From the NCBI GenBank assembly GCA_963717145.1, contig OY970325.1, positions 4,544,001-4,608,000 on the forward strand: a stretch of 64,000 nt of DNA, given 5' to 3'. The position numbers and the translations under genes were made by a program. The stretch is from an uncultured Armatimonadetes bacterium (lineage in GTDB: Bacteria; Armatimonadota; UBA5829; DTJY01). Below the pieces are notes generated by a model. The model was not told the origin of the DNA and did not search any database. It saw only the letters and a list, made by a program, of their open reading frames with translations. Positions 1 through 64,000 of the stretch are shown one piece after another. Positions within the stretch are counted from its first letter, which is position 1. Each line of letters begins with the position of its first letter.

Positions 1-171
1 AGCACCCTCTTCTATGTGCTCTATCTGTTCCGCCAGGCGTTCAACTACTACCACATGGGCTACGCGTCTGCGATGGCCTGGGTGCTCTTCGTGATCATCC
101 TCGTGCTCACGATGCTCGTCTTCAAGTCATCCGCCGCGTGGGTCTACTACGAGGGTGACCGGCGGAGGTAG
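1..171 (+). CDS. carbohydrate ABC transporter permease (MalF/UgpA type), 3' end only
   Basis: Frame 1 reads STLFYVLYLFRQAFNYYHMGYASAMAWVLFVIILVLTMLVFKSSAAWVYYEGDRRR*, the typical C-terminus of CUT1 permeases. Truncated by the window edge. Confidence 0.85.
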   Translation, partial: STLFYVLYLFRQAFNYYHMGYASAMAWVLFVIILVLTMLVFKSSAAWVYYEGDRRR

Positions 172-228
172 GTATTGGGTGTCGGGTCTTGGGTTATGGG
201 CTCCCCAACACCTGACACCCAACACCCG
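172..228. repeat. heptamer-based imperfect palindrome (GGTGTCG/GGTCTTG ... CAACACC/CTGACAC)
   Basis: 7-nt periodic repeats followed by their reverse complement between convergent genes; overlaps the last codons of the 194..1429 gene. Confidence 0.6.
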
Positions 229-1429
229 CAACCTCCCCCGGACGCCACTGCGGAAACATCGCGGCGTGCCCGGTCTTGAGATCGGTGATGCGCTTCTCCA
301 CGCGATCGGCCAGGGACATCACATACAGTTGACGCACGCCGTCGCGTTTCGAGCCATAGAGCAGCCACCTGCCGTCCGGTGAGGGCTGCGGGTGGTAGTG
401 CAGCGTCCCATCCGGCGTCTTCGTGAGCTGAGTGATCGTTCCGTCGAGCGTGGCCTGGAACATCTCGACGTTCGATCCCGTCTTGGCCGTGTAGAAGACC
501 GACTTCCCGTCTGCCGACCAGACCGGAACGTCACTGCTTCCCTCGTGGAAGTCGGGCACATCGAGGAACAGTATCCAGCCCTGATAGCCATTGAGGTCCG
601 CGAGCTTCCTCAGGCGCGTCCCATCGCGGCGGACGACGTATGGATTGCTGCGTCCTCGCACGCCGCTGACGAACAGCAGCCACTCGCCGTCAGCCGACCA
701 GCGCGGGCCGAAGTTGAACTGGTTGCCGGTGTTGATGTGCCGCCTCTCTGATCCGTCGGCATTGGCGATGTAGACCTGATAGTCCTCGTGATAGCTGATG
801 AGCTTTCCATCCGGGGACGCAGTGTAGCCGTAGGTGAAGCCGCTCCCATCCCCTGAGACATCCCGCTTGTTCCGGCCGTCCGGGTCCATGACGAACGGCT
901 TCGACACGCCGTTGATCAGCGCGGTGAAGCCCAACCCTCCTCCGGGCTTGAAGAACAGGCCGCCGTTATAGTGGCTGACCCTGTCCACGGCTGTTACGTT
1001 GACTGTCTTCCCCGACTGCATGTCGAGCAGATACGAATCGAGCATCCACTTCCCCGGGTCCATGCGGAACGCCTTGTTCTGCTCTTCCCAGGCTGCATTC
1101 TCCGGATCTTCCCACCCTCGAAGGATGATCGCCTGCTTTCCGTCCGGCGACCAACCGGCGAACTGAGTCCACACATTGCGCTCGTCGGCGAGTTCCTCGG
1201 CTACCAGCCGCCGGTTCGACCCGTCGGCGTTGATCGTGACGGCTCGCATCGTCCGGGTGTTGGCATGCCGTCCACCCGGCAGGTTGGTGCGCAGTTCGCA
1301 GTAACCGATCATCAAGTCGCCTAACCTTCCTCCGTCGCCGGCCCGCTCAGGGTCGAGCCCCGATACCGCGCTCTCTCCGGCGATCCCCGCCAGGAGCACG
1401 ACGATAAGGACAACCAGTGTGTGTTTCAT
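194..1429 (-). CDS. secreted TolB-like beta-propeller protein (PD40 repeats)
   Basis: Signal peptide MKHTLVVLIVVLLAG; repeated WSPDG/SPDG/WSADG motifs; AGGAG upstream of ATG 1429. Confidence 0.8.
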   Translation of the reverse strand: MKHTLVVLIVVLLAGIAGESAVSGLDPERAGDGGRLGDLMIGYCELRTNLPGGRHANTRTMRAVTINADGSNRRLVAEELADERNVWTQFAGWSPDGKQAIILRGWEDPENAAWEEQNKAFRMDPGKWMLDSYLLDMQSGKTVNVTAVDRVSHYNGGLFFKPGGGLGFTALINGVSKPFVMDPDGRNKRDVSGDGSGFTYGYTASPDGKLISYHEDYQVYIANADGSERRHINTGNQFNFGPRWSADGEWLLFVSGVRGRSNPYVVRRDGTRLRKLADLNGYQGWILFLDVPDFHEGSSDVPVWSADGKSVFYTAKTGSNVEMFQATLDGTITQLTKTPDGTLHYHPQPSPDGRWLLYGSKRDGVRQLYVMSLADRVEKRITDLKTGHAAMFPQWRPGEVAGVGCQVLGSP

Positions 1430-1600
1430 AGCGCTTGCTCTCCTGGTGCGACCATGCCGGCGATACCACTTCATCCGGGATAAGTGCCGGAGGTCTACTC
1501 CATGATTCTCCAGGTAGTTATCTGTTCCTTCATTCTACACGAGGCCTGCTGTGGTCGTTCAATCCGCGGCGAGCGCTGCATGCCGGAAGAAGGAAGGACT

Positions 1601-2062
1601 TCACCTGGAGAATGAGAGGCTCCGGGCTCCGAAGAGAAGCCGGCGGCGCTTGAACAGGTGATACGCGGCGAACCCGACGAGCAGAATCCCGGCGACCGCG
1701 TGGACATCCCCGGCAATACTCTCAGTAGCCCTCTCGAGCACCCCGCATTCATCTCCGCCCTCGTCGTCACAGGGTGACATCGCGGCTGTGGCGACCGAGG
1801 CGATCGTCAGGCCGAGCAGGAGGGTGTACTCGCCCATCACGCGTCTCGTTCTCGCGGAGCACTGTCTGACAATCGCGAGGATCTGTCTCCGGTGGAGTGC
1901 GAGGTGGATGCCCACGAGCCCGACGAACGCGATGGCCGTGGCTTCGTGGAGTTCGAGCAATTCGCTCTCTTCGCAGATGCCGATCAGCGTCCCGAGCCCG
2001 GAACATGCGAGGGTTGCGAGCGCTGCGAGCGCGGCCACAGCGATCGCGCGGTTCAGGCTCAT
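1601..2062 (-). CDS. membrane protein, DUF4405-like (two His-containing TM hairpins)
   Basis: Duplicated H-x(13)-HL pattern (LHEATA...IHLALH; VHAVAG...YHLF); ATGA overlap with the upstream gene. Confidence 0.55.
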   Translation of the reverse strand: MSLNRAIAVAALAALATLACSGLGTLIGICEESELLELHEATAIAFVGLVGIHLALHRRQILAIVRQCSARTRRVMGEYTLLLGLTIASVATAAMSPCDDEGGDECGVLERATESIAGDVHAVAGILLVGFAAYHLFKRRRLLFGARSLSFSR

Positions 2063-3003
2063 CTTACTCCTCCATCGGCGGGCTTGTAGGTCGGCATCTT
2101 CGCGCGCAGTTTCTCGATGCGTTTCGCGGTCGGCGGGTGGGTGCTGAATACGCCGCTGAGGAGTCCTTTCTTCCCGCCGGAGAGCTTGCCGAGCTTCTCG
2201 AATACCTTCAGCCCGGCGGTCGGATCGTAACCGGCTGCGGACATGAACTTGAAGCCCAGGTCGTCCGCCTGATACTCCGCGGCCTGGGAGAGTTGCATCG
2301 TCGTCAACTGCTCGCCGGTCTGGGCCGCGAGCACGGTGATCATGTCCTGCTGCCCGCCTTCGCTGCCAGCGTTACGGAGTAGAGCGTCGGTCGCGGCCTT
2401 GATGAGCCCTGCGTTTCGGAGTTGCTCGGCGGAGTGCTCCTCGACCACGTGCGCCATTTCATGGCCGATTACCGCGGCAAGTTGGTTGGCGTCGCCGCCG
2501 GTCATATCCACAAGTCCGTCAGAGACGTAGACTCTTCCGCCGGGCAGTGCTATGGCGTTCACTGCGCCGTTCTTGGAGGTCGCAATACGGAATGTCCACG
2601 CCCAGTCCCTGGGAGCATTATGCCCGCGGTATTTGACGGGCAGTGCCTTGACGAGTCGTGCGGATATCTTCTGGACCGTTGGATCATTGGTGGCCTGCTG
2701 ATCCAGATTTTGCGACGACGCCACCTTGTTTCCCAGCGCGATCTGCTGCTGCTGGGAGAGCTTGAACGGGTTGACGGGTAACTGCGGCACCTTGATGCTC
2801 AGAGGGATGCCGAGTTCCGGTGGGAGCGCGATCTCCCTGGGAATGTTGATCCCGACGTTCCTCATCGTGTCGACCAGCCGGCCGAGGACGCCGGTCTCCG
2901 AGCCGAAGAAGACGAACACGGCGATGGCTGTGACAGCTATCAGGCAGCCGCAGCCCATCACGAGCTTTTTCAACTTCTTCTTGAGTTTCTTTCCGTGCCC
3001 CAT
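2059..3003 (-). CDS. M48 family zinc metallopeptidase
   Basis: NAIALPGG, GHEMAH (HEXXH), EYQAD and STHP motifs; N-terminal TM; GGAG before ATG 3003. Confidence 0.9.
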   Translation of the reverse strand: MGHGKKLKKKLKKLVMGCGCLIAVTAIAVFVFFGSETGVLGRLVDTMRNVGINIPREIALPPELGIPLSIKVPQLPVNPFKLSQQQQIALGNKVASSQNLDQQATNDPTVQKISARLVKALPVKYRGHNAPRDWAWTFRIATSKNGAVNAIALPGGRVYVSDGLVDMTGGDANQLAAVIGHEMAHVVEEHSAEQLRNAGLIKAATDALLRNAGSEGGQQDMITVLAAQTGEQLTTMQLSQAAEYQADDLGFKFMSAAGYDPTAGLKVFEKLGKLSGGKKGLLSGVFSTHPPTAKRIEKLRAKMPTYKPADGGVR

Positions 3004-3025
3004 TGACATCTCCAAAAACGAACAC

Positions 3026-5617
3026 TCAGCTTGAGATGCTGACCGCCCCTGTCTGCGTGGATAGATTGCCGGCGCCGCGTGCTATGGTTGGCTTCAACAA
3101 CTCGAACCACAAGACCCCGAGCAGTCCGCCTGCCACGCTCAGCATCGCGGGCGTGACACCGAGAGCCTCGAACTTGAAGAGCCGGCTGAGGAACGGCATA
3201 TTGAGCACCAGAACGAGGAAGACGGCAGCGCCCCCGACCACGTACCACATCGCTCTGTTCGGCGAGCGCAGGATCGCGATGATGCTCCTCGTCCAGGAGA
3301 CGTTCGTGAGGATGAGCGCCAGGTTCGCGACGATCAGGGTCGTGAACGCCATGGTGCGCGCGCCCTCCTCGCCGTGCCCGATGGCCCGTCCGACGACGAA
3401 GACTCCGAGGCTGACGATCAGAATGCTCATCCCCTGGAGAAGGCTTATCACGACGGCCCGCCTGCTGAAGATCGACTCCTTTGGATCGCGCGGCGGCCGC
3501 TTCATGACGTTCGCTTCGCCCGGTTCGGCTTCGAAGACCGTCGAGCAGGCCGGGTCGATGATCAGTTCCATGAAGACGATGTGGATCGGCAGCAATATCA
3601 GCGGCCAGCCGAGCGCGACCGGGATGAGAGACAGGCCGGCGATCGGCACGTGGATGGCGAAGATGTACGCCATCGCCTTGCGGAGGTTATCAAATATTCG
3701 CCGCCCCATCCGAACGGCGGCGACGATGGAGGAGAAATCGTCGTCGAGAAGGACGAGGCCCGCCGCCTCGCGGGCCACATCGGTCCCGCGTCCTCCCATC
3801 GCGATGCCGATGTCGGATGCTTTCAGGGCGGGCGCGTCATTCACGCCGTCGCCGGTCATCGCCACGACCTCGCCATTCGCCTGAAGCGCCTGGACGAGCC
3901 GCAGCTTCTGCTCGGGAACGACTCGGGCGAAGACGTTGGCCGAGCCGATGTGCGCGCGCAGGTCTGAATCGCTCATGGCGTTCAGTTCGTCGCCGGTGAT
4001 GACGTGATCGGGGTCCTTCAGTCCGATCTGCGACGCAATGTTTCGCGCGGTGACCGGGTAGTCGCCGGTTATCATGACAACCCTGATGCCCGCCTCATAG
4101 CACTCCGCGATAGCGGAGGGCACTGACGGCCGAATGGGATCAGCGAGCCCGACGAGTCCGACCAACTCGAAGTCGAAATCATGCTGCTTGTCCGGCAGGT
4201 CATCCGTCTGCATGAAGAACGCTCTGGCAACGCCGAGGACGCGCAATCCGGCGTTTGCCATGACGCCGATCTGTTCGGAGAGCGCTTCTTTCCGGGTGTC
4301 GTCGAAGTGGCAGAGGTCCGCGATCGCCTCGGGAGCGCCCTTTGCCGCGATCACGTACCTCTCCTTGCCGGGCGACTGCCATACGTGGGACATGGCGAGC
4401 AGTTCCCTGGAGAGCGGATACTGCTGCACGAGCGACCAGTCCCCGTGCACGTGCTCGGTCTGCGCCAGACACTCATCGCCGAGCTGGTGGAACGCCTTCT
4501 CCATCGGGTCGAAGGGATCTCGCTGGCTCGCGAGGATGCTGAACTCCACCAGGGAATGGAAGTGCTCCGGCAAGTCCCCGCGCTCGATGCGACCGACCTC
4601 GACTTGGTGCTCATCGGCATAGAGTTGGCTGACCGACATGCGGTTCATCGTCAGCGTCCCTGTCTTATCGACGCACAGGACGGTGGCGGACCCGAGGATC
4701 TCGACGGCCGGCATGCGTCGCGCAAGGACCTGGTGTCGGGAGATCCGCCATGCGCCGAGCGCGAGGAATATCGTCAGGACGACGGGGAACTCCTCGGGGA
4801 GGAGCGACATCGCGAGGGCGACCCCCGCGAGGATGCCCTTCAGCCAGTCGCCCCTCGTCAGCCCGTATGCGATAACCACCAGTGCGCTGAGAGAACCGCC
4901 GCCGATAGCGAGAGTGCGCACCAGTTTTGCAGTCTGCTTCTGCAGCGCGGTCTTCTCGACTTCGAGAGCTTGCAGCGACTTGCCGATCCTGCCTATCTCG
5001 GTCTCGATGCCGGTCTCCCGAATCTCGATCAGCGCCTGGCCCTGAACGACCAGCGTACCGGAGTAGACGAACGGCTCATCGTCACCCCCGGGAAGGGGAT
5101 CCGAGTCGCGGCCATCCCAGTCTGACTTCCGCACGGCCACGGATTCGCCGGTGAGCAGCGATTCATCGACTGTGAGGTTGATCGACGCGAGCACGATGCC
5201 ATCGGCGGGGACTCTGTCGCCCTCCGCGATGATCACCGCGTCGCCTCGCACGACTTCGCAGCCGGGGATGCGCTTCTCCTCGCCACCGCGTATCACTCGC
5301 GCTCGCGGGCTCGAGAGGTTGCGCAGCGCCTGGAGTGCGTTCTCGGTCTTGCGCTCTTGGTTCAGGGTGATTCCGATGATCACGAAGACGAAGCCGAGCA
5401 GCAGCAGCGCCTCCTGCAAGTCGCCCAGCAGAAGATAGATGATCCCGCCGGCGACCAAGAGCAGGAACATCGGCTCGCGGATCACCTCGGCTGCGATGGC
5501 GAAGATGCTCCGCGGCTTAGCTGACGGCAGCTCGTTAGGGCCGTCGGTTGCAAACCGCTTCTCCGCTTCTTCCTGGGTGAGACCCTGGTGTTCCTTGCTG
5601 CTCAAGCTGTATGTCAT
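3026..5617 (-). CDS. cation-translocating P-type ATPase (type II-like)
   Basis: LTGES, DKTGTLT, KGAPE, MITGD and TGDGVNDAPAL motifs; TM4 reads PEEFP. Confidence 0.95.
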   Translation of the reverse strand: MTYSLSSKEHQGLTQEEAEKRFATDGPNELPSAKPRSIFAIAAEVIREPMFLLLVAGGIIYLLLGDLQEALLLLGFVFVIIGITLNQERKTENALQALRNLSSPRARVIRGGEEKRIPGCEVVRGDAVIIAEGDRVPADGIVLASINLTVDESLLTGESVAVRKSDWDGRDSDPLPGGDDEPFVYSGTLVVQGQALIEIRETGIETEIGRIGKSLQALEVEKTALQKQTAKLVRTLAIGGGSLSALVVIAYGLTRGDWLKGILAGVALAMSLLPEEFPVVLTIFLALGAWRISRHQVLARRMPAVEILGSATVLCVDKTGTLTMNRMSVSQLYADEHQVEVGRIERGDLPEHFHSLVEFSILASQRDPFDPMEKAFHQLGDECLAQTEHVHGDWSLVQQYPLSRELLAMSHVWQSPGKERYVIAAKGAPEAIADLCHFDDTRKEALSEQIGVMANAGLRVLGVARAFFMQTDDLPDKQHDFDFELVGLVGLADPIRPSVPSAIAECYEAGIRVVMITGDYPVTARNIASQIGLKDPDHVITGDELNAMSDSDLRAHIGSANVFARVVPEQKLRLVQALQANGEVVAMTGDGVNDAPALKASDIGIAMGGRGTDVAREAAGLVLLDDDFSSIVAAVRMGRRIFDNLRKAMAYIFAIHVPIAGLSLIPVALGWPLILLPIHIVFMELIIDPACSTVFEAEPGEANVMKRPPRDPKESIFSRRAVVISLLQGMSILIVSLGVFVVGRAIGHGEEGARTMAFTTLIVANLALILTNVSWTRSIIAILRSPNRAMWYVVGGAAVFLVLVLNMPFLSRLFKFEALGVTPAMLSVAGGLLGVLWFELLKPTIARGAGNLSTQTGAVSISS

Positions 5618-5669
5618 ATCGAGCCCCAAGTCGAGAGTTGGAGGCTGGGAGTTGGAAGTCGAAGTGCGA

Positions 5670-5993
5670 TCAATCTTCTCCGCCTATGCCGCCGATGATA
5701 TCCCCCAACCAGGACCCCTTCTTCTTCTTTCGTTCCCCGCCGTGGCTCTCTCGATCATCGTGCTCGTCATGGTGACCGAGGTCACGGTCGTGGGAGTCGT
5801 GACTGCCCCGACCTCTGTCATCGTATCCGGCGGGTCGGACATCAACCTCGCGATCACGCGATCCAGCGCTCCCCATAAGGGTCTCCAATGTCGCGCGCTC
5901 GAGCCATGCTCCCTTGCATCCGGTGCATATCTCCATGCGGACTCCGCCCTTCTCGATCTCTCTCAGTGTTTCATCACATACGGGGCATCTCAT
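5670..5993 (-). CDS. zf-TFIIB-type zinc-ribbon protein with His/Asp-rich tail
   Basis: MRCPVC...ICTGCKGAWLE zinc ribbon; KKKKGSWLGDI C-terminus typical of this family. Confidence 0.8.
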   Translation of the reverse strand: MRCPVCDETLREIEKGGVRMEICTGCKGAWLERATLETLMGSAGSRDREVDVRPAGYDDRGRGSHDSHDRDLGHHDEHDDRESHGGERKKKKGSWLGDIIGGIGGED

Positions 5994-6028
5994 GTTCCAT
6001 TCTCCCTTGTAGAATTCCGGTGGGCCGA

Positions 6029-6697
6029 TCAGAGTCGGCGCCGGTCATTGCGAGAACGCGGCCTCATTCGGCCGACCCGCGTTCTACTCCCGGTTTCGGT
6101 CACGACGAACGTCCCCCGGCCGCGGACAACGTTCGCACCCATGAAGACCCGGGACCTGCGATCCTCCGGCGACGCCAACGGATCATAGGCGCAGAGAGCA
6201 TCCTTCTCGATCGGCGCGGAGTCACTCGCGCTTCCCAGCTCTTCCACCACAAGGCCCACGGCTTCGGTGAGCCGTCCGTCAGCCGGCACGATGTCTCCGG
6301 CTCGTACTCTGACGATATCGCCCGGCACCAATTGTGCGGCCGGCAGATCCAGCAACTGACCGTTTCTGAGTACAGATGCGCGGGTCGCCCCGGTCTCCTC
6401 GCGATCCCTCTCCGCCCGCCGTTTCAGGGTGGCCTCGATAAGCAGACAGATCAGGCCAAGGGCGACCGCGCAAACTAGCAGTCGGTATGCCGCATTAAAG
6501 GCGAATACTACGCACATGGCGGTGCAGAAGAGAGCTGCGCTCTTGGCCTGCAGGTAGCGCAGACTCGAGCGTGTCAACTCGTTCCGCCCATGCTTTCGGA
6601 GGCGCTTCCGAGCTTCGCCTTCGGTCAAACCCAGGCTCGGATGGGTCTCCAGCTGATCCAGCAGATTGCCTATGTCGGACTCTTCCTGGATGCTCAA
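6029..6697 (-). CDS. stand-alone N-terminal half of a P-type ATPase (N-terminal domain, TM1-2, actuator)
   Basis: GLTEGEARKRLRKHGRNEL and LVPGDIVRVRAGDIVPADGRL; TGES degenerate, no DKTGT; AAGGAG before the TTG start. Confidence 0.7.
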   Translation of the reverse strand: MSIQEESDIGNLLDQLETHPSLGLTEGEARKRLRKHGRNELTRSSLRYLQAKSAALFCTAMCVVFAFNAAYRLLVCAVALGLICLLIEATLKRRAERDREETGATRASVLRNGQLLDLPAAQLVPGDIVRVRAGDIVPADGRLTEAVGLVVEELGSASDSAPIEKDALCAYDPLASPEDRRSRVFMGANVVRGRGTFVVTETGSRTRVGRMRPRSRNDRRRL

Positions 6698-6849
6698 AGG
6701 ATGCTACTCCTTATACCCGTCATGACCGTGGTTATGCCCGTTTGCAGTAGCCGCGCTCGGATGATACAATCACATTATTGCAGTGCAAGGTTGCCACAGG
6801 GTAGCGCCGAGGTTAACTTTGAGGGACGATTTGCAGTTGGGAGACCGTC

Positions 6850-7548
6850 TTGCCCGCGAAGAAGATTCTGTTGGTCGATGATGACAAAGCTCTCGTGGCA
6901 TCGCTGAGCGCCGGACTCAGAGATGAAGGGTATTCCGTCGCGTCCGTTGGGGACGGCAGGGAGGCGCTGGACGCATTGAAGCGGGAGGAGCCGGACCTGG
7001 TGATCCTCGATCTGATGCTGCCGGGAGTAGATGGGATGACCGTCTGCCGCATGATCAGGCGGAGTTCCCCGGTGCCGGTCATCATGCTGACCGCGAAGAA
7101 GGATGACGTGGACAAGATCGTCGGCCTCGAGGTCGGCGCGGATGACTATATCACCAAGCCGTTCAACTTTCGGGAGCTTCTCGCGCGCATCAAGTCCGCC
7201 CTCAGGCGTCCGGAGATGGACGGCTACGAAGACTCGGAGAGTCCCGACATCGCCGCCTTCGATGATCTGACGATCGACTTCTCCCGACGCGAAGTGCGGC
7301 TCGATGGCAGGCTCGTCCCACTCCCTCTCAAGGAGTACGAACTCCTTGCGGTCATGGCGCGCTCCCCCGGCCGCGTGCTCGCGCGCGACGAACTCCTCAC
7401 GCGCATCTGGGGAGACGATTTCTATGGCGATGAGAAGACCCTCGACGTGCACATCCGGCGACTCCGGGCGAAGGTCGAGCACAACGCCGCGTCGCCCCGG
7501 CGCATTCTCACAGTCCGAGGAATCGGCTACAAGCTGTTTGGAGGCTGA
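6850..7548 (+). CDS. OmpR/PhoB family response regulator
   Basis: ILLVDDD, DLMLP, GADDYITKPF receiver domain; VHIRRLRAK...TVRGIGY winged helix. Confidence 0.95.
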   Translation: MPAKKILLVDDDKALVASLSAGLRDEGYSVASVGDGREALDALKREEPDLVILDLMLPGVDGMTVCRMIRRSSPVPVIMLTAKKDDVDKIVGLEVGADDYITKPFNFRELLARIKSALRRPEMDGYEDSESPDIAAFDDLTIDFSRREVRLDGRLVPLPLKEYELLAVMARSPGRVLARDELLTRIWGDDFYGDEKTLDVHIRRLRAKVEHNAASPRRILTVRGIGYKLFGG

Positions 7549-7553
7549 GACCG

Positions 7554-8951
7554 GTGTTTGTCAGCATCAAGTATCGCCTGCTTCTCAGCCATGTTGCGGT
7601 CGCGCTCATCGCCGCCGTCGCAGCCTCCGTATACCTGTTCATCTCGTTCACCAGGCTGCAGGTCCACTACAATGAGCACGCCCTGCTCTCCAGCGCCTAC
7701 GCGTTGGCCGATGCTATCGAGACCGATTTCGGCACATCACACGGCCAGGTCCTGGTGGAGCATGCGATGCGCGAACTCGCAACCGAGGAGAAGGCGCAGT
7801 TCGCGGTGATCGATGCGCGCGGCATCGTCTCAGCATCCACCGATCCATCGATACGGGCGGGCAGCAAGCTCCCACTGATGAGAGGGCTGTTGAGCGGAGG
7901 CCCGCAGGTCTACCATCCCGAAGTGTACTCGCCCGATCAGCAGCGGATCATCGTCGATGTGCCGATCGAACGCGATCACGTCCCGATCGGCATAGTCCGT
8001 TCTTGGATACTCGAGCGAGACTACCAGGCGTCGCTCGACCCGATCAAGCGGATCACCGGGCTCGCGTTGGTCGGCATTGTAGTTCTCTGTATCACTCTGT
8101 CGATGTTGCTCGCCTATGCGCTCACCACCCGGATCAAGAACATGAAGCAACTCTCAAGGCGGATCGCAAGGGGGGACTTCGGGATCCGGATCGACAGGAC
8201 GAGCCGCGACGAACTCGGCGAACTTGCGGCCGACCTGAACACGATGGCCTCGCGCCTCCAGGAACTCGAGAACGCCCGCCGGGAGTTCCTCGGCAACGTC
8301 TCCCACGACCTGAGATCGCCGGTCAGCAACATCCGCATCACCAGTGAAGTCCTGTCCAGGCGAGCGGAGCGACTCGGTGATGATTCAGCCAAGTTGTTCG
8401 GAACGGTCATCTCGGAGACTGAACGGCTCGAACTCATGATCGATGAACTCACGGAGCTTGCCACGATCGCGTCCGGAGCGCTCGTGCTCGACAGGGAGAC
8501 GTTCGACCTCGAAACGCTTATCGACGAGGTGATGACCACGGTTTCCCCTCGCGCCGATCAGAAGGCCCAGGAGGTACGAGTAGAGGTGGAGACGAACCTG
8601 ACAATTGTCGGGGACCGGTCCAGACTGGTCAGGGCGATAGTGAACCTCGCAGACAATGCGATCAAGTTCACGCCTGACTCCGGACGCATCGAGATCAAGG
8701 CGCGGCGCGATTCCGGGTGCGCCGTCATCGAGGTTTCGGACTCCGGGGAAGGCATTCCCCGCGGCGATCTCGCGCATATCTTCGAGCGGTTCTACCGTGT
8801 GGACAAGTCCGGGCGGCGGAACGACGGCTCCGGCATCGGGCTCGCGATAGTCAAGAACGTGATCGAGGCGCATGACGGAACGGTCGAGGTTACCAGCCAT
8901 GAGGGACACGGGAGCACATTCCGCGTCCGTCTGCCGCTGCCACGCCTATGA
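7554..8951 (+). CDS. HAMP-domain sensor histidine kinase
   Basis: Two TMs, DELGELA HAMP, SHDLRSP H-box, NLADNAIKF, DSGEGI, FERFYR, GSGIGL. Confidence 0.95.
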   Translation: MFVSIKYRLLLSHVAVALIAAVAASVYLFISFTRLQVHYNEHALLSSAYALADAIETDFGTSHGQVLVEHAMRELATEEKAQFAVIDARGIVSASTDPSIRAGSKLPLMRGLLSGGPQVYHPEVYSPDQQRIIVDVPIERDHVPIGIVRSWILERDYQASLDPIKRITGLALVGIVVLCITLSMLLAYALTTRIKNMKQLSRRIARGDFGIRIDRTSRDELGELAADLNTMASRLQELENARREFLGNVSHDLRSPVSNIRITSEVLSRRAERLGDDSAKLFGTVISETERLELMIDELTELATIASGALVLDRETFDLETLIDEVMTTVSPRADQKAQEVRVEVETNLTIVGDRSRLVRAIVNLADNAIKFTPDSGRIEIKARRDSGCAVIEVSDSGEGIPRGDLAHIFERFYRVDKSGRRNDGSGIGLAIVKNVIEAHDGTVEVTSHEGHGSTFRVRLPLPRL

Positions 8952-9793
8952 AACCAAACCGCAGAATCACTGATCCGGCGACGAAGACGCTGACATATGC
9001 CGTCCTGCTCGCGGGATCGGTGGGGATGGCCCTGCCGTTCCTGTGGATGTGCTCGACCGCCCTCAAGGCCGCCGACAAGGTGATGGCGTATCCGCCGCAG
9101 TGGATTCCCTCGCCGATGGTGTGGCGCAACTTCGTCGACGGATGGACGAGCCTGCCGTTCACCCTCTACCTCAAGAACACGTGCGTCATCACGGGCACGG
9201 TTATCATCGGCGTGCTGCTGACGGCTTCGATGGCGGGGTACGCTTTCTCGCGCTTGCGATTCCCAGGCCGGGATGCGCTCTTCATCGTCACGCTTGCGAC
9301 CATGATGCTCCCGGCGCAGGTCACGATGATCCCGGTCTACCTGATGTTCCGCGACATCGGCTGGCTGAACACGTTCAAGCCGCTCACGATCGGCGCGTGG
9401 CTCGGCGGCGGGGCGTTCAACATCTTCCTCCTGCGGCAGTTCATGCTCACCATCCCGCTCGAACTGGAGGACGCCGCGCGGATCGACGGATGCGGCTCGT
9501 TCGGGATCTACCGGCGGATCATGCTCCCACTCATCAAGCCGTGCCTGGCGGTGATCGCGATCTTCACGTTCATCGGCACGTGGAACGACTTCATGGGCCC
9601 TCTGATCTACCTTACGACGCCCGACAAGCTGACCCTCGCGCTCGGCCTGCAGTTCTTCCAGGGGCACTACGGGGTGACGCTCCACTACCTGATGGCGGTG
9701 TCGCTCATTGTGATGGCCCCGTGCCTGGTCCTCTTCTTCCTCGCGCAGAAGTACTTCATCTCGGGAATCGCGCTGACGGGGATCAAGGGGTGA
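8948..9793 (+). CDS. carbohydrate ABC transporter permease (MalG type)
   Basis: AGYAFSRLRFPGR, EAA loop ELEDAARIDG, WNDFMGPLIY; ATGA overlap with the kinase stop. Confidence 0.93.
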   Translation: MKPNRRITDPATKTLTYAVLLAGSVGMALPFLWMCSTALKAADKVMAYPPQWIPSPMVWRNFVDGWTSLPFTLYLKNTCVITGTVIIGVLLTASMAGYAFSRLRFPGRDALFIVTLATMMLPAQVTMIPVYLMFRDIGWLNTFKPLTIGAWLGGGAFNIFLLRQFMLTIPLELEDAARIDGCGSFGIYRRIMLPLIKPCLAVIAIFTFIGTWNDFMGPLIYLTTPDKLTLALGLQFFQGHYGVTLHYLMAVSLIVMAPCLVLFFLAQKYFISGIALTGIKG

Positions 9794-9837
9794 TGGGGAT
9801 GGTTGATGGCTGATGGGGGAATGCGGAATGTAGGAAC

Positions 9838-9865
9838 GGGGCCGCTCTGACTCCAGAGCGGCCCC
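9838..9865. terminator. hairpin terminator between convergent genes
   Basis: GGGGCCGCTCTG-ACTC-CAGAGCGGCCCC, 12-bp perfect stem. Confidence 0.7.
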
Positions 9866-9892
9866 TCTTGGTGGTTCTGCTTATTTGAGTGC

Positions 9893-12696
9893 CTAGAACT
9901 CCACGGTGAACCGTGCGAAGTCCGAGGAACTCGTGAAGCTCGTCGATCGGGTGACGTACTGCCTGAGCCTGATCTGCCTCGCGGACGAGATGAAGTTCGC
10001 AGGCGAGGTGGTGTTCCAGGAGACAGTCACGTCGGACGTGCCGACGGTTCGGGCGTCGATCTGCGTCCAGGTTGAAGTCGAGAAGTTGTACAGATACAAC
10101 GTCTGGTTCAAGCTGGCCGAGAGCTTGCCATCGAACGTGATGGTCAGCTTCGTAATGCTGGCCGGCGCTTCCGCAATGGTCACGGAGCTGTACCAGTCAA
10201 CATAGCGCGTGCTGCCGACCTTCTGGGCAGTGATCACCAGGTAGGACGCGTCATTGGCGGCGAGGTTGGCGTAGAGCCCGAAGTCACCGTCCCTCTCGTC
10301 ATGGTGATCGCCGTCGGAGCGTAGTTCTTCGATGTGACTCCGGGAGTCGTGGCCTGAGCCGGGGCGCTCTGGGCGCTCTCGTTCAAGGCCGCGTCGTATG
10401 CGCTCACCGTGTAGCTGTAGGTGGTGTTCGGCGAGCAGGTCGCGTCGGAGTACGAGTTGGTCGGACTCGTGCCGATCTGCACGCTGTTCCGGAAGACCTT
10501 GTAACCGGTCACGCCGACATTGTCCGTAGATGCGGTCCACGCGAGGTTGACCGTCGTCTGGGATATCGGCGTGGCACTCAGGTTGGTCGGCACGGTCGGC
10601 GCCTGGGTGTCACCGGCCTGGTACACCAGCTTCACCGCGTCGGCCATGATGTTCAGAGCTGACTCGCCGGTGCCATTGTGCACCTTGATGGAGCCGGCGG
10701 TACCGACGAGGAACGGCCTGTTGCTGGAGATGAGGTTCCACACCCCGCCGCTGACCTTCTGATTGACGTATGTTGTCGCGGAGCCGCCGTTATAGTAGAC
10801 AATATAGGGTGCAGCTGCCGAGCGGTTCGATCCCGCCGGATACCAGACGTAGGCGTTGTAGTTGCCGGCGGTGATGATGGTCGGTGTCCACCTGGCCGAC
10901 TTGGTCTCGCTGGCGGCGGTGGTGCAGTAGTAGTAGTTGCTGCCGTACTTGTCAGTAGCGGATGTACCCGTCGTCCAACTGCCGACCAGTGTGCATGCCG
11001 GGTTGTCGATGATGATATCCGCGACCGTGTCATTGGCGGCGGTGAGGAATGTGTTGTCACCGGACGTCTGCAGGTTACCCGCACCGTCTCTGCTCAGCAC
11101 TCGGTAGTGATAGGTCGTGCTCGCGCTCAGGTTGGTGAGCTGAACGGTGTGAGCGGTGACGAGCGCCATGTCCTCTGTGGTGAAAGTACCGTAGGAGGTG
11201 TCCAGTCCGTATTCCACCTGGCTGGTAGCGCCCTCGTTCGTGTCCCAGAGAATCTGGGCGTTGGTCGCCTGGACATTGGCTGTCCGCACGTTCGATATCA
11301 CGGGCGGAGTCGTGTCCGTAAGCAGTGTGATATCGAGGTTTGTGACTTGTCCGGCCGCGATCGTAACAGGCACGTTAGCCGTGATGTAGCCCGGAGCAGT
11401 CACGTTGACCGTGTAGGAGCCGGTATTCAGGTCCACGAAACCGTAGAAGCCGGTCCCTGTGTTCTTTGTGCTCCTGCTCTGGACGGTGGCGGTCGCGGGA
11501 TAGACCGGCACTCCGCCCGCGTTCTTGATGTCACCCTTCAGCATGCCGAGAGTCGGCGCACTGAGCCACGGCAAGTCGGCCGGCGTAGCCTTGGTCGGGA
11601 ACGGGCCGCCTACCAGCGCGGCCTGAAGCCCCGGCTTGTCAGGTATGGACTGATAGCTGTACAGCCCCAGGCCGTGGAACCCATACGCGCGCGCCGATGC
11701 AATCTGCGGCAAGACGTTTCCGCTGGGGCTGAGGGAGGCATCCACCAATGGGTAGACATAGCGCCCATGCTGGTTGCCTACATAAGTGGCGCACCAGCTG
11801 TCGAATGTAGAATTGTTGCTCGTATAGGACATCGTGTGCGCGAAGTCCAGGTAGTGGTTCAACATCCAGTTATCCCAGTTCTGGAGATAACTGCTGTTCC
11901 CTGTGGCCGCCGAGTTCCAGACATCGGCGTTGAGGTTGCACATCGGCTTGACGGCCTTCATCTCCAGGTAGAGCCGCTTGACCAGGTTCGTGATCTGATC
12001 TCTACGCCAGTTCAGCCAGGTGGTGTCGCTGGAGGAGGGGTTCCCGCTTCGCCCGTACTCTGCATTGAACCTGGCGACGGACACGGGGTTGTAGCCCCAG
12101 TTGGTCTGTGGATATCTGATGTAGTCGAGGTTCAGTCCGTCCACATCGTAGTTGTTGACGATCTCCATGAAGACACTGATGAGGTAGTCTTCGACCGCCG
12201 GGACTCCCGGATCGAGGTTGACGATGCCGCCGTAGTCCCAGGCGCCCGTGTCGCTGTACATGAGCCAGTCCTGAGCCGGGTCGGTGTTCCCCGGGCCGTG
12301 TGTCCACCAGATATGCTCCGGTGTCATGTGCCCTGGACCGGTGACCGTCGTCCAGATTCGCCAGGTAACCAGCCATGGTTGGACCTGGATGCCGAGCGGG
12401 TGCGCCTTTGAAATCAGGTCGGCGAGGGAGTCGAACCCGGCGGGCGATGGCGCCACGCCTGTGCCGGGCGGTTCGATCGTAGAATTGTAGTATGCGTCGC
12501 ACCTGAGTCTGAGTTCGGGAATGACGCAGTTGAGATTGCAGGAGTCTGCATAGTTGACATACGCCGTGACGGCCGCGGCACTCTCGAATGCCGATCCCCA
12601 TGCTGTTGCCTCAATGGATCGGAATTCCTGGGCCTGGCAAGCTGCGGACAGAACGAGCAGCATGGCCAGGCATAGCATTACCTTGAACCTTAGCAT
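9893..12696 (-). CDS. secreted GHL10 (DUF187) glycoside hydrolase-like protein with carboxypeptidase-regulatory-like, FN3 and golvesin-like modules; frameshift near 10275
   Basis: Signal peptide; CDAYY, LDPGVPAV, YDVDGLNLDYIRY; DTQAPTVPTNL..WTASTDNVGVTGY FN3. The reading continues as YANLAANDASY...TVEF in another frame if one base is added at ~10275. Confidence 0.8.
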
Positions 12697-12926
12697 TCTG
12701 TGCTCCTTTCGGACTTCTTAGGGTGGAAGCCTCGATCAATGTCCCGTCAAGCACACGACGAACGCCGACGCTCAGCAGGAGCGCTGGCTAGCGTGTATCA
12801 TGATGCTTTCCGGGCCGCAATCATCGCCCAAACTTCAGGGAAACACCCCCTTACCGGTACGGTGGTGGCCGTCCGGTAGAATCCGGCCGCACTTCGATGC
12901 GATTTGGAGCGCAGACTCCTAATCGC

Positions 12927-12955
12927 AATATACCGCCATATCGAGGGGTTGTCAA
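12927..12955 (-). promoter_or_regulatory. sigma70-type promoter of the GHL10 gene (~225-nt leader)
   Basis: Minus strand TTGACA (12955-12950), N17, TATATT (12932-12927). Confidence 0.65.
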
Positions 12956-12971
12956 TGGGAAATGTGGAGTG

Positions 12972-13143
12972 GGGTGCATTTCCGCAGAGTGGGCTAGCCT
13001 CTCGTTATGCCACCAGAGTGGCTACTCGAGGAGAACGGTTGGGTGGTATGCCAGTGTTTCCAAACCCCAACCGTCTAGTCTCGAGTAGCCACTCTGGTGG
13101 CATAACGAGAGACGGTCGCCACCCACTCAGCTCGAATACACCC
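12972..13143. mobile_element. 172-bp MITE with ISKra4-like termini and 9-bp target duplication
   Basis: TGTGGAGTG at 12963-12971 and 13144-13152; ends GGGTGCATTTCCGCAGAGTGGG and CCCACTCAGCTCGAATACACCC resemble the IRs of the IS at 22901-24333; internal perfect 32-bp inverted repeat (12999-13030/13080-13111). Confidence 0.85.
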
Positions 13144-13167
13144 TGTGGAGTGGGGAACGGGGAACTG

Positions 13168-13205
13168 GCGCTGCAGGGGCGGCACAAGGCACGCCCCTGC
13201 AGCGC
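13168..13205. repeat. REP-like hairpin, possible terminator of the 13213 gene
   Basis: GCGCTGCAGGGGCG...CGCCCCTGCAGCGC; its core GGCGGCACAAGGCACGCCCC recurs at ~19416-19435. Confidence 0.6.
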
Positions 13206-13212
13206 TCATGGC

Positions 13213-15757
13213 CTAGTACTTCGTGTCGAACACCGTCAGCGAGTAAGCCGGGACCTTGTAGGTGAGTACCATCGATGACGACACCTGAATGGTCGTCTTG
13301 CGCTTCAATGTTACCTTGTCCGCTGTCTCATTGTCCGCGTTCAGGGATGCTGCCGTCATCTCGTAGACAGCCACCAGCCTTTTCCACGTCCTGGGCAGGC
13401 TGATCTTCACGCTCTCGGCCTTCTCCGTCCGGTTGACCAGAATGAGCGACCCTTCCTGAGGACTAGCCCCGCCGAATCCGTAGGCGCATATCCCCCCATA
13501 TGTGCTCGTCGTCTCGAGCACATACTGCTTGCTGTGATCGTGGACCGCCTGGAACGCCCATCCGCTGGGCCTGAGACGCGGCTTGTCCGGTGGGCCAACG
13601 ATCAAGCAGAACGGATCGTAGTACGGGTAGTACGGCTGGTGGTATATCGCCGAATCCCACCCGGACCGGAGAATCTGACAGAGCCCTATCGCGGTCCGCA
13701 GCCCGCCTGCCAGGGTTCGGATCGGATCCGTAGGCGTACCTGTTGCGTTCCACTCCGTCAGGGCGATCCTCTTGTTCGGGAATCGCTGGCGCAGATCATT
13801 GAAGCGGTCGGTAAGGATATCGACTGTCCAGAGCATGGAAGTGGCTGGCGCGTATGTCTGTCCTGGGACCATGGTAGTGGAGATAGTCAGGCCGGGGTAG
13901 CTGTGCCACGCTATGCCATCGAACAGCGCAGGGTTCTGTTCTGTGACTTCCAGGAAATCCTTCGCGAATCCATCATTTCCGGATTCAACATACAACTCAG
14001 CGCCCGCGTCGGCAATGACAGGATAGAACGCCTGCATCGCCTCCAGATAGCCGCTCGGACTTACAGCGATGGACACGTAGGATTCGACAGGCGACTCCCC
14101 GGTGTAGCCACCGGATTGATGCGCGATCCGGATCCAATATAGCGCCTGATTGGAGAGGCTGTTGTCTCCGGAGATGTCAGCGATCGACGCTCGTGTCCAG
14201 TTCTCCAGGGCCGTGTCGTCCCACTCCATGAAGTTCCAGTCACCGGAACTGATCATATTGTGTGCGGACGCAGGGTACTCATTCGTGAACGGGCAATAAG
14301 GGACATCGCCGAATCGGACCCATTGCGCACCGTTCCAGTACTCCCAGCCCAACGCTTTGTCCCCGGAAACCTTTGCGCCGTTTGCCAGGACGTAAGCCAA
14401 TGCGTGGAAACGCCACCTTTCCCCGATATAGAGGTAATCGCCAGGCGCGAAATCGAGGCGGTAGTTGTAAACCGGATAGTAGTTGCCCAGATACTGCCAG
14501 TCGGCTGGGTTCAACTGCTTCAGGTACGTGTTGTTGCCGTTCCCGATCTGCACATACCCATTGGTGGCAGGACGATAGTACCAGCCCTCGGTCGCCGCCT
14601 TGTAGAGGCACACTTCGTTGCCGAGTTCATAGATAGTCCTCAGCCCGGTCTGCCCGCTGGGCCGGGGGTAGAGTTCGTTGAACTGGACGAGGCCTGCTGA
14701 TTCCTCGGGTCGCCAATCCGAACCCTTCTCGCCGAACATGTTGAGGACGCATACCATCAGGGGATCCGTTTGGCCCGCCATCGCAAAGAGCTGCTCGGGC
14801 ATGCTGGCGCCGGGCGGGTCCGCGGGCTCACGCTTGTACATGAGGTTGGGCCAATGGTGGTCCCAGTTGATATATGGCTGAAGGAACGCGCGCCCCGTGG
14901 CAAAGCCTACCTGCTTCACCAATGCGTTGACCTTGGGATAGTCGGTTGTCCACCCCCAGTTGTAGTTGCCCAGTTGACCGCCGAAGCAATCCGGATTCAC
15001 GAGCCGTTGAATGTTCGACTTCACGGTCACCGTGCGCGCCGGCTCCGTTCCGACCTCTGCGAAGGTCGTGCCGATTGCCACATCATCGAGAAGTATACTG
15101 CCAGTGAAGCGCGTTCCATCCCAACCGTATGGCATTCCGATAAGCAGTTCGTCTATCAGCCTGCTGTCGGTGTCGAAGTTGTTGGTGTATATGCAGACTC
15201 CATCAACCCATATCTTGAGGTAGCCCTGAGGGCCTTTGTTGATGCCGAGCACCAATCGCGACCACTTCTCCGGCCACCAGTAAGCCCCGGGATAGTGCTC
15301 GATCGCGGATGCCGTCATGTTCGTGATAAAGGTCATCTGCCGGGTGTCGATCAGTCTGACCTTCGCGTCAATCTGTCCGCCCGACATCAGCCGGACAAGG
15401 TCCATCTGCGACTGCATCCCGGAGACCGAAGTGAACTTCCGAGTGAAGCCGATGTAAAGGGTCCCGCTGCCCTGAAGTGAATGACCGCTTGATATAGGTG
15501 AGTCCGTAGCCTCCCGCAGACTTGGCGCAGAGACAGTTCCCATTGACTCCCGGTGTAAGTGATACCGTGCCGCCGCCGGCTTGCACATAGGACCAACCGG
15601 GATGCTTCGCCATGATGCCGTCGAGTGTAGACGCATCATCGAAGGTCAGGAGTTCGCCTCCTGCAGAGGCTCCGGCGATTGTCAGTAGCACGTATGTGAG
15701 CAGCGACAACTGTTGCCATATGCTGCGAGTTTTCAGTATGCTTCGATTATATTCCAT
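13213..15757 (-). CDS. secreted clan GH-A-like glycoside hydrolase (GH51/GH79-like, arabinofuranosidase-type C-terminal beta-sandwich); frameshift at ~15471
   Basis: Signal peptide in ORF 15368..15775 joins ORF 13213..15639 (YIKRSFTSG|SGTLYIG) if one G of GGG is removed; YELGNE and ALTEWN catalytic-like motifs; C-terminal VPAYSLTV; GGAGG before ATG 15757. Confidence 0.65.
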
Positions 15758-15889
15758 TGGTGACCACCTCCACATAGCCGTATACCCAGTATGGCCGAAT
15801 CCCGATCACCCGCGGCGGGATGTTTTTTCACCAACACAAAGCCGGGCATTCACGAAGGTCACTCATTCGCCGGCTCCGCTCACATTGCC

Positions 15890-15918
15890 TTGACAGCAAG
15901 CGCATAAGAGGCTATAAT
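15890..15918 (+). promoter_or_regulatory. consensus sigma70 promoter of the ASCH gene
   Basis: TTGACA (15890-15895), N17, TATAAT (15913-15918). Confidence 0.85.
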
Positions 15919-15977
15919 TCCGTGTACATGTCGGTAGCTTAGCAGGCCGACAACGTCATTTTGAGGAGATCCGGCGC

Positions 15978-16325
15978 ATGTTTGCGATCAACTTCTATTC
16001 CGAAGCGTACGCCGATATGCTGAGGTCCGGCCGAAAGACCGCCACGATCCGTCTCGGCGATAAGAGCGATAAGTACCGATCCGGGCAGTTGGTCTGGGTG
16101 ACGGTCGGCAGGCGATATGGCGCCCGGCAGAAGATCTTCACTGCCATCATAGACAGCGTCATCGTGAAATCCGCCTCTGACCTCACTCCGCGTGAGATCG
16201 AGAAGGAGAGCCCCGAACTGCGCCGTGTCGAAGAAGTCATCAACCTTCTCGGCCGCATCTACGACCGTCCTGTGGCGGCCGACGACCCCGTCACGATCGT
16301 ACAGTTCTCCCGCGTCATGGAGTGA
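15978..16325 (+). CDS. ASCH domain-containing protein
   Basis: SGRKTATIR matches the ASCH GxKxxTxR signature; GAGGAG RBS; 115 aa. Confidence 0.85.
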   Translation: MFAINFYSEAYADMLRSGRKTATIRLGDKSDKYRSGQLVWVTVGRRYGARQKIFTAIIDSVIVKSASDLTPREIEKESPELRRVEEVINLLGRIYDRPVAADDPVTIVQFSRVME

Positions 16326-16403
16326 TCAGTCACTCGGTTTTCAGTCATCAGTCATCAGCTGTCAGTGGGAAGCTGCACTGATAACTGATGACTGACCACT
16401 GAA
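16326..16403. repeat. heptamer-based palindrome (TCAGTCA)n ... (TGACTGA)n
   Basis: tcagtcatcagtcatcagctgtcagtg ... cactgataactgatgactgaccactga. Confidence 0.7.
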
Positions 16404-16411
16404 GACTGCCC

Positions 16412-16451
16412 AAAAAGAAACCCCGTCGGCGGAGCGTTCCGTCCGACGGGG
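16412..16451 (-). terminator. Rho-independent terminator of a minus-strand transcript
   Basis: Minus strand CCCCGTCGGACGGAACGCTCCGCCGACGGGG followed by TTTCTTTTT; the U-tract is on the minus strand only. Confidence 0.8.
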
Positions 16452-16561
16452 CATCGGGAGGTTCAGGGGATCATCCGTATCCGGTGGCCTGGATCGGCAA
16501 CCCCCTGGATGGGACCATGTCCCTCTCGAAAAGGAGAAGAAGATGTTTGCGATCAGTTCTA
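16412..16561 (-). ncRNA. candidate ~150-nt sRNA complementary to the ASCH mRNA translation start
   Basis: Bounded by an ECF-like promoter and a minus-strand terminator, with no credible ORF; contains the complement of ATGTTTGCGATCA and AGGAGA of the ASCH gene. Confidence 0.55.
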
Positions 16562-16566
16562 CTTCT

Positions 16567-16594
16567 CATACGGCGAACAGTCCTCGGAAGTTCC
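16567..16594 (-). promoter_or_regulatory. ECF-sigma-like promoter
   Basis: Minus strand GGAACT (16594-16589), N16, CGTATG (16572-16567). Confidence 0.5.
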
Positions 16595-16600
16595 CGGCGG

Positions 16601-16629
16601 TTGACAAAAGGTCCTTGAGGTGGTATACT
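16601..16629 (+). promoter_or_regulatory. sigma70 promoter P1 upstream of the tRNA cluster
   Basis: TTGACA, N17, TATACT with TG extension. Confidence 0.8.
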
Positions 16630-16654
16630 GCGAGCGTGCGATAGGCCGAATCTG

Positions 16655-16678
16655 ACAGGTGGAGACACCTGTTTTTTT
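16655..16678 (+). terminator. intrinsic terminator between P1 and P2
   Basis: ACAGGTG-GAGA-CACCTGT followed by a T run. Confidence 0.65.
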
Positions 16679-16680
16679 GG

Positions 16681-16709
16681 TTGACACCAAGCTCGCAGCC
16701 TGATATACT
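16681..16709 (+). promoter_or_regulatory. sigma70 promoter P2 of the tRNA cluster
   Basis: TTGACA (16681-16686), N17, TATACT (16704-16709). Confidence 0.85.
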
Positions 16710-16741
16710 TTGGCTTGTGCTCAGCTTGGTGGCGCGAGAGC

Positions 16742-16817
16742 GGGCGAATAGCTCAGTTGGGAGAGCGCTTCCCTTACAAGGAAGATGTCGGGGGTTCAAG
16801 TCCCTCTTCGCCCACCA
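16742..16817 (+). tRNA. tRNA-Val(TAC)
   Basis: GGGCGAA/TTCGCCC acceptor stem, CTTCC-CTTACAA-GGAAG anticodon arm, GTTCAA T-loop, CCA end. Confidence 0.97.
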
Positions 16818-16829
16818 GGGAAGCACAGG

Positions 16830-16910
16830 GAAGTACAAAGTACCTGAGTACAAAGAACAAAGACTCTGTCGGCGAGGGCCGGCTCGTCTTTGTACTTTGT
16901 ACTTAGTACT
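16830..16910. repeat. heptamer palindrome (AAGTACA)n ... (TGTACTT)n in tRNA spacer
   Basis: aagtacaaagtacctgagtacaaag ... ctttgtactttgtacttagtact. Confidence 0.7.
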
Positions 16911-16916
16911 GCACGT

Positions 16917-16994
16917 GGGGGTGTAGCTCAGTTGGTTTAGAGCGCCTGCCTGTCACGTAGGAGGTCGCGGGTTCGAGTCCCGTCATCCCCGCCA
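16917..16994 (+). tRNA. tRNA-Asp(GTC)
   Basis: GGGGGTG/CATCCCC acceptor stem, CTGTCAC anticodon loop, GTTCGA T-loop, CCA end. Confidence 0.97.
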
Positions 16995-17000
16995 TGTTTC

Positions 17001-17087
17001 AAGTACAAAGATGGGAAGTACAGAGTACAAAGACAAACCGGCCCTCGGTCCGGGTCTTTGTACTTTGTACTTCCGTACTTTGTACTC
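17001..17087. repeat. heptamer palindrome (AAGTACA)n ... (TGTACTT)n in tRNA spacer
   Basis: aagtacaaag..aagtacagagtacaaagac ... gtctttgtactttgtacttccgtactttgtact. Confidence 0.7.
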
Positions 17088-17094
17088 CAAGTGG

Positions 17095-17170
17095 GCCGGG
17101 ATAGCTCAGCTGGTAGAGCAGTGGACTGAAAATCCACGTGTCCCCAGTTCAATTCTGGGTCCCGGCACCA
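17095..17170 (+). tRNA. tRNA-Phe(GAA)
   Basis: GCCGGGA/TCCCGGC acceptor stem, GTGGA-CTGAAAA-TCCAC anticodon arm, CCA end. Confidence 0.97.
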
Positions 17171-17199
17171 GTCAAACGCCGTGACCGGCATTCCTACGA

Positions 17200-17275
17200 G
17201 CCGACGTAGCTCAGCTGGTAGAGCAGCGCATTCGTAATGCGCAGGTCGTCAGTTCGAACCTGACCGTCGGCTCCA
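17200..17275 (+). tRNA. tRNA-Thr(CGT)
   Basis: GCCGACG/CGTCGGC acceptor stem, CGCA-TTCGTAA-TGCG anticodon arm, CCA end. Confidence 0.97.
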
Positions 17276-17324
17276 TTTCATCTTCATCCTCTCTTGTGGT
17301 AAACTCTCACAGAGGTATCAGCCC

Positions 17325-18161
17325 TTGAGCAATAGTAAGTCCCGGATTCGAAAGGCCGTCATACCGGCCGCCGGTTATGGCACGCGTCTGCGCCCGCTGA
17401 CGAATATCGCTCCGAAGGAACTCCTGCCGCTCGGTTCGAAACCGGCCGCGCAGTTCATAGTCGAGGAGTTGCACGCCATCGGGATTGAGGATATTATATT
17501 CGTGGTGTCGCCGCACAAGGCGGGGATCCAGGAGTACTTCGGCCATGCCGCCTGCGGGGGCGACGTGCGCATCAGCTATGTCTTTCAGGAGACTCAGAAG
17601 GGCCTCGGGGATGCCATACTCCGGGCGGAAGACGCGGTCGAAGGCCAGGATTTTCTGGTCGCACTCGGCGATTCCGTCATCACTCACGGCGAGGGGGAGC
17701 TTCCGGTCAAGCGGCTGATCAGCGCGTACGAGTCGAATCCCGCATCCGCGGCGATCATCGTAGAGCGGGTGCCGATCGAGGATGCGCACAAGTATGGAAT
17801 GGTGACTCCGGTCGACAAGGCCGAGGGCGCTTTCGAGATATGCGACCTCGTCGAGAAGCCGAAGCCCGAGAACACGCCGAGCAACTGCGCGATCGCCGGG
17901 CGGTACATCTTCAAGCCTGAGATATTCGAATGGATCCGGCGAACTCCTCCCGGTTTCGGCGGGGAACTCCAGATCACGGATGCGATAAAACTCAGCATGC
18001 AGAACGGTGATCGAGTGTGGTGTGTCGTTCTTGGGGACGGCGAGAACCGGTATGACATTGGGAGCATCTCCACGTACTGCCAGGCATTCACGGCCATGTG
18101 CATGCTCGACTCGCAGTTGTCGCCGGTCGTTCGTCGGGTGGTGGAAGGCAAGGCAGGCTGA
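17325..18161 (+). CDS. galU: UTP--glucose-1-phosphate uridylyltransferase (GalU-like)
   Basis: KAVIPAAGYGTRLRP..PKELLP, GLGDAI, LVEKP, GELQITDAI. Confidence 0.8.
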   Translation: MSNSKSRIRKAVIPAAGYGTRLRPLTNIAPKELLPLGSKPAAQFIVEELHAIGIEDIIFVVSPHKAGIQEYFGHAACGGDVRISYVFQETQKGLGDAILRAEDAVEGQDFLVALGDSVITHGEGELPVKRLISAYESNPASAAIIVERVPIEDAHKYGMVTPVDKAEGAFEICDLVEKPKPENTPSNCAIAGRYIFKPEIFEWIRRTPPGFGGELQITDAIKLSMQNGDRVWCVVLGDGENRYDIGSISTYCQAFTAMCMLDSQLSPVVRRVVEGKAG

Positions 18162-19285
18162 TGCTCACGGAGGTCCGCGGGTTGAAAGTGCCGATGGCCG
18201 ATCTGAAGGGCCAATACGAATCGCTCAGGGATGGGATGGATGCCGCTGTCCTGGACGTGCTTCGGAACGGGCGGTTCATCCTCGGCGAGAACGTCAAGTC
18301 CCTGGAGCAGGAGATCGCGCGGTCCTGCGGCGCAGAGCACGGAATCGGCGTGGCCTCAGGGACCGACGCGCTGATCCTGGCGCTTTCCGCCGTCGGTGTG
18401 GGACCGGGTGATGAGGTCATCACCTCGCCGTTCACGTTCGTGGCCACAGTCGAGGCGATATGTCTCCTGGGCGCGCGACCGGTATTTGCCGACATAGACC
18501 CTCAGACGTTCAACCTGGATCCCGCCGCCGCGGAGCGAAAGATTACGGACAGGACGCGGGCCATCCTCCCGGTGCACCTCTATGGTCAGCCCGCCGACAT
18601 CAGGTCCCTTTCCCGGTTGGCCGAGAGCCACAACCTGCGCCTCGTCTGGGATGGCGCGCAGGCCATCGGCAGCGAGTATGACGGCAGGGGAGTCGGCGAC
18701 TATCCGGATGCCTTGACGCTCAGCTTCTACCCGACCAAGAACCTCGGTGGCGCCGGCGATGGAGGGATGATCGTCACAAATGACGGCGAGCTTGCGGAGA
18801 AGGTGCGGTATCTCAGATTCCACGGGAGCGCCGGCTCGTATTCCTACAAATACGTCGGCTACTGCAGCAGGCTCGATGAGATCCAGGCGGCGATCCTCCG
18901 GGTGAAGATGCCTCATCTCGATGCCTGGAACGAAGCCCGGCGTCGGAACGCGAGCGCGTATCGTGAGTTGCTGGAAGACCTGGGGATCGAGCTGCCGATC
19001 GCGGCCGCGAATTGCAAGCATACGTATCACCAGTTTACGATCAGATCAACGAGGCGCGACGAGCTGAAGAATTACCTGAAAAGCCTCGATATTGATACTG
19101 GGGTGTTCTACCCGACCCCGCTGCACCTGGAGGAAGCATATCGCTCTCTGGGGTGCACCGAGGGCGATTACCCGGAGGCCGAGAGAGCGTGCCGAGAAGT
19201 GCTCTCGCTCCCCGTTTTCCCGGAGTTGACCGCTGATCAACTTCAATGCGTCGCGTCGTCGATAAGGTCATTCCTGGAGCGGTAA
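18161..19285 (+). CDS. DegT/DnrJ/EryC1/StrS family PLP aminotransferase
   Basis: SGTDAL, PVHLYGQ, DGAQA, SFYPTKNLG, SRLDEIQAA; ATG overlaps the galU TGA. Confidence 0.93.
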   Translation: MLTEVRGLKVPMADLKGQYESLRDGMDAAVLDVLRNGRFILGENVKSLEQEIARSCGAEHGIGVASGTDALILALSAVGVGPGDEVITSPFTFVATVEAICLLGARPVFADIDPQTFNLDPAAAERKITDRTRAILPVHLYGQPADIRSLSRLAESHNLRLVWDGAQAIGSEYDGRGVGDYPDALTLSFYPTKNLGGAGDGGMIVTNDGELAEKVRYLRFHGSAGSYSYKYVGYCSRLDEIQAAILRVKMPHLDAWNEARRRNASAYRELLEDLGIELPIAAANCKHTYHQFTIRSTRRDELKNYLKSLDIDTGVFYPTPLHLEEAYRSLGCTEGDYPEAERACREVLSLPVFPELTADQLQCVASSIRSFLER

Positions 19286-19287
19286 GG

Positions 19288-19439
19288 CCGTAGGGGCGAT
19301 CCTTCCACGGTCGCCCGAATCATGTTGCAGCGCCGTAGGGGCGTGCCTCGTGCCGCCCGAACCATGACGTGACACCGTAGGGGCGTGCCTTGTGCCGCCC
19401 GATAAGACGGTTGCGGGCGGCACAAGGCACGCCCCTACG
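19288..19439. repeat. cluster of GTAG-type REP-like elements (3 direct, 1 inverted)
   Basis: CCGTAGGGGCG...CGCCCGA three times, then GGGCGGCACAAGGCACGCCCCTACG. Confidence 0.8.
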
Positions 19440-19457
19440 TATAGATAGGAGTTCAAT

Positions 19458-20501
19458 ATGAAAGCGATGATCCTGGCCGCGGGCGCAGGTTCCCGTCTCG
19501 ATCCGCTTACGCGCAATATGCCGAAGCCCATGGTTCCGGTGGTCAATAAGCCCGTCATGGAGCACATCGTCGAGCTGCTGGCGAGGAACGGCTTCTCGAA
19601 GATAATGGTGAACCTCCATTACCTCGGGGACCAGATCGAGGGCTATTTCGGCGATGGATCGCGCTGGGGAGTGAAGATTCAGTACTCCCACGAAGACCAG
19701 CTCTGGGGCGACGCGGGAAGCGTCAAGCGCTGCGAGCAGTTCTTCGACAGCACCTTCATAGTCATCGGCGGCGATGACATCACGGATATCGACCTCAAGC
19801 GCCTGGTGAAGCAGCACCGGGAGCACAAGGCACTCAGCACGATCGCGCTCAGCCTGGTGGACGATCCGACTGAGTACGGCATCGTCCTCATCAACGAGCG
19901 CGGCAAGATCACCCGGTTCCTCGAGAAGCCGAAGGGTGAGGTCATCTTCAGCAACATGGCGAACACCGGCGTCTACATCTTCGAGCCGGAGATCTTCGAA
20001 CTGATCCCCAAGAACACGTTCTACGGGTTCGGCAACAACGTCTTTCCCATGCTCCTCGAGCAGAAGCGACGCTTCTTCGGGTACCTCACATCGAGCTACT
20101 GGAAGGATGTGGGAAGCCTCAGGCAGTATCAGGACGCGCACCGGGATGCCCTTCAGGGGCGCATCAACATCAAGTTTCCTCTCCGAGAGCTGCGGAAATA
20201 CGTCTGGATGGGAGACAATGTGGATATCGACCCGAGCGCGGAGATCGGCTACCCCGTTATGATCGGGAACAACTGCCGGATAGAGAAGAATGCCAAGGTA
20301 CTGGCGAACAGCGTGCTGGCGGACGACTGCATAATCGAGGAGGATGCCGTTGTCGAGGAGAGCATCCTCTGGAGCGGCGCTCGCGTCATGAGGCAGACGA
20401 TCCTCGAGCGGTGCGTCGTAGGTTCCGGGTGCCAGGTGAAATCGAACGCGGCGGTATTCGATGGCGTCATCGTCAATCCGGCGCGTAATAACGGAAAGTG
20501 A
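19458..20501 (+). CDS. NDP-sugar synthase (mannose-1-phosphate guanylyltransferase-like)
   Basis: MKAMILAAGAGSRLDPLT..PKPM, FLEKP, YWKDVG; C-terminal hexapeptide beta-helix. Confidence 0.88.
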   Translation: MKAMILAAGAGSRLDPLTRNMPKPMVPVVNKPVMEHIVELLARNGFSKIMVNLHYLGDQIEGYFGDGSRWGVKIQYSHEDQLWGDAGSVKRCEQFFDSTFIVIGGDDITDIDLKRLVKQHREHKALSTIALSLVDDPTEYGIVLINERGKITRFLEKPKGEVIFSNMANTGVYIFEPEIFELIPKNTFYGFGNNVFPMLLEQKRRFFGYLTSSYWKDVGSLRQYQDAHRDALQGRINIKFPLRELRKYVWMGDNVDIDPSAEIGYPVMIGNNCRIEKNAKVLANSVLADDCIIEEDAVVEESILWSGARVMRQTILERCVVGSGCQVKSNAAVFDGVIVNPARNNGK

Positions 20502-20505
20502 CGTG

Positions 20506-20577
20506 GGTGTCATTCTGAGCAGAGTGAAGAATCTTGCTTCGGCGGGTCAGATTCTTCGCTCAGCTCAGAATGACACC
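20506..20577. repeat. GTCATTCTGA-type REP-like palindrome
   Basis: GGTGTCATTCTGAGC..GAAGAATCT ... AGATTCTTC..GCTCAGAATGACACC; same family as 24503-24575. Confidence 0.8.
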
Positions 20578-20621
20578 TCCGTCATGCTAATGCACGGACA
20601 CCAGGAGAAGTACCTGTCATC

Positions 20622-21380
20622 GTGGGAGACGGGAACGTAGAGGCCCGCAATTGCATAGAACTGCTCGGCGTCAGGATCGATGACGTGGATATGGCGGCCG
20701 CGCTCGAGGCCATCGAAGGCTTCATTCGCAGCCGCACCCCTCACATCGTGGTGACCGCCGACGCGTCGTGCCTCGTGCTCGCCCGGAAGGACCCCGAGTT
20801 GCGCACGATCGTCAACTCCGCGGACCTCGTCACCCCGGACAGCATCGGGATACTCCTCGCGGCCCGGCTGAACGGCAAGCCGCTGGCCGAGCGTGTCTCC
20901 GGCTGTGACATGGTTGTGCATCTCTGCGAGCGGGCTAGCAGTCTGGGACATCGAGTCTTCCTGCTCGGAGCGGCGCCCGGGGTTGCCGATGCGGCAGCGG
21001 AGAAGCTGAGGGAACGATTCCCCGGACTCCAGATCGTCGGCGTGCAGCACGGCTACTTCAAGCCGGAGGAGACCGAGTCTGTCGTAAGCGCGATACGAGC
21101 CGCCGAGCCGGACCTCCTGTTCGTGGCGTTCGGCATCCCGCGGCAGGAGAAATGGATCCGTACGCACATGGACCGGCTCAACGTGCCCGTGTGCATGGGA
21201 GTCGGTGGGAGTTTCGACGTCATTTCAGGCAATGTCAAACGTGCGCCCAAGTGGATGCAGCGTTACGGCCTCGAGTGGGTCTACCGGCTCGCGAGCAATC
21301 CGAAGAAGATCGGCAAGGTGATGACCCTGCCGGTCTTCGTGGCGCTGGTGCTCGGTTCGAAGAACATGCGCCGCTCATAG
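20622..21380 (+). CDS. WecB/TagA/CpsF family glycosyltransferase (GT26)
   Basis: ERVSGCD, FLLGA, HGYF, GIPRQEKW, GVGGSFD, KRAPKWMQ..GLEW. Confidence 0.93.
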   Translation: MGDGNVEARNCIELLGVRIDDVDMAAALEAIEGFIRSRTPHIVVTADASCLVLARKDPELRTIVNSADLVTPDSIGILLAARLNGKPLAERVSGCDMVVHLCERASSLGHRVFLLGAAPGVADAAAEKLRERFPGLQIVGVQHGYFKPEETESVVSAIRAAEPDLLFVAFGIPRQEKWIRTHMDRLNVPVCMGVGGSFDVISGNVKRAPKWMQRYGLEWVYRLASNPKKIGKVMTLPVFVALVLGSKNMRRS

Positions 21381-21390
21381 GGTCCCACAC

Positions 21391-21467
21391 GCCGTTGGGG
21401 ATGGAGTTGGACTCCATCCCCGTCACTTAGTTATCTGGGGATGGAGTCCAACTCCATCCCCAACGGC
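21391..21467. repeat. REPIN-like palindrome, 31-bp perfect arms
   Basis: GCCGTTGGGGATGGAGTTGGACTCCATCCCC and its reverse complement. Confidence 0.8.
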
Positions 21468-21504
21468 CGAGGTGTCCCATACGTCCTAATTCCGGAGGAA
21501 AACA

Positions 21505-22422
21505 ATGCCCAATGAATCCGTTCTGATCGTCGGAAGCGTCGCCTTCGACAACGTCAAGACCCCGCTCGGCGAGGTCAACGATGCGCTCGGCGGCGCGGCC
21601 GTATACTCGTCGGTCGCCGCGAGCTTCTTCTCGCCGGTCAAGCTCGTCGGCGTCGTCGGCGAGGATTTCCCCGAGGAGCACGTCGAATTCCTTGCCTCCA
21701 AAGGGATCGACCTTGCGGGCCTGCAGCGAGTCCCCGGCAAGACGTTCCGCTGGGCCGGCTACTATGAGTACGATCTCAACCAGGCGCATACGACGGACAC
21801 CCAGCTCAACGTCTTCGAGCAGTTTCGCCCGCATATCCCGGCCGACTACCGAAGTGCGAAGTACGTCTTCCTCGCCAATATCGACCCGGAACTACAGCTT
21901 CAGGTGCTCGATCAGATCGACCGCCCCAAGCTCGCCGTTTGCGACACCATGAACTTCTGGATCGAGAGCAAGAAGAGCGCACTCCTGGAGGTCCTCAAGC
22001 GCGTGGACATCGCGTTCATGAACGATGCCGAGGCCCGCGAGTTGTGCGGCACGTCGAGTGTCATCAAGGCCGCGCGCCAGATCCGCGAACTCGGGCCGCG
22101 ATGCGTCGTCATCAAGAAGGGCGAGCACGGCGCGATGCTCTTCACCGACGAGTCTTTCTTCTCAGCTCCGTCGTATCCGCTCGACGAGGTGGTCGATCCC
22201 ACGGGCGCGGGGGACTCATTCGCCGGTGGGTTCATCGGCTACGTCGCTTCGACTGACGACATCAGCGAGGCCAACCTGCGAAAGGCGGTCGTCTGCGGCA
22301 GCACGGTGGCGTCGTTCAACGTCGAGGATTTCAGTCTCGGCCGGATGTCGACCCTGACGCGGGATGACATCTCCGAGCGGTACGGCGAGTTCCGGAACAT
22401 CTGCTACTTCGAAGGGCTGTAG
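21505..22422 (+). CDS. PfkB family carbohydrate/nucleoside kinase
   Basis: GSVAFD, LGGAA, KKGEHG, DPTGAGDSFAGG. Confidence 0.93.
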   Translation: MPNESVLIVGSVAFDNVKTPLGEVNDALGGAAVYSSVAASFFSPVKLVGVVGEDFPEEHVEFLASKGIDLAGLQRVPGKTFRWAGYYEYDLNQAHTTDTQLNVFEQFRPHIPADYRSAKYVFLANIDPELQLQVLDQIDRPKLAVCDTMNFWIESKKSALLEVLKRVDIAFMNDAEARELCGTSSVIKAARQIRELGPRCVVIKKGEHGAMLFTDESFFSAPSYPLDEVVDPTGAGDSFAGGFIGYVASTDDISEANLRKAVVCGSTVASFNVEDFSLGRMSTLTRDDISERYGEFRNICYFEGL

Positions 22423-22900
22423 CCGCAGGCTCTATGCCTGCGTGTGATTGTGAGGACGGCTGCAATGAACAGCGGTATAACCAGACGGGATGCGCCCTAT
22501 GTTGCGCACCCTCTGTATACGTGCGCAGGTCTTCTTAGTATTCCAGCGATGCTTGCTTTTGCGATTGCGCACGGGGTACCGAGGCCGGGGCTCTTGGAAC
22601 TGGCTGCCGGGTTGGGGTTTGGCCTGATCTCCGGTTATCTATGCTCTCGGATCTGGCTGATCGGCCTGGCTCGCATGGCTCTGAGGGCGCAGAAGGAACC
22701 ATCGATCAAATGGAGCAGCCTCATAACTGGACCGTTTACCGGGCGTGGCGCTCTCCCGATTTCTGCAGTTGTCGCCGCGATACTGATCGCTGGGCTGTTT
22801 GGAATGGGCGCGTTGATGCATCATGTGTTGGGTGCCTATCCTGATCTCCGATGGCCTGTTGTGGCATGCATGGCAGCCCACACGCATGGAGAGCAGTATG

Positions 22901-24333
22901 GGGTGCATTCGCGTTGAGTGGGTAGCAAGTAAGGAAGGAGTCTCCTGTAATAGTCGGTAATGGTTTGTTGAAGGACAAACATTCCGAAAGGAGACTCCCA
23001 GAGAATGCTTACACTTTTGCACACAGACTCCCTCCTTCAGGCCGCTCGCGACTTTGCGCGCAGCTACATCGATTGCACGGACTTAGGGTCAGCCGAGGAG
23101 CGTATTCAGATCCTGGCGCGTCAGATTGCCGGCGCAATGATGAGTGAGGTTGCCGCCAAGATGAGCGGAAAGCCCACCTACAAGGGTGTTGGGATAGAAT
23201 GCGAATGCGGCAGACTGGCCAGGTTCAAGGGATACCGGAAACGCTTCATTCGGACTTTGCACGGAGACATAGAGGTCGAGAGGTCATACTACCGTTGCGA
23301 CCATTGCAGGCGGGGCTACATTCCATGGGACCGCGAGCAGGGGCTGTCCGAGAGAGTATGGACCGCCAGAGTGAAGGAACTCACCGCCTCGATCTGCGCC
23401 GCGCTTCCATATGAAGCAGCCGCAAGGCTGATCGAGCGAACCACGGGTATTGCGATCGAAGAGAGCAGCGAAGAAGAGATAGTCCGGGATGTTGGGGAAT
23501 GCCTCCGCCGAGAGGAGCAGGAAGCGATCATCTCTGTGGTAGACACAGGTGAAGAGGTCTCCTGCGAGGCGACGCCACAGAGGCTCTACATTGGCATAGA
23601 CGCGGCCAAAGCGCACACCGATGGCCAGTGGCATGACATCAAGACCATGGTGGTATACGAAGGCGTTCCGGCTGCAGGCAAAGACACGGATACCGTCACC
23701 AACTCGCGCTACATAGCGGCGCAAGAGACGAGCGACGAGTTCGGGAGACGGGTATACACCAGAGCACTGCAAGCCGGCTATGACGGGGCAAAAGAGCGTA
23801 TAGTGATCGCCGACGGCGCAGACTGGATATGGAGAGAGGTCAGGAATCATCTGCCGGAGAGCATCAAGATCATCGACTACTGGCATGCCTGTGAGCACAT
23901 ATACGGCTTGGCGCGGACACTCTACGGAGAGGGGAATCCCAAAGGGAAGCGCTGGGCAAACGAACACTGCCGGAAGCTTAAAGAGAAGGGGCCGGGGAGT
24001 CTGCTTAGAGCCATGAAGCGGCGCAGAGCACGAAACGATTCTGAGAGGGAAGCGCTTCGGATCGAGACAGGCTACTTCAGAAAGTACCGCAAGTACATGA
24101 ACTACCCGGCATACAGGGCCAAGGGGATGATGATAGGCAGCGGTCCGGTGGAAGCGGCGTGCAAGGTGATAGTAGGCCAGAGGTTAAAGCAAGCCGGGAT
24201 GCGATGGACGAAGGACGGCGCAGATGCAGTGCTCGCGGTGAGAACTGCCCTCCTAAGCGGCGAACTGGCTCGGATCGAGCACGCAGCACGTGCCGCCTGA
24301 GCCGTGCTCTACCCACTCTGAGGAATTCCACCC
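22901..24333 (+). mobile_element. ISKra4-like (prokaryotic Mutator-like) insertion sequence, 1433 bp
   Basis: 9-bp TSD AGCAGTATG (22892-22900 and 24334-24342); imperfect 25-bp IRs GGGTG...GAGTGGGTAG (18/25 identical). Confidence 0.9.
23005..24300 (+). CDS. ISKra4-family DDE transposase
   Basis: CxC..YYRCDHC zinc motif, IGID, IADGADWIW, IDYWHA, GSGPVEAACK..RLKQAGMRW. Confidence 0.88.
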   Translation: MLTLLHTDSLLQAARDFARSYIDCTDLGSAEERIQILARQIAGAMMSEVAAKMSGKPTYKGVGIECECGRLARFKGYRKRFIRTLHGDIEVERSYYRCDHCRRGYIPWDREQGLSERVWTARVKELTASICAALPYEAAARLIERTTGIAIEESSEEEIVRDVGECLRREEQEAIISVVDTGEEVSCEATPQRLYIGIDAAKAHTDGQWHDIKTMVVYEGVPAAGKDTDTVTNSRYIAAQETSDEFGRRVYTRALQAGYDGAKERIVIADGADWIWREVRNHLPESIKIIDYWHACEHIYGLARTLYGEGNPKGKRWANEHCRKLKEKGPGSLLRAMKRRRARNDSEREALRIETGYFRKYRKYMNYPAYRAKGMMIGSGPVEAACKVIVGQRLKQAGMRWTKDGADAVLAVRTALLSGELARIEHAARAA

Positions 24334-24502
24334 AGCAGTATGAGGCCGCTTCATCTTCGTCGGCCCTAATGATATACTTGCTGACGTTTTGGGCGGTGCA
24401 GTGGTGCAGCATGCTGATCTGGTATCGCCAACTTCCGAGCTAGGTGTTCAGCGCAGCGTGCAACCCGCGCAGGCATCAAGCCTGCGGATACGGCGCTGGC
24501 TG

Positions 24503-24575
24503 CTGTCATTCTGAACGCAGTGAAGAATCTGGCTCTGCGCCAACGCCAGATTCTTCACTGCGTTCAGAATGACAG
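24503..24575. repeat. GTCATTCTGA-type REP-like palindrome, 31-bp arms
   Basis: CTGTCATTCTGAACGCAGTGAAGAATCTGGC and its reverse complement. Confidence 0.85.
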
Positions 24576-24647
24576 GTGCGGGGATGGCGCGGACCCCGTA
24601 GCCGCAGGCTCTGCGCGAAGCCTGACGGACCGCCGGAAGGACCGCAA

Positions 24648-25193
24648 ATGCTCTATGAGCTTCTGAGCAACGAACTGCTCGCAGTTGCGACCCTGTTTGT
24701 TGTCCAAGGGATTGGTGTGGCACTCGCGGGACCGCACACGACGTCGAAAGCAGGCTTCGTGGCAGCGGGAGTTGCCGAAGCGTTATTAGGTATTGCGTTG
24801 CCACACATGCCGTCTGCGGGGCTGTGGCTCGTTTCCGCTGTTATCGTGGTGAGTTGCGTTGGTATGTACCCTCTCGCTTCTGTATATTTTGGTTCCTGGG
24901 AACTCCGGCCCTATGCGCTGAAAGCCATACGTTCAGGAGTTGGCAGAAGAAACGTCCCTGAGCTGGTAACATATCTGGCGCTATATGGTCTCTCATGGTT
25001 TGCGCGGGAGGCGAATCTGATCTCACTCATTGCCGCCAATATGTGGGGTGTTCTAGCCGCGATCAGTGCCCTGTGGCTGCTTGATCCGCGAGTCTCCTAT
25101 GGACTGCAAACGAAGAGGGCGATCTACACAAGCGCTCTCTGGCTGACACGAGCAGTATGCGGTATGGCGCTGTACCAATCGATCTTTCGGTGA
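24648..25193 (+). CDS. hypothetical multi-pass membrane protein
   Basis: Several hydrophobic segments; AAGGA before ATG 24648; codon usage looks less GC3-biased than neighbours. Confidence 0.6.
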   Translation: MLYELLSNELLAVATLFVVQGIGVALAGPHTTSKAGFVAAGVAEALLGIALPHMPSAGLWLVSAVIVVSCVGMYPLASVYFGSWELRPYALKAIRSGVGRRNVPELVTYLALYGLSWFAREANLISLIAANMWGVLAAISALWLLDPRVSYGLQTKRAIYTSALWLTRAVCGMALYQSIFR

Positions 25194-25198
25194 CGCTG

Positions 25199-25912
25199 AT
25201 GAGCCATCCTGTCGTCGAGGTTATCAACGGCCTGTTCGATCTCGTCTACCCGCCGAGATGCCTCGCGTGCGACACCCTCGGCGAGGACTACCTCTGCGAC
25301 GCCTGCCTCAAGCAGATCGAGCGCGTCCCACAGCCCGCATGCCGTCTCTGCGGACACACCCTCATGACCTCCGACTGCCACAACTGCGCGGACAGGGTGC
25401 GCTCGTTCACGTCGGCCAGAGGCGCGGGTGTCTATGAAGGAGTCCTCCGCGAACTGGTCCAGGAGTTCAAATACAACGGCAAGCGAATGCTCGCGCGCCC
25501 ACTCGGCGACCTGATGTTCGCGTACCTGGAGAAGCACGCCGACTTCCCCTGGCGCAAGGCCGACTGCATCATCCCCGTGCCGATCCATCCGCGGAGGAGT
25601 CGCTTCCGGGGCTACAACCAGAGCGAACTCCTCGCCCGACATCTCTCGGAGCGAACCGGCATCCCGCTGGTGACCGGCCTGCTCATCCGTCGGCGCTACA
25701 CGAAGCCGCAGGTGGAGTGCTCCCGTGATGAGCGGCGCAGGAATCTGATCAAGGCGTTCCGCGTCCTGAACCCCGTCCCGATCTGCGGCAAGACCGTCAT
25801 CCTCATCGACGACGTCTCCGCGACCTCCAGCACGATCCACGAGGCGAGCATCGCCCTCCGCCGCGCCGGCGTCGAGCGCATCTTCGCCCTCTGCCTCGCC
25901 TACGGCGGCTGA
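25199..25912 (+). CDS. comF: ComF family protein (double zinc ribbon + phosphoribosyltransferase)
   Basis: YPPRCLAC..LCDAC..CRLCG..CHNC, FKY, PVPIH..RGYNQSELL, ILIDDV. Confidence 0.92.
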   Translation: MSHPVVEVINGLFDLVYPPRCLACDTLGEDYLCDACLKQIERVPQPACRLCGHTLMTSDCHNCADRVRSFTSARGAGVYEGVLRELVQEFKYNGKRMLARPLGDLMFAYLEKHADFPWRKADCIIPVPIHPRRSRFRGYNQSELLARHLSERTGIPLVTGLLIRRRYTKPQVECSRDERRRNLIKAFRVLNPVPICGKTVILIDDVSATSSTIHEASIALRRAGVERIFALCLAYGG

Positions 25913-26093
25913 TCCCATAGTTAGCCGGCAACCCACTGCCCACCAAGACGGCCAGTGGTTTGACACAGACCGCCGAAGGTGAAAGACTGTGACCGATTAA
26001 CCCATCACCAATCACACGATGAGCTTACATTGATGCCTAGTTTCGTATGGCCTTTGAACTGGGTACACATTCTGCGCTGAGTTGGGCAGATGC
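25887..26093 (+). repeat. copy A of diverged direct repeat (comF 3' end + promoter + leader)
   Basis: Ungapped similarity to 32375-32581 (offset 6488); identical 26-bp core ACCAAGACGGCCAGTGGTTTGACACA containing TTGACA. Confidence 0.85.
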
Positions 26094-26226
26094 TCTGGGC
26101 ACACATCCTCCGTGACGCGTGTGTCCGACGTTCTGCTTCAGCATTCCAGTGTGAACGGCCCGCGCTCGTGTAAGAAACCGCGCAATCTGTTCGCCAGCAA
26201 TCCAGACGACTTGGAGGAAGAGACGC

Positions 26227-29200
26227 ATGTCAATGTCATTACGCCAACTGCTGGCAGTAATATTCGCGCTTGTTCTTGTTACGCTCGGGCAGACGAACCC
26301 AGCCGCGGCCGCCAATCCGACGCCCGTGCAGTACTTCTATGTGCCGTTCCCCGAAGATCAGCTATTGGCGGGGCTTCAGGCAATAGAACTCGGTGGCTCG
26401 GAATCCGCGCCCGTCGACCCCGTCCAGACCTATATCTCAATCGCGGCTATCGCCAATGACACGATCGTCTACTACGATCAATGGGAGAACGGATACGATG
26501 CCGACATATCGAATCCGGTGAACCTGTACAACGTAGGCAACCTCGGTGGCACGCAGATCTGGGGCGATGCCGACGCTGCCAACGGGGCCCCTCCGGGCAT
26601 TCCCAGCGATGTAATCAACGCCGGGACGGTGATCATCCTGCAGAACGCCGTTACTACCACGAATCTCCTGGCCATTGACTTTGACGGTGGGGACAAGTTC
26701 GCGGCGACGAAGACGATTGCCGTGACCCGCGTTGGATACGCCGCAGGTCCGAACAGCCTGCTGGCGGGCGCCGTCGAAGTCTTCGATACCACCAACTGGG
26801 GGCTTGACCATCGTGCCCCGGTAGGTCAGGACATCCCTTCTGCCGACGATCACCAGATGTTTCAGTACACCGGTTTGGCGATTCTGGCGGGCGAACAGGG
26901 GGCCACCATACAGATCGATGCGGATGCGAACGGCGTCTTTGAGACGACGCAGACACTGACCGAGGGGCAGTCCTACTTTGTGAATGGCGGGGTCAATGTT
27001 GGGGGCAGGGTCCTGTCCGATGAGCTGGTTCAGGTGGACATGCTCACCGGCGACATCGCGTCCAACTACGAGAGCCGGGATTCCGAACTCCTGCCGATCA
27101 GCTTGTGGTTCAGTGACTATTACACGCCGGTCTCGACCTCAGCGACAGCCCAGAGCATCGCCGGGACCGCCACGACGGTCTGGCTCTACAACCCCGACGT
27201 CAGCGCCATCACCGTCCAGTATCAGACCCGGAACGGACTCGGCAACCTGACGACTACTCCCCTCACGGTTCCCGGCGGGCCTCAGGGCGGATACCTGTCG
27301 CAGGTCATACCTGACGGGTATGGGGCGCACTTCTCCACATCCGGAGCGAAGTTCTACCCGTTCTCGACCACCAACTCCACAGATACCGATACGGACGGCA
27401 ACCAGGCCTGGGACTGGGGGTTCACCCTCATTCCCAAGGATTCGTTGACGTCGCAGGCCTTGATCGGCCTCGGTATCGGCCGCGATCCCACCTCCGGCAG
27501 CAGTCCCAGTCAAGACGGCAATCCAATCTGGGTCACGCCCGTCGGCAACGGTGATACCCCGGTTACGGTCTATGTCGATTTTGATGCCAATCCCGCCACG
27601 GGCGCGCTCACCGATCCTAACGGCAACAAGTACGACCTCGCGCTGAGTCTCAAGGAACTGGAGCGGGCCAAGGTCTACGACACGACCGATGGTGACCAGA
27701 CCGGTACCCTGGTGTACGCCCTCGCGACCGGGGTCAAACTGGCGGTGGCCTGGGGACAGGACCCGCAGACGGCGAGCGCCGGCGCTCCGGGCCTGGACGT
27801 AGGCACGGGAGTACCTCCCGCGCCTGAGTTCTCCGCCGGCAAGAACGGCGTATTGTATACCGACACCGATGGCGATGGGTTTGTGAGCCCTGGTGACGTA
27901 CTGCTGTACACGATCGCCATCGACAACGTCAGCCGTGCCCCCGTGCCGGACGTCTTGCTCCAGGACACGGTGCCGGTAGACACGACTTACGTTCCCAACA
28001 CCACTTTCTTCACGAACGCCTCCAATGTTACGACCCAGATTCCCGACAACGGCGTGGGGACTGCATTCCCGCTGGACGGGAGCGGCATCATCCTGGATTC
28101 GATCACCGCACTTCCCGTTGGCGGCTCGTACGTGGTGACTTTCCGGGTCACGATCGATAGCTTCCCGAACCTGACTCCGGGCACGACGGAGATCATCAAC
28201 CTGGGCTCAGTCAGTGCCGTCGGCGAAACCACCGACCTCGAGGACCATACGCCACTGCACGGCCGCATCGGTGACTTCGTCTGGACCGACTCGAACGGCA
28301 ACGGTCTGCAGGATGTGAATGAGCCCGGCGTCAACGGTGTCACCGTCCGCCTCCTGGATGGCCTGGGCAATGTATTGGCCACGACCACGACGGCGAACAA
28401 CGGCATCGGCGATCCCGGCTACTACACATTCACCGGTCTCCTGGCGGGCTCGTACATCGTCGAGTTCGTTGCGCCCGGCGGCTACACTTTCACGGTGCAG
28501 AATGCCGATGCGCAGGGTCTCAACGGCGCCGTCAACTCCGACGCCAACATCACCACGGGCCGTACCGTCGTTTTCGCGTTGGCGGCGGGACAGACCAACA
28601 TGAACGCGGACGCCGGCTTCTTCATCCCGAATCCGTTGATTGACATTGTGAAGTCATTCGTCTGGACGACCGGGGATGGTGACCAAGTCGGCGACATTGT
28701 GACCTTCACCTTCACCGTGACGAACACCGGCAGTGTGACCCTGAACCCTGTCACGGTGACTGACGACCAGTTCGGTCCGATCACGCTGCTTGCGACGAGT
28801 CTCGCGCCCGGAGCGTTCACAACTGGTACCGCGACACTGACTCTGACCCAGGCCCTGCTGGACGCCGGCTCGCACACCAACATTGCCACTGCCCACGGAA
28901 CGCCGCCGATCGGGCCCGATGTGACCGACACGGACACCCGGACTGTCACCTTCACTGAGACTCCGTCCATTCACATTGCCAAGACATTCGAATGGACCAC
29001 CGGGAATGGCTCGCAGGTGGGCGATGTGGTGACCTTCACGTTCACAGTGACGAACACCGGCAATGTGACACTGAATCCTGTCACGGTGAACGATGACCAA
29101 CTGGGACCGATCACTCTACTCGCGACGAGTCTCGCGCCCGGGGCTTCCACGACGGGTACCGCAACATTGACTCTGACGCAGGCGCTGCTGGATGCGGGTT

Positions 29201-32121
29201 CGCACACCAACATCGCAACGGCGACCGGCACTCCGCCGAGCGGACCCGATGTGACCGATCCGGATACCCTGACTGTCACCTTCACTGAGACTCCGTCCAT
29301 CAGTATCCAGAAGACGTTTGCCTGGACGACCGGTGATGGCTCGCAAGTGGGTCATGAAGTGACTTACACCTACACGGTGACCAACACCGGCAATGTGACG
29401 CTGAATCCTGTCACGGTGAGTGATGACCAACTCGGTCCGATCACTCTGCTTGCGACGAGTCTCGCGCCCGGAGCGTTCACCACGGGCACCGCGACTTTGA
29501 CCGTGACCCAGGCGCTCATAGATTCCGTCTCGCAGACCAACATCGCGACCGCGACCGGCACGCCGCCAACCGGTCCCGATGTGACCGATACGGACTCCGA
29601 GACGGTTGACTTCATTCTGGGCCCGCACATAGATATCGAGAAGACCTTCGCCTGGACTACCGGCGATGGTTCACAGGTGGGCGATATAGTGACGTTCACG
29701 TTCACGGTGACCAACACCGGCAATGTAACGCTGAATCCCGTCACCGTGAGCGACGACCAGTTCGGACCGATCACGCTGCTCGCGACGAGTCTCGCGCCCG
29801 GAGCGTTCACCACGGGCACCGCGACATTGACTCTGACCCAGGTGCTGCTGGATGCCGGCACTCACACCAACATCGCGACCGCGACCGGCACGCCGCCGAC
29901 GGGACCCGATGTGACGGATGACGATACACAGATCGTCACTTTCACCACGACTCCGTCCATTCACATTGCCAAGTCATTCGAATGGACCACCGGGTTTGGT
30001 GATCAAGTCGGCGACATAGTGACCTTCACGTTCACGGTGACCAACACCGGCAATGTGACCCTGGACCCCGTCACGGTAAACGATGACCAACTTGGGCCGA
30101 TAACGCTGCTCGATACGAACCTCGCTCCCGGCGAGATGACGACCGGCACCGCGACTCTGACTCTGACCCAGGAACTGCTGGATGCCGGCACTCACACCAA
30201 CATCGCAACGGCCACCGGCACTCCGCCGAGCGGACCCGATGTGACCGACGAGGATACCCAGATCGTCACCTTCAATACGATGCCGTCCATTCACATTGCC
30301 AAGTCATTCGAGTGGACCACAGGCGATGGCTCGCAGGTGGGTGACATAGTGACCTTTACCTACACGGTGACGAACACCGGCAATGTGACGCTTGACCCTG
30401 TTACCGTGAGTGACGACCAACTCGGACCGATCACGCTGCTTGCGACGAGTCTCGCCCCCGGAGCGTCCACCACAGGAACCGCCACGTTGACCGTGACCCA
30501 GGCTCTGCTCGACGCCGGCTCGCACACCAACATCGCAACGGCGACCGGCACACCGCCGACCGGACCAGATGTGACAGATCCGGATGAGAAGACTGTGACC
30601 TTCGCGCAGACGCCGGGGATCAGTCTGGTCAAGTACGTCTCAGTCGATGGCGGCGCAACCTGGCATGACGCCAACGCCGCCCCGGGGATATATGCGATCA
30701 CGGGCCAGCCGGTGCAGTGGAAGTACGTAATCACTAACGTCGGCAACGTGACCCTGTCAAGTCTCACCTTGATCGACAGTGTGATCGGCCCGATAATACT
30801 CAGTCCCACAACCCTGGCTCCGCAGGCCGCGATCACTGTGTATCAGAGCGGCACGGTTATCAACGGCCAATATACCAACGTGGCCACGGTCACGGGCACG
30901 CCGTCCGTTGGAGACAACGTGCAGGCCAGCGACCCTGCCAACTACTTCGGCGAAGATGCGTCGATCTCGGTCGTGAAGTCGGTCAGCACGACCGCGAGCG
31001 GACCGTGGGATGACGCCAATTCGCCCCCGGGGCCGCAAGTGACGGTGGGCAGCGACGTCTACTTCCAGTTCGTCATCACCAATACTGGCTCGGTACCGTT
31101 GAGCGGGGTGACCCTGACCGACAGCGTCTATAATGCCGGTTCGACTCCGCCGTTCGTCCCGACTCCACCGATACCTGATCCGCTGGCGACATCGGCCACC
31201 TACACCTACGTCTACGGGCCGGTGACCGCCACCGCCGGCTTCCACACCGATATCGCCACGGCCACAGGCACGACCACGGGGGGGACTGACGTAACGGACA
31301 GCGATCCGGCGCATTTCTTCGACGAATTGCCTCCTCTCCTCCAAGCCTATCCGGGCGATTCGGGCGGAACGAACACCGCGTTTGCGGGCTATCTGGCTTC
31401 GCCCGGGGAAGTGATCAGTTCCGTTCCGGGCGTCTTCGTGATCGTCCCGCAGAATCCCGGAGATCCTGCATGGGCGAACTACGTACAGGCGTTTCAGGAC
31501 GAGGTAGATTACACTCTCAAGGACGTGACTCTCTGCAAGACCCATCCGGACATCATCCAGTGTGCGGACGTCTTCCCTTCAGGCGTGATCTGCCAGCAGG
31601 GAACGCCGAACATCCGGCTCCACTGGCCGCTGATGTATGAAGTGCCGGGCACGACTTGGACGCTGACGATCCTCTACGGCACGGGAACCCCGTATGACCC
31701 CGATGGCCCGGGTCCCGAGCCCCTGGGTTATGTGCATACCCAGGTGTGGACCTGGCAGGTGGATGCGACAGTTCAGAGCATGAAGGACCTGCTGGAGCTG
31801 TTCCACGAGACGCCGTTCGGCCTGGATGAAGTTCCTCTCATCTCAGATGAGGCGCTCTATCCAATCCTTCAGGCCAAACTCGATGCGATCCAGGACGCCC
31901 TCGATATGGATCCTCAAGACCTTGTCGGCGCGGGACAGATCCTCGGCGACTTCGAGATGGAGGTGATGGATGCCTGCATCGCTACCTCGCCGGCACGACC
32001 GAATCCCACTGGCAATGGCACCGGCATCGCCCAGACCTTCGAGAATCCGGGGTGCTGCAAGTTGATGGTCGACTCGGAGTACATCGGCTTCCAACTCGGC
32101 GTCTTCCAGCCGGTCAAGTAA
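26227..32121 (+). CDS. 1964-aa secreted/surface protein with DUF11-like and SdrD_B-like domains and tandem Ig-like repeats
   Basis: Signal peptide; PGDVLLYTIAIDN (DUF11-like); IGDFVWTDSNGNGLQD..EPG (SdrD_B-like); repeated VGDIVTFTFTVTNTGNVTL units; GGAGG RBS. Confidence 0.88.
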   Translation: MSMSLRQLLAVIFALVLVTLGQTNPAAAANPTPVQYFYVPFPEDQLLAGLQAIELGGSESAPVDPVQTYISIAAIANDTIVYYDQWENGYDADISNPVNLYNVGNLGGTQIWGDADAANGAPPGIPSDVINAGTVIILQNAVTTTNLLAIDFDGGDKFAATKTIAVTRVGYAAGPNSLLAGAVEVFDTTNWGLDHRAPVGQDIPSADDHQMFQYTGLAILAGEQGATIQIDADANGVFETTQTLTEGQSYFVNGGVNVGGRVLSDELVQVDMLTGDIASNYESRDSELLPISLWFSDYYTPVSTSATAQSIAGTATTVWLYNPDVSAITVQYQTRNGLGNLTTTPLTVPGGPQGGYLSQVIPDGYGAHFSTSGAKFYPFSTTNSTDTDTDGNQAWDWGFTLIPKDSLTSQALIGLGIGRDPTSGSSPSQDGNPIWVTPVGNGDTPVTVYVDFDANPATGALTDPNGNKYDLALSLKELERAKVYDTTDGDQTGTLVYALATGVKLAVAWGQDPQTASAGAPGLDVGTGVPPAPEFSAGKNGVLYTDTDGDGFVSPGDVLLYTIAIDNVSRAPVPDVLLQDTVPVDTTYVPNTTFFTNASNVTTQIPDNGVGTAFPLDGSGIILDSITALPVGGSYVVTFRVTIDSFPNLTPGTTEIINLGSVSAVGETTDLEDHTPLHGRIGDFVWTDSNGNGLQDVNEPGVNGVTVRLLDGLGNVLATTTTANNGIGDPGYYTFTGLLAGSYIVEFVAPGGYTFTVQNADAQGLNGAVNSDANITTGRTVVFALAAGQTNMNADAGFFIPNPLIDIVKSFVWTTGDGDQVGDIVTFTFTVTNTGSVTLNPVTVTDDQFGPITLLATSLAPGAFTTGTATLTLTQALLDAGSHTNIATAHGTPPIGPDVTDTDTRTVTFTETPSIHIAKTFEWTTGNGSQVGDVVTFTFTVTNTGNVTLNPVTVNDDQLGPITLLATSLAPGASTTGTATLTLTQALLDAGSHTNIATATGTPPSGPDVTDPDTLTVTFTETPSISIQKTFAWTTGDGSQVGHEVTYTYTVTNTGNVTLNPVTVSDDQLGPITLLATSLAPGAFTTGTATLTVTQALIDSVSQTNIATATGTPPTGPDVTDTDSETVDFILGPHIDIEKTFAWTTGDGSQVGDIVTFTFTVTNTGNVTLNPVTVSDDQFGPITLLATSLAPGAFTTGTATLTLTQVLLDAGTHTNIATATGTPPTGPDVTDDDTQIVTFTTTPSIHIAKSFEWTTGFGDQVGDIVTFTFTVTNTGNVTLDPVTVNDDQLGPITLLDTNLAPGEMTTGTATLTLTQELLDAGTHTNIATATGTPPSGPDVTDEDTQIVTFNTMPSIHIAKSFEWTTGDGSQVGDIVTFTYTVTNTGNVTLDPVTVSDDQLGPITLLATSLAPGASTTGTATLTVTQALLDAGSHTNIATATGTPPTGPDVTDPDEKTVTFAQTPGISLVKYVSVDGGATWHDANAAPGIYAITGQPVQWKYVITNVGNVTLSSLTLIDSVIGPIILSPTTLAPQAAITVYQSGTVINGQYTNVATVTGTPSVGDNVQASDPANYFGEDASISVVKSVSTTASGPWDDANSPPGPQVTVGSDVYFQFVITNTGSVPLSGVTLTDSVYNAGSTPPFVPTPPIPDPLATSATYTYVYGPVTATAGFHTDIATATGTTTGGTDVTDSDPAHFFDELPPLLQAYPGDSGGTNTAFAGYLASPGEVISSVPGVFVIVPQNPGDPAWANYVQAFQDEVDYTLKDVTLCKTHPDIIQCADVFPSGVICQQGTPNIRLHWPLMYEVPGTTWTLTILYGTGTPYDPDGPGPEPLGYVHTQVWTWQVDATVQSMKDLLELFHETPFGLDEVPLISDEALYPILQAKLDAIQDALDMDPQDLVGAGQILGDFEMEVMDACIATSPARPNPTGNGTGIAQTFENPGCCKLMVDSEYIGFQLGVFQPVK
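28636..30615 (+). repeat. six tandem 330-bp (110-aa) intragenic repeats
   Basis: Conserved TGG codon at 28663, 28993, 29323, 29653, 29983 and 30313. Confidence 0.92.
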
Positions 32122-32155
32122 CCGTAGTTCCGGCGTAAGGCCTGAACGCCACGAT

Positions 32156-32192
32156 GACAAGGGCGGACCGCTCTTGCGGTCCGACCCTTGTC
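32156..32192 (+). terminator. hairpin downstream of the giant gene
   Basis: GACAAGGGCGGACCGC-TCTT-GCGGTCCGACCCTTGTC. Confidence 0.6.
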
Positions 32193-32221
32193 GCTCGAGT
32201 AATACCCCTCCACCGCGCCGC

Positions 32222-32283
32222 TCTCCAGACGACTCCGTCGTCGTCCGGAGCCGGCCACCGACGACGACGGAGTCGTCTGGAGA
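32222..32283. repeat. palindrome with 24-bp arms (GACGACTCCGTCGTCG family)
   Basis: Related to 54360-54409. Confidence 0.75.
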
Positions 32284-32374
32284 TCGGCGCTTTCTGCTCG
32301 AAATAGCCGCGTTCCTGCGCGGTACGTTGCTCAGATGACATCCACTATCCTTGATCGTGAACTCCTTCTTATCT

Positions 32375-32714
32375 CCCTCTGCCTCGCCTACGGTGGTTGA
32401 TTGCACAGTAGTACTGCAACCGCTTATGGACCAAGACGGCCAGTGGTTTGACACAAGCCACCGAATGACAAGGACTGCGACCGGCAGGGTAGCCTGCCAT
32501 AGCTATAGAACCATACATTGAGACTATGTTTAGGCATCTCGGTGCATTGGGTACTCAGGGTGAGGTGAGTGGAGCAGACGCGCGCGCAGAACGCTCGGAG
32601 TGCGTCGGCTTCCCACTCGGCATCCTGCAGCCAGGGCCGAGCGGGCATGATTTCGGCAGGGAGGCCCTCGACGGTCAGGATGACACGGGCGGGCCGCGAA
32701 AGCGGTCCGCCCCT
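32375..32714 (+). pseudogene. internally deleted copy of the comF-end/giant-gene locus (promoter, leader, last codons, terminator)
   Basis: 32375-32581 matches 25887-26093; 32594-32714 matches 32073-32190 (SECVGFPLGILQP vs SEYIGFQLGVFQP, plus a homologous hairpin). Confidence 0.8.
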
Positions 32715-32813
32715 ATCTATGTGGAGTTCGGGCGAAGTCTGACGGAGACTCCGCCTTGCCGTCGTCGAATGCATCTTACATTCCCTGCCTCACTGGAAGG
32801 CAGTCAGGTATAC

Positions 32814-33203
32814 TCAGCGCGTCAGCCACTCCCGGAGTTCGATCGTGAGCCCGTCGGGGTCGCGGATCTCGGCGCGCTTGAAGTTGCCCATTGTGAGCGG
32901 ACCCCATACTACCTCGATCCCCTTGCCGTTCAGATACGCGACTGCCTCGTCCATGCTGTCGATCTCGATGGCGATCGCCTTGTAGCCGACGGTCCACGGG
33001 TCCTCAGGCATCGGGCCGGGGCCGTCGACGTGTATCAGCTCGATGGTTGTGTCGCCGAGGTGGACGTAGGCGATCTCCTTCAGCCTGGGCGCATCCACCG
33101 TCACACGCTCGCCCATCTTGAAGCCGAGCACATCGATGTAGAACCGCATCGTTCGCTCGAAGTCGCTCGGCACGATCTCGAAGTGGTCGATTCTCTTGAA
33201 CAT
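32814..33203 (-). CDS. VOC/glyoxalase family protein
   Basis: IDHFEI..FYIDVLGF, IELI, IRDPDGLTIEL; AAGGAG RBS. Confidence 0.9.
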   Translation of the reverse strand: MFKRIDHFEIVPSDFERTMRFYIDVLGFKMGERVTVDAPRLKEIAYVHLGDTTIELIHVDGPGPMPEDPWTVGYKAIAIEIDSMDEAVAYLNGKGIEVVWGPLTMGNFKRAEIRDPDGLTIELREWLTR

Positions 33204-33281
33204 TTGTGCCCTCCTTATCCCTGTTCGATGCTTCGGTAGCGGCGCCGGGCCTCTGCTACCGAAGCATTGTAACTATCGTGA

Positions 33282-33360
33282 CGGGGATGGATGCTGAATC
33301 AAGTTCAGCATGACGGTAGACGAGCGAGTCATGCTGAACTTGATTCAGCATCCATCCCCG
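33282..33360. repeat. REP-like palindrome with 33-bp perfect arms
   Basis: CGGGGATGGATGCTGAATCAAGTTCAGCATGAC and its reverse complement. Confidence 0.85.
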
Positions 33361-33403
33361 ATCCTGACTTCTGACTTCTGACCCCTGACTCCTTCATTCC
33401 GCC

Positions 33404-33432
33404 TTGACTCCGCGCACGGGCCAACCTATACT
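33404..33432 (+). promoter_or_regulatory. sigma70 promoter of lipB, predicted leaderless
   Basis: TTGACT, N17, TATACT, then 6 nt to ATG 33439. Confidence 0.7.
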
Positions 33433-33438
33433 TGCTCC

Positions 33439-34116
33439 ATGAGTGGACGACTCGACTGCATCGACCTCGGGCGGATCGGCTACGGGGCGGCGTTGGATCT
33501 TCAGAAGAAGCTCCTCGATCGCCGGCTCGCCGGGCTTATCCCCGACACGCTTCTCCTCCTGGAGCACGACCCCGTGATCACCATCGGCACGGCGGGCGGC
33601 GAGGAGAACGTGCTGGTCGATGAGGAGCGCCTCCGACAGGCGGGGATCGAGCTTCACCGGACCGACCGTGGCGGCAACATCACCTACCACGGGCCGGGAC
33701 AGCTCGTCGGCTACCCGATCTTCGACCTCCGCGAGCACGGCAAGGACGTCCATCTATTCCTGCGACAACTTGAACAGAGTGTGATCGGCATCCTCGGCCA
33801 CTACGGCATCCGGGGCGAGGCGGTCCCGAAGCTCACCGGCGTCTGGGTCGGCGGCGACAAGATCTGCTCGATCGGGGTCGCGGTCCGGAAGTGGATTTCA
33901 TATCACGGGTTCGCCCTCAACGTGAGCCCCGACTTTCGGCACTGGTCGTTCATCCATCCCTGCGGGCTCGTGGGGAAGGAAGTCACGTCGATCGAGCGGA
34001 TTCTCGGCGCTCCGGTCGATATGGCTCAGGTCAAGTCCCTCGCGGCGGAGAAGGTCGCGGAGGTGTTCGGGCTTACGCCGGAGTGGAGGCAAAAGTTCAG
34101 TGCCAGGATCCGCTAG
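33439..34116 (+). CDS. lipB: lipoyl(octanoyl) transferase
   Basis: LLEHDPVITIG, DRGGNITYHGPGQLVGYP, KICSIG, HGFALN, PCGL. Confidence 0.96.
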   Translation: MSGRLDCIDLGRIGYGAALDLQKKLLDRRLAGLIPDTLLLLEHDPVITIGTAGGEENVLVDEERLRQAGIELHRTDRGGNITYHGPGQLVGYPIFDLREHGKDVHLFLRQLEQSVIGILGHYGIRGEAVPKLTGVWVGGDKICSIGVAVRKWISYHGFALNVSPDFRHWSFIHPCGLVGKEVTSIERILGAPVDMAQVKSLAAEKVAEVFGLTPEWRQKFSARIR

Positions 34117-34117
34117 T

Positions 34118-34231
34118 CCTGAGTATGCCGGTGAATGACGGCATGTAACGAAGGACGGTCACACATGCCCAGGGGTTGGTGCTTCCCAGGCCGCCCTTCG
34201 TTACATGCCGTCATTCACCGGCATACTCAGG
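34118..34231. repeat. REPIN-like palindrome with 37-bp perfect arms
   Basis: CCTGAGTATGCCGGTGAATGACGGCATGTAACGAAGG and its reverse complement. Confidence 0.85.
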
Positions 34232-34269
34232 GTCTACGGTAGTAGGATGCGTTGCTCACTGGAGGTTTG

Positions 34270-35124
34270 GTGAACAGACGAATACCCGAATGGCTGACAG
34301 TCAAGGCGCCCAGGCGCGGGATGTACGAGGAGATGGCAGGCTTCCTGGAGTCGATGGGTCTCCATACCGTCTGCCAGAGCGCCTCGTGCCCGAACATCGG
34401 CGAGTGCTTCGGGCGGCACACCGCGACGTTCATGATCCTCGGCAACGAGTGTACTCGGAGCTGCGGGTTCTGCGGCGTCCGGCACGATCAACCGCTTCCG
34501 GTCGATCCCGACGAGCCGCGCCGGGTCGCGGAGGCGTCGATGAAGCTCGGGCTGAGGTACGTCGTCGTCACGTCGGTCACGCGGGACGACCTGCCCGACG
34601 GCGGTGCGTCCCAGTTTGCCGAGACGATCCGCTGCTTGAAGGCGGCGATCCCCGAGGCGAGAGTCGAGGTGCTGATCCCCGACTTCCAGGGCGATCGGGA
34701 TGCCCTCGAGACGGTGCTGGTGGCCGAGCCGTTCGTGCTCAACCATAACGTCGAGACGGTGCCCCGCCTTTACTCAGTGGTGCGACCTCAGGCGGATTAT
34801 CGCAGATCACTGGCAGTGCTTGAAACCTCGAAACGCTTCCCGGCGTCTATATATGTAAAGTCGGGCTTGATGGTCGGGCTCGGCGAGCGGGAGGAAGAGG
34901 TAGTCGAGGTTCTAAGCGATCTACGCAGTAAGGGATGCGACATCGTCACCATCGGCCAGTATCTTCAGCCCTCCAGAAAGAATCTCCCGGTAGTCGAGTA
35001 CATCCCGCCGTCTCAGTTCGAGGAATACGAACGGATCGGCCGCGACATGGGGTTCAAGCATGTCGCGTCAGGTCCCTTCGTTCGCAGTTCCTACCACGCG
35101 GCGGAGATCAGCGGGATCGAGTGA
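34270..35124 (+). CDS. lipA: lipoyl synthase
   Basis: [42 protein letters not shown] before GTG 34270. Confidence 0.97.
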
Positions 35125-35134
35125 ACCCACGCCC

Positions 35135-35210
35135 GTAGTGGCCGTGCCTCAGTGCCGGCCATCCGGGTTTCAGACGGAACGGATGGCCGGCACTGAGGCA
35201 CGGCCACTAC
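35135..35210. repeat. GTAG-type REPIN with 31-bp arms
   Basis: GTAGTGGCCGTGCCTCAGTGCCGGCCATCCG and its reverse complement. Confidence 0.85.
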
Positions 35211-35220
35211 AGAAGTTCCC

Positions 35221-38200
35221 ATGCGCAGACCCAAGAGTCCAGCGGTTATCATAGGTTTGTTGTCCATGCTCGTCGTGGCTGCCATCGCGGCGGTCCACGT
35301 CCTTTCCAACGTCCGGTCCGCATGGGGCATGCTCTCACAGACGCTCTCGACCGCGATCTCGGAGCAGGTGAAGGGCAAGCTCACGCTCGGCAGTGTCGAT
35401 GTCTATGTCGGCGGCGCAGTGTTCCGAGACGTGTCGCTCGCCGGCGAGGACGGCTCGAAGCCGATCGTGGCGGCGGAGGCCGTGAGGGTTCGTTTCGGAC
35501 TCGCCGATCTGATTGCCAACCGCAAGGATCCCGTGCGCGCGATCGATTCGGTGGAGATCATCCGCCCGAGAGTCGCCCTCGAACGAGGCGTCGATGGGCG
35601 GTGGAACGTCGCCGACCTCTTGAAGCCATCAGCCCAGCGCCCGCGGAAGGAGTTCAGGGGGCGCGTCGTCATCACCTCGGGCACTGTGAGTGTGCTCGAC
35701 CGAATGATCGCGGGCAACCCCGAGAAGAACGCCCTGCGGAACGTCGGCGGGGTCATCGACTTTGCCGATCCGAATGCCGATTTCCGGCTGACCGCCGACG
35801 GAACCGCCGGGCGAATGGGCAGAATCTCCGTCAGAGGACGGTATGACCTCGAGAGCGAATCGTTCGACGCCGATCTCGAGGGCCTGAGCGCCGATATCTC
35901 CTACTGGACGAAGTACCCCTTCCACATGAAGTTCATGGACGTGTCCTCCGGCGGTTTCGATGCCCGTGCGCACCTGTCGAGCGGCAACGGCAAGCCGTTC
36001 CGCTGTTCCGCCGAGTTTCAGGTGACTGATGCGTCTGTGAAGCTCAAGATGATGCGGTCGCCCGCCAGGCACGTGCGCGGACTGGTCAAGCTGGCGAATG
36101 ATGAGGTCGGCCTCTCACTTCGGGCGAGCCTCGGTTCTTCACCATTCCTCATCTCCGGCAAGGTGCTCGGTCTGAAGGGATCGAAGCTCGCGCTCGATCT
36201 TCAGTCCGACCGAGCCAACTTTCGGGAGATCAGCCGGCTGGTCTCCATCTCAGTTCCAAAGGGCATGACACTTCCTACCACGGGCAACGCTCTCGTCTCC
36301 CTGAGCGGGCCGTCAAAGAAGCCGAACGCCCTCTTCAAGCTGGCTGGTCCGACGTTCATCTACAAGACTTTCACCGCCGCCGGAGTTCGCGCCGAAGGAA
36401 GCTATTCGCCTCAGCACGTGGAAATCCGCCGGGCAACCGGGAGCGCGTACGGCGGCTCGGTCGAGGCGCGCGGCGAGTTCGGCTGGGGGCCGCGGAGAGG
36501 CATCTCGCTCCACGGGAGCGCATCCGGCGTTCGTCTGTCCCAGGTGCAGTCGCTCAAGGGCCGCGGAATCGATGCGATCACGTCCGGCCGGTTCGGCCTC
36601 GAATGGGGCGCATCGAGCGGCCTGGGGACGTACCGAGGCTCGATGACCGATGGCGTAGTCCACGGCCAGAAACTCGGGCGGGGAGCGATCGCGGTTTCGT
36701 ACGACGGCGCCAACGTGCATCTGGATGAGGTCAGCGCCGAGATGTTCGGCGGCAAGGTGGCGGCTTCCGGTGATGTCCTGCCGAACGGCGATCTTGACCT
36801 CGAGGTATCTGGCGCGGGGATCAACCTCGGCGAGGTGCAGGATATCTACTGGAGCCGGCCCACGGTCGGCATGCTGCAGTTCGATGGACGGCTGCTGGGA
36901 ACGCCCGAGTCGCCCACGTTCAGCGGGCAGGTCGAAGCCTACCATGTCATGTCACAGGGCATATCGGCGGAGCGCATCTCAGGCGACCTGGAGGTCACGC
37001 GCAGATACATTCGGCTGCATGCCCTCGAGATCAGTGACCCCGCGGGCCGGATCATCGCTTCGGGTGAGGTTCTGAGGCCGTTCTCATCGTCCCCCCGTCT
37101 CGATCTGGCGCTCGGCATCGAGGATCTCGACATCGAGCGGTGGGCGGTATCCGCCGGGCTGCCGTTCGTGATCACAGGCAGCCTCTCCGCGGACGTGAAA
37201 GTCAGCAGGACGCTTCCCAATCCCTACATTCAGGGCACCGCGCGCATCGATCACGGTCGGATCGCCGACATACCGCTCGATTCCGTCGGGTCGCAGGTGA
37301 CGTATCAGAACGACCGCCTCACCGTCGCTGATCTGGAGGCCCGCAGCGGGAACGGTATCCTTACGGCTGACGGCAGTTTCGGGTTCGAAGACCGGGCGGT
37401 TCGCCTCGACTTCGATGCCCGCGATCTGCCCATGGACAAGCTGGCCGGCCACTTGCGAGAGTACGTTCTGCTCTCTGGTGGACTGAATGCGCATGGGGAA
37501 CTGACCGGCTCATTCGAGAACGCCGTGCTCAAGGCGAATCTGGACTCCGTCGGCACGAAGATCAACGGCCAGGGGTTCGATGCGTTCCAGGCCGACCTGT
37601 CATGGGTCGATGACAAGCTCCAGGTCGGCAAGGCATCGCTCGAAAGTGGCGCGGCTTCATACTCCGTGTCCGGCTCCTATTCGCAGGCCGATGATAAGGT
37701 GGACTTGATCGCTGAGGTCAGGAATGGGGCGATCGAGAAGCTCATCGGGCTGGTCGCGAGAGGCCCTCAGAGCAGGGCAACCGCGTCGCTCAGGGGACAT
37801 CTATCATCTCTTCCGCAGCCGTGCCGGGGCGTTCTGGACCTGACGGTGACCGGCGGCATAGACCTTTCGGGTCCGCGGCCGGCTCCACACCTTCAGGTCG
37901 AGGGCAAGGTATCCGACGCCGATGTCGGCCTCAGCGGCATCAAGACGGTGCTGCTGGCAGGCGCATGGGAGGACGATACCATCAACGTGGACAAGTTCGA
38001 GGCGCTGGACGGCGATACGCGTCTCACCGCCGGCGGTGTCTACGGACCTGATGGCAGGCTCGACCTTCATGCCGACGCGCGCAGTCTCGATCTGGGGTCG
38101 GTGGCCACCTGGCTCAAACTCGACCAAAACATTTCGGGCGCCGCCGACGTAACCATTACTGCAAAGGGGACTGCCGAGTCACCCTACGTGCAACTGAACC

Positions 38201-39727
38201 TTGACATTCAGGAACCCTGCGATCGAGAGCACGAAGTTCGACAGCCTGCATGCAGGTCTCTCGGCGCGGCGGCTGAGTGAAGCCGGTTCGCCGCAGAACA
38301 GGATCAACATCGACGCTCTGACGATCGTGCTCGGCAGCAGTCAGTTGGACGCGTCCGGATACCTTCCGGTAGACTGGACTGCTCACTCCATCCCGCGTGA
38401 CAGGGAGATCCTTGTCGAGGCGGCATTGAACGATGAGAGCCTGAAGCTGCTCTCCGCTTTCGCGGGATCTGCCATCCAGGGCGAGGCCGGAGGAAGTCTC
38501 AGCGGCAAGGTCAGCTACGGCGGCACGATCGATCAACCCAGTCTCCAGGGGGGACTGCAATGGCGCGATGGAAGCGTCCGATTGGCCGGGCTGAACAAGC
38601 CGTTCGAGCAGATCGACGCGGATGTGTCGCTCAGCGGACATACGATGTCGGTCGATTCGCTCGCAGGCCGGTCGGAGGAAGGTGGCAGCTTCCGGATCGC
38701 CGGCCCCGTGGACCTGACGGGACTCAAGCCGATCCTCGATCTCAGTCTGACGACCTCGGAACTGAGGGTCTCCGGCAGAGACATCAGCGGCAAGTACGGT
38801 GAGAGCGTCGACGCGGTGTTCGACTCGGACCTGAAGCTTACCGGCGAGTGGCGCAAGCCCCGCATCGCGGGAACGGTCTCGGTCCCGAGGGGCTCGATCG
38901 GCATCGGCTCGAACGGAAACGCGCGGAAGAGCGCGGTACGGGTTTTCGATCCCGGGTTCGATCTGCGAGTGACGCTTGGGCGTGATGTCGTGCTGAGGAC
39001 GGCTCAGCTTCAGACCGCGCTCCCGGGATCCTTGTCCGTGGGCGGCTCGCTCGGCGAGCCGATCGTCGATGGCCTGATCGATCTGGCCGACGGCACGATC
39101 GCGTTCCCGATGCGGACGTTCAAGATCCTGCCGGGGAGCGACATGCAGATCAGGACGTCACCCGGACAGCCGGCGCTTGTTCTGGTGGACGTACAGGCGC
39201 GCGGAAGCGTTGTGGACGTCCCGCCGCTCGGTAAGCGCACGAGGTACGTCGTCACGATGCAGGCAACCGGTCCGCTCGATAAGCTGCGTCCGACGTTCAC
39301 ATCGTCTCCGGTTGGTCTGGCGGAGCAGCGGATCGTGGCTCTGGTCACGGGTCAGTACCATTTCGAGAAGATACTGAGTGGGAACTCCGGTCAGGATGTG
39401 GGCAAGGAGTTGTCGGGACTCTTCTCCTCGGCGGTCATGCCCGTCATGTTCGGGCCGATCGAACAGGCTTTCCGAGAGGCTCTCGGATTCGACGAATTCG
39501 CGCTCGAGATGGGCTACCAGCAGCCGATGGAGCTGAGCATAGGCAATCAGTTGGGGCACGATACATATTTGAGCTACTCGGCGGTTCTCGGAGCAAGGCC
39601 GGACTATGCGGACAGCAGCTATCAGTTGAAGCTCTCGTACCGCATACGAAACAATCTCGAGATCGGCGTGCAGACGGATGAGAACAGGACGATGCAGATC
39701 AGCGCCGAGGGCAAGATCCGATTCTAG
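35221..39727 (+). CDS. tamB: TamB/AsmA-like translocation and assembly protein; frameshift at ~38212
   Basis: N-terminal TM anchor, beta-rich body, DUF490-like C-terminus ending KIRF; two ORFs join (LDIQ|NPAIES) if one base is removed; lies upstream of bamA. Confidence 0.8.
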
Positions 39728-39741
39728 CCACGAGAGGATAG

Positions 39742-40461
39742 TTGCGCCGGCATGGGAAATCATATACTATGTGTCCGGAAGCAAGTCAACACGGATGTCA
39801 CGCGCTCTCCGCGTCGGAGGTATCTGCAGATTCGCTCAGGCTTCTCGCCATCCTCCGACGCAGAGAACGTGCGGACGGTGACGACGGGTCCGGCGTTGGC
39901 GGTGATGCCTTGGATGGTGGGTTGCCGAGCTTCGAATCCATCTTGACGAGTCATCATAAGAAAGTCTACAACTTGCTCTTCAGGCTCGTCGGGAACGCTG
40001 AAGATGCGGCCGACCTGACCCAGGAGACATTCGTCCGTGCATATGGAGCATATCCCCGATTCAGGGGCGCTTCGTCAGCGGTGTATCCCTGGCTGTGCCG
40101 GATCGCCGTCAATGCCGGCAAGAACAAGTTCAAAGAGCTGAGTCGCCGCCATTCGCACGAGGCTTTTTCCCTGGACGGACCCATGAGCGACTCGGATTCC
40201 TGCCTGCACAGCGAGCCGGGGGACGACTCGGCCGATCCCATGGGGTTGGTGCAGAGGCAGGAGTTGGACGGGAAGATCCAGGAGGCGGTACAGGCGCTCT
40301 CAGTCGAGTATCGGACGGTCATCGTTCTGCGGGACATGAACGGCCTGTCATACAAAGAGGTCGCCGAAGTGGCGGGTCTGTCGGTGGATATCGTGAAGAC
40401 CCGGCTGTTCAGAGCCAGAGGAATACTTCGACGCCGTCTTGCAGGGTATCTGGAGGACTAG
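39742..40461 (+). CDS. ECF-type sigma-70 factor (true start probably downstream)
   Basis: DAADLTQETF, WLCRIAVN, GLSYKEVAEV..VKTRLFRAR. Confidence 0.9.
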   Translation: MRRHGKSYTMCPEASQHGCHALSASEVSADSLRLLAILRRRERADGDDGSGVGGDALDGGLPSFESILTSHHKKVYNLLFRLVGNAEDAADLTQETFVRAYGAYPRFRGASSAVYPWLCRIAVNAGKNKFKELSRRHSHEAFSLDGPMSDSDSCLHSEPGDDSADPMGLVQRQELDGKIQEAVQALSVEYRTVIVLRDMNGLSYKEVAEVAGLSVDIVKTRLFRARGILRRRLAGYLED

Positions 40462-40556
40462 CGTGAGTAGTGGCCGGGACTCGGCGCCGGCCCGGACGGG
40501 AACGGAACGCGGGCGTTCCATGCCGAGATCAAACGGACAGGAAGGTAGGATTGCAT

Positions 40557-42344
40557 ATGCGCGTCACAAGACTAATGGCCAGGATGGTCACTCTGCTGCT
40601 GATCGTCAACATGCTGCTGCCGGGTATAGTATCGGCGCAGGACCAGGTGATCGGCGAAGTTGTCATAGCCGGAAACGAGAATATCTCCAAAGAAGCCATA
40701 ATGACCGTCGTGGCGCTCAAGCCCGGCACGAAATTCACCGAGGAAGCCGTGCAGCAGGCCAAGACGGCCATCGAGGGGATGGGCCTCTTCGAACGCGTTG
40801 TTGTCGGCACGGAGACCACCGACCAGGGCGTCAATGTCATGCTCAACGTCGTCGAGAACCCGCTTGTCAAGGAGATCAAGTTCACCGGCAACACCGTAGT
40901 TACCACGGAGGCGCTGCTCGGTGTGATGCGCACGAGCGTCGGTCAGGTCTTGAACACCAATACCCTCGAGCGCGACGCCGATGCTATTCGCACGCTGTAC
41001 AAGGAGCAGGGGTACATCGCCGACATCACAGAGGAGATCGGGATCGACCCGGATTCAGGGGTGTTGTCCATCCCGGTGCTGGAGAATGTAGTCGAATCCA
41101 TAGAGATAACCGGCAACAAGAAGACCAAGACCAGCGTCATTCTCCGGGAGATGGATCTCAAGCCCGGCGACGTGTACAACAGCAAAATCCTCGTCCGCGA
41201 CCTGACACGGATCTATGATCTGGACTTCTTCGAGGTCGATGTCGAGCAGTGGTACAGGCTCGAACCGGGATCGGACATCGGCAAGCTCAAGGTTGTCATC
41301 CCGCTCAAAGAGAAGAAGACCGGTCAGATCACCCTGGGCGTCGGTTACAGCTCGCAGCAGAGGATCGTCGGACAGGCAAAGATCTCGGAGACGAACTTCC
41401 GAGGGCGCGGTCAGGGAGTCAACGCCCTGATCGAAGTCGGGAGCGCAAGCCGTGGATCGAGTTACGAGCTTGGATACTACGAGCCGTGGCTCGACACGAA
41501 ACATACCTCGCTGTCTGCGAGCGTCTACAACAAGCTTATCTACAGGTTTACGTCGAATCCACTCACCTCGAGCGGTTCGGACAGCGACTACGATGAGCGC
41601 CGCCAGGGAGCCAGCCTTACACTGGCCAGACCACTCAACCGCGTCAACAAGGGCTTCCTGACGCTGCGGCACGAGTCGGTCGATACTCATAATGTCGTCA
41701 ACCCCATCCTTCTGCAGGATGGAACAGTCTCATCGGGTACTCTGCGGTTCACCAGCAACACCAGGGACTCGGAGCTGGATCCCGTACTCGGCACTTACAG
41801 CTCCTATGCCGTGGAGGTCGGCCAGTCCGACTTCACCAGCGAGGGGGCCAAGTCAGGGAACTCGATCTTCAGCAAGTACAGCCTCGATTTTCGCAAGTAC
41901 TTCAGCAAGGGAGGGTACCGCGAGGACCTGAATGAACGGCGGAAGACCATCGCCGTGCGGTTGATGGTGGGGAGTCTGACGGGCAACGTGCCGTTCTTCG
42001 AGCAGTACTTCCTCGGCGGCGCTGAGTCCCTCCGCGGCTACAGGGAGGATCGCTTCTGGGGCAAGAACATGGTGTTGCTGAACACGGAGTATCGGTTCCC
42101 GATAACGTCCGGTCTCACCGGCGTCGGATTCGCTGATGTCGGCGATGCGTGGGGCGCGATCCCCGACTACCTGAATGTCGGCGACGCGTTCGGCGAGAGT
42201 CTGCCTCAGCATTCCGGTTTCGATCCGAGCTTCGGCTACGGTGTCGGTATCAGAGTGCGCACGCCGATAGGTCCGATCCGTCTCGACTATGGGTTCGGCA
42301 GCGAGGGATCCCGGGCGCATTTCAGCCTCGGACATGCATTCTAA
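40557..42344 (+). CDS. bamA: outer membrane protein assembly factor BamA/Omp85 (about 3 POTRA domains)
   Basis: Signal peptide, POTRA motifs (VVENP, ITGNKKTK), NFRGRGQ, LGGAESLRGY, RTPIGPIRLDYG, terminal Phe. Confidence 0.93.
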   Translation: MRVTRLMARMVTLLLIVNMLLPGIVSAQDQVIGEVVIAGNENISKEAIMTVVALKPGTKFTEEAVQQAKTAIEGMGLFERVVVGTETTDQGVNVMLNVVENPLVKEIKFTGNTVVTTEALLGVMRTSVGQVLNTNTLERDADAIRTLYKEQGYIADITEEIGIDPDSGVLSIPVLENVVESIEITGNKKTKTSVILREMDLKPGDVYNSKILVRDLTRIYDLDFFEVDVEQWYRLEPGSDIGKLKVVIPLKEKKTGQITLGVGYSSQQRIVGQAKISETNFRGRGQGVNALIEVGSASRGSSYELGYYEPWLDTKHTSLSASVYNKLIYRFTSNPLTSSGSDSDYDERRQGASLTLARPLNRVNKGFLTLRHESVDTHNVVNPILLQDGTVSSGTLRFTSNTRDSELDPVLGTYSSYAVEVGQSDFTSEGAKSGNSIFSKYSLDFRKYFSKGGYREDLNERRKTIAVRLMVGSLTGNVPFFEQYFLGGAESLRGYREDRFWGKNMVLLNTEYRFPITSGLTGVGFADVGDAWGAIPDYLNVGDAFGESLPQHSGFDPSFGYGVGIRVRTPIGPIRLDYGFGSEGSRAHFSLGHAF

Positions 42345-42359
42345 GGCAAGCCCGAGCGC

Positions 42360-42388
42360 TTGCCTGCCAGTGGACGATCTGCTATAAT
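42360..42388 (+). promoter_or_regulatory. sigma70 promoter upstream of skp
   Basis: TTGCCT, N17, TATAAT with TG extension. Confidence 0.65.
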
Positions 42389-42458
42389 CCAGCGATCAAG
42401 CCATCGCCACGAACAGTTTGGAAGAACTAGTTATTTCGCATTCGAAAGGAGTCATCAA

Positions 42459-43112
42459 ATGGGAAAAACCCGCACAACCGCGGCACTAGTGGCCGCGGTC
42501 GCCATCATTCTGAGCATTTTCATGGTCGCCCCTGCGCTCGCAGCAGACGCGCAGGTCTTCGCGACCGTTGACATCGAGAAAGCCTTCAACGACTACACGA
42601 AGAAGCAGGATCTCGACAAGCAGATCATGACCGATCTGCAAGGCCTGCAGTCGAAGCTCGAATTGCGCAAGACTCACGAAATGCTCAGCTCGGCCGAGTT
42701 CGAGGAACTCGCCACTCTCAAGGCCAAAGTCAAGCCGACCGACGCCGAGAAGAAGCGGACCGAGGAGTTGGAGGGCGCATCCACGGCGCGCGCTCAGGAG
42801 CTGCAGACTCTTCGGCAGAAGACAACTCCCACCGATGAAGAGAAGAACCGCATGGCGGCGCTTCAGTCCCAGGTCACGCAGACCGGTACCGAGCTGAAGG
42901 ATGCCGCGAAGCAGGCCGACACCGACTGGCAGAAGAAGAGGTACGACCTGAGCAAGCAGGTCATGGATGATGTCCAGACCCAGGTCGCCGCCGTTGCGAA
43001 GGCCAAAGGGATCACCATGGTCTTCAACAAATCGGTCGGCGAAACCGTCCTGGTTGTCTTCTCTGCAAACGACATCACGGACGAAGTCCTGAAGAAGCTC
43101 AACAAGAAGTAA
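42459..43112 (+). CDS. skp: OmpH/Skp family chaperone
   Basis: Signal peptide, ATVDIEKAF, coiled coil, VAKAKGITMVF..DITDEVLKKLN. Confidence 0.88.
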   Translation: MGKTRTTAALVAAVAIILSIFMVAPALAADAQVFATVDIEKAFNDYTKKQDLDKQIMTDLQGLQSKLELRKTHEMLSSAEFEELATLKAKVKPTDAEKKRTEELEGASTARAQELQTLRQKTTPTDEEKNRMAALQSQVTQTGTELKDAAKQADTDWQKKRYDLSKQVMDDVQTQVAAVAKAKGITMVFNKSVGETVLVVFSANDITDEVLKKLNKK

Positions 43113-43118
43113 AGAACT

Positions 43119-43754
43119 ATGCGACTTGCGCCGGCTCTCGGGACCTGCTGGCTGGCGACGGTGACTCTTCTCACAGGTTGCGGTATCTGGGACGCTCCCA
43201 AGGCTGCACAGGTACCGCCGCCGAAGTCACCGTCCGCCGTACACAGCGCAGGACGCGCAGTTTCGGCGTCCCACCGTTCGCACGACTGCCCAGTTAGCGT
43301 CCCACACCTCAAGGACTCAGACATCCATAGGAGCCGTGAGATCGGGGACGGCCAATCGACGATCCCGGGTGTGTCGGCCGACATCGAGAGAGAGATGGCC
43401 GACGCAAGAGCCGAGTGGGAAGCGCGCGGCCGGGAGATGAGGTCCGACCTCGCCGTGCTGCCCGCTTCGTCCGAGCTTGGTGCGCGCGCGGATTCCAAGG
43501 CCTCGGATCTTCTGGTCACGGATCGAATGCTCGCGATTGAGCGGAAGTACGCTCCCCGGTATCTCAACTGCCGGATCCGCATCCGGCTGCTCGAGTCGCG
43601 GCTGGCCGACGCGAGCGGTGCACCGAAAGATGTCCTGCTCCGGAAACTGGAGCTTGCCAAAACCGAGCTGGCAGCGGTCGACAAGGCATACGCCGCCGAG
43701 ATCGAGATCGCTCGACTGAAGACAGTGCCGATGATTGGGAAGGACGCGCAATGA
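43119..43754 (+). CDS. hypothetical lipoprotein
   Basis: LLTGC lipobox; coiled-coil C-terminus; ATGA-coupled to lpxD. Confidence 0.6.
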
Positions 43755-44782
43755 TCCGCAAATCCCTCGGAGAGCTTGCCGCGTTGGTCGGAGGCGAGGT
43801 CGTCGGCGACCCGGCGATCGAGATCCTCGCAGCGGCGGACATTGACGATGCGCGCGAAGGCGACATAGTCTTTGCAGAGTCGCCGAAGCATCTGGAGCGG
43901 GCACTGGACTCGGATGCGGCGGCCGTCATTGCTCTTCCCGAGGCGGCGAACTCGGTCAAACCTTTGATCAGGATACGGCATCCCAGGCTGGCGTTTGCCA
44001 AGGTACTCGGAGCGCTGTCGCCCCGATCCGAACGCCCGATCGGTATCGACCCGACAAGCCGCATTGGAGCGAATCTTCAGGCAGGCGACGGCATCTCCAT
44101 CGGCTTCAACGCGTGCATTGGGGATGATGTCGTCCTGGGTTGCGACGTCTGGATCCATCCCCTGGTGTACATCGGGAGCAATGTGACGATCGGCAGGGGC
44201 TGCGTCATCCACCCAGCGGTCACGATACTCGATAGCGTCACCATCGGCGACAACGTGATCATCCACTCCGGAGCGGTCATCGGCGCGGATGGATTCGGAT
44301 ATACTGTGGCTGGTGGGGAGCACTTCAAGATTCCGCAAGTCGGCTCGGTTGTGATCGGCGACGACGTCGAGATCGGGGCCAATGTGACGATAGACCGCGC
44401 GCGAACCGGCAAGACGATGATCGGGCGTGGGACGAAGATAGACAACCTCGTGCACGTCGCGCACAACGTGACGATAGGCGAGAACTGCATCATAGTCGCG
44501 CAGGTCGGCATTTCGGGCAGTGTGAAGATAGGCGACCACGTCCTCTTCGGCGGACAGTGCGGCATCGTGGATCACCTCACGATCGGCAGCGGTTCGAGCA
44601 TCTGTGCTCAGGCAGGCGTGATCGGGAGCCTCCCGCCGGGGTCATCCGTTTCGGGGATGCCCGCCGTGCCGCACAACGAGCAGATGCGCGCTCAGGCGGC
44701 GCTTCTCCGGTTGCCTGCATTGCTGAAGACGATCCGCAGCCTCGAAAAGCGGGTCAAGGCGCTCGAAGAGGATGCTGAATGA
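43751..44782 (+). CDS. lpxD: UDP-3-O-acylglucosamine N-acyltransferase
   Basis: [31 protein letters not shown]; hexapeptide repeats. Confidence 0.96.
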
Positions 44783-45600
44783 CCGCGAGGCCGCAGTATA
44801 CGCTCAGATCGAGCGTCTCCATGCAAGGTATCGGCCTGCATTCCGGCGAACCTTGTACTATGGCGATCCAGCCGGCCTCGCCGGATACGGGGATCACCTT
44901 CGTGACCCCTCGAGGCGAGGTCCGGGCGTCGGTTGAGAATGTCTATGACACCAACCGCTGCACATGCATTCGATCCGGGAACGCCGAGGTCATCACGGTA
45001 GAGCACGTGCTGGCGGCGCTCTACGGGATGCGGGTGGATAATGCCCGTATCCTGTTAGACGGCCCGGAGCTTCCGGCGGGCGATGGAAGCGCTCTGCCCT
45101 TCGTTGAGCTTATCGAGCAGGCGGGGACCGAGATGCAGCCCGGTGAGCGGCGGGTACTGGAGATCGAGAAGCCGGTATGGGCCATCGACCGGGACAAGTG
45201 CGCGCTTGCACTGCCGTCGTCGGAGTTCAGGGTCAGTGGGCTGGTTTCGTTCGACCATCCGATGATCGGGGAGCAGGCGGTAAGTATCTGTGTGAGCCCT
45301 GAGATCTTCAAGAGAGAGATCGCTCCGGCGCGGACCTTTTGCACCGCGGAAGAGATCGAGACCTTGCATGCGGCGGGTCTCGGTCTGGGTGGCAGCGCCG
45401 ACAACGTACTTGTTATACACAGTAACCATTATTCGCCGGGTCTGCGCTTCCCGGATGAGATCGTTCGGCACAAAGTCCTGGACATGATCGGCGACCTGTC
45501 GCTTGCAGGCGGGACCCTGGCAGCGGATGTGACAGGCATCAGACCGAGCCATGCGTTGAATACTGAACTGGTCAGGCGGATTGTACAACTCTCGACGTAA
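44779..45600 (+). CDS. lpxC: UDP-3-O-acyl-GlcNAc deacetylase
   Basis: [35 protein letters not shown]. Confidence 0.96.
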
Positions 45601-45679
45601 CCTTCCGTAGGGGCGATCCTTCAACGGTCGCCCGCGGACAGGGCGACCGTTGAAGGATCGCCCCTACGGAAGGTTACGT
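45595..45679. repeat. GTAG-type REPIN with 39-bp perfect arms
   Basis: ACGTAACCTTCCGTAGGGGCGATCCTTCAACGGTCGCCC and its reverse complement; includes the lpxC stop codon. Confidence 0.88.
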
Positions 45680-45702
45680 TCAGGGCAAAGGAGGTTGATG
45701 AC

Positions 45703-46200
45703 ATGTTGGATGTGGAGGAGATACTCGCGATATTACCGCACCGGTACCCTTTCCTCTTGGTCGACCGGATACTCGAGCTTGAGCCCGGGAAGCGCGCGGT
45801 CGGCGTGAAGAATGTGACGTTCAATGAGAGCTTCTTCCAGGGGCACTTCCCCGGGCATCCCGTCATGCCGGGTGTGCTCGTGCTCGAAGCGATGGCCCAG
45901 GTAGGGGGAGTGTTGCTCCTCAGCATGACCGGCAACGCCGGGAAGCTGGCCTACTTCGGAGGAATAGACAAGGTTCGGTTCAGAAAGCCCGTGGTGCCCG
46001 GTGATCAGTTGATCACGGAGGTAGAACTCCTGAAGAACCGAGGCGGCATCGGCAAAGTGCGAGTGACTGGTCGTGTTGACCGGCAGATCGTATGCGAGGG
46101 CGAGTTCATATTTGCCCTGGTCAAGCGAGACGGCATGGAGTCCGTGGAGGAGCCAGATGAAGTCATTACAGAGTGCGACCGAACTCTCGTTGCCACGTGA
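45703..46200 (+). CDS. fabZ: 3-hydroxyacyl-ACP dehydratase
   Basis: [27 protein letters not shown]. Confidence 0.96.
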
Positions 46201-46228
46201 GACAGGGCCCGCTGGATCGGGGGAAGTC

Positions 46229-47014
46229 ATGATACACGAGACAGCAATCGTCAACCCTGGCGCACAACTCGGAGCCGGGGTCGAGGTCGGGGCCTTCAGC
46301 ATCATTGGGCAGGATGTCAGGATCGGCGATGGATGCGTGATCGAGCCGCATGCCATTGTCGAGCCGTTCACGACCGTCGGCGACAACTGCCGGATCTGCT
46401 CAGGCGTGATACTCGGCGGCCAGCCCCAGGACCACAAGTTCAAGGGCGAGCGGAGCTACCTCACGATTGGGAGCAACAACATCATACGCGAGTATGTGAC
46501 CATACACCGCGCCACCGGCCTGGACAAACAGACCACCATCGGCAGCGACAACATGCTGATGGCGTACTGCCACATCGGGCACAACTGCCATCTGGGAAGC
46601 GGCATCATGATGGCGAACATGGTCGGCATAAGCGGCCACGTGATCATCGAGGACAAGGTCGTCTTCGGCGGGATGGTCGGCGTCCATCAGTTCGTGCGGA
46701 TCGGCAAGATGGCGATGGTCGGCGGGTACTCCAAGATCGTGCAGGATGTGCCTCCCTTCGCGATGGTCGACGGCCGTCCCGCGAAGGTGTACGATCTCAA
46801 TGTGATCGGCCTCAGGAGGAGCGGGGTCAGTCCGAACGTGCGTAACGGGCTCAGGCAGGCGTACAAGCTGCTCTACCGGTCGAACCTCAATCTCTCGCAG
46901 TCTGTCGAGAGCATCGAGAGCGAGATCGAGCCGAGCCCCGAGCGGGACTACCTGTTGGAGTTTATCAGGAGCGTGAAGGTCGGGTTTGCCGGAAGACAAC
47001 TCGATCGTCGATAG
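46229..47014 (+). CDS. lpxA: acyl-ACP--UDP-GlcNAc O-acyltransferase (alternative start 46157)
   Basis: IHETA, PQDHKF, REYVTIHR, HIGHNC, VHQF. Confidence 0.95.
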   Translation: MIHETAIVNPGAQLGAGVEVGAFSIIGQDVRIGDGCVIEPHAIVEPFTTVGDNCRICSGVILGGQPQDHKFKGERSYLTIGSNNIIREYVTIHRATGLDKQTTIGSDNMLMAYCHIGHNCHLGSGIMMANMVGISGHVIIEDKVVFGGMVGVHQFVRIGKMAMVGGYSKIVQDVPPFAMVDGRPAKVYDLNVIGLRRSGVSPNVRNGLRQAYKLLYRSNLNLSQSVESIESEIEPSPERDYLLEFIRSVKVGFAGRQLDRR

Positions 47015-48343
47015 ATGAGCAAATCCACCCCGAGTATCGCCATTGTTGCCGGAGAGGCCTCGGGTGATCTGCAGGGGGCCATGCTCGCGGCCCGGTTGCG
47101 CGAGAGGTGTCCCGCGATCAGGATATCGGGAGTCGGCGGGCTGAGGATGCGGGATGCCGGCGTGCGGATGCTCCGCGATAGCTCGAAATGGAGCGCAATC
47201 GGAGTCGTTGAGGCCCTCAGGCTTGTGCCCAGGCTCTTCTTGATCCAGTCTCGGCTCGTCAAGGAACTCGAGTCCGATCCCCCTGACCTTCTGATATTGA
47301 TAGACTTCGGCGCGTTCAATATCAGGCTGGCGAGAAGGCTTCGTCGGACCGGGATGAAGGTGCTGTACTACTTCCCGCCGGGCTCATGGAGTCGGAGCAG
47401 TACCTACGAGAAGCTCCAGGGCCTGGTCGATGCCGTCGTGACCCCCTTCCCGTGGTCGGCCGAGACGCTCAGGGAGAAGGGATTCCGTGCTGAGTTTTTC
47501 GGTCATCCAGTTCTCGATACCGCAAAGCCCACGCTCAGCTATGAGGAATTCCTCGACCCTTTGGAGTGCGGAAGCGGAGTCTGCGGAGCTTCCGCTCTCG
47601 GATCCAAAGCGGAAGCTCCGCAGACTCCGCTTCCGCACTCCAAAGGGTCGATCGTCGGGTTGCTGCCCGGGAGCCGGGTCCAGGAGATCAGGCACAACCT
47701 GCCGGCCATGATGTTGGCGGCAGCTCGGCTCACGGAGTCGATGCCGAGCCTGCAGTTCGTCGTGCCCGTCGCGCCGACCATGGACATCCGTGTGGTCGCG
47801 GACGGCCTGAGGGCCGTGCCGTGGATCGATGTGCGGGGTGGGGGATCGGCGAGTTTCGGTGGACGTGCCCTGCCGATCGCTCGGGCGGTGGACGCTCTCG
47901 CGCGGAGCGAGGGCTTCCCACCGCCGCAGGGGAAGGTCACGGTCCACCTGATCCGGGGAATGGCCCAGGACGTGCTCGCATACTCCCGCGCGGCGGTCGT
48001 GTGCTCGGGAACGGCGACGTTGGAGGCCGCGGTGCTCGGTTGCCCGATGGTGATCATCTACCGCGCCTCGAAGCTGAGCCGGCTCGAGTACAGACTCCTC
48101 GGCAGGGGCATCGAGTTCATCGGCCTGCCGAACATCATCGCCAACGAGGAGATCTGCCCGGAGTTGATCGGCGACGAGGCATCGCCGGCCCGGATCGCGC
48201 AGTTGATGCACGGCCTGATCGAGGATTCCCACGAGCGAGGGGCGATGCTCGACGGCCTGGGGGACGTCAGGGATGCGCTCGGCAGTCCCGGCGCAGTCGA
48301 CCGGACCGCCGGCATGGTGCTGGAAATGCTGGGAGACAGATAA
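47015..48343 (+). CDS. lpxB: lipid-A-disaccharide synthase, with internal palindrome
   Basis: AGEASGD, FFGHP, LLPGSR, SGTATLE, GLPNII. Confidence 0.93.
   Translation: MSKSTPSIAIVAGEASGDLQGAMLAARLRERCPAIRISGVGGLRMRDAGVRMLRDSSKWSAIGVVEALRLVPRLFLIQSRLVKELESDPPDLLILIDFGAFNIRLARRLRRTGMKVLYYFPPGSWSRSSTYEKLQGLVDAVVTPFPWSAETLREKGFRAEFFGHPVLDTAKPTLSYEEFLDPLECGSGVCGASALGSKAEAPQTPLPHSKGSIVGLLPGSRVQEIRHNLPAMMLAAARLTESMPSLQFVVPVAPTMDIRVVADGLRAVPWIDVRGGGSASFGGRALPIARAVDALARSEGFPPPQGKVTVHLIRGMAQDVLAYSRAAVVCSGTATLEAAVLGCPMVIIYRASKLSRLEYRLLGRGIEFIGLPNIIANEEICPELIGDEASPARIAQLMHGLIEDSHERGAMLDGLGDVRDALGSPGAVDRTAGMVLEMLGDR
47553..47651. repeat. 99-bp palindrome (44-bp perfect arms) within the lpxB reading frame
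   Basis: TCGACCCTTTGGAGTGCGGAAGCGGAGTCTGCGGAGCTTCCGCT, N11, reverse complement. Confidence 0.92.
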
Positions 48344-48358
48344 TGGTTAATGGTTAAT

Positions 48359-49430
48359 TGTCAAGTCCCACCACGTTGTGAACGGTAGTTCAGTAAGTCG
48401 GTAGGCTCTTTGATAAACGGATCTGGTCTTTGCGCGTACCAGTCGCAGACCTTCTCATAGGGTGTCTTGCCACCGATCGCGCTGTGCTGTCTCCTTAGAT
48501 TGTAGATGGTCAGCCACTGGTGGAGTCCATCTATCAACTCCGGATATCCAGGATATCTGTGCATCTTGTACGTGCCCTCCTGGATCAGTCCGTTCATGCG
48601 TTCCACCAGACCGTTGGTCTTTGGTGTATACGGCCGGGTGAGCCTGTGTTCAATACCACAGGCTGAGCATACTTCATCAAAGAAGTGAGGTCTCTTCGCC
48701 GGACTGCCCCAACGGCTCCAATTGGCCAGAGTGAACTCTCTACCGTTGTCTGTCAGGATCTTGTGGATCATGAACGGATAGAACCACATGCACAGTCCAA
48801 GGAAGCCCACTGCGGATTCCTTGGTTAGGTTGTCGTACACCTGGAGGAAGGCTAGCCTTGTTGCTCTGTCTACCGCAACGAAGCAATACTTCCTCTTGCC
48901 CCCGATCTTGGGCAGGTAGAAACAGTCTATGTGAAGGTATCCAGGCAGATACTCTTTGAACTTGCCTGGACTTTCTCTCTTTTCTTTTTGGTACTGGGGG
49001 AGTCTGCTCACCCCTTTTCTGCTCAGTAAGCGATGTATACTGGCGCGTTCTGCATTCGGCAGAACTGTGACTACTGCACGCACCAGTGCATCGAGTGCTA
49101 GACCTTTGTCCCGGAGCGAGAGGATGATCTCCTCCTCTTCGGGGCTGAATGCATAATGGATCTTCCTGGGCCGACTGCTGCGGTCTTGCTGGTCACCCCG
49201 GGCCTTCCATTTGCAGACTGTTGCCGGCGATACATGGCAGATATCTGCGAGCTTTCTGCAGCTCTTGGGACTCTGCCTGAAAAACCGCCGTTGCTTCATA
49301 TTGCTGGTTGCGTTAGAATGGATCTGCATGCGAGTGGTCTCCTTTTTTGGTTTGGCGATCATCAAAGAGACTACCGCATGCACCTCCTTCTTTTCAACCC
49401 ACGGTGTTCATAATGTCATGAGACTGGACA
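48359..49430 (-). mobile_element. IS481-family insertion sequence, 1072 bp
   Basis: TGT...ACA ends, 25-bp IRs 19/25 identical, 6-bp TSD GTTAAT (48353-48358 and 49431-49436). Confidence 0.92.
48361..49329 (-). CDS. IS481-family transposase
   Basis: MQIHSNA, DRSSRP, PGYLHID, LTDNGREF, PYTPKTNGLVERMN, YNLRRQHS. Confidence 0.92.
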   Translation of the reverse strand: MQIHSNATSNMKQRRFFRQSPKSCRKLADICHVSPATVCKWKARGDQQDRSSRPRKIHYAFSPEEEEIILSLRDKGLALDALVRAVVTVLPNAERASIHRLLSRKGVSRLPQYQKEKRESPGKFKEYLPGYLHIDCFYLPKIGGKRKYCFVAVDRATRLAFLQVYDNLTKESAVGFLGLCMWFYPFMIHKILTDNGREFTLANWSRWGSPAKRPHFFDEVCSACGIEHRLTRPYTPKTNGLVERMNGLIQEGTYKMHRYPGYPELIDGLHQWLTIYNLRRQHSAIGGKTPYEKVCDWYAQRPDPFIKEPTDLLNYRSQRGGT

Positions 49431-49496
49431 GTTAATGGCTGATGGGATGCCCCAGGTCTCCCATCAGCCATCAACCATCAACCATCCACCATTATT

Positions 49497-51287
49497 ATGG
49501 CCAATTCGAAAGACGACAAACGAGCGACCCATTCTCGAGATGCTGAGAAGCGGCTCGCCGGGTACTACAGACGGCACAGGAGACTGTTCCTCTCAGGCCT
49601 CTTGTGCACGATCGCCATTCAGGGAACCGTTTGGGTCTTCGCGTTCCTCATGGGCGATGTGTTGCGCGCCACTTTCGGCAAGGACCAGTCGAAACTCACC
49701 CTCGTCGCCGCCGCCATAGTCGGAATTCATGTCATCAAGTGGGGGCTGACCTACGGACAGACGTGCCTGATCTCCGCCGCTACGCAGAAGATCGCGGTCA
49801 GGCTCCGGAACGAGTTGTACGCCCATCTCCAAGCGCTTTCCCTCAGTTTCTTCGAGCGCACCAAGATCGGCCACCTGATGTCGAGGATGACCAACGACGT
49901 GAACGTCATCCAGTCGTCGTCCCAGCAGGTGGTAGAGGCCGTCTCAGCGCCAGTGGGCATCGTCGGGGGCCTCATCGCTGTCTTCGTCACGAACTGGCGG
50001 CTGGCCCTGGTTTCTGTGGTCGTGCTGCCGTTCATGTCATACGCCTTAGTCAAGATCAGTCGGGGCATGCGCAGCCTATCCGAGTTCCTCCAGCACAGTC
50101 TCTCGGACGTCGCCGCCGTCCTTCAGGAAACGCTCTCCGCGGTTCGGATCGTGAAGTCCTTTGGGATGGAAGACTACGAGACGAACCGTTTCGCCGGCGA
50201 AAACGAACGCACCTACGGAGCCGCCATGCGCGCCATCCGACGGAGCGCCCTGATGTCGCCGACCATCGAGCTTCTGGGCGTCACGGGGATCGCGTTCGTG
50301 CTGTGGTATGGCGGCCTGATGGTCGTGCGGAACACGATGCCGGGCTTCGACGCCGCCGACATGGTGGTCTTCCTCATGCTGCTCAGAGGTATCTCGGATT
50401 CCGCCAGGCAGCTCGGCAGGATCAACATCACCTATCATCAGATCATGACCGGCGCCACGAGGATATTCGATGTCCTCGACGAGGTCCCCGATGTCCGGGA
50501 GTCGCCCGAGGCAAGTGTGATGCCCGACATCGCCGGACGGATCGAGTTCCGACAGGTCTCATTCGGCTACAGTCCCGACAAGCCGGTACTCCACGACATA
50601 TCGTTCACCGTCGAGCCCGGCCGACAAGTCGCGCTGGTCGGTCCAAGCGGCGCGGGGAAGTCCACGATCGCGAACCTGATTCCGAGGTTCTACGACGTGA
50701 CGGACGGCGCTGTACTGATCGACGGGATGGACGTGCGCGATGTCACCCTCAGTTCGGTTCGCAGGCAGATCGGCATCGTCCCGCAGGAGACAATGCTGTT
50801 TAGCTCGAGCATCAAGGAGAACATCGCTTACGGGAGGATGGACGCCTCCGATGCGGACATACAGGCGGCCGCGGAAGCCGCCAACGCCCGCGAGTTCATC
50901 GAGGCCATGCCCGAGGGGTACGACACGCTGGTCGGCGAGCGTGGCGCGAAGCTCTCGGGCGGTCAGAGGCAGCGGATTGCGATCGCACGGGCGCTTCTCA
51001 AGGATCCGAGGCTGCTCATCCTCGATGAGGCGACCTCCTCGCTGGATGTGGCATCGGAGCAGGTCGTTCAGGAGGCCTTGGAGCGGCTCATGGCAAACAG
51101 GACGACCCTGGTGATCGCTCACAGGCTTTCCACCATCGTCAATGCGGACCGGATCGTCGTCATGAAGGATGGCGGGATAGTGGAGATCGGGAATCACACG
51201 GAGCTGATGGCGAAAGGCGGGGTGTACGCCCAGTTGTATGCGATCCAAAGCCGGAAGGTACCGGAGAGTGCGGGCGGGAGGAAATAG
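49497..51287 (+). CDS. msbA: MsbA-like lipid A flippase (ABC TMD + NBD)
   Basis: GPSGAGKST, LSGGQRQR, ILDEATS; position in the lpx cluster. Confidence 0.85.
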   Translation: MANSKDDKRATHSRDAEKRLAGYYRRHRRLFLSGLLCTIAIQGTVWVFAFLMGDVLRATFGKDQSKLTLVAAAIVGIHVIKWGLTYGQTCLISAATQKIAVRLRNELYAHLQALSLSFFERTKIGHLMSRMTNDVNVIQSSSQQVVEAVSAPVGIVGGLIAVFVTNWRLALVSVVVLPFMSYALVKISRGMRSLSEFLQHSLSDVAAVLQETLSAVRIVKSFGMEDYETNRFAGENERTYGAAMRAIRRSALMSPTIELLGVTGIAFVLWYGGLMVVRNTMPGFDAADMVVFLMLLRGISDSARQLGRINITYHQIMTGATRIFDVLDEVPDVRESPEASVMPDIAGRIEFRQVSFGYSPDKPVLHDISFTVEPGRQVALVGPSGAGKSTIANLIPRFYDVTDGAVLIDGMDVRDVTLSSVRRQIGIVPQETMLFSSSIKENIAYGRMDASDADIQAAAEAANAREFIEAMPEGYDTLVGERGAKLSGGQRQRIAIARALLKDPRLLILDEATSSLDVASEQVVQEALERLMANRTTLVIAHRLSTIVNADRIVVMKDGGIVEIGNHTELMAKGGVYAQLYAIQSRKVPESAGGRK

Positions 51288-51289
51288 CG

Positions 51290-51945
51290 GTGACTTTGCT
51301 CCCCAAGGGTTCAAAGCCTGGTCTCATCTCCTTCTTCGGCTGGCTACTCATGCAGTTCATCGGACTTACGAGCCGGTGCAGGATCGTGGGCTATGACCGG
51401 GTAGAAGAGATGATCCGGAGCCGCCAGGGGTTTATCTTCATGCTGTGGCATGGGCGCACGATGCTCCCGGTCTATTTCTACCGCAACATGGGCGTTCATG
51501 CGATCATCGCGCTGTCGCGGGATGGCGAGCTTCAGTCGCGGATATTCCGGAGATTCGGTTTCGCCGTTATCCGGGGCTCGACCGGTCGCGGCGGCGTCAA
51601 GGCCGCTCTGACCGCTGTGAAGCGCCTGAGGGAGGGCGGGATGCTTGCCATCACGCCTGATGGACCCCTGGGTCCCCGAACGAGATTCAGGATGGAACGA
51701 TCTTTATTGCGAAGAAGGCCGGGGTGCCGATCGTTCCGGTCGGAGTAGGGATCAGCCGCCGGAAGCTCATGCCGACGTGGGACAGCTATGCGCTTCCGAT
51801 GCCGTTCTGCAGGTGCGGACTGGTCTTCGGAGATCCGCTCTCAGTCGCCGCCGAAGCAGATGATGCCGAGCTGAGGGACATGCTCAAGAGCGCCCTCGAT
51901 CGCGCGGAGTGCGAGGCCAGGATGCTCGTCGGAGAGGAGCACTGA
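51290..51945 (+). CDS. DUF374 lysophospholipid acyltransferase (LpxJ-like); frameshift at ~51675
   Basis: LWHGR, SRDGE, IRGS, ITPDGPLGP; continues NEIQDGTIFIAKKAGVPIVP..TWD..LPMPF if one C is added to CCCC at 51674-51677. Confidence 0.85.
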
Positions 51946-53261
51946 ACACGGTGGCGTCGTTTCTGTACAATCTCCTTCTCATGGTCTGCTCTCCGGCGCT
52001 TTTCATCTACTTCCTCTGGCGGATTTTCATCAGCGGGAAGTCGAATGAGTCCTGGCGTCAGAATCTCGGGGCGCTCCCGCGTCTCGCCGACCGCGGCGGA
52101 CGTAAGCTGGTCTGGATCCATGCGGTCTCCGTAGGCGAGACCGTCGCATCTTTCCCGGTGGAGGAAGAGATCAAGCGTCTGATGCCGGACGTAATCATCC
52201 TCCACACGACGATCACACAGACGGGGCATGACGTCGCCCGCAAATCCGCGAAGTCGGCCGATGCGACCGCATACTTCCCATTCGATTTCCTCTTCTCCGT
52301 GAATCGCGCGCTCGACCGGGTGAGGCCTGACGTCTTCGTGATGATAGACACTGAGATCTGGCCGAACTTCCTCTCGGAGGCGCACAGTCGAGGCGTAAAG
52401 ACCGTCTTGGCGAACGGGCGGATCTCCGATAAGACGATAAAGAGCAGCAAGAGGTGGCCGTCGCTGCTAAAGTGGGCCACGTCCAACATCGATCAGTGCC
52501 TGATGCAGACCGACGAGGATGGGTTCCGGATCATATCGCTCGGCGCCCGACCGAATTCCGTGCACATCGTCGGCAGCACGAAGTTCGACCAGGACGGCGG
52601 ACAGCTCCCCCCGGCTGATGTGATCGCTCTCCGCGCTGACCTCGGCATCCCCGACTCGTCGCGTGTCCTCGTGGCGGGGAGCACCAATCCGGGTGAGGAC
52701 GAGCCGGTCCTCGATGCCTTCCGCATCCTGCGCAACACCTCTGATGGCGCGCGGGAAATGCGCCTCGTCATCGCACCGAGGCAGCTCGATCGGGCTGAGG
52801 AGATATGCTCCCTGGCCCAGTCGCGAGGGCTCACCTGCGCCCGGCGGTCGATGAAGGAGTCGGTCACCCCCGGCGGCTACGATGTCCTGATCCTCGACAC
52901 TTTCGGCGAGTTGGCGTCGGTCTACGCTGCCGGAGAGATAGCGTTCGTCGGAGGCAGCCTCATTCCCAAGGGCGGGCACAGCATCGTGCAGCCGATCCTG
53001 CAGGGGAAACCGGTCCTCTTCGGTCCGTACACGCACAAGACCCGCGATGTGGCGCAGATGGCGCTCTCTGCGGGCGTCGGCTTCGAGGTCAGGGACGCGG
53101 CGGAGTTCGCCTCGCGGGCCGAATCCCTGCTCTCGGATCGTGACCTCCTTGCTCAGATAGACGCCGCATGCCGGGAGCTTGTGGCCCGGAACAGAGGGGC
53201 CTCCACCCGCTGCGCGGAGGCGATCGTCAAGTTGCTGGAGCCCGACCATGGCCGGGAATAG
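51942..53261 (+). CDS. waaA: Kdo transferase (start approximate)
   Basis: WIHAVSVGE, TEIWPN, NGRIS, VAGST, DTFGEL, FVGGSL..GGH. Confidence 0.94.
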   Translation: MNTVASFLYNLLLMVCSPALFIYFLWRIFISGKSNESWRQNLGALPRLADRGGRKLVWIHAVSVGETVASFPVEEEIKRLMPDVIILHTTITQTGHDVARKSAKSADATAYFPFDFLFSVNRALDRVRPDVFVMIDTEIWPNFLSEAHSRGVKTVLANGRISDKTIKSSKRWPSLLKWATSNIDQCLMQTDEDGFRIISLGARPNSVHIVGSTKFDQDGGQLPPADVIALRADLGIPDSSRVLVAGSTNPGEDEPVLDAFRILRNTSDGAREMRLVIAPRQLDRAEEICSLAQSRGLTCARRSMKESVTPGGYDVLILDTFGELASVYAAGEIAFVGGSLIPKGGHSIVQPILQGKPVLFGPYTHKTRDVAQMALSAGVGFEVRDAAEFASRAESLLSDRDLLAQIDAACRELVARNRGASTRCAEAIVKLLEPDHGRE

Positions 53262-54339
53262 GGCCGCGCTGGAGTACCTCGAGTCGGTCGTCTATGGTGA
53301 TCGTCGCCGGCTGATCGACCTGCCGGTCCTCGGAGCGCTCAGAGGGCTGTCGTGCGTCTACCGCGCGGGCCTGCAACTCTACATGCTCCCATTCGATCTC
53401 GGCATCCGCCGAAGGAAGCGCCTCCCGGTCCCCGTGATCAGTATCGGCAACATCACCATGGGCGGCACGGGCAAAACTCCGATGACGAGGTACGTGTGCG
53501 AGGGACTGCTGGCCCGTGGACGGAAGCCCGCGGTGTTGAGTTATGGCTATGGAGGATCGCTCGCGGGACGGTTCGGCATCGTCTCTGTGCCGGAGGAGTT
53601 GCGTCTCACCGCGCGCGAGGCCGGCGACGAACCCGTGATGCTGGCGTCGAAGCTGCCCGGAGTCCCTGTCCTCGTCGGGAAGCACCGCCACGAGACTGGG
53701 ACTCATGCGGTCAGGGAATTCGGCACAGACATCGCGGTTCTGGATGATGGCTTCCAGGTCTGGAAGCTCCATCGGGACCTCGACATAGTCCTGGTGGATG
53801 GGACCGCCCCGTTCGACAACGGCAGAACGCTCCCCGCAGGCAGACTTCGTGAGCCGCCATCCGCGCTTCGGCGCGCGAAGTGCATTGTAATCACAGGCAT
53901 CGATTCGGGCGACGTCACAGCCGCAGTCTCCCGTATCGCTCCCGGCGCGTCCATCTTCTCCGCCAGGCACGTCGCAGAGGCCCTCCGTCCCATCGGCGGC
54001 GGTGAACAGATCGGCTTGGGCGACCTCCACGGGCGGAGGGTCTTCGCGCTCTCTTCGATTGCCCATCCGGAGTCGTTTGCGAGGACCCTCGGCGAGACCG
54101 GCGCGCTGTCTGCCGGCAGAGGTTGTTACCCGGACCATCACCTCTACACGCAGGAAGACATCCTTGATATAGAGAACAAGGCCAGAGAATGCGGCGCGGA
54201 ATTCGTCGTCACGACCGAGAAGGACGCCGTGAAGCTGGAAGGCATTCGCACCGATCTGTCATTCCTCGCGATCGGAACGCGATTCTCTGTCAGCGATGAG
54301 GCCCGCTTCTGGGATATCATATGGAGTGCGGTGGCGTAA
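53248..54339 (+). CDS. lpxK: tetraacyldisaccharide 4'-kinase
   Basis: VISIGNITMGGTGKTP, GDEP, LDDGFQ, LPAGRLREP, YPDHH, TTEKDAVK. Confidence 0.95.
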   Translation: MAGNRAALEYLESVVYGDRRRLIDLPVLGALRGLSCVYRAGLQLYMLPFDLGIRRRKRLPVPVISIGNITMGGTGKTPMTRYVCEGLLARGRKPAVLSYGYGGSLAGRFGIVSVPEELRLTAREAGDEPVMLASKLPGVPVLVGKHRHETGTHAVREFGTDIAVLDDGFQVWKLHRDLDIVLVDGTAPFDNGRTLPAGRLREPPSALRRAKCIVITGIDSGDVTAAVSRIAPGASIFSARHVAEALRPIGGGEQIGLGDLHGRRVFALSSIAHPESFARTLGETGALSAGRGCYPDHHLYTQEDILDIENKARECGAEFVVTTEKDAVKLEGIRTDLSFLAIGTRFSVSDEARFWDIIWSAVA

Positions 54340-54359
54340 TGCCGCCCTGCGCCCGATTC

Positions 54360-54490
54360 CCTGACGACTCCCGTCGTCGGGGCCGTCCCCGACGACGGGA
54401 GTCGTCAGGACATCGCTAGCGTGCTATCCCGTAGGGGAGGCCTTCAACGGCCTCCGGTTTGCGGGCGACCGTAGAAGGTCGCCCCTACGG
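54360..54490. repeat. two adjacent REP-like palindromes (54360-54409 and GTAG-type 54429-54490)
   Basis: CCTGACGACTCCCGTCGTCGGG/CCCGACGACGGGAGTCGTCAGG; CCGTAGGGG...CCCCTACGG. Confidence 0.8.
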
Positions 54491-54505
54491 CTGGAGTTCC
54501 AACTG

Positions 54506-55603
54506 ATGCTCGAAAGCCTCGAGGTTGCCGGGAGCAGCCGAATTCTCATAGTAAAGCTCAGCTCGATCGGCGATGTCATCATGGCCACGCCCGTCGCCAA
54601 GGCGCTCAGGGCCGCCTTCCCGAACGCCCACATCTCATGGGTGGTCGAATCCAGGGCGCGTGATATCCTCCTGGACAATCCATATCTCGATGAGGTTATC
54701 GTCTGGGAACGGCCGCCCTTCGCAGGCCGGAATCCCCGGGACTGGGTGACCATGACGGGCAGTCTCAGGGCGCTTGGCCGGGAACTGCGCAAGCGGGAAT
54801 TCGACATTGCTATCGACCTGCAGGGACTCCTGCGCAGCGCCCTCATCGCCAAACTGTCCCACGCCCGGCATATCCTTGGCTATGAAAACGGCAGGGAAGG
54901 CAGCCCGTGGTTCTACACCGATCGCTTCCCCGCGAGCCAGAACTCACGCGGCCCGCAGATCTATCTGGATATGCTCCAACTCCTCGGGATCAACTGCACG
55001 GATCTCGATATGCACATCCCGGTCGGCGACGACGACCGCGCCTATGTCCGCGACCTGATCGACCGGGAGTCCGCTCGATGTCTCCCCGGGCGCAGGTATG
55101 TGGTGGCTCTGGCGCCGGCGACCACCTGGCCGCAGAAGCACTGGACCGTGGAGGGTTGGGCTGGGCTTGCCGACAGCCTGATCGACCGGTACAACGCGCT
55201 CCCGGTTCTCCTCGGAGCGCCGGTGGACTCTGAGTTGATCGGTCAGATCCACGCTCTGATGCGTCACAGGGCAGGGGGCCTGGTGGGTAAGACCACGCTC
55301 AAGCAGGCGGCGGCGGCCCTCGAGCTGTCCGATCTTGTGGTGTGCGTAGACACCGGCATGCTGCACATTTCCGCCGCGCTCGGCCGTCCGTCCGTCGGTA
55401 TCTTCGGGCCCACCGGCTGGCAGCATCTTATCAGCGGCGAAAACGTGTCCGTGGTGGCCAAGGACCTGCCGTGCATGCCGTGCATGAGGCATCCCACGTG
55501 CACGGAGTACGACTGCATGAAGGCGATCACTCCTGAAGACATCCTTGAGGCGGGCCGACAATGGCTGGGCGATGCGCGTCAGGTAGCCAGAGAAACGAGT
55601 TGA
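54506..55603 (+). CDS. GT9 heptosyltransferase (WaaC/WaaF-like)
   Basis: ILIVKLSSIGDV, DLQGLLRS, KHW, DTGMLHISAA..FGPT. Confidence 0.9.
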   Translation: MLESLEVAGSSRILIVKLSSIGDVIMATPVAKALRAAFPNAHISWVVESRARDILLDNPYLDEVIVWERPPFAGRNPRDWVTMTGSLRALGRELRKREFDIAIDLQGLLRSALIAKLSHARHILGYENGREGSPWFYTDRFPASQNSRGPQIYLDMLQLLGINCTDLDMHIPVGDDDRAYVRDLIDRESARCLPGRRYVVALAPATTWPQKHWTVEGWAGLADSLIDRYNALPVLLGAPVDSELIGQIHALMRHRAGGLVGKTTLKQAAAALELSDLVVCVDTGMLHISAALGRPSVGIFGPTGWQHLISGENVSVVAKDLPCMPCMRHPTCTEYDCMKAITPEDILEAGRQWLGDARQVARETS

Positions 55604-55610
55604 GCTAGAG

Positions 55611-57848
55611 ATGAGTCGCAGCAAGAGAATATACTTTCTGGCATATTATTCGCCGCACACAAAGCTGTGCCGCCAGATGAAGCGCAGCTTGCCAGAAGAT
55701 GTCAGAGGCGACCTGAAACTCGTGTACGCGCTCACTCCACTGAGCCTCTGCTGCAGCTCGACCCCGCCGGATGGTGTTCCCGAGGAATTCTTCGACCAGA
55801 TGATAGTTCCGTACGTCAGCATGAAGACTCTGCGGGAGCCGAAACTCGATACGCCGGCCTGGCGCGCCAGGATTCGCCGCCGAGCCATTCAGTGGTACCG
55901 GTTCTTCCTCAGGGAACTGAAAGACGTGGACTTGCTGGTCATGTGGAGTGGGTTTCCCGTCCCCCTGGCGGCCGCAGCAGCGGCGGCAAAGCAACTGGGC
56001 AAGCGAGTCGCTTTCTGCGAAAACGGCGTACTGCCGGGAACAATCGCCATTGACCCGGTGGGGGTCAACTACCGATGCTCCCTGACCGGGAAAGAAGCCG
56101 ATTTCTACGAGTCCTTTCCGTATGATGAGGCCGCAGCCGAGAAGCTGTTCGCGACCGTTTGGCCTCAACGCCCTCTTCATACCGCCGGATTGCGCCAGGG
56201 GAATGTTGTCGGCGATGAGAACACGCCGTTACCCGCGAACTATGTCCTCTACGCGATGCAGGTCAACGATGACAGTCAGATACGGCTGTTCTCGCCGCGC
56301 TTCCGCAACATGGAGGAATCGGTAACGTACACGTATCGGCAGTTGCAGGAGTACAACCGACACGCCAAGGAGCCTCTGACCCTCGTGGTGAAGGAGCATC
56401 CGTCTGATTTCGGACGCGTCGATTACAGCCGCCTTCGGGCGTCGATGCCCGATGCAGTGTTCCTGCGGAGTACGCCCATACGCGACCTGATAAAGCATGC
56501 GAAACTGGTCATTGCGATCAACTCCTCTGTTGCGGTGGAAGCCCTGTTCTCCAATCTGCCTGTCCTGACGCTGGGCCAGGCGTTCTACAATGTGAAGGGA
56601 CTTGTGCGTCATCTCGAAGCCGATGAGGAACTGGCCGACATCCTGCCGACTCTCCTCTCGGACCCGATAGACTACCGACTGCGAAAGCACTTCCTCTGTT
56701 TCATGTGGGAGCACTATCTTGTTCTGCATCCGGGCAAGCATGCTATCGGCATAGTCAAAGCACGAGAACGGCTGATGGATATGCTGGAGGATCGCCTTGC
56801 CTGGTACCCCGGAGGCGGGCGGAAGGGCAGCCAGTTGCCTGGAAAGCCATTGCACATAGCCTGCTTTCACCTCAACCAGATCGGGGATCTGCTTTTCTCC
56901 CTGCCTGCCCTCTACAATCTCCGAGCGCGGTACCCCAAGGTGCACATCACGGGCATCACCCGGCCTGCATGTAAGGACTTGCTGCTCCTATCCGGCATGG
57001 TGGATGACGTTATAGAACGGCCGGGCGGATCGCTGATCGACTCAGTAAGGCTCGGTCTGCAGATTCGGCGCAAGCCGTTCGACCTCATGCTTCTCTTCTC
57101 CACCTCCCCTTCCGCATGGATCGTGGGCCATCTCTCCGGCTCCAAGGTCAAGGCCGGATTCGATCACGATATCCCCGGGATCGGACTCCAGTGCCGCGTG
57201 CCGTGGTCTTTCCCGGCGTCCACCGAGAACAACCTGCGGATGATAGAGGCAATCGGATCCCCGGTGGCGAAGAGGGACTACGTAGGGCTGATTTCCCCCG
57301 GCGACGCCGAGCTTTCCGAAGCGGACCGGCTCCTCGACTCCGTCGGTGTGCCGGAAGGAGAGCCGATCGCCGTTCTATCACCGGCCACGTCGAGAGGGCG
57401 CGAGATCAAGCGTTGGCCGGACAAGTGCTGTGCGGAGGTCGCCGATGCCCTGAAGGAGCAGTTCGGACTGACTCCGGTCATCGTCGGGATGCAGGGCGAT
57501 GCGGACGGCATCTCTGGAACCAGTCGGCACGCTCGCGATATCACCGGCCGGACATCACTACCGGTCCTGGCCGGAGTCATCGCGAGGTCCCGCATGATGA
57601 TCGGTACGGACTCCGGCGTGATGCACCTGGCCGGCGCGGTCGGCGTCCCGGTGATCGCGCTCTTTGGCCCGACCGATCATGCGATTACCGGTCCGCAGGG
57701 AGTGCATCGGATCGTGCGCCTCGACTTGCCGTGCGCTCCATGCCGGGCCAACAAGTGCGGCATAGGGCGTCCGTGCATGGAAGGTATCACGCCCGAGATG
57801 GTGATCCGGGCGGTCAGGGACTTGGGAGAGGACTGCCGTGCGGATTGA
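55611..57848 (+). CDS. fusion of KpsS-like capsule-synthesis domain and GT9 heptosyltransferase
   Basis: N-half: CENGVLP, MQVNDDSQI, VKEHP, INSSVAVEAL..LGQAFY. C-half: NQIGDLLF, KRWP, DSGVMHLA..FGPT. Confidence 0.8.
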   Translation: MSRSKRIYFLAYYSPHTKLCRQMKRSLPEDVRGDLKLVYALTPLSLCCSSTPPDGVPEEFFDQMIVPYVSMKTLREPKLDTPAWRARIRRRAIQWYRFFLRELKDVDLLVMWSGFPVPLAAAAAAAKQLGKRVAFCENGVLPGTIAIDPVGVNYRCSLTGKEADFYESFPYDEAAAEKLFATVWPQRPLHTAGLRQGNVVGDENTPLPANYVLYAMQVNDDSQIRLFSPRFRNMEESVTYTYRQLQEYNRHAKEPLTLVVKEHPSDFGRVDYSRLRASMPDAVFLRSTPIRDLIKHAKLVIAINSSVAVEALFSNLPVLTLGQAFYNVKGLVRHLEADEELADILPTLLSDPIDYRLRKHFLCFMWEHYLVLHPGKHAIGIVKARERLMDMLEDRLAWYPGGGRKGSQLPGKPLHIACFHLNQIGDLLFSLPALYNLRARYPKVHITGITRPACKDLLLLSGMVDDVIERPGGSLIDSVRLGLQIRRKPFDLMLLFSTSPSAWIVGHLSGSKVKAGFDHDIPGIGLQCRVPWSFPASTENNLRMIEAIGSPVAKRDYVGLISPGDAELSEADRLLDSVGVPEGEPIAVLSPATSRGREIKRWPDKCCAEVADALKEQFGLTPVIVGMQGDADGISGTSRHARDITGRTSLPVLAGVIARSRMMIGTDSGVMHLAGAVGVPVIALFGPTDHAITGPQGVHRIVRLDLPCAPCRANKCGIGRPCMEGITPEMVIRAVRDLGEDCRAD

Positions 57849-58533
57849 ATGGCCCTTCGGACGCAGAGCCTACAAGAGCCGAGCTTTCAGACAGCCGCGG
57901 ATCTGGTCGAACCGCGTGCTCCGGACGATCTCGCCTCTCTTCACAGGCAGCGTCATCAATGTGAGCGCGTGGCAGGACGAGGACAAAGAAGGCGGCAGGT
58001 ATGTCGATTACTTCACCAGTGCGTCCGGGTACTCAATCTCCAACTACACGGGCGACTGTGGGGCCACCGGCCGCGCGGATGAAGTCATCCTCGACCTCAG
58101 CCGGGACCTTCCGGATGGCCTTCGACGCGGGTTCGATGTCGTGTTCAACCACACGACTCTCGAACACATCTATGATGTGCGCAAGGCATTCTCGAATCTC
58201 TGCGATATGAGCCGCGATGTCGTCATCGTGGTCGTTCCCTTCATGCAGCCGAGCCACATCACCTCATCCTACGAGGACTATTGGCGCTTCACCCCTCAGG
58301 CGCTCAGAAAGATGTTCGCCGAGCAGGGCCTGACGGTTGTCTTCGAAAGCTCGAATCATCCGACGCACACCGGCGTCTACGTTCTGACAGTGGCCGCCAG
58401 AGACCCCGAGAAGTGGCGGGAGAAGTTACCGCCGAGCCGGGTATGCGATGACGATCTCGGCTGCCATGTCTTCCAAGCGACGCACCTGTGGAGACGGTTG
58501 AGCAACCGTATCATGCGTCGGCAAGGAAGCTGA
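57838..58533 (+). CDS. methyltransferase-like protein
   Basis: FDVVFNHTTLEHI, VPF, DYWRFTP; glycine-rich motif I not evident. Confidence 0.6.
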   Translation: MRIEWPFGRRAYKSRAFRQPRIWSNRVLRTISPLFTGSVINVSAWQDEDKEGGRYVDYFTSASGYSISNYTGDCGATGRADEVILDLSRDLPDGLRRGFDVVFNHTTLEHIYDVRKAFSNLCDMSRDVVIVVVPFMQPSHITSSYEDYWRFTPQALRKMFAEQGLTVVFESSNHPTHTGVYVLTVAARDPEKWREKLPPSRVCDDDLGCHVFQATHLWRRLSNRIMRRQGS

Positions 58534-58539
58534 TCCACT

Positions 58540-59760
58540 GTGAGGCTCATCTACGCGAACCCGAACCCCATGCCCTCCTCCAGTCCGCCGTCGTTGCAGG
58601 TGATCCATACGGTCGCCGCGATGGCGAGCCGCGCCGAAGTGCACCTCATCGCTCAACGGGGCACGGATCTGCGGGCCGGGGACGATGCGAGGGAGGCGGT
58701 GGCGTCGTACTACGGTATTGATGTCCCGGGCGGACTCCACCTTCATCTGATGAGGGGCTTCGACTACAGACTCGGCGGGGTGCGCCTGTTCTGGAATCTT
58801 CCCTTCAACGCCCGAGTCGCCGCGACCATCCTCGGAATCATGCGATCGTCCCAGCCCGCCGATGCGATACTCGTGCGAAATCTCAGGCTGGCCGAGTTCC
58901 TGCTTCGACACCGGGGGTTGCTCAAGCTCCCACGGGTAGTCTTCGAGACGCATGAGCTGTTCGTGCTTTCCTACCAGGATGAACTGCAGAGGGCCGGCGA
59001 GCAGCGCCCCGAGAAGCTCGCCCGTCTCGGAGATCTCGAACGCTACGTCTATGAGCATGCCGATGGTCTCATCTGTATCACCTCGCATCTGGACTCCATG
59101 ATCCGCGAGCGGTATGGCATCGACAGACCGACACTGATCGCACCCGACGGAGTGAACCTCGATGCGTTCGCTCGATCGCCCGATCGACCGTCGAGGTCCG
59201 ATCGGCCTCCCACGGTGCTTTACCTCGGCAGCCTGCACCGATGGAAGGGAGTGGACGTTCTGCTCGGCGCGGTCGAGCGGCTGCCCGGGGTGCACGCGAG
59301 GATCGTCGGAGGCACGGATGAGACCATCGGTCGGTATACGGACCTCGCCCGGAAGCTCGGCATCGAAGGCCGAGTCCATTTCGAGGGATATGTTCAGCCC
59401 TCAGACAGGTCCCGGCACATGGCCGATGCAGACGTGTTCGTCTTGCCGCTCAAGCCCACAAGCATCGGCAGCTACTTCACCTCGCCGCTCAAACTTTTCG
59501 AGTATATGGCCTCAGGTCGCCCGATCGTCGCATCGAACCTCCCCGCGATTCGTGAGGTATTGGAGGATGGCGTCAACGCGTTGCTCGTTCAGAGCGATGA
59601 TCCTGACGCGCTGGCGGAGGGTATCCGGACGGTCTTGGAGAACCCTGCCTTGGGAGAGCGCCTTGCTTCTCGGGCATCAGAGGATGTGAAGAGCTACACC
59701 TGGGATCGGCGGGCGCAATCAATCTTGGATTTCATCGGCGGCAACTCGATCTCGAGATGA
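58540..59760 (+). CDS. glycosyltransferase family 4
   Basis: YLGSLHRWKG, SPLKLFEYMASGRPIV, YTW. Confidence 0.92.
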   Translation: MRLIYANPNPMPSSSPPSLQVIHTVAAMASRAEVHLIAQRGTDLRAGDDAREAVASYYGIDVPGGLHLHLMRGFDYRLGGVRLFWNLPFNARVAATILGIMRSSQPADAILVRNLRLAEFLLRHRGLLKLPRVVFETHELFVLSYQDELQRAGEQRPEKLARLGDLERYVYEHADGLICITSHLDSMIRERYGIDRPTLIAPDGVNLDAFARSPDRPSRSDRPPTVLYLGSLHRWKGVDVLLGAVERLPGVHARIVGGTDETIGRYTDLARKLGIEGRVHFEGYVQPSDRSRHMADADVFVLPLKPTSIGSYFTSPLKLFEYMASGRPIVASNLPAIREVLEDGVNALLVQSDDPDALAEGIRTVLENPALGERLASRASEDVKSYTWDRRAQSILDFIGGNSISR

Positions 59761-59786
59761 CCGCACTGTCTGAAAGGAAAGTATCC

Positions 59787-60923
59787 ATGCGCCCGTTGGT
59801 CATTCTGCATACCGAATCATCCACCGGGTGGGGCGGACAGGAGATCCGGATCATCACCGAGTCCGTCGGGATGATGAAGCGCGGCCACCGGGTACTGATC
59901 GCGTGCCGTCCGGGCGCCAAGATCGCCAGACGCGCTCGGGAACAGGGGATCGAGACCTTCATCATGTCGCTCGGCGGCGCCTTCGACATCGTCGGTATCC
60001 GTCGAATGCGGTCATTCCTCCGCCGGCACAACGTCGATATCGTCAACACGCACAGCTCGAAGGACAGTTGGTGCGGAGGATTCGCGGCCAAGTTCTCAGG
60101 GACTGTGAAAGTCATCCGCACCCGTCACCTGTCGATACCGGTCAAGAGGAGCTTCGAGTCGAGACTGCTCTACGGGTCGCTGCCGGACGCGGTCGTGACC
60201 ACCGGCGAGTCCCTCAGGCAGCACATCATCGAGCGCGTGGATCTCGATCCCGACCGGGCGGTCTCGATTCCCACAGGCATAGACCTCGTCCGCTTCGACC
60301 CCGATGTGGTGAGCGGCGACGGTTTTCGCGCGGAGTGCCGGGCTCAGGACACGACGCCGCTGATCGGCTGTGTGGGCATGCTTCGGCACATGAAGGGACA
60401 CATATACCTGGTCGAGTCTGCGGTCGAGGTGCTCCAGGAGTATCCGCAGGCGAGGTTCGTTCTCGTTGGCGATATACCCTCCGCCAGTACGCTGAAGGAG
60501 CGCCTGAGCAGTCGCGCCGCCGAACTCGGGATCACCGACCGTTTCTACATGGCCGGCTACCGGGACGACATACCTCAGGTCATGGCGGGCCTCGATGTCT
60601 TCGTGCTGCCGTCGATCAGCTATGAAGGCGTTCCCCAGGCGATCAACCAGGCGATGGCGATGCGGCGGCCGGTCGTTGCGACTGATGTTGGCGCAGTGAG
60701 CGAGCAGGTCATCAACGGCCAGACGGGAATCCTGGTCGAAAAGGCGGATGGGCATCAGCTCGCGCAGGGGATATTGACGCTGCTGAAGAATCCCGATGCC
60801 GCCGCTCGCATGGGTGACAACGGACGCCGGTTGGTCGAGGAGCGCTTCTCCCTGGAGGGCATGCTCGACGCGACAGAGCAGCTCTACGGGAGACTGATGG
60901 CGGAGGGGGTGGGGAATGGTTGA
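59787..60923 (+). CDS. glycosyltransferase family 4
   Basis: GWGGQE, THSSKD, KGH, EGVPQAINQAMA..PVVATDVG. Confidence 0.92.
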   Translation: MRPLVILHTESSTGWGGQEIRIITESVGMMKRGHRVLIACRPGAKIARRAREQGIETFIMSLGGAFDIVGIRRMRSFLRRHNVDIVNTHSSKDSWCGGFAAKFSGTVKVIRTRHLSIPVKRSFESRLLYGSLPDAVVTTGESLRQHIIERVDLDPDRAVSIPTGIDLVRFDPDVVSGDGFRAECRAQDTTPLIGCVGMLRHMKGHIYLVESAVEVLQEYPQARFVLVGDIPSASTLKERLSSRAAELGITDRFYMAGYRDDIPQVMAGLDVFVLPSISYEGVPQAINQAMAMRRPVVATDVGAVSEQVINGQTGILVEKADGHQLAQGILTLLKNPDAAARMGDNGRRLVEERFSLEGMLDATEQLYGRLMAEGVGNG

Positions 60924-60998
60924 TGGTTCATGGCTGATGGTCAATGGGGACAACCCTCCCATCCGCCATTAACCATCAACCATGAACCATCAACCATG
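60916..60998. repeat. heptamer palindrome (ATGGTTG)n ... (CAACCAT)n
   Basis: atggttgatggttcatggctgatgg ... ccattaaccatcaaccatgaaccatcaaccat; same family as the IS481 target site. Confidence 0.75.
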
Positions 60999-62180
60999 TC
61001 CCTGAATGTCGCCATAGTCGTGGAGAGGCTGCACACTCATGGAGGGGTCGAGCGCCGGACTTCCGAGCTGGTGAGAGGCCTGCTTGACGCAGGGCACGAG
61101 GTCCATGTCTATGCCCACCGCTGGGACTCGGACCTGGGGCTCGATGTCGAGTTTCATAGGATACCGATGCTTCCGCTCAGCAGGTCGATGAAGGCGTTGA
61201 GCTTCGCCTGGTTCTGCGGACGGAGAGTGCGGGGGCATGACCTGGTGCATACCCAGGCGCGGATCTTCCGGTGTGATGTGGCAACGCTTGGGGTCGGCTG
61301 CCACCGAGCATACCTCGAAAAAATGGAAAAAACGGGGACAGGCACGATTTTCCCCAGCACAGGTATGCCTGCAAGCAAGCTCAGCTTGGGGAAAATCGTG
61401 CCTGTCCCCGTTTTTTCGGCGTTCGACAGGGCGATACTGCGCATCGAGCAGAGCATGTTGACGCCCGGTTACTACCGCCGCATCATCACGAATTCGGCGA
61501 TGTGCAAGCGCGAGATCGCCGAGTACTACGGCGTCCCGGCCAAGGATGTCACGGTCGTCCACAACGGCGTCGATCATGCGACGTTCTCGCCGTCGATGCG
61601 GGCCGAGCGTCGAGTAAGTGCGAGGAGCGCCCTCGGCCTCATGCCGGACGACGTGGCGGTCCTGTACGTCGGGACCGGCTTCGACCGCAAGGGACTTGAT
61701 ACGCTGATCGGATCGCTCGGAATCCTGAAGCCTCGGAATGCCAGACTCATCGTCGTGGGCAGCGGGGATACCGAACGCTTCGGTCGGCTGGCGGAGGACT
61801 GCGGGGTAGGGGATCGGCTGATCTGGGCCGGCAAGTCCGACGATGTGGCGGGTTACTATGCTGCCGCCGACGTATTCGCCCTGCCGACGAGGTACGATCC
61901 GTTCGCCAACTCGACCATGGAGGCGCTGGCATCGGGCGTTCCGGTGGTCACGACCCGTTCGAACGGCGTTTCGGAGATCCTCCAGGACGGCTGCGACGCA
62001 TACGTCATCGATGCGAACGACCCGGAAGCGCTTGCCGAACGCCTCGGCCTCCTGATCGGGGACGAAGGACTGCGCGAGCGAATCGGTAAAGCTGGGTGCA
62101 GGGCCGCCGAGCCGTTCACGTGGGAGCGCACGACCCGGGAGACCATGGCCGTGTACGAAGGGCTGGGAAGTCGCCAGTGA
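60996..62180 (+). CDS. glycosyltransferase family 4 (WaaG-like), with internal palindrome
   Basis: GGVER, HNGVD, GTGFDRKG, YDPFANSTMEALASG. Confidence 0.9.
   Translation: MSLNVAIVVERLHTHGGVERRTSELVRGLLDAGHEVHVYAHRWDSDLGLDVEFHRIPMLPLSRSMKALSFAWFCGRRVRGHDLVHTQARIFRCDVATLGVGCHRAYLEKMEKTGTGTIFPSTGMPASKLSLGKIVPVPVFSAFDRAILRIEQSMLTPGYYRRIITNSAMCKREIAEYYGVPAKDVTVVHNGVDHATFSPSMRAERRVSARSALGLMPDDVAVLYVGTGFDRKGLDTLIGSLGILKPRNARLIVVGSGDTERFGRLAEDCGVGDRLIWAGKSDDVAGYYAAADVFALPTRYDPFANSTMEALASGVPVVTTRSNGVSEILQDGCDAYVIDANDPEALAERLGLLIGDEGLRERIGKAGCRAAEPFTWERTTRETMAVYEGLGSRQ
61326..61417. repeat. 92-bp palindrome (31-bp perfect arms) within the GT4 reading frame
   Basis: GAAAAAACGGGGACAGGCACGATTTTCCCCA, N30, TGGGGAAAATCGTGCCTGTCCCCGTTTTTTC. 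Confidence 0.92.
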
Positions 62181-62249
62181 TCAGTGATCAGTGATCAGTT
62201 ATCAGTCGGGAATCAGAACCGATCACCGATCACCGATCACTGATTACTG
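62175..62249. repeat. heptamer palindrome (CAGTGAT)n ... (ATCACYG)n
   Basis: cagtgatcagtgatcagtgatcagttatcag ... ccgatcaccgatcaccgatcactgattactg. Confidence 0.75.
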
Positions 62250-62265
62250 CCCTTGAGAGTTTCAC

Positions 62266-63030
62266 ATGCCAACCATTTCCGTAGCCATCATCACTAAGAA
62301 TGAGGAAGCCAACATCCGCCGGTGTCTGGAGTCGGTCAAATGGGCGGATGAGTCTGTCGTCGTCGACTGCGGGAGCACTGACGGCACGCTCGACATATGT
62401 CGGGAGTACGGCTGCCGGATCATCGAGCGCGAGTGGGAGGGCTATGCCGGGCAGAAGAACTTCGCCATCGCTCAGGTCACCGGCGACTGGATCCTCAGCC
62501 TCGATGCCGACGAGGAGGTCACGCCGGAACTCGCCCGGGAGATGCAGGCCGCGGTCGAATCGGGCAGCGCGGACGCGTACGACATGCCGAGGCTCAGCCG
62601 GTTCCTGGGCAGGTGGATGCGTCACGGCGGATGGTATCCCGACCGCCAGCTCAGGTTGCTCAGGCGCGGGTCCGGCAGCTTCAAGATCGTGCCCGTTCAC
62701 GAGCATATCGTGCTGAATGACGGCATGACCCTGGGACGACTTCGGAGCGTGCTGCTGCACTACACCTACCCTGAGGTGAAGGACTTTGTTCGAAAATCCG
62801 ACCTGTACACTGACATAGAGGTCGAAGCCCGAATCGCGGCGAACAGGATTCCGAAGCAGTTGACCCTTGCGCTATTGACCGCCTTCCCGAGGAAATTCGC
62901 CGAGGTCTATCTCTACAAGCAGGGATGGCGCGACGGGATGCATGGCCTGGTAGCCGCGACTCTTGTGTCATCGCGCGTATACATGCGGACCGCCAAGCTC
63001 TGGGCGCGTACCATGAAAGAATCGGAATGA
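62266..63030 (+). CDS. glycosyltransferase family 2 (WaaE/KdtX-like)
   Basis: IITKNEE, VDCGSTDGT, QKNFA, LDADE, WYPD..RL, VHE. Confidence 0.9.
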   Translation: MPTISVAIITKNEEANIRRCLESVKWADESVVVDCGSTDGTLDICREYGCRIIEREWEGYAGQKNFAIAQVTGDWILSLDADEEVTPELAREMQAAVESGSADAYDMPRLSRFLGRWMRHGGWYPDRQLRLLRRGSGSFKIVPVHEHIVLNDGMTLGRLRSVLLHYTYPEVKDFVRKSDLYTDIEVEARIAANRIPKQLTLALLTAFPRKFAEVYLYKQGWRDGMHGLVAATLVSSRVYMRTAKLWARTMKESE

Positions 63031-63116
63031 GATGCCACTTAGCCTGTAGCCTAGCCCTTTATGGGCGTCAGACGGGGACAAGCCCCTAGGCTACAGGTGT
63101 GATGCAGGAACACCAT

Positions 63117-64000
63117 ATGCCATCGAAGTATGAAGAGATCGACCTGTCCGGACTGAGGACGACAAGCATAACAGAGCGCAAGAGCACGGTGAGCATCGAC
63201 CGGTTCGCGACACCGGCCGATGCGGGACGGAGCGCACGTGAACTGCTCGATTCGATGCCCGACATCCTTGCCGGGCGCACGATCCGGCGACTGGCGGCCG
63301 CCATCGCCGATGCGCGCCGTGCGGGAAAGCCGGTGATCGTCGCGATAGGCGGGCACGTGATCAAGTGCGGGCTCGCCCCGGTGTTGGGCGACCTGATGCG
63401 CCGGCGTGTGATCACTGGAATCGCCGGCAACGGCGCGGTCGCCATTCACGATGCTGAGATCGCGCTCTTCGGCCAGACCTCTGAGGATGTGGGCGCCACG
63501 CTGGCTGAGGGGACTTTCGGGATGGCCCGCGAGACCGCCGAGTTCATCAACTCAGCAGCGACCGAGGCCCGCGACGGGGGGTTCGGCTTTGGCGAGTCGA
63601 TCGGCCGGAAGCTGGTCGAGTGCAACTCGCCGCACGCCGATCTCAGCCTGATCGCAACTGCCTACTCACTCGATCTGCCGGTCACCATTCACGTCGCGAT
63701 GGGCACCGATATCGCACACATGCACCCGGAGGCCGACGGCGCGGCTTATGGTGACGCCAGCCTTCGGGACTTCCGCATCTTCACTGCGGCCATGAAGGAC
63801 ATGGGCGGCGGTGGGGTGCTGCTCAACATAGGCTCAGCCGTCGTTCTCCCCGAGGTGGCGCTCAAGGCGGTCTCGGTCCTGTGCAACCTGGGATACGACC
63901 TCACAGGCATTGTGGGCGCGAACATGGATTTCATTCAGCAGTATCGCTCGACTCAGCAGATCGTCAGCCGGCTCGAACTGGTGGGTGGAACGGGGATGAG
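63117..64000 (+). CDS. conserved hypothetical protein, possibly deoxyhypusine-synthase-like fold; runs off the window
   Basis: My translation: MPSKYEEIDLSGLRT..RKSTV..GGHVIKCGL..NGAVAIHDAE..GTDIAHMHP..GSAVVLPEV; open to the window end and absent from the ORF track. Confidence 0.7.
   Translation, partial: MPSKYEEIDLSGLRTTSITERKSTVSIDRFATPADAGRSARELLDSMPDILAGRTIRRLAAAIADARRAGKPVIVAIGGHVIKCGLAPVLGDLMRRRVITGIAGNGAVAIHDAEIALFGQTSEDVGATLAEGTFGMARETAEFINSAATEARDGGFGFGESIGRKLVECNSPHADLSLIATAYSLDLPVTIHVAMGTDIAHMHPEADGAAYGDASLRDFRIFTAAMKDMGGGGVLLNIGSAVVLPEVALKAVSVLCNLGYDLTGIVGANMDFIQQYRSTQQIVSRLELVGGTGM

Follow-up and report, generated by a model that had tools for sequence, protein, structure and literature searches.

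The intergenic gap that follows an ASCH-domain gene in the window (the whole 64,000-nucleotide stretch of Armatimonadota DNA analysed here, part of genome G000) raises the question of whether it holds a gene of its own and, if so, what the product acts on. A sequence-only reading of the same DNA had answered both parts at once, proposing a minus-strand RNA, driven by an ECF-type promoter, that silences ASCH by covering its Shine-Dalgarno (SD) sequence and start codon. The elements behind that proposal are all present where it had placed them. The 13-nt sequence ATGTTTGCGATCA occurs as an exact direct repeat at 15978-15990 and 16543-16555, and AGGAGA occurs at 15964-15969 and a second time inside AAAGGAGAAGAAG (16530-16542); the ASCH-side and RNA-side repeats lie on the same strand, 565 nt apart. 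The terminator's T-run is restricted to the minus strand (16412-16420), to which a terminator scan also assigns it, and the promoter, GGAACT-N16-CGTATG, reads along the minus strand from 16594 to 16567. The features are collected in Table 1.

Table 1. Features of the ASCH-sRNA locus, in positions of the window.
Feature	Position	Strand	Basis or remark
-35 box GGAACT, ECF-type promoter	16589-16594	-	Letters; GGAAC unvaried in every family copy
-10 box CGTATG, ECF-type promoter, 17 nt past GGAAC	16567-16572	-	Letters; CGTA unvaried in alignments A3 and A4
Predicted sRNA, ~150 nt	16412-16562	-	5′ end inferred from promoter
5′ segment GUAGAACUGAUCGCAAACAU	16543-16562	-	Complements ASCH codons 1-5, then codons 6-7 across a gap
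Anti-SD motif 1 and spacer complement CUUCUUCUCCUUUUC	16528-16542	-	Family-wide conservation
Central hairpin	16464-16507	-	Predicted fold; long variants of the window's family of genomes
Anti-SD motif 2 AACCUCCC	16456-16463	-	Predicted single-stranded, immediately ahead of terminator
Intrinsic terminator, stem 16421-16429/16443-16451, U-run 16412-16420	16412-16451	-	Letters and terminator scan
ASCH translation start region: SD AGGAGA 15964-15969, first 13 coding nt 15978-15990	15964-15990	+	Proposed lineage-specific target
ASCH gene, 115 aa, YqfB-like fold	15978-16325	+	Convergent with sRNA gene

Comparison among genomes indicates that a genuine gene for a small regulatory RNA (sRNA) most likely lies in the gap, and that it is a member of a multi-copy family not described before. 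Relative to G001, the nearest genus, in which ASCH has 80% DNA identity, the -35 and -10 boxes are kept with only 7 of the 16 promoter spacer bases, and the core AAAGGAGAAGAAGATG…TTCTACTTCT, ACCTCCCGATG, the terminator hairpin, and the A-run are all conserved. The sequence ACCTCCCGA ahead of the terminator also occurs in G001, G004, G005, and G010. The loop of the window element shows few substitutions against the loops of G005 and G010. The gap had been said to contain no credible open reading frame, and this was borne out: a 4-nt indel in G001 disrupts both the 33-aa plus-strand frame and the 65-aa minus-strand frame, as does a 1-nt deletion in a strain ~97-98% identical, neither frame matches a Pfam family, and a small protein from the gap was rejected on these grounds. 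Two RNA runs share 5-6% of words with the locus, and neither contains the organism, giving them no bearing on expression; run X19 aligns only at 16376-16412, part of a repeat, with 90-95% likeness, and run X20 aligns nowhere.

The wider family was defined by the strict pattern GGAAC-N17/18-CGTA-N22-50-TCTCCTT, which matches 38 of the 53 genomes of the window's class, compared with 4 of 53 for a reversed-pattern control. Across the remaining phylum the pattern matches 30 of 348 genomes against ~21 for the control, near the control rate, and in the genomes searched the family does not, by this measure, extend beyond one class of Armatimonadota. Of the 61 pattern matches examined, 48 are followed by a hairpin of -8 kcal/mol or lower with at least four T residues. 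Several copies per genome are common, at least six genomes have copies in tandem, and G000 itself carries at least three additional copies. The TCTCCTT core, GGAAC, and CGTA are unvaried in all nine copies of alignment A3 and all 25 of alignment A4, and compensatory changes are found at eight of ten terminator pairs among 25 compact copies. A covariance model, R1, built without G000 and G001, finds a single match in the window (21.5 bits, E 0.002), located on the minus strand at 16528-16572 and limited to the 5′ half because the window copy is a long variant. The window copy therefore belongs to the family by its definition: an ECF promoter precedes the core CAUCUUCUUCUCCUUU, ACCUCC supplies the second motif, an intrinsic terminator closes the element, and R1 matches it. 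A conserved 5′ hairpin in the compact copies was considered and is not claimed: 35 of 48 have a stem of at least 5 bp, yet the mean of 5.33 bp is barely above that of shuffles (4.89 bp), owing to arms rich in purines and pyrimidines, and RNAalifold did not call this hairpin.

The promoter ties the family to a stress sigma factor. AAC in the -35 region and CGT in the -10 region are hallmarks of ECF promoters, and the window promoter combines a GGAAC-type -35 and a CGT-type -10 at a spacing of about 16-17 nt. Elsewhere in G000, a SigE/SigW-like sigma factor gene, with a ZAS anti-sigma factor gene behind it, is immediately preceded by GGAACTT-N16-CGTATT. A homolog of this sigma factor is found at E ≤ 1e-30 in all 53 genomes of the class, and at every one of the 30 orthologous loci examined, GGAAC-N17/18-CGTA stands 50-81 nt ahead of the start of the sigma match, upstream of the cognate sigma/anti-sigma operon, a layout typical of autoregulation. 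The sRNA would thus be transcribed from a promoter of the GGAAC-N17-CGTA type, the type by which a class-wide SigE/SigW-like sigma factor with a zinc-binding anti-sigma factor is autoregulated, and we infer that the window promoter belongs to this regulon and that the sRNA is made on release of the stress sigma factor. The boxes kept in G001, the architecture shared by the pattern matches, and the motif at the sigma loci all uphold the earlier proposal of a minus-strand gene, and an sRNA gene with an ECF-type promoter, its own terminator, and no open reading frame is very probably present.

The predicted structure leaves the 5′ end available for pairing. RNAfold gives the 16412-16562 RNA a free energy of -66.7 kcal/mol (z -4.3), and none of 200 shuffles folds as well. 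Nucleotides 1-17 are unpaired in the minimum-free-energy and centroid folds, with the CAU placed within the base of a hairpin; anti-SD motif 1 of this long variant is predicted to pair internally with GAGAGGGA at 16520-16527. The G001 RNA has a similar predicted layout, with the first 17 nt likewise free and the central hairpin included; compact copies, with an expected RNA of about 90 nt, are without that hairpin.

The family RNAs contain pyrimidine-rich anti-SD motifs, one or two per molecule, of the forms UCUCCUUU and ACCUCC(C/U). The 3′ end of 16S rRNA in G000 is GGATCACCTCCTTTCT, and compact copies carry, at the position of motif 2, CACCUCCUUUC, which equals 11 nt of this tail; the motifs of the window copy, UCUCCUUUU and AACCUCCC, have diverged from the exact tail. 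The most likely action of such an RNA would be in trans, by pairing with purine-rich ribosome-binding sites and blocking translation initiation. Some copies could also act in cis, since one compact copy in G000 immediately precedes a gene on its own strand. Targets were predicted crudely, by duplex energy without accessibility on self-called open reading frames that include many spurious ones, and by this measure 50 PEP-CTERM-like frames of G000 average -21.8 kcal/mol versus -18.7 kcal/mol. There are 14-nt matches at the start sites of three PEP-CTERM proteins in G000. The 13-mer GGAGAAGAAGATG, found at three G000 start sites, is restricted to the sRNA gene in four other genomes of the class, G018, G023, G027, and G031, so that no conserved target was identified, and it is absent in G008; conserved PEP-CTERM targets were accordingly kept as a lead only.

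The neighboring gene encodes a protein with a Pfam ASCH domain (PF04266; E 8e-8, 33.3 bits against a cut-off of 21.2), and the consensus promoter attributed to it was confirmed, with 12 of 12 matches to the sigma-70 boxes at 15890-15918. An AlphaFold model (pLDDT 87.4) has E. coli YqfB as its best Foldseek match (E 3e-6, TM 0.64-0.72), with PH0355 and ZmASCH also recovered; the sequence has no match in the PDB at E ≤ 1. The NCBIfam model for N4-acetylcytidine (ac4C) amidohydrolase scores 20.8 bits where 93 are required, and that activity is therefore not assigned.

The convergent arrangement of ASCH and sRNA is found in 15 of 47 ASCH-bearing genomes, spread over five families, and the adjacency is old: it is kept in all five while the genes past the sRNA vary, and the terminator lies about 10-100 nt from the ASCH stop codon in every adjacent copy. 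In G006, a tRNA operon directly follows ASCH, with no sRNA copy between. A co-occurrence of the two genes was also considered. The strict pattern is absent from all six class genomes without an ASCH match, but the covariance model recovers the family in G029 at 63 bits and, with weak scores, in G002 and G039, and the idea was dropped. Both genes are missing from one genus only (G020, G024, and G355).

The complementarity to ASCH has a generic part and a lineage-specific part. Many paralogs that do not adjoin ASCH also have CAUCUUCUUCUCCUU, which complements SD, spacer, and AUG; an AUG complement follows the anti-SD motif in many paralogs, and the match to the SD and AUG of ASCH is for this reason a generic family trait. 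The lineage-specific part, as judged from predicted pairing, is only the extra 10 nt over codons 2-5, and specific complementarity of this kind is seen in two of 14 ASCH-adjacent copies, those of G000 and G001. A 13-nt match is not unusual per se, since the 38-nt 5′ domain has 16 non-self genome matches of at least 13 nt; ten matched bases past the AUG in a fixed register have a chance of ~4^-10 by our own arithmetic. By the crude duplex measure the ASCH start region ranks 7th of 8431 open reading frames genome-wide, at -33.9 kcal/mol compared with a mean of -17.6 kcal/mol (sd 4.1) over 17551 SD-preceded starts in G000, and the G001 copy pairs with its own ASCH start region at -27.4 kcal/mol. 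With the anti-SD part omitted, the start region is the best site on the ASCH mRNA in both genomes (z -4.5 in G000, z -2.5 in G001). The other 12 adjacent copies give z values from -1.9 to +1.6, and no consistent pairing site appears elsewhere along their ASCH mRNAs. Seven non-adjacent copies from the same family of genomes pair weakly with ASCH (-10 to -18 kcal/mol). The repeat also changes among close strains: in one related strain with an unchanged ASCH start, the 13-mer is altered by a 1-nt deletion and two transitions, both of which, in our reading, would still permit G·U pairs, and in another, again with the ASCH start unchanged, a single change breaks a pair.

In the G000 and G001 lineage, then, the mostly unpaired 5′ segment appears to have additionally gained complementarity to the ASCH start codon and codons 2-7, which makes ASCH a probable lineage-specific target. 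The match to the ASCH start is a local add-on, and silencing of ASCH is not the function conserved in the family. The expectation that orthologous loci would preserve complementarity to the ASCH 5′ end failed, as 12 of the 14 adjacent copies have nothing beyond the generic match, and the proposal of a dedicated ASCH silencer is only partly supported: its start-specific pairing stands in G000 and G001, and its SD and AUG complement proved to be generic.

Small RNAs under stress sigma factors are well known from other phyla. MicA, RybB, and MicL of Enterobacteria are driven by Sigma-E, end in terminators, and pair through a free 5′ end at translation start regions. The window sRNA resembles them in its ECF-type promoter, terminator, and predicted free 5′ end, and differs in phylum and in having no sequence or structure homology to them (no Rfam match); set against the Sigma-E sRNAs, its hint of envelope targets is confined to the three PEP-CTERM start sites in G000. 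The C/U-rich motifs of suhB/mmgR (RF00519) and of the Betaproteobacteria toxic sRNA (RF02278) act as anti-SD sequences. The family has similar motifs, but the best Rfam scores of its paralogs stay below gathering thresholds (25.9 bits against 41 for RF00519 and 23.2 against 50 for RF02278), and a search of 16410-16600 with all 4227 Rfam families gave no match for the window copy to these or any other even at E ≤ 10. A type I toxin-antitoxin system would likewise place an RNA near the gene whose SD and start codon it complements, an analogy that had been drawn for this locus. It fails because the neighbor is a conserved, enzyme-like ASCH protein of 115 aa with a YqfB-like fold and not a small, hydrophobic toxic peptide; the pairing, moreover, is kept in just two of 14 orthologous loci.

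The closest parallel is offered by the CcsR or 'cuckoo' RNAs of Alphaproteobacteria (αr14, including NfeR1), which have several homologous copies, often in tandem, anti-SD motifs, a stress sigma promoter, and a conserved small protein gene as neighbor (PMC8034643). Their CCUCCUCCC motifs sit in hairpin loops, their sigma factors are RpoHI/RpoHII, and the small RNA-binding protein CcaF1 goes with them (PMC8034643). The Armatimonadota RNAs differ in carrying UCUCCUUU and ACCUCC in linear stretches, in having an ECF-type promoter and terminator for each copy, and in an ASCH gene that is convergent and not co-transcribed; CCUCCUCCC was sought in the window RNA and is not present, and AACCUCCC is predicted to lie outside any hairpin. 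A search on 'Armatimonad' and 'sRNA', covering titles and the start of abstracts, returned no sRNA described for Armatimonadota, and the papers found that name Fimbriimonas, Fimbriimonadia, or Chthonomonas contain neither 'sRNA' nor 'non-coding RNA'. The earlier statement that no such case has been described is true of the family, because Rfam yields no match, and untrue of the kind of RNA; we judge this to be a new sRNA family of a kind already known. A further conjecture, which we rate as unlikely and which would resemble the association of CcaF1 with the CcsR RNAs, is that ASCH and this sRNA lineage form a functional module maintained across the five families. The anti-SD sRNAs, or the 16S tail imitated by them, would then be ligands of the YqfB-like ASCH or its substrates for processing or deacylation, and in the window's lineage the RNA would feed back through its 5′ end on ASCH translation.

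The explanation that fits best, and that we consider probable, is a trans-acting anti-SD sRNA with an ECF-type promoter, belonging to a class-restricted family, with a lineage-specific pairing to ASCH. The proposal that the RNA instead mainly silences ASCH, as a dedicated regulator of one target, draws on the perfect 13-nt match in start-codon register together with the SD match, on the start region being the best site on the ASCH mRNA in both genomes, on the predicted unpaired state of the complementary 5′ end, and on the convergent layout across five families. It appears unlikely, given that 12 of 14 adjacent copies do not share the specific pairing, that paralogs away from ASCH in this multi-copy family carry the same generic complement of SD and AUG, that G000 itself has at least three additional copies, that G006 has ASCH followed directly by its tRNA operon, and that the 13-mer changes in close strains while ASCH stays constant. 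The convergent layout might also matter in cis, through collision or read-through of ECF-driven transcription antisense to ASCH, or of ASCH transcripts antisense to the sRNA, with adjacency and not trans pairing as the functional link. The short distance from terminator to ASCH stop codon, the persistence of the adjacency despite differing genes past the sRNA, and the structure of the G000 hairpin all agree with this: the hairpin has no plus-strand U-run, so that ASCH transcripts may run on, possibly to a plus-strand terminator at 16654-16680. Most family copies, however, lie away from ASCH, and the terminators are strong and covarying, which predicts little read-through; a cis role as the main explanation is quite unlikely.

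Alternatively, the RNAs could have no action on mRNAs and serve as decoys: by imitating the 3′ tail of 16S rRNA, they would sequester a protein with affinity for that tail, possibly ASCH. The identity of CACCUCCUUUC in compact copies to part of the 16S 3′ end, the fold that ASCH shares with YqfB and with the single-strand RNase ZmASCH, and the synteny are in keeping with such a role, but the divergence of both motifs in the window copy from the exact tail, and the action on mRNAs of known anti-SD-motif sRNAs (general background, and the introduction of PMC8034643), make it very unlikely. The similarity to ASCH could, lastly, be a functionless relic, left by gene conversion or by a partial, since decayed, duplication involving the ASCH 5′ end, or the region could encode a small protein of 33 aa (plus strand) or 65 aa (minus strand); in favor is the recurrence of the sequence on the same strand at a distance of 565 nt, where a good SD stands ahead of the second ATG. 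The SD-AUG spacer of the second copy is nevertheless the complement of the family's conserved CUUCUU and not the ASCH spacer, the promoter and terminator are conserved, the core is common to copies far from ASCH, and the loop is only a few substitutions from those of G005 and G010, while both reading frames are broken in relatives and match no Pfam family. The decayed duplication that the sequence-only reading had named as fatal to its proposal is, like this whole explanation, extremely improbable.

Set in the biology of the phylum, post-transcriptional stress regulation in the poorly studied Armatimonadota would become approachable for the first time through a family of trans-acting anti-SD sRNAs defined by an ECF promoter, and the family would also serve as a marker of the regulon of the ECF sigma factor. 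Stress-sigma sRNAs centered on anti-SD motifs would gain one more independent example, in which the motifs are copies of the 16S tail, and the old synteny with a YqfB-like ASCH gene offers a testable starting point for working out what a widespread and poorly understood protein family does.

Between the ASCH gene and the neighbouring tRNA operon, the window carries a predicted minus-strand RNA of about 150 nt (16562->16412), convergent with ASCH. The 13-nt repeat of the ASCH start, the second Shine-Dalgarno (SD) match and the terminator with a U-tract on the minus strand only, all described in the sequence-only reading, are present (table). The absence of a credible ORF also holds against related genomes: in the closest genus (G001), a 4-nt insertion right after the ATG abolishes both candidate frames (33 aa on the plus strand, 65 aa on the minus strand), and 1 nt is deleted at 16546 in a strain of ∼97-98% identity. 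The ASCH genes of G001 and of the window's own genome (G000) share 80% DNA identity, and the downstream element ∼70%; the -35 and -10 boxes are kept in the latter, as are the block AAAGGAGAAGAAGATG…TTCTACTTCT, ACCTCCCGATG, the terminator and its A-run, with only 7/16 bases of the promoter spacer conserved. A non-coding gene on the minus strand would be expected to show just this: promoter boxes that persist while the spacer between them drifts, and indels that break reading frames.

The RNA in the window is a long variant of its family. In its predicted fold (z -4.3), the first 17 nt are left unpaired; next come a first anti-SD motif, which pairs with GAGAGGGA inside the RNA, a hairpin in the middle, unpaired AACCUCCC and finally the terminator. 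The G001 RNA has the same predicted layout (z -3.6). The Rfam search proposed in the earlier reading gave zero matches within 16410-16600, even at E ≤ 10, and none of the Rfam families reached its threshold with the window's copy or its paralogs.

Features of the ASCH-sRNA locus (window positions) and related sites elsewhere in G000 (genome positions)
Feature	Position	Strand	Detail or basis
Sigma-70 promoter of ASCH	15890-15918, ahead of ASCH ORF		12/12 consensus; promoter scan
AGGAGA	15964-15969; 16532-16537, inside AAAGGAGAAGAAG at 16530-16542		sequence reading
ASCH ORF	15978-16325	+	Pfam ASCH, E 8e-8
Direct repeat ATGTTTGCGATCA	15978-15990 and 16543-16555		repeat search, family D7
Terminator hairpin	arms 16421-16429 / 16443-16451		T-run on - strand only; sequence and terminator scan
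-10 box CGTATG	16572-16567	-	sequence reading
-35 box GGAACT	16594-16589	-	sequence reading
Further copy, long	3977087-3977159 (promoter and core)	-	GGAACT-N17-CGTATC
Further copy, compact	3796369-3796458	-	variant promoter GGAAA/CGTC
Further family-like copy	4125781-4125858	-	model R1, 23.3 bits
Genes with AGGAGAAGAAGATG at start	G000:C1:4052283-4051315	-	
	4051249-4050251	-	
	4178598-4179269	+	

Several other elements surround the locus. Directly 3′ of the ASCH stop codon lies a long imperfect palindrome (16337-16406; 31-nt arms, 84% complementary), one of a repeat family that has further members in G000 and matches more weakly in G001 and another genome, G009; in two related strains it is swapped for 73-85 different letters (joints 16323/16327->16411), and it resembles a REP-like or mobile hairpin element. 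On the plus strand, 16601-16629 reads as a near-consensus sigma-70 promoter (TTGACA-17-TATACT), with a terminator (16654-16680) ∼25 nt further on, just ahead of the tRNA operon promoter (16681-16709). The G006 locus also has a counterpart of the 16601-16629 promoter and an identical terminator hairpin, and 16601-16680 could yield a transcript of ∼45-65 nt or hold a terminator serving ASCH read-through. In the tRNA Val-Asp-Phe-Thr operon, the spacers (16829-16906 and 17001-17087) contain long inverted repeats of GTACAAAG-like units (I1-I13), and their only Rfam matches were spurious and miRNA-like. Upstream of ASCH, an 808-aa ORF (13213-15639, minus strand) gave nothing in Pfam at E ≤ 0.1.

The proposed ECF-type promoter is strongly supported. 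G000 has 35 Sigma70_r2 matches, and one of these sigma genes, nearest to the NCBIfam models SigE and SigW, has GGAACTT-N16-CGTATT upstream and a zinc-binding anti-sigma gene downstream. Homologues at E ≤ 1e-30 occur in 53/53 genomes of the window's class, and GGAAC-N17/18-CGTA stands 50-81 nt ahead of the sigma match start in all 30 loci examined, so the sRNA promoters have the same motif as an ECF sigma factor that is class-wide and autoregulated. From this shared motif, we infer that transcription of the sRNAs in vivo would depend on that factor.

The RNA belongs to a multi-copy family. The strict pattern GGAAC-N17/18-CGTA-N22-50-TCTCCTT, run on 401 genomes of the phylum, matched 38/53 genomes of the class (reversed-pattern control, 4/53) and 30/348 in the rest of the phylum (control, ∼21 genomes), where the matches are without the family's other sequence features. 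Many class genomes hold two to four copies, several as tandem pairs. Among the fetched loci, 48/61 matches lead into a hairpin (≤ -8 kcal/mol) and at least four T; the remaining 13 mostly show a visible hairpin with an interrupted T-run. One match, in G003, has neither and does not resemble a family member. In an alignment of 25 compact copies, compensatory changes occur at 8/10 terminator pairs. A covariance model built from this alignment (R1), with G000 and G001 left out, has its sole match in the 64-kb window at 16528-16572 on the minus strand (21.5 bits, E 0.002) and recovers members in genomes missed by the strict pattern. UCUCCUU forms the invariant core. Ahead of the terminator, compact copies carry …UUCUCCUUUC(A/U)CCUCCUUUCC…, and their CACCUCCUUUC exactly matches a stretch of the G000 16S 3′ end, GGATCACCTCCTTTCT.

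Of the further G000 copies, the compact one lies directly upstream of a same-strand membrane-protein ORF. In place of GGAAC/CGTA, the family-like copy has TGGCAC-N5-TTGCA upstream, the sigma-54 consensus, and this resembles a sigma-54 promoter. Three genomes of one genus of the class (G020, G024, G355) have neither an ASCH match nor an sRNA match by pattern or model, and their best ECF sigma match is 43-47% identical, against at least 54% in the other class genomes listed; this may be a case of joint loss in a single lineage.

Other families of the class repeat the convergent layout downstream of ASCH. In 15/47 ASCH-bearing class genomes, a copy that fits the strict pattern is found no more than ∼210 nt downstream of ASCH and convergent with it (2/10, 3/6, 6/6, 3/23 and 1/2 in families f1 to f5), and the genes on the far side of the sRNA vary, a distribution that points to an old link. 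A cis-antisense effect or an RNA-protein partnership may underlie it. The ASCH model (pLDDT 87.4) is closest in structure to E. coli YqfB, with the single-strand RNase ZmASCH lower in the list.

The sequence-only reading had a dedicated sRNA silencing ASCH by covering its ribosome-binding site and start codon. Since many paralogs have CAUCUUCUU, complementary to SD, spacer and AUG, ahead of the core, complementarity to the SD and AUG of ASCH is a generic trait of the family. Pairing with the own ASCH start region reaches -33.9 kcal/mol in G000 and -27.4 in G001, and with the generic anti-SD part removed this region is still the best on the whole ASCH mRNA (z -4.5 and -2.5 versus shuffles); ASCH ranks 7th by duplex energy among 8431 G000 ORFs. 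In this family of genomes, seven copies away from ASCH have pairing energies of -10 to -18 kcal/mol. The other 12 ASCH-adjacent copies (z -1.9 to +1.6) have neither specific complementarity nor a consistent ASCH mRNA site, and in close strains the 13-mer has changed while the ASCH start has not. ASCH is probably a target in G000 and G001, but targeting it is not the function of the family as a whole: dedicated silencing is a lineage-specific possibility, not the explanation.

The repeat might instead be a decayed partial duplication of the ASCH 5′ end. The G000 loop is only a few substitutions from those of two further Armatimonadota genomes, G005 and G010, and the SD-AUG spacer of the sRNA-side repeat agrees with the family and differs from that of ASCH; both speak for evolved complementarity over a duplication. 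Separately, three G000 genes, all encoding signal-peptide proteins with a PEP-CTERM tail, have at their start regions AGGAGAAGAAGATG, which is complementary to 14 nt of the sRNA core; many other PEP-CTERM genes have purine-rich start regions, and an exact-match search in four other genomes did not generalise the 14-nt match.

Among known kinds of RNA, the sigma-E-dependent sRNAs come second in closeness to this family. First are the CcsR/'cuckoo' RNAs with CcaF1 (PMC8034643). A literature search, covering titles and abstract openings, gave no description of any sRNA in Armatimonadota. As far as genome comparison attests, this is a real sRNA family, new to description but of a kind already known, whose expression and targets are predicted.
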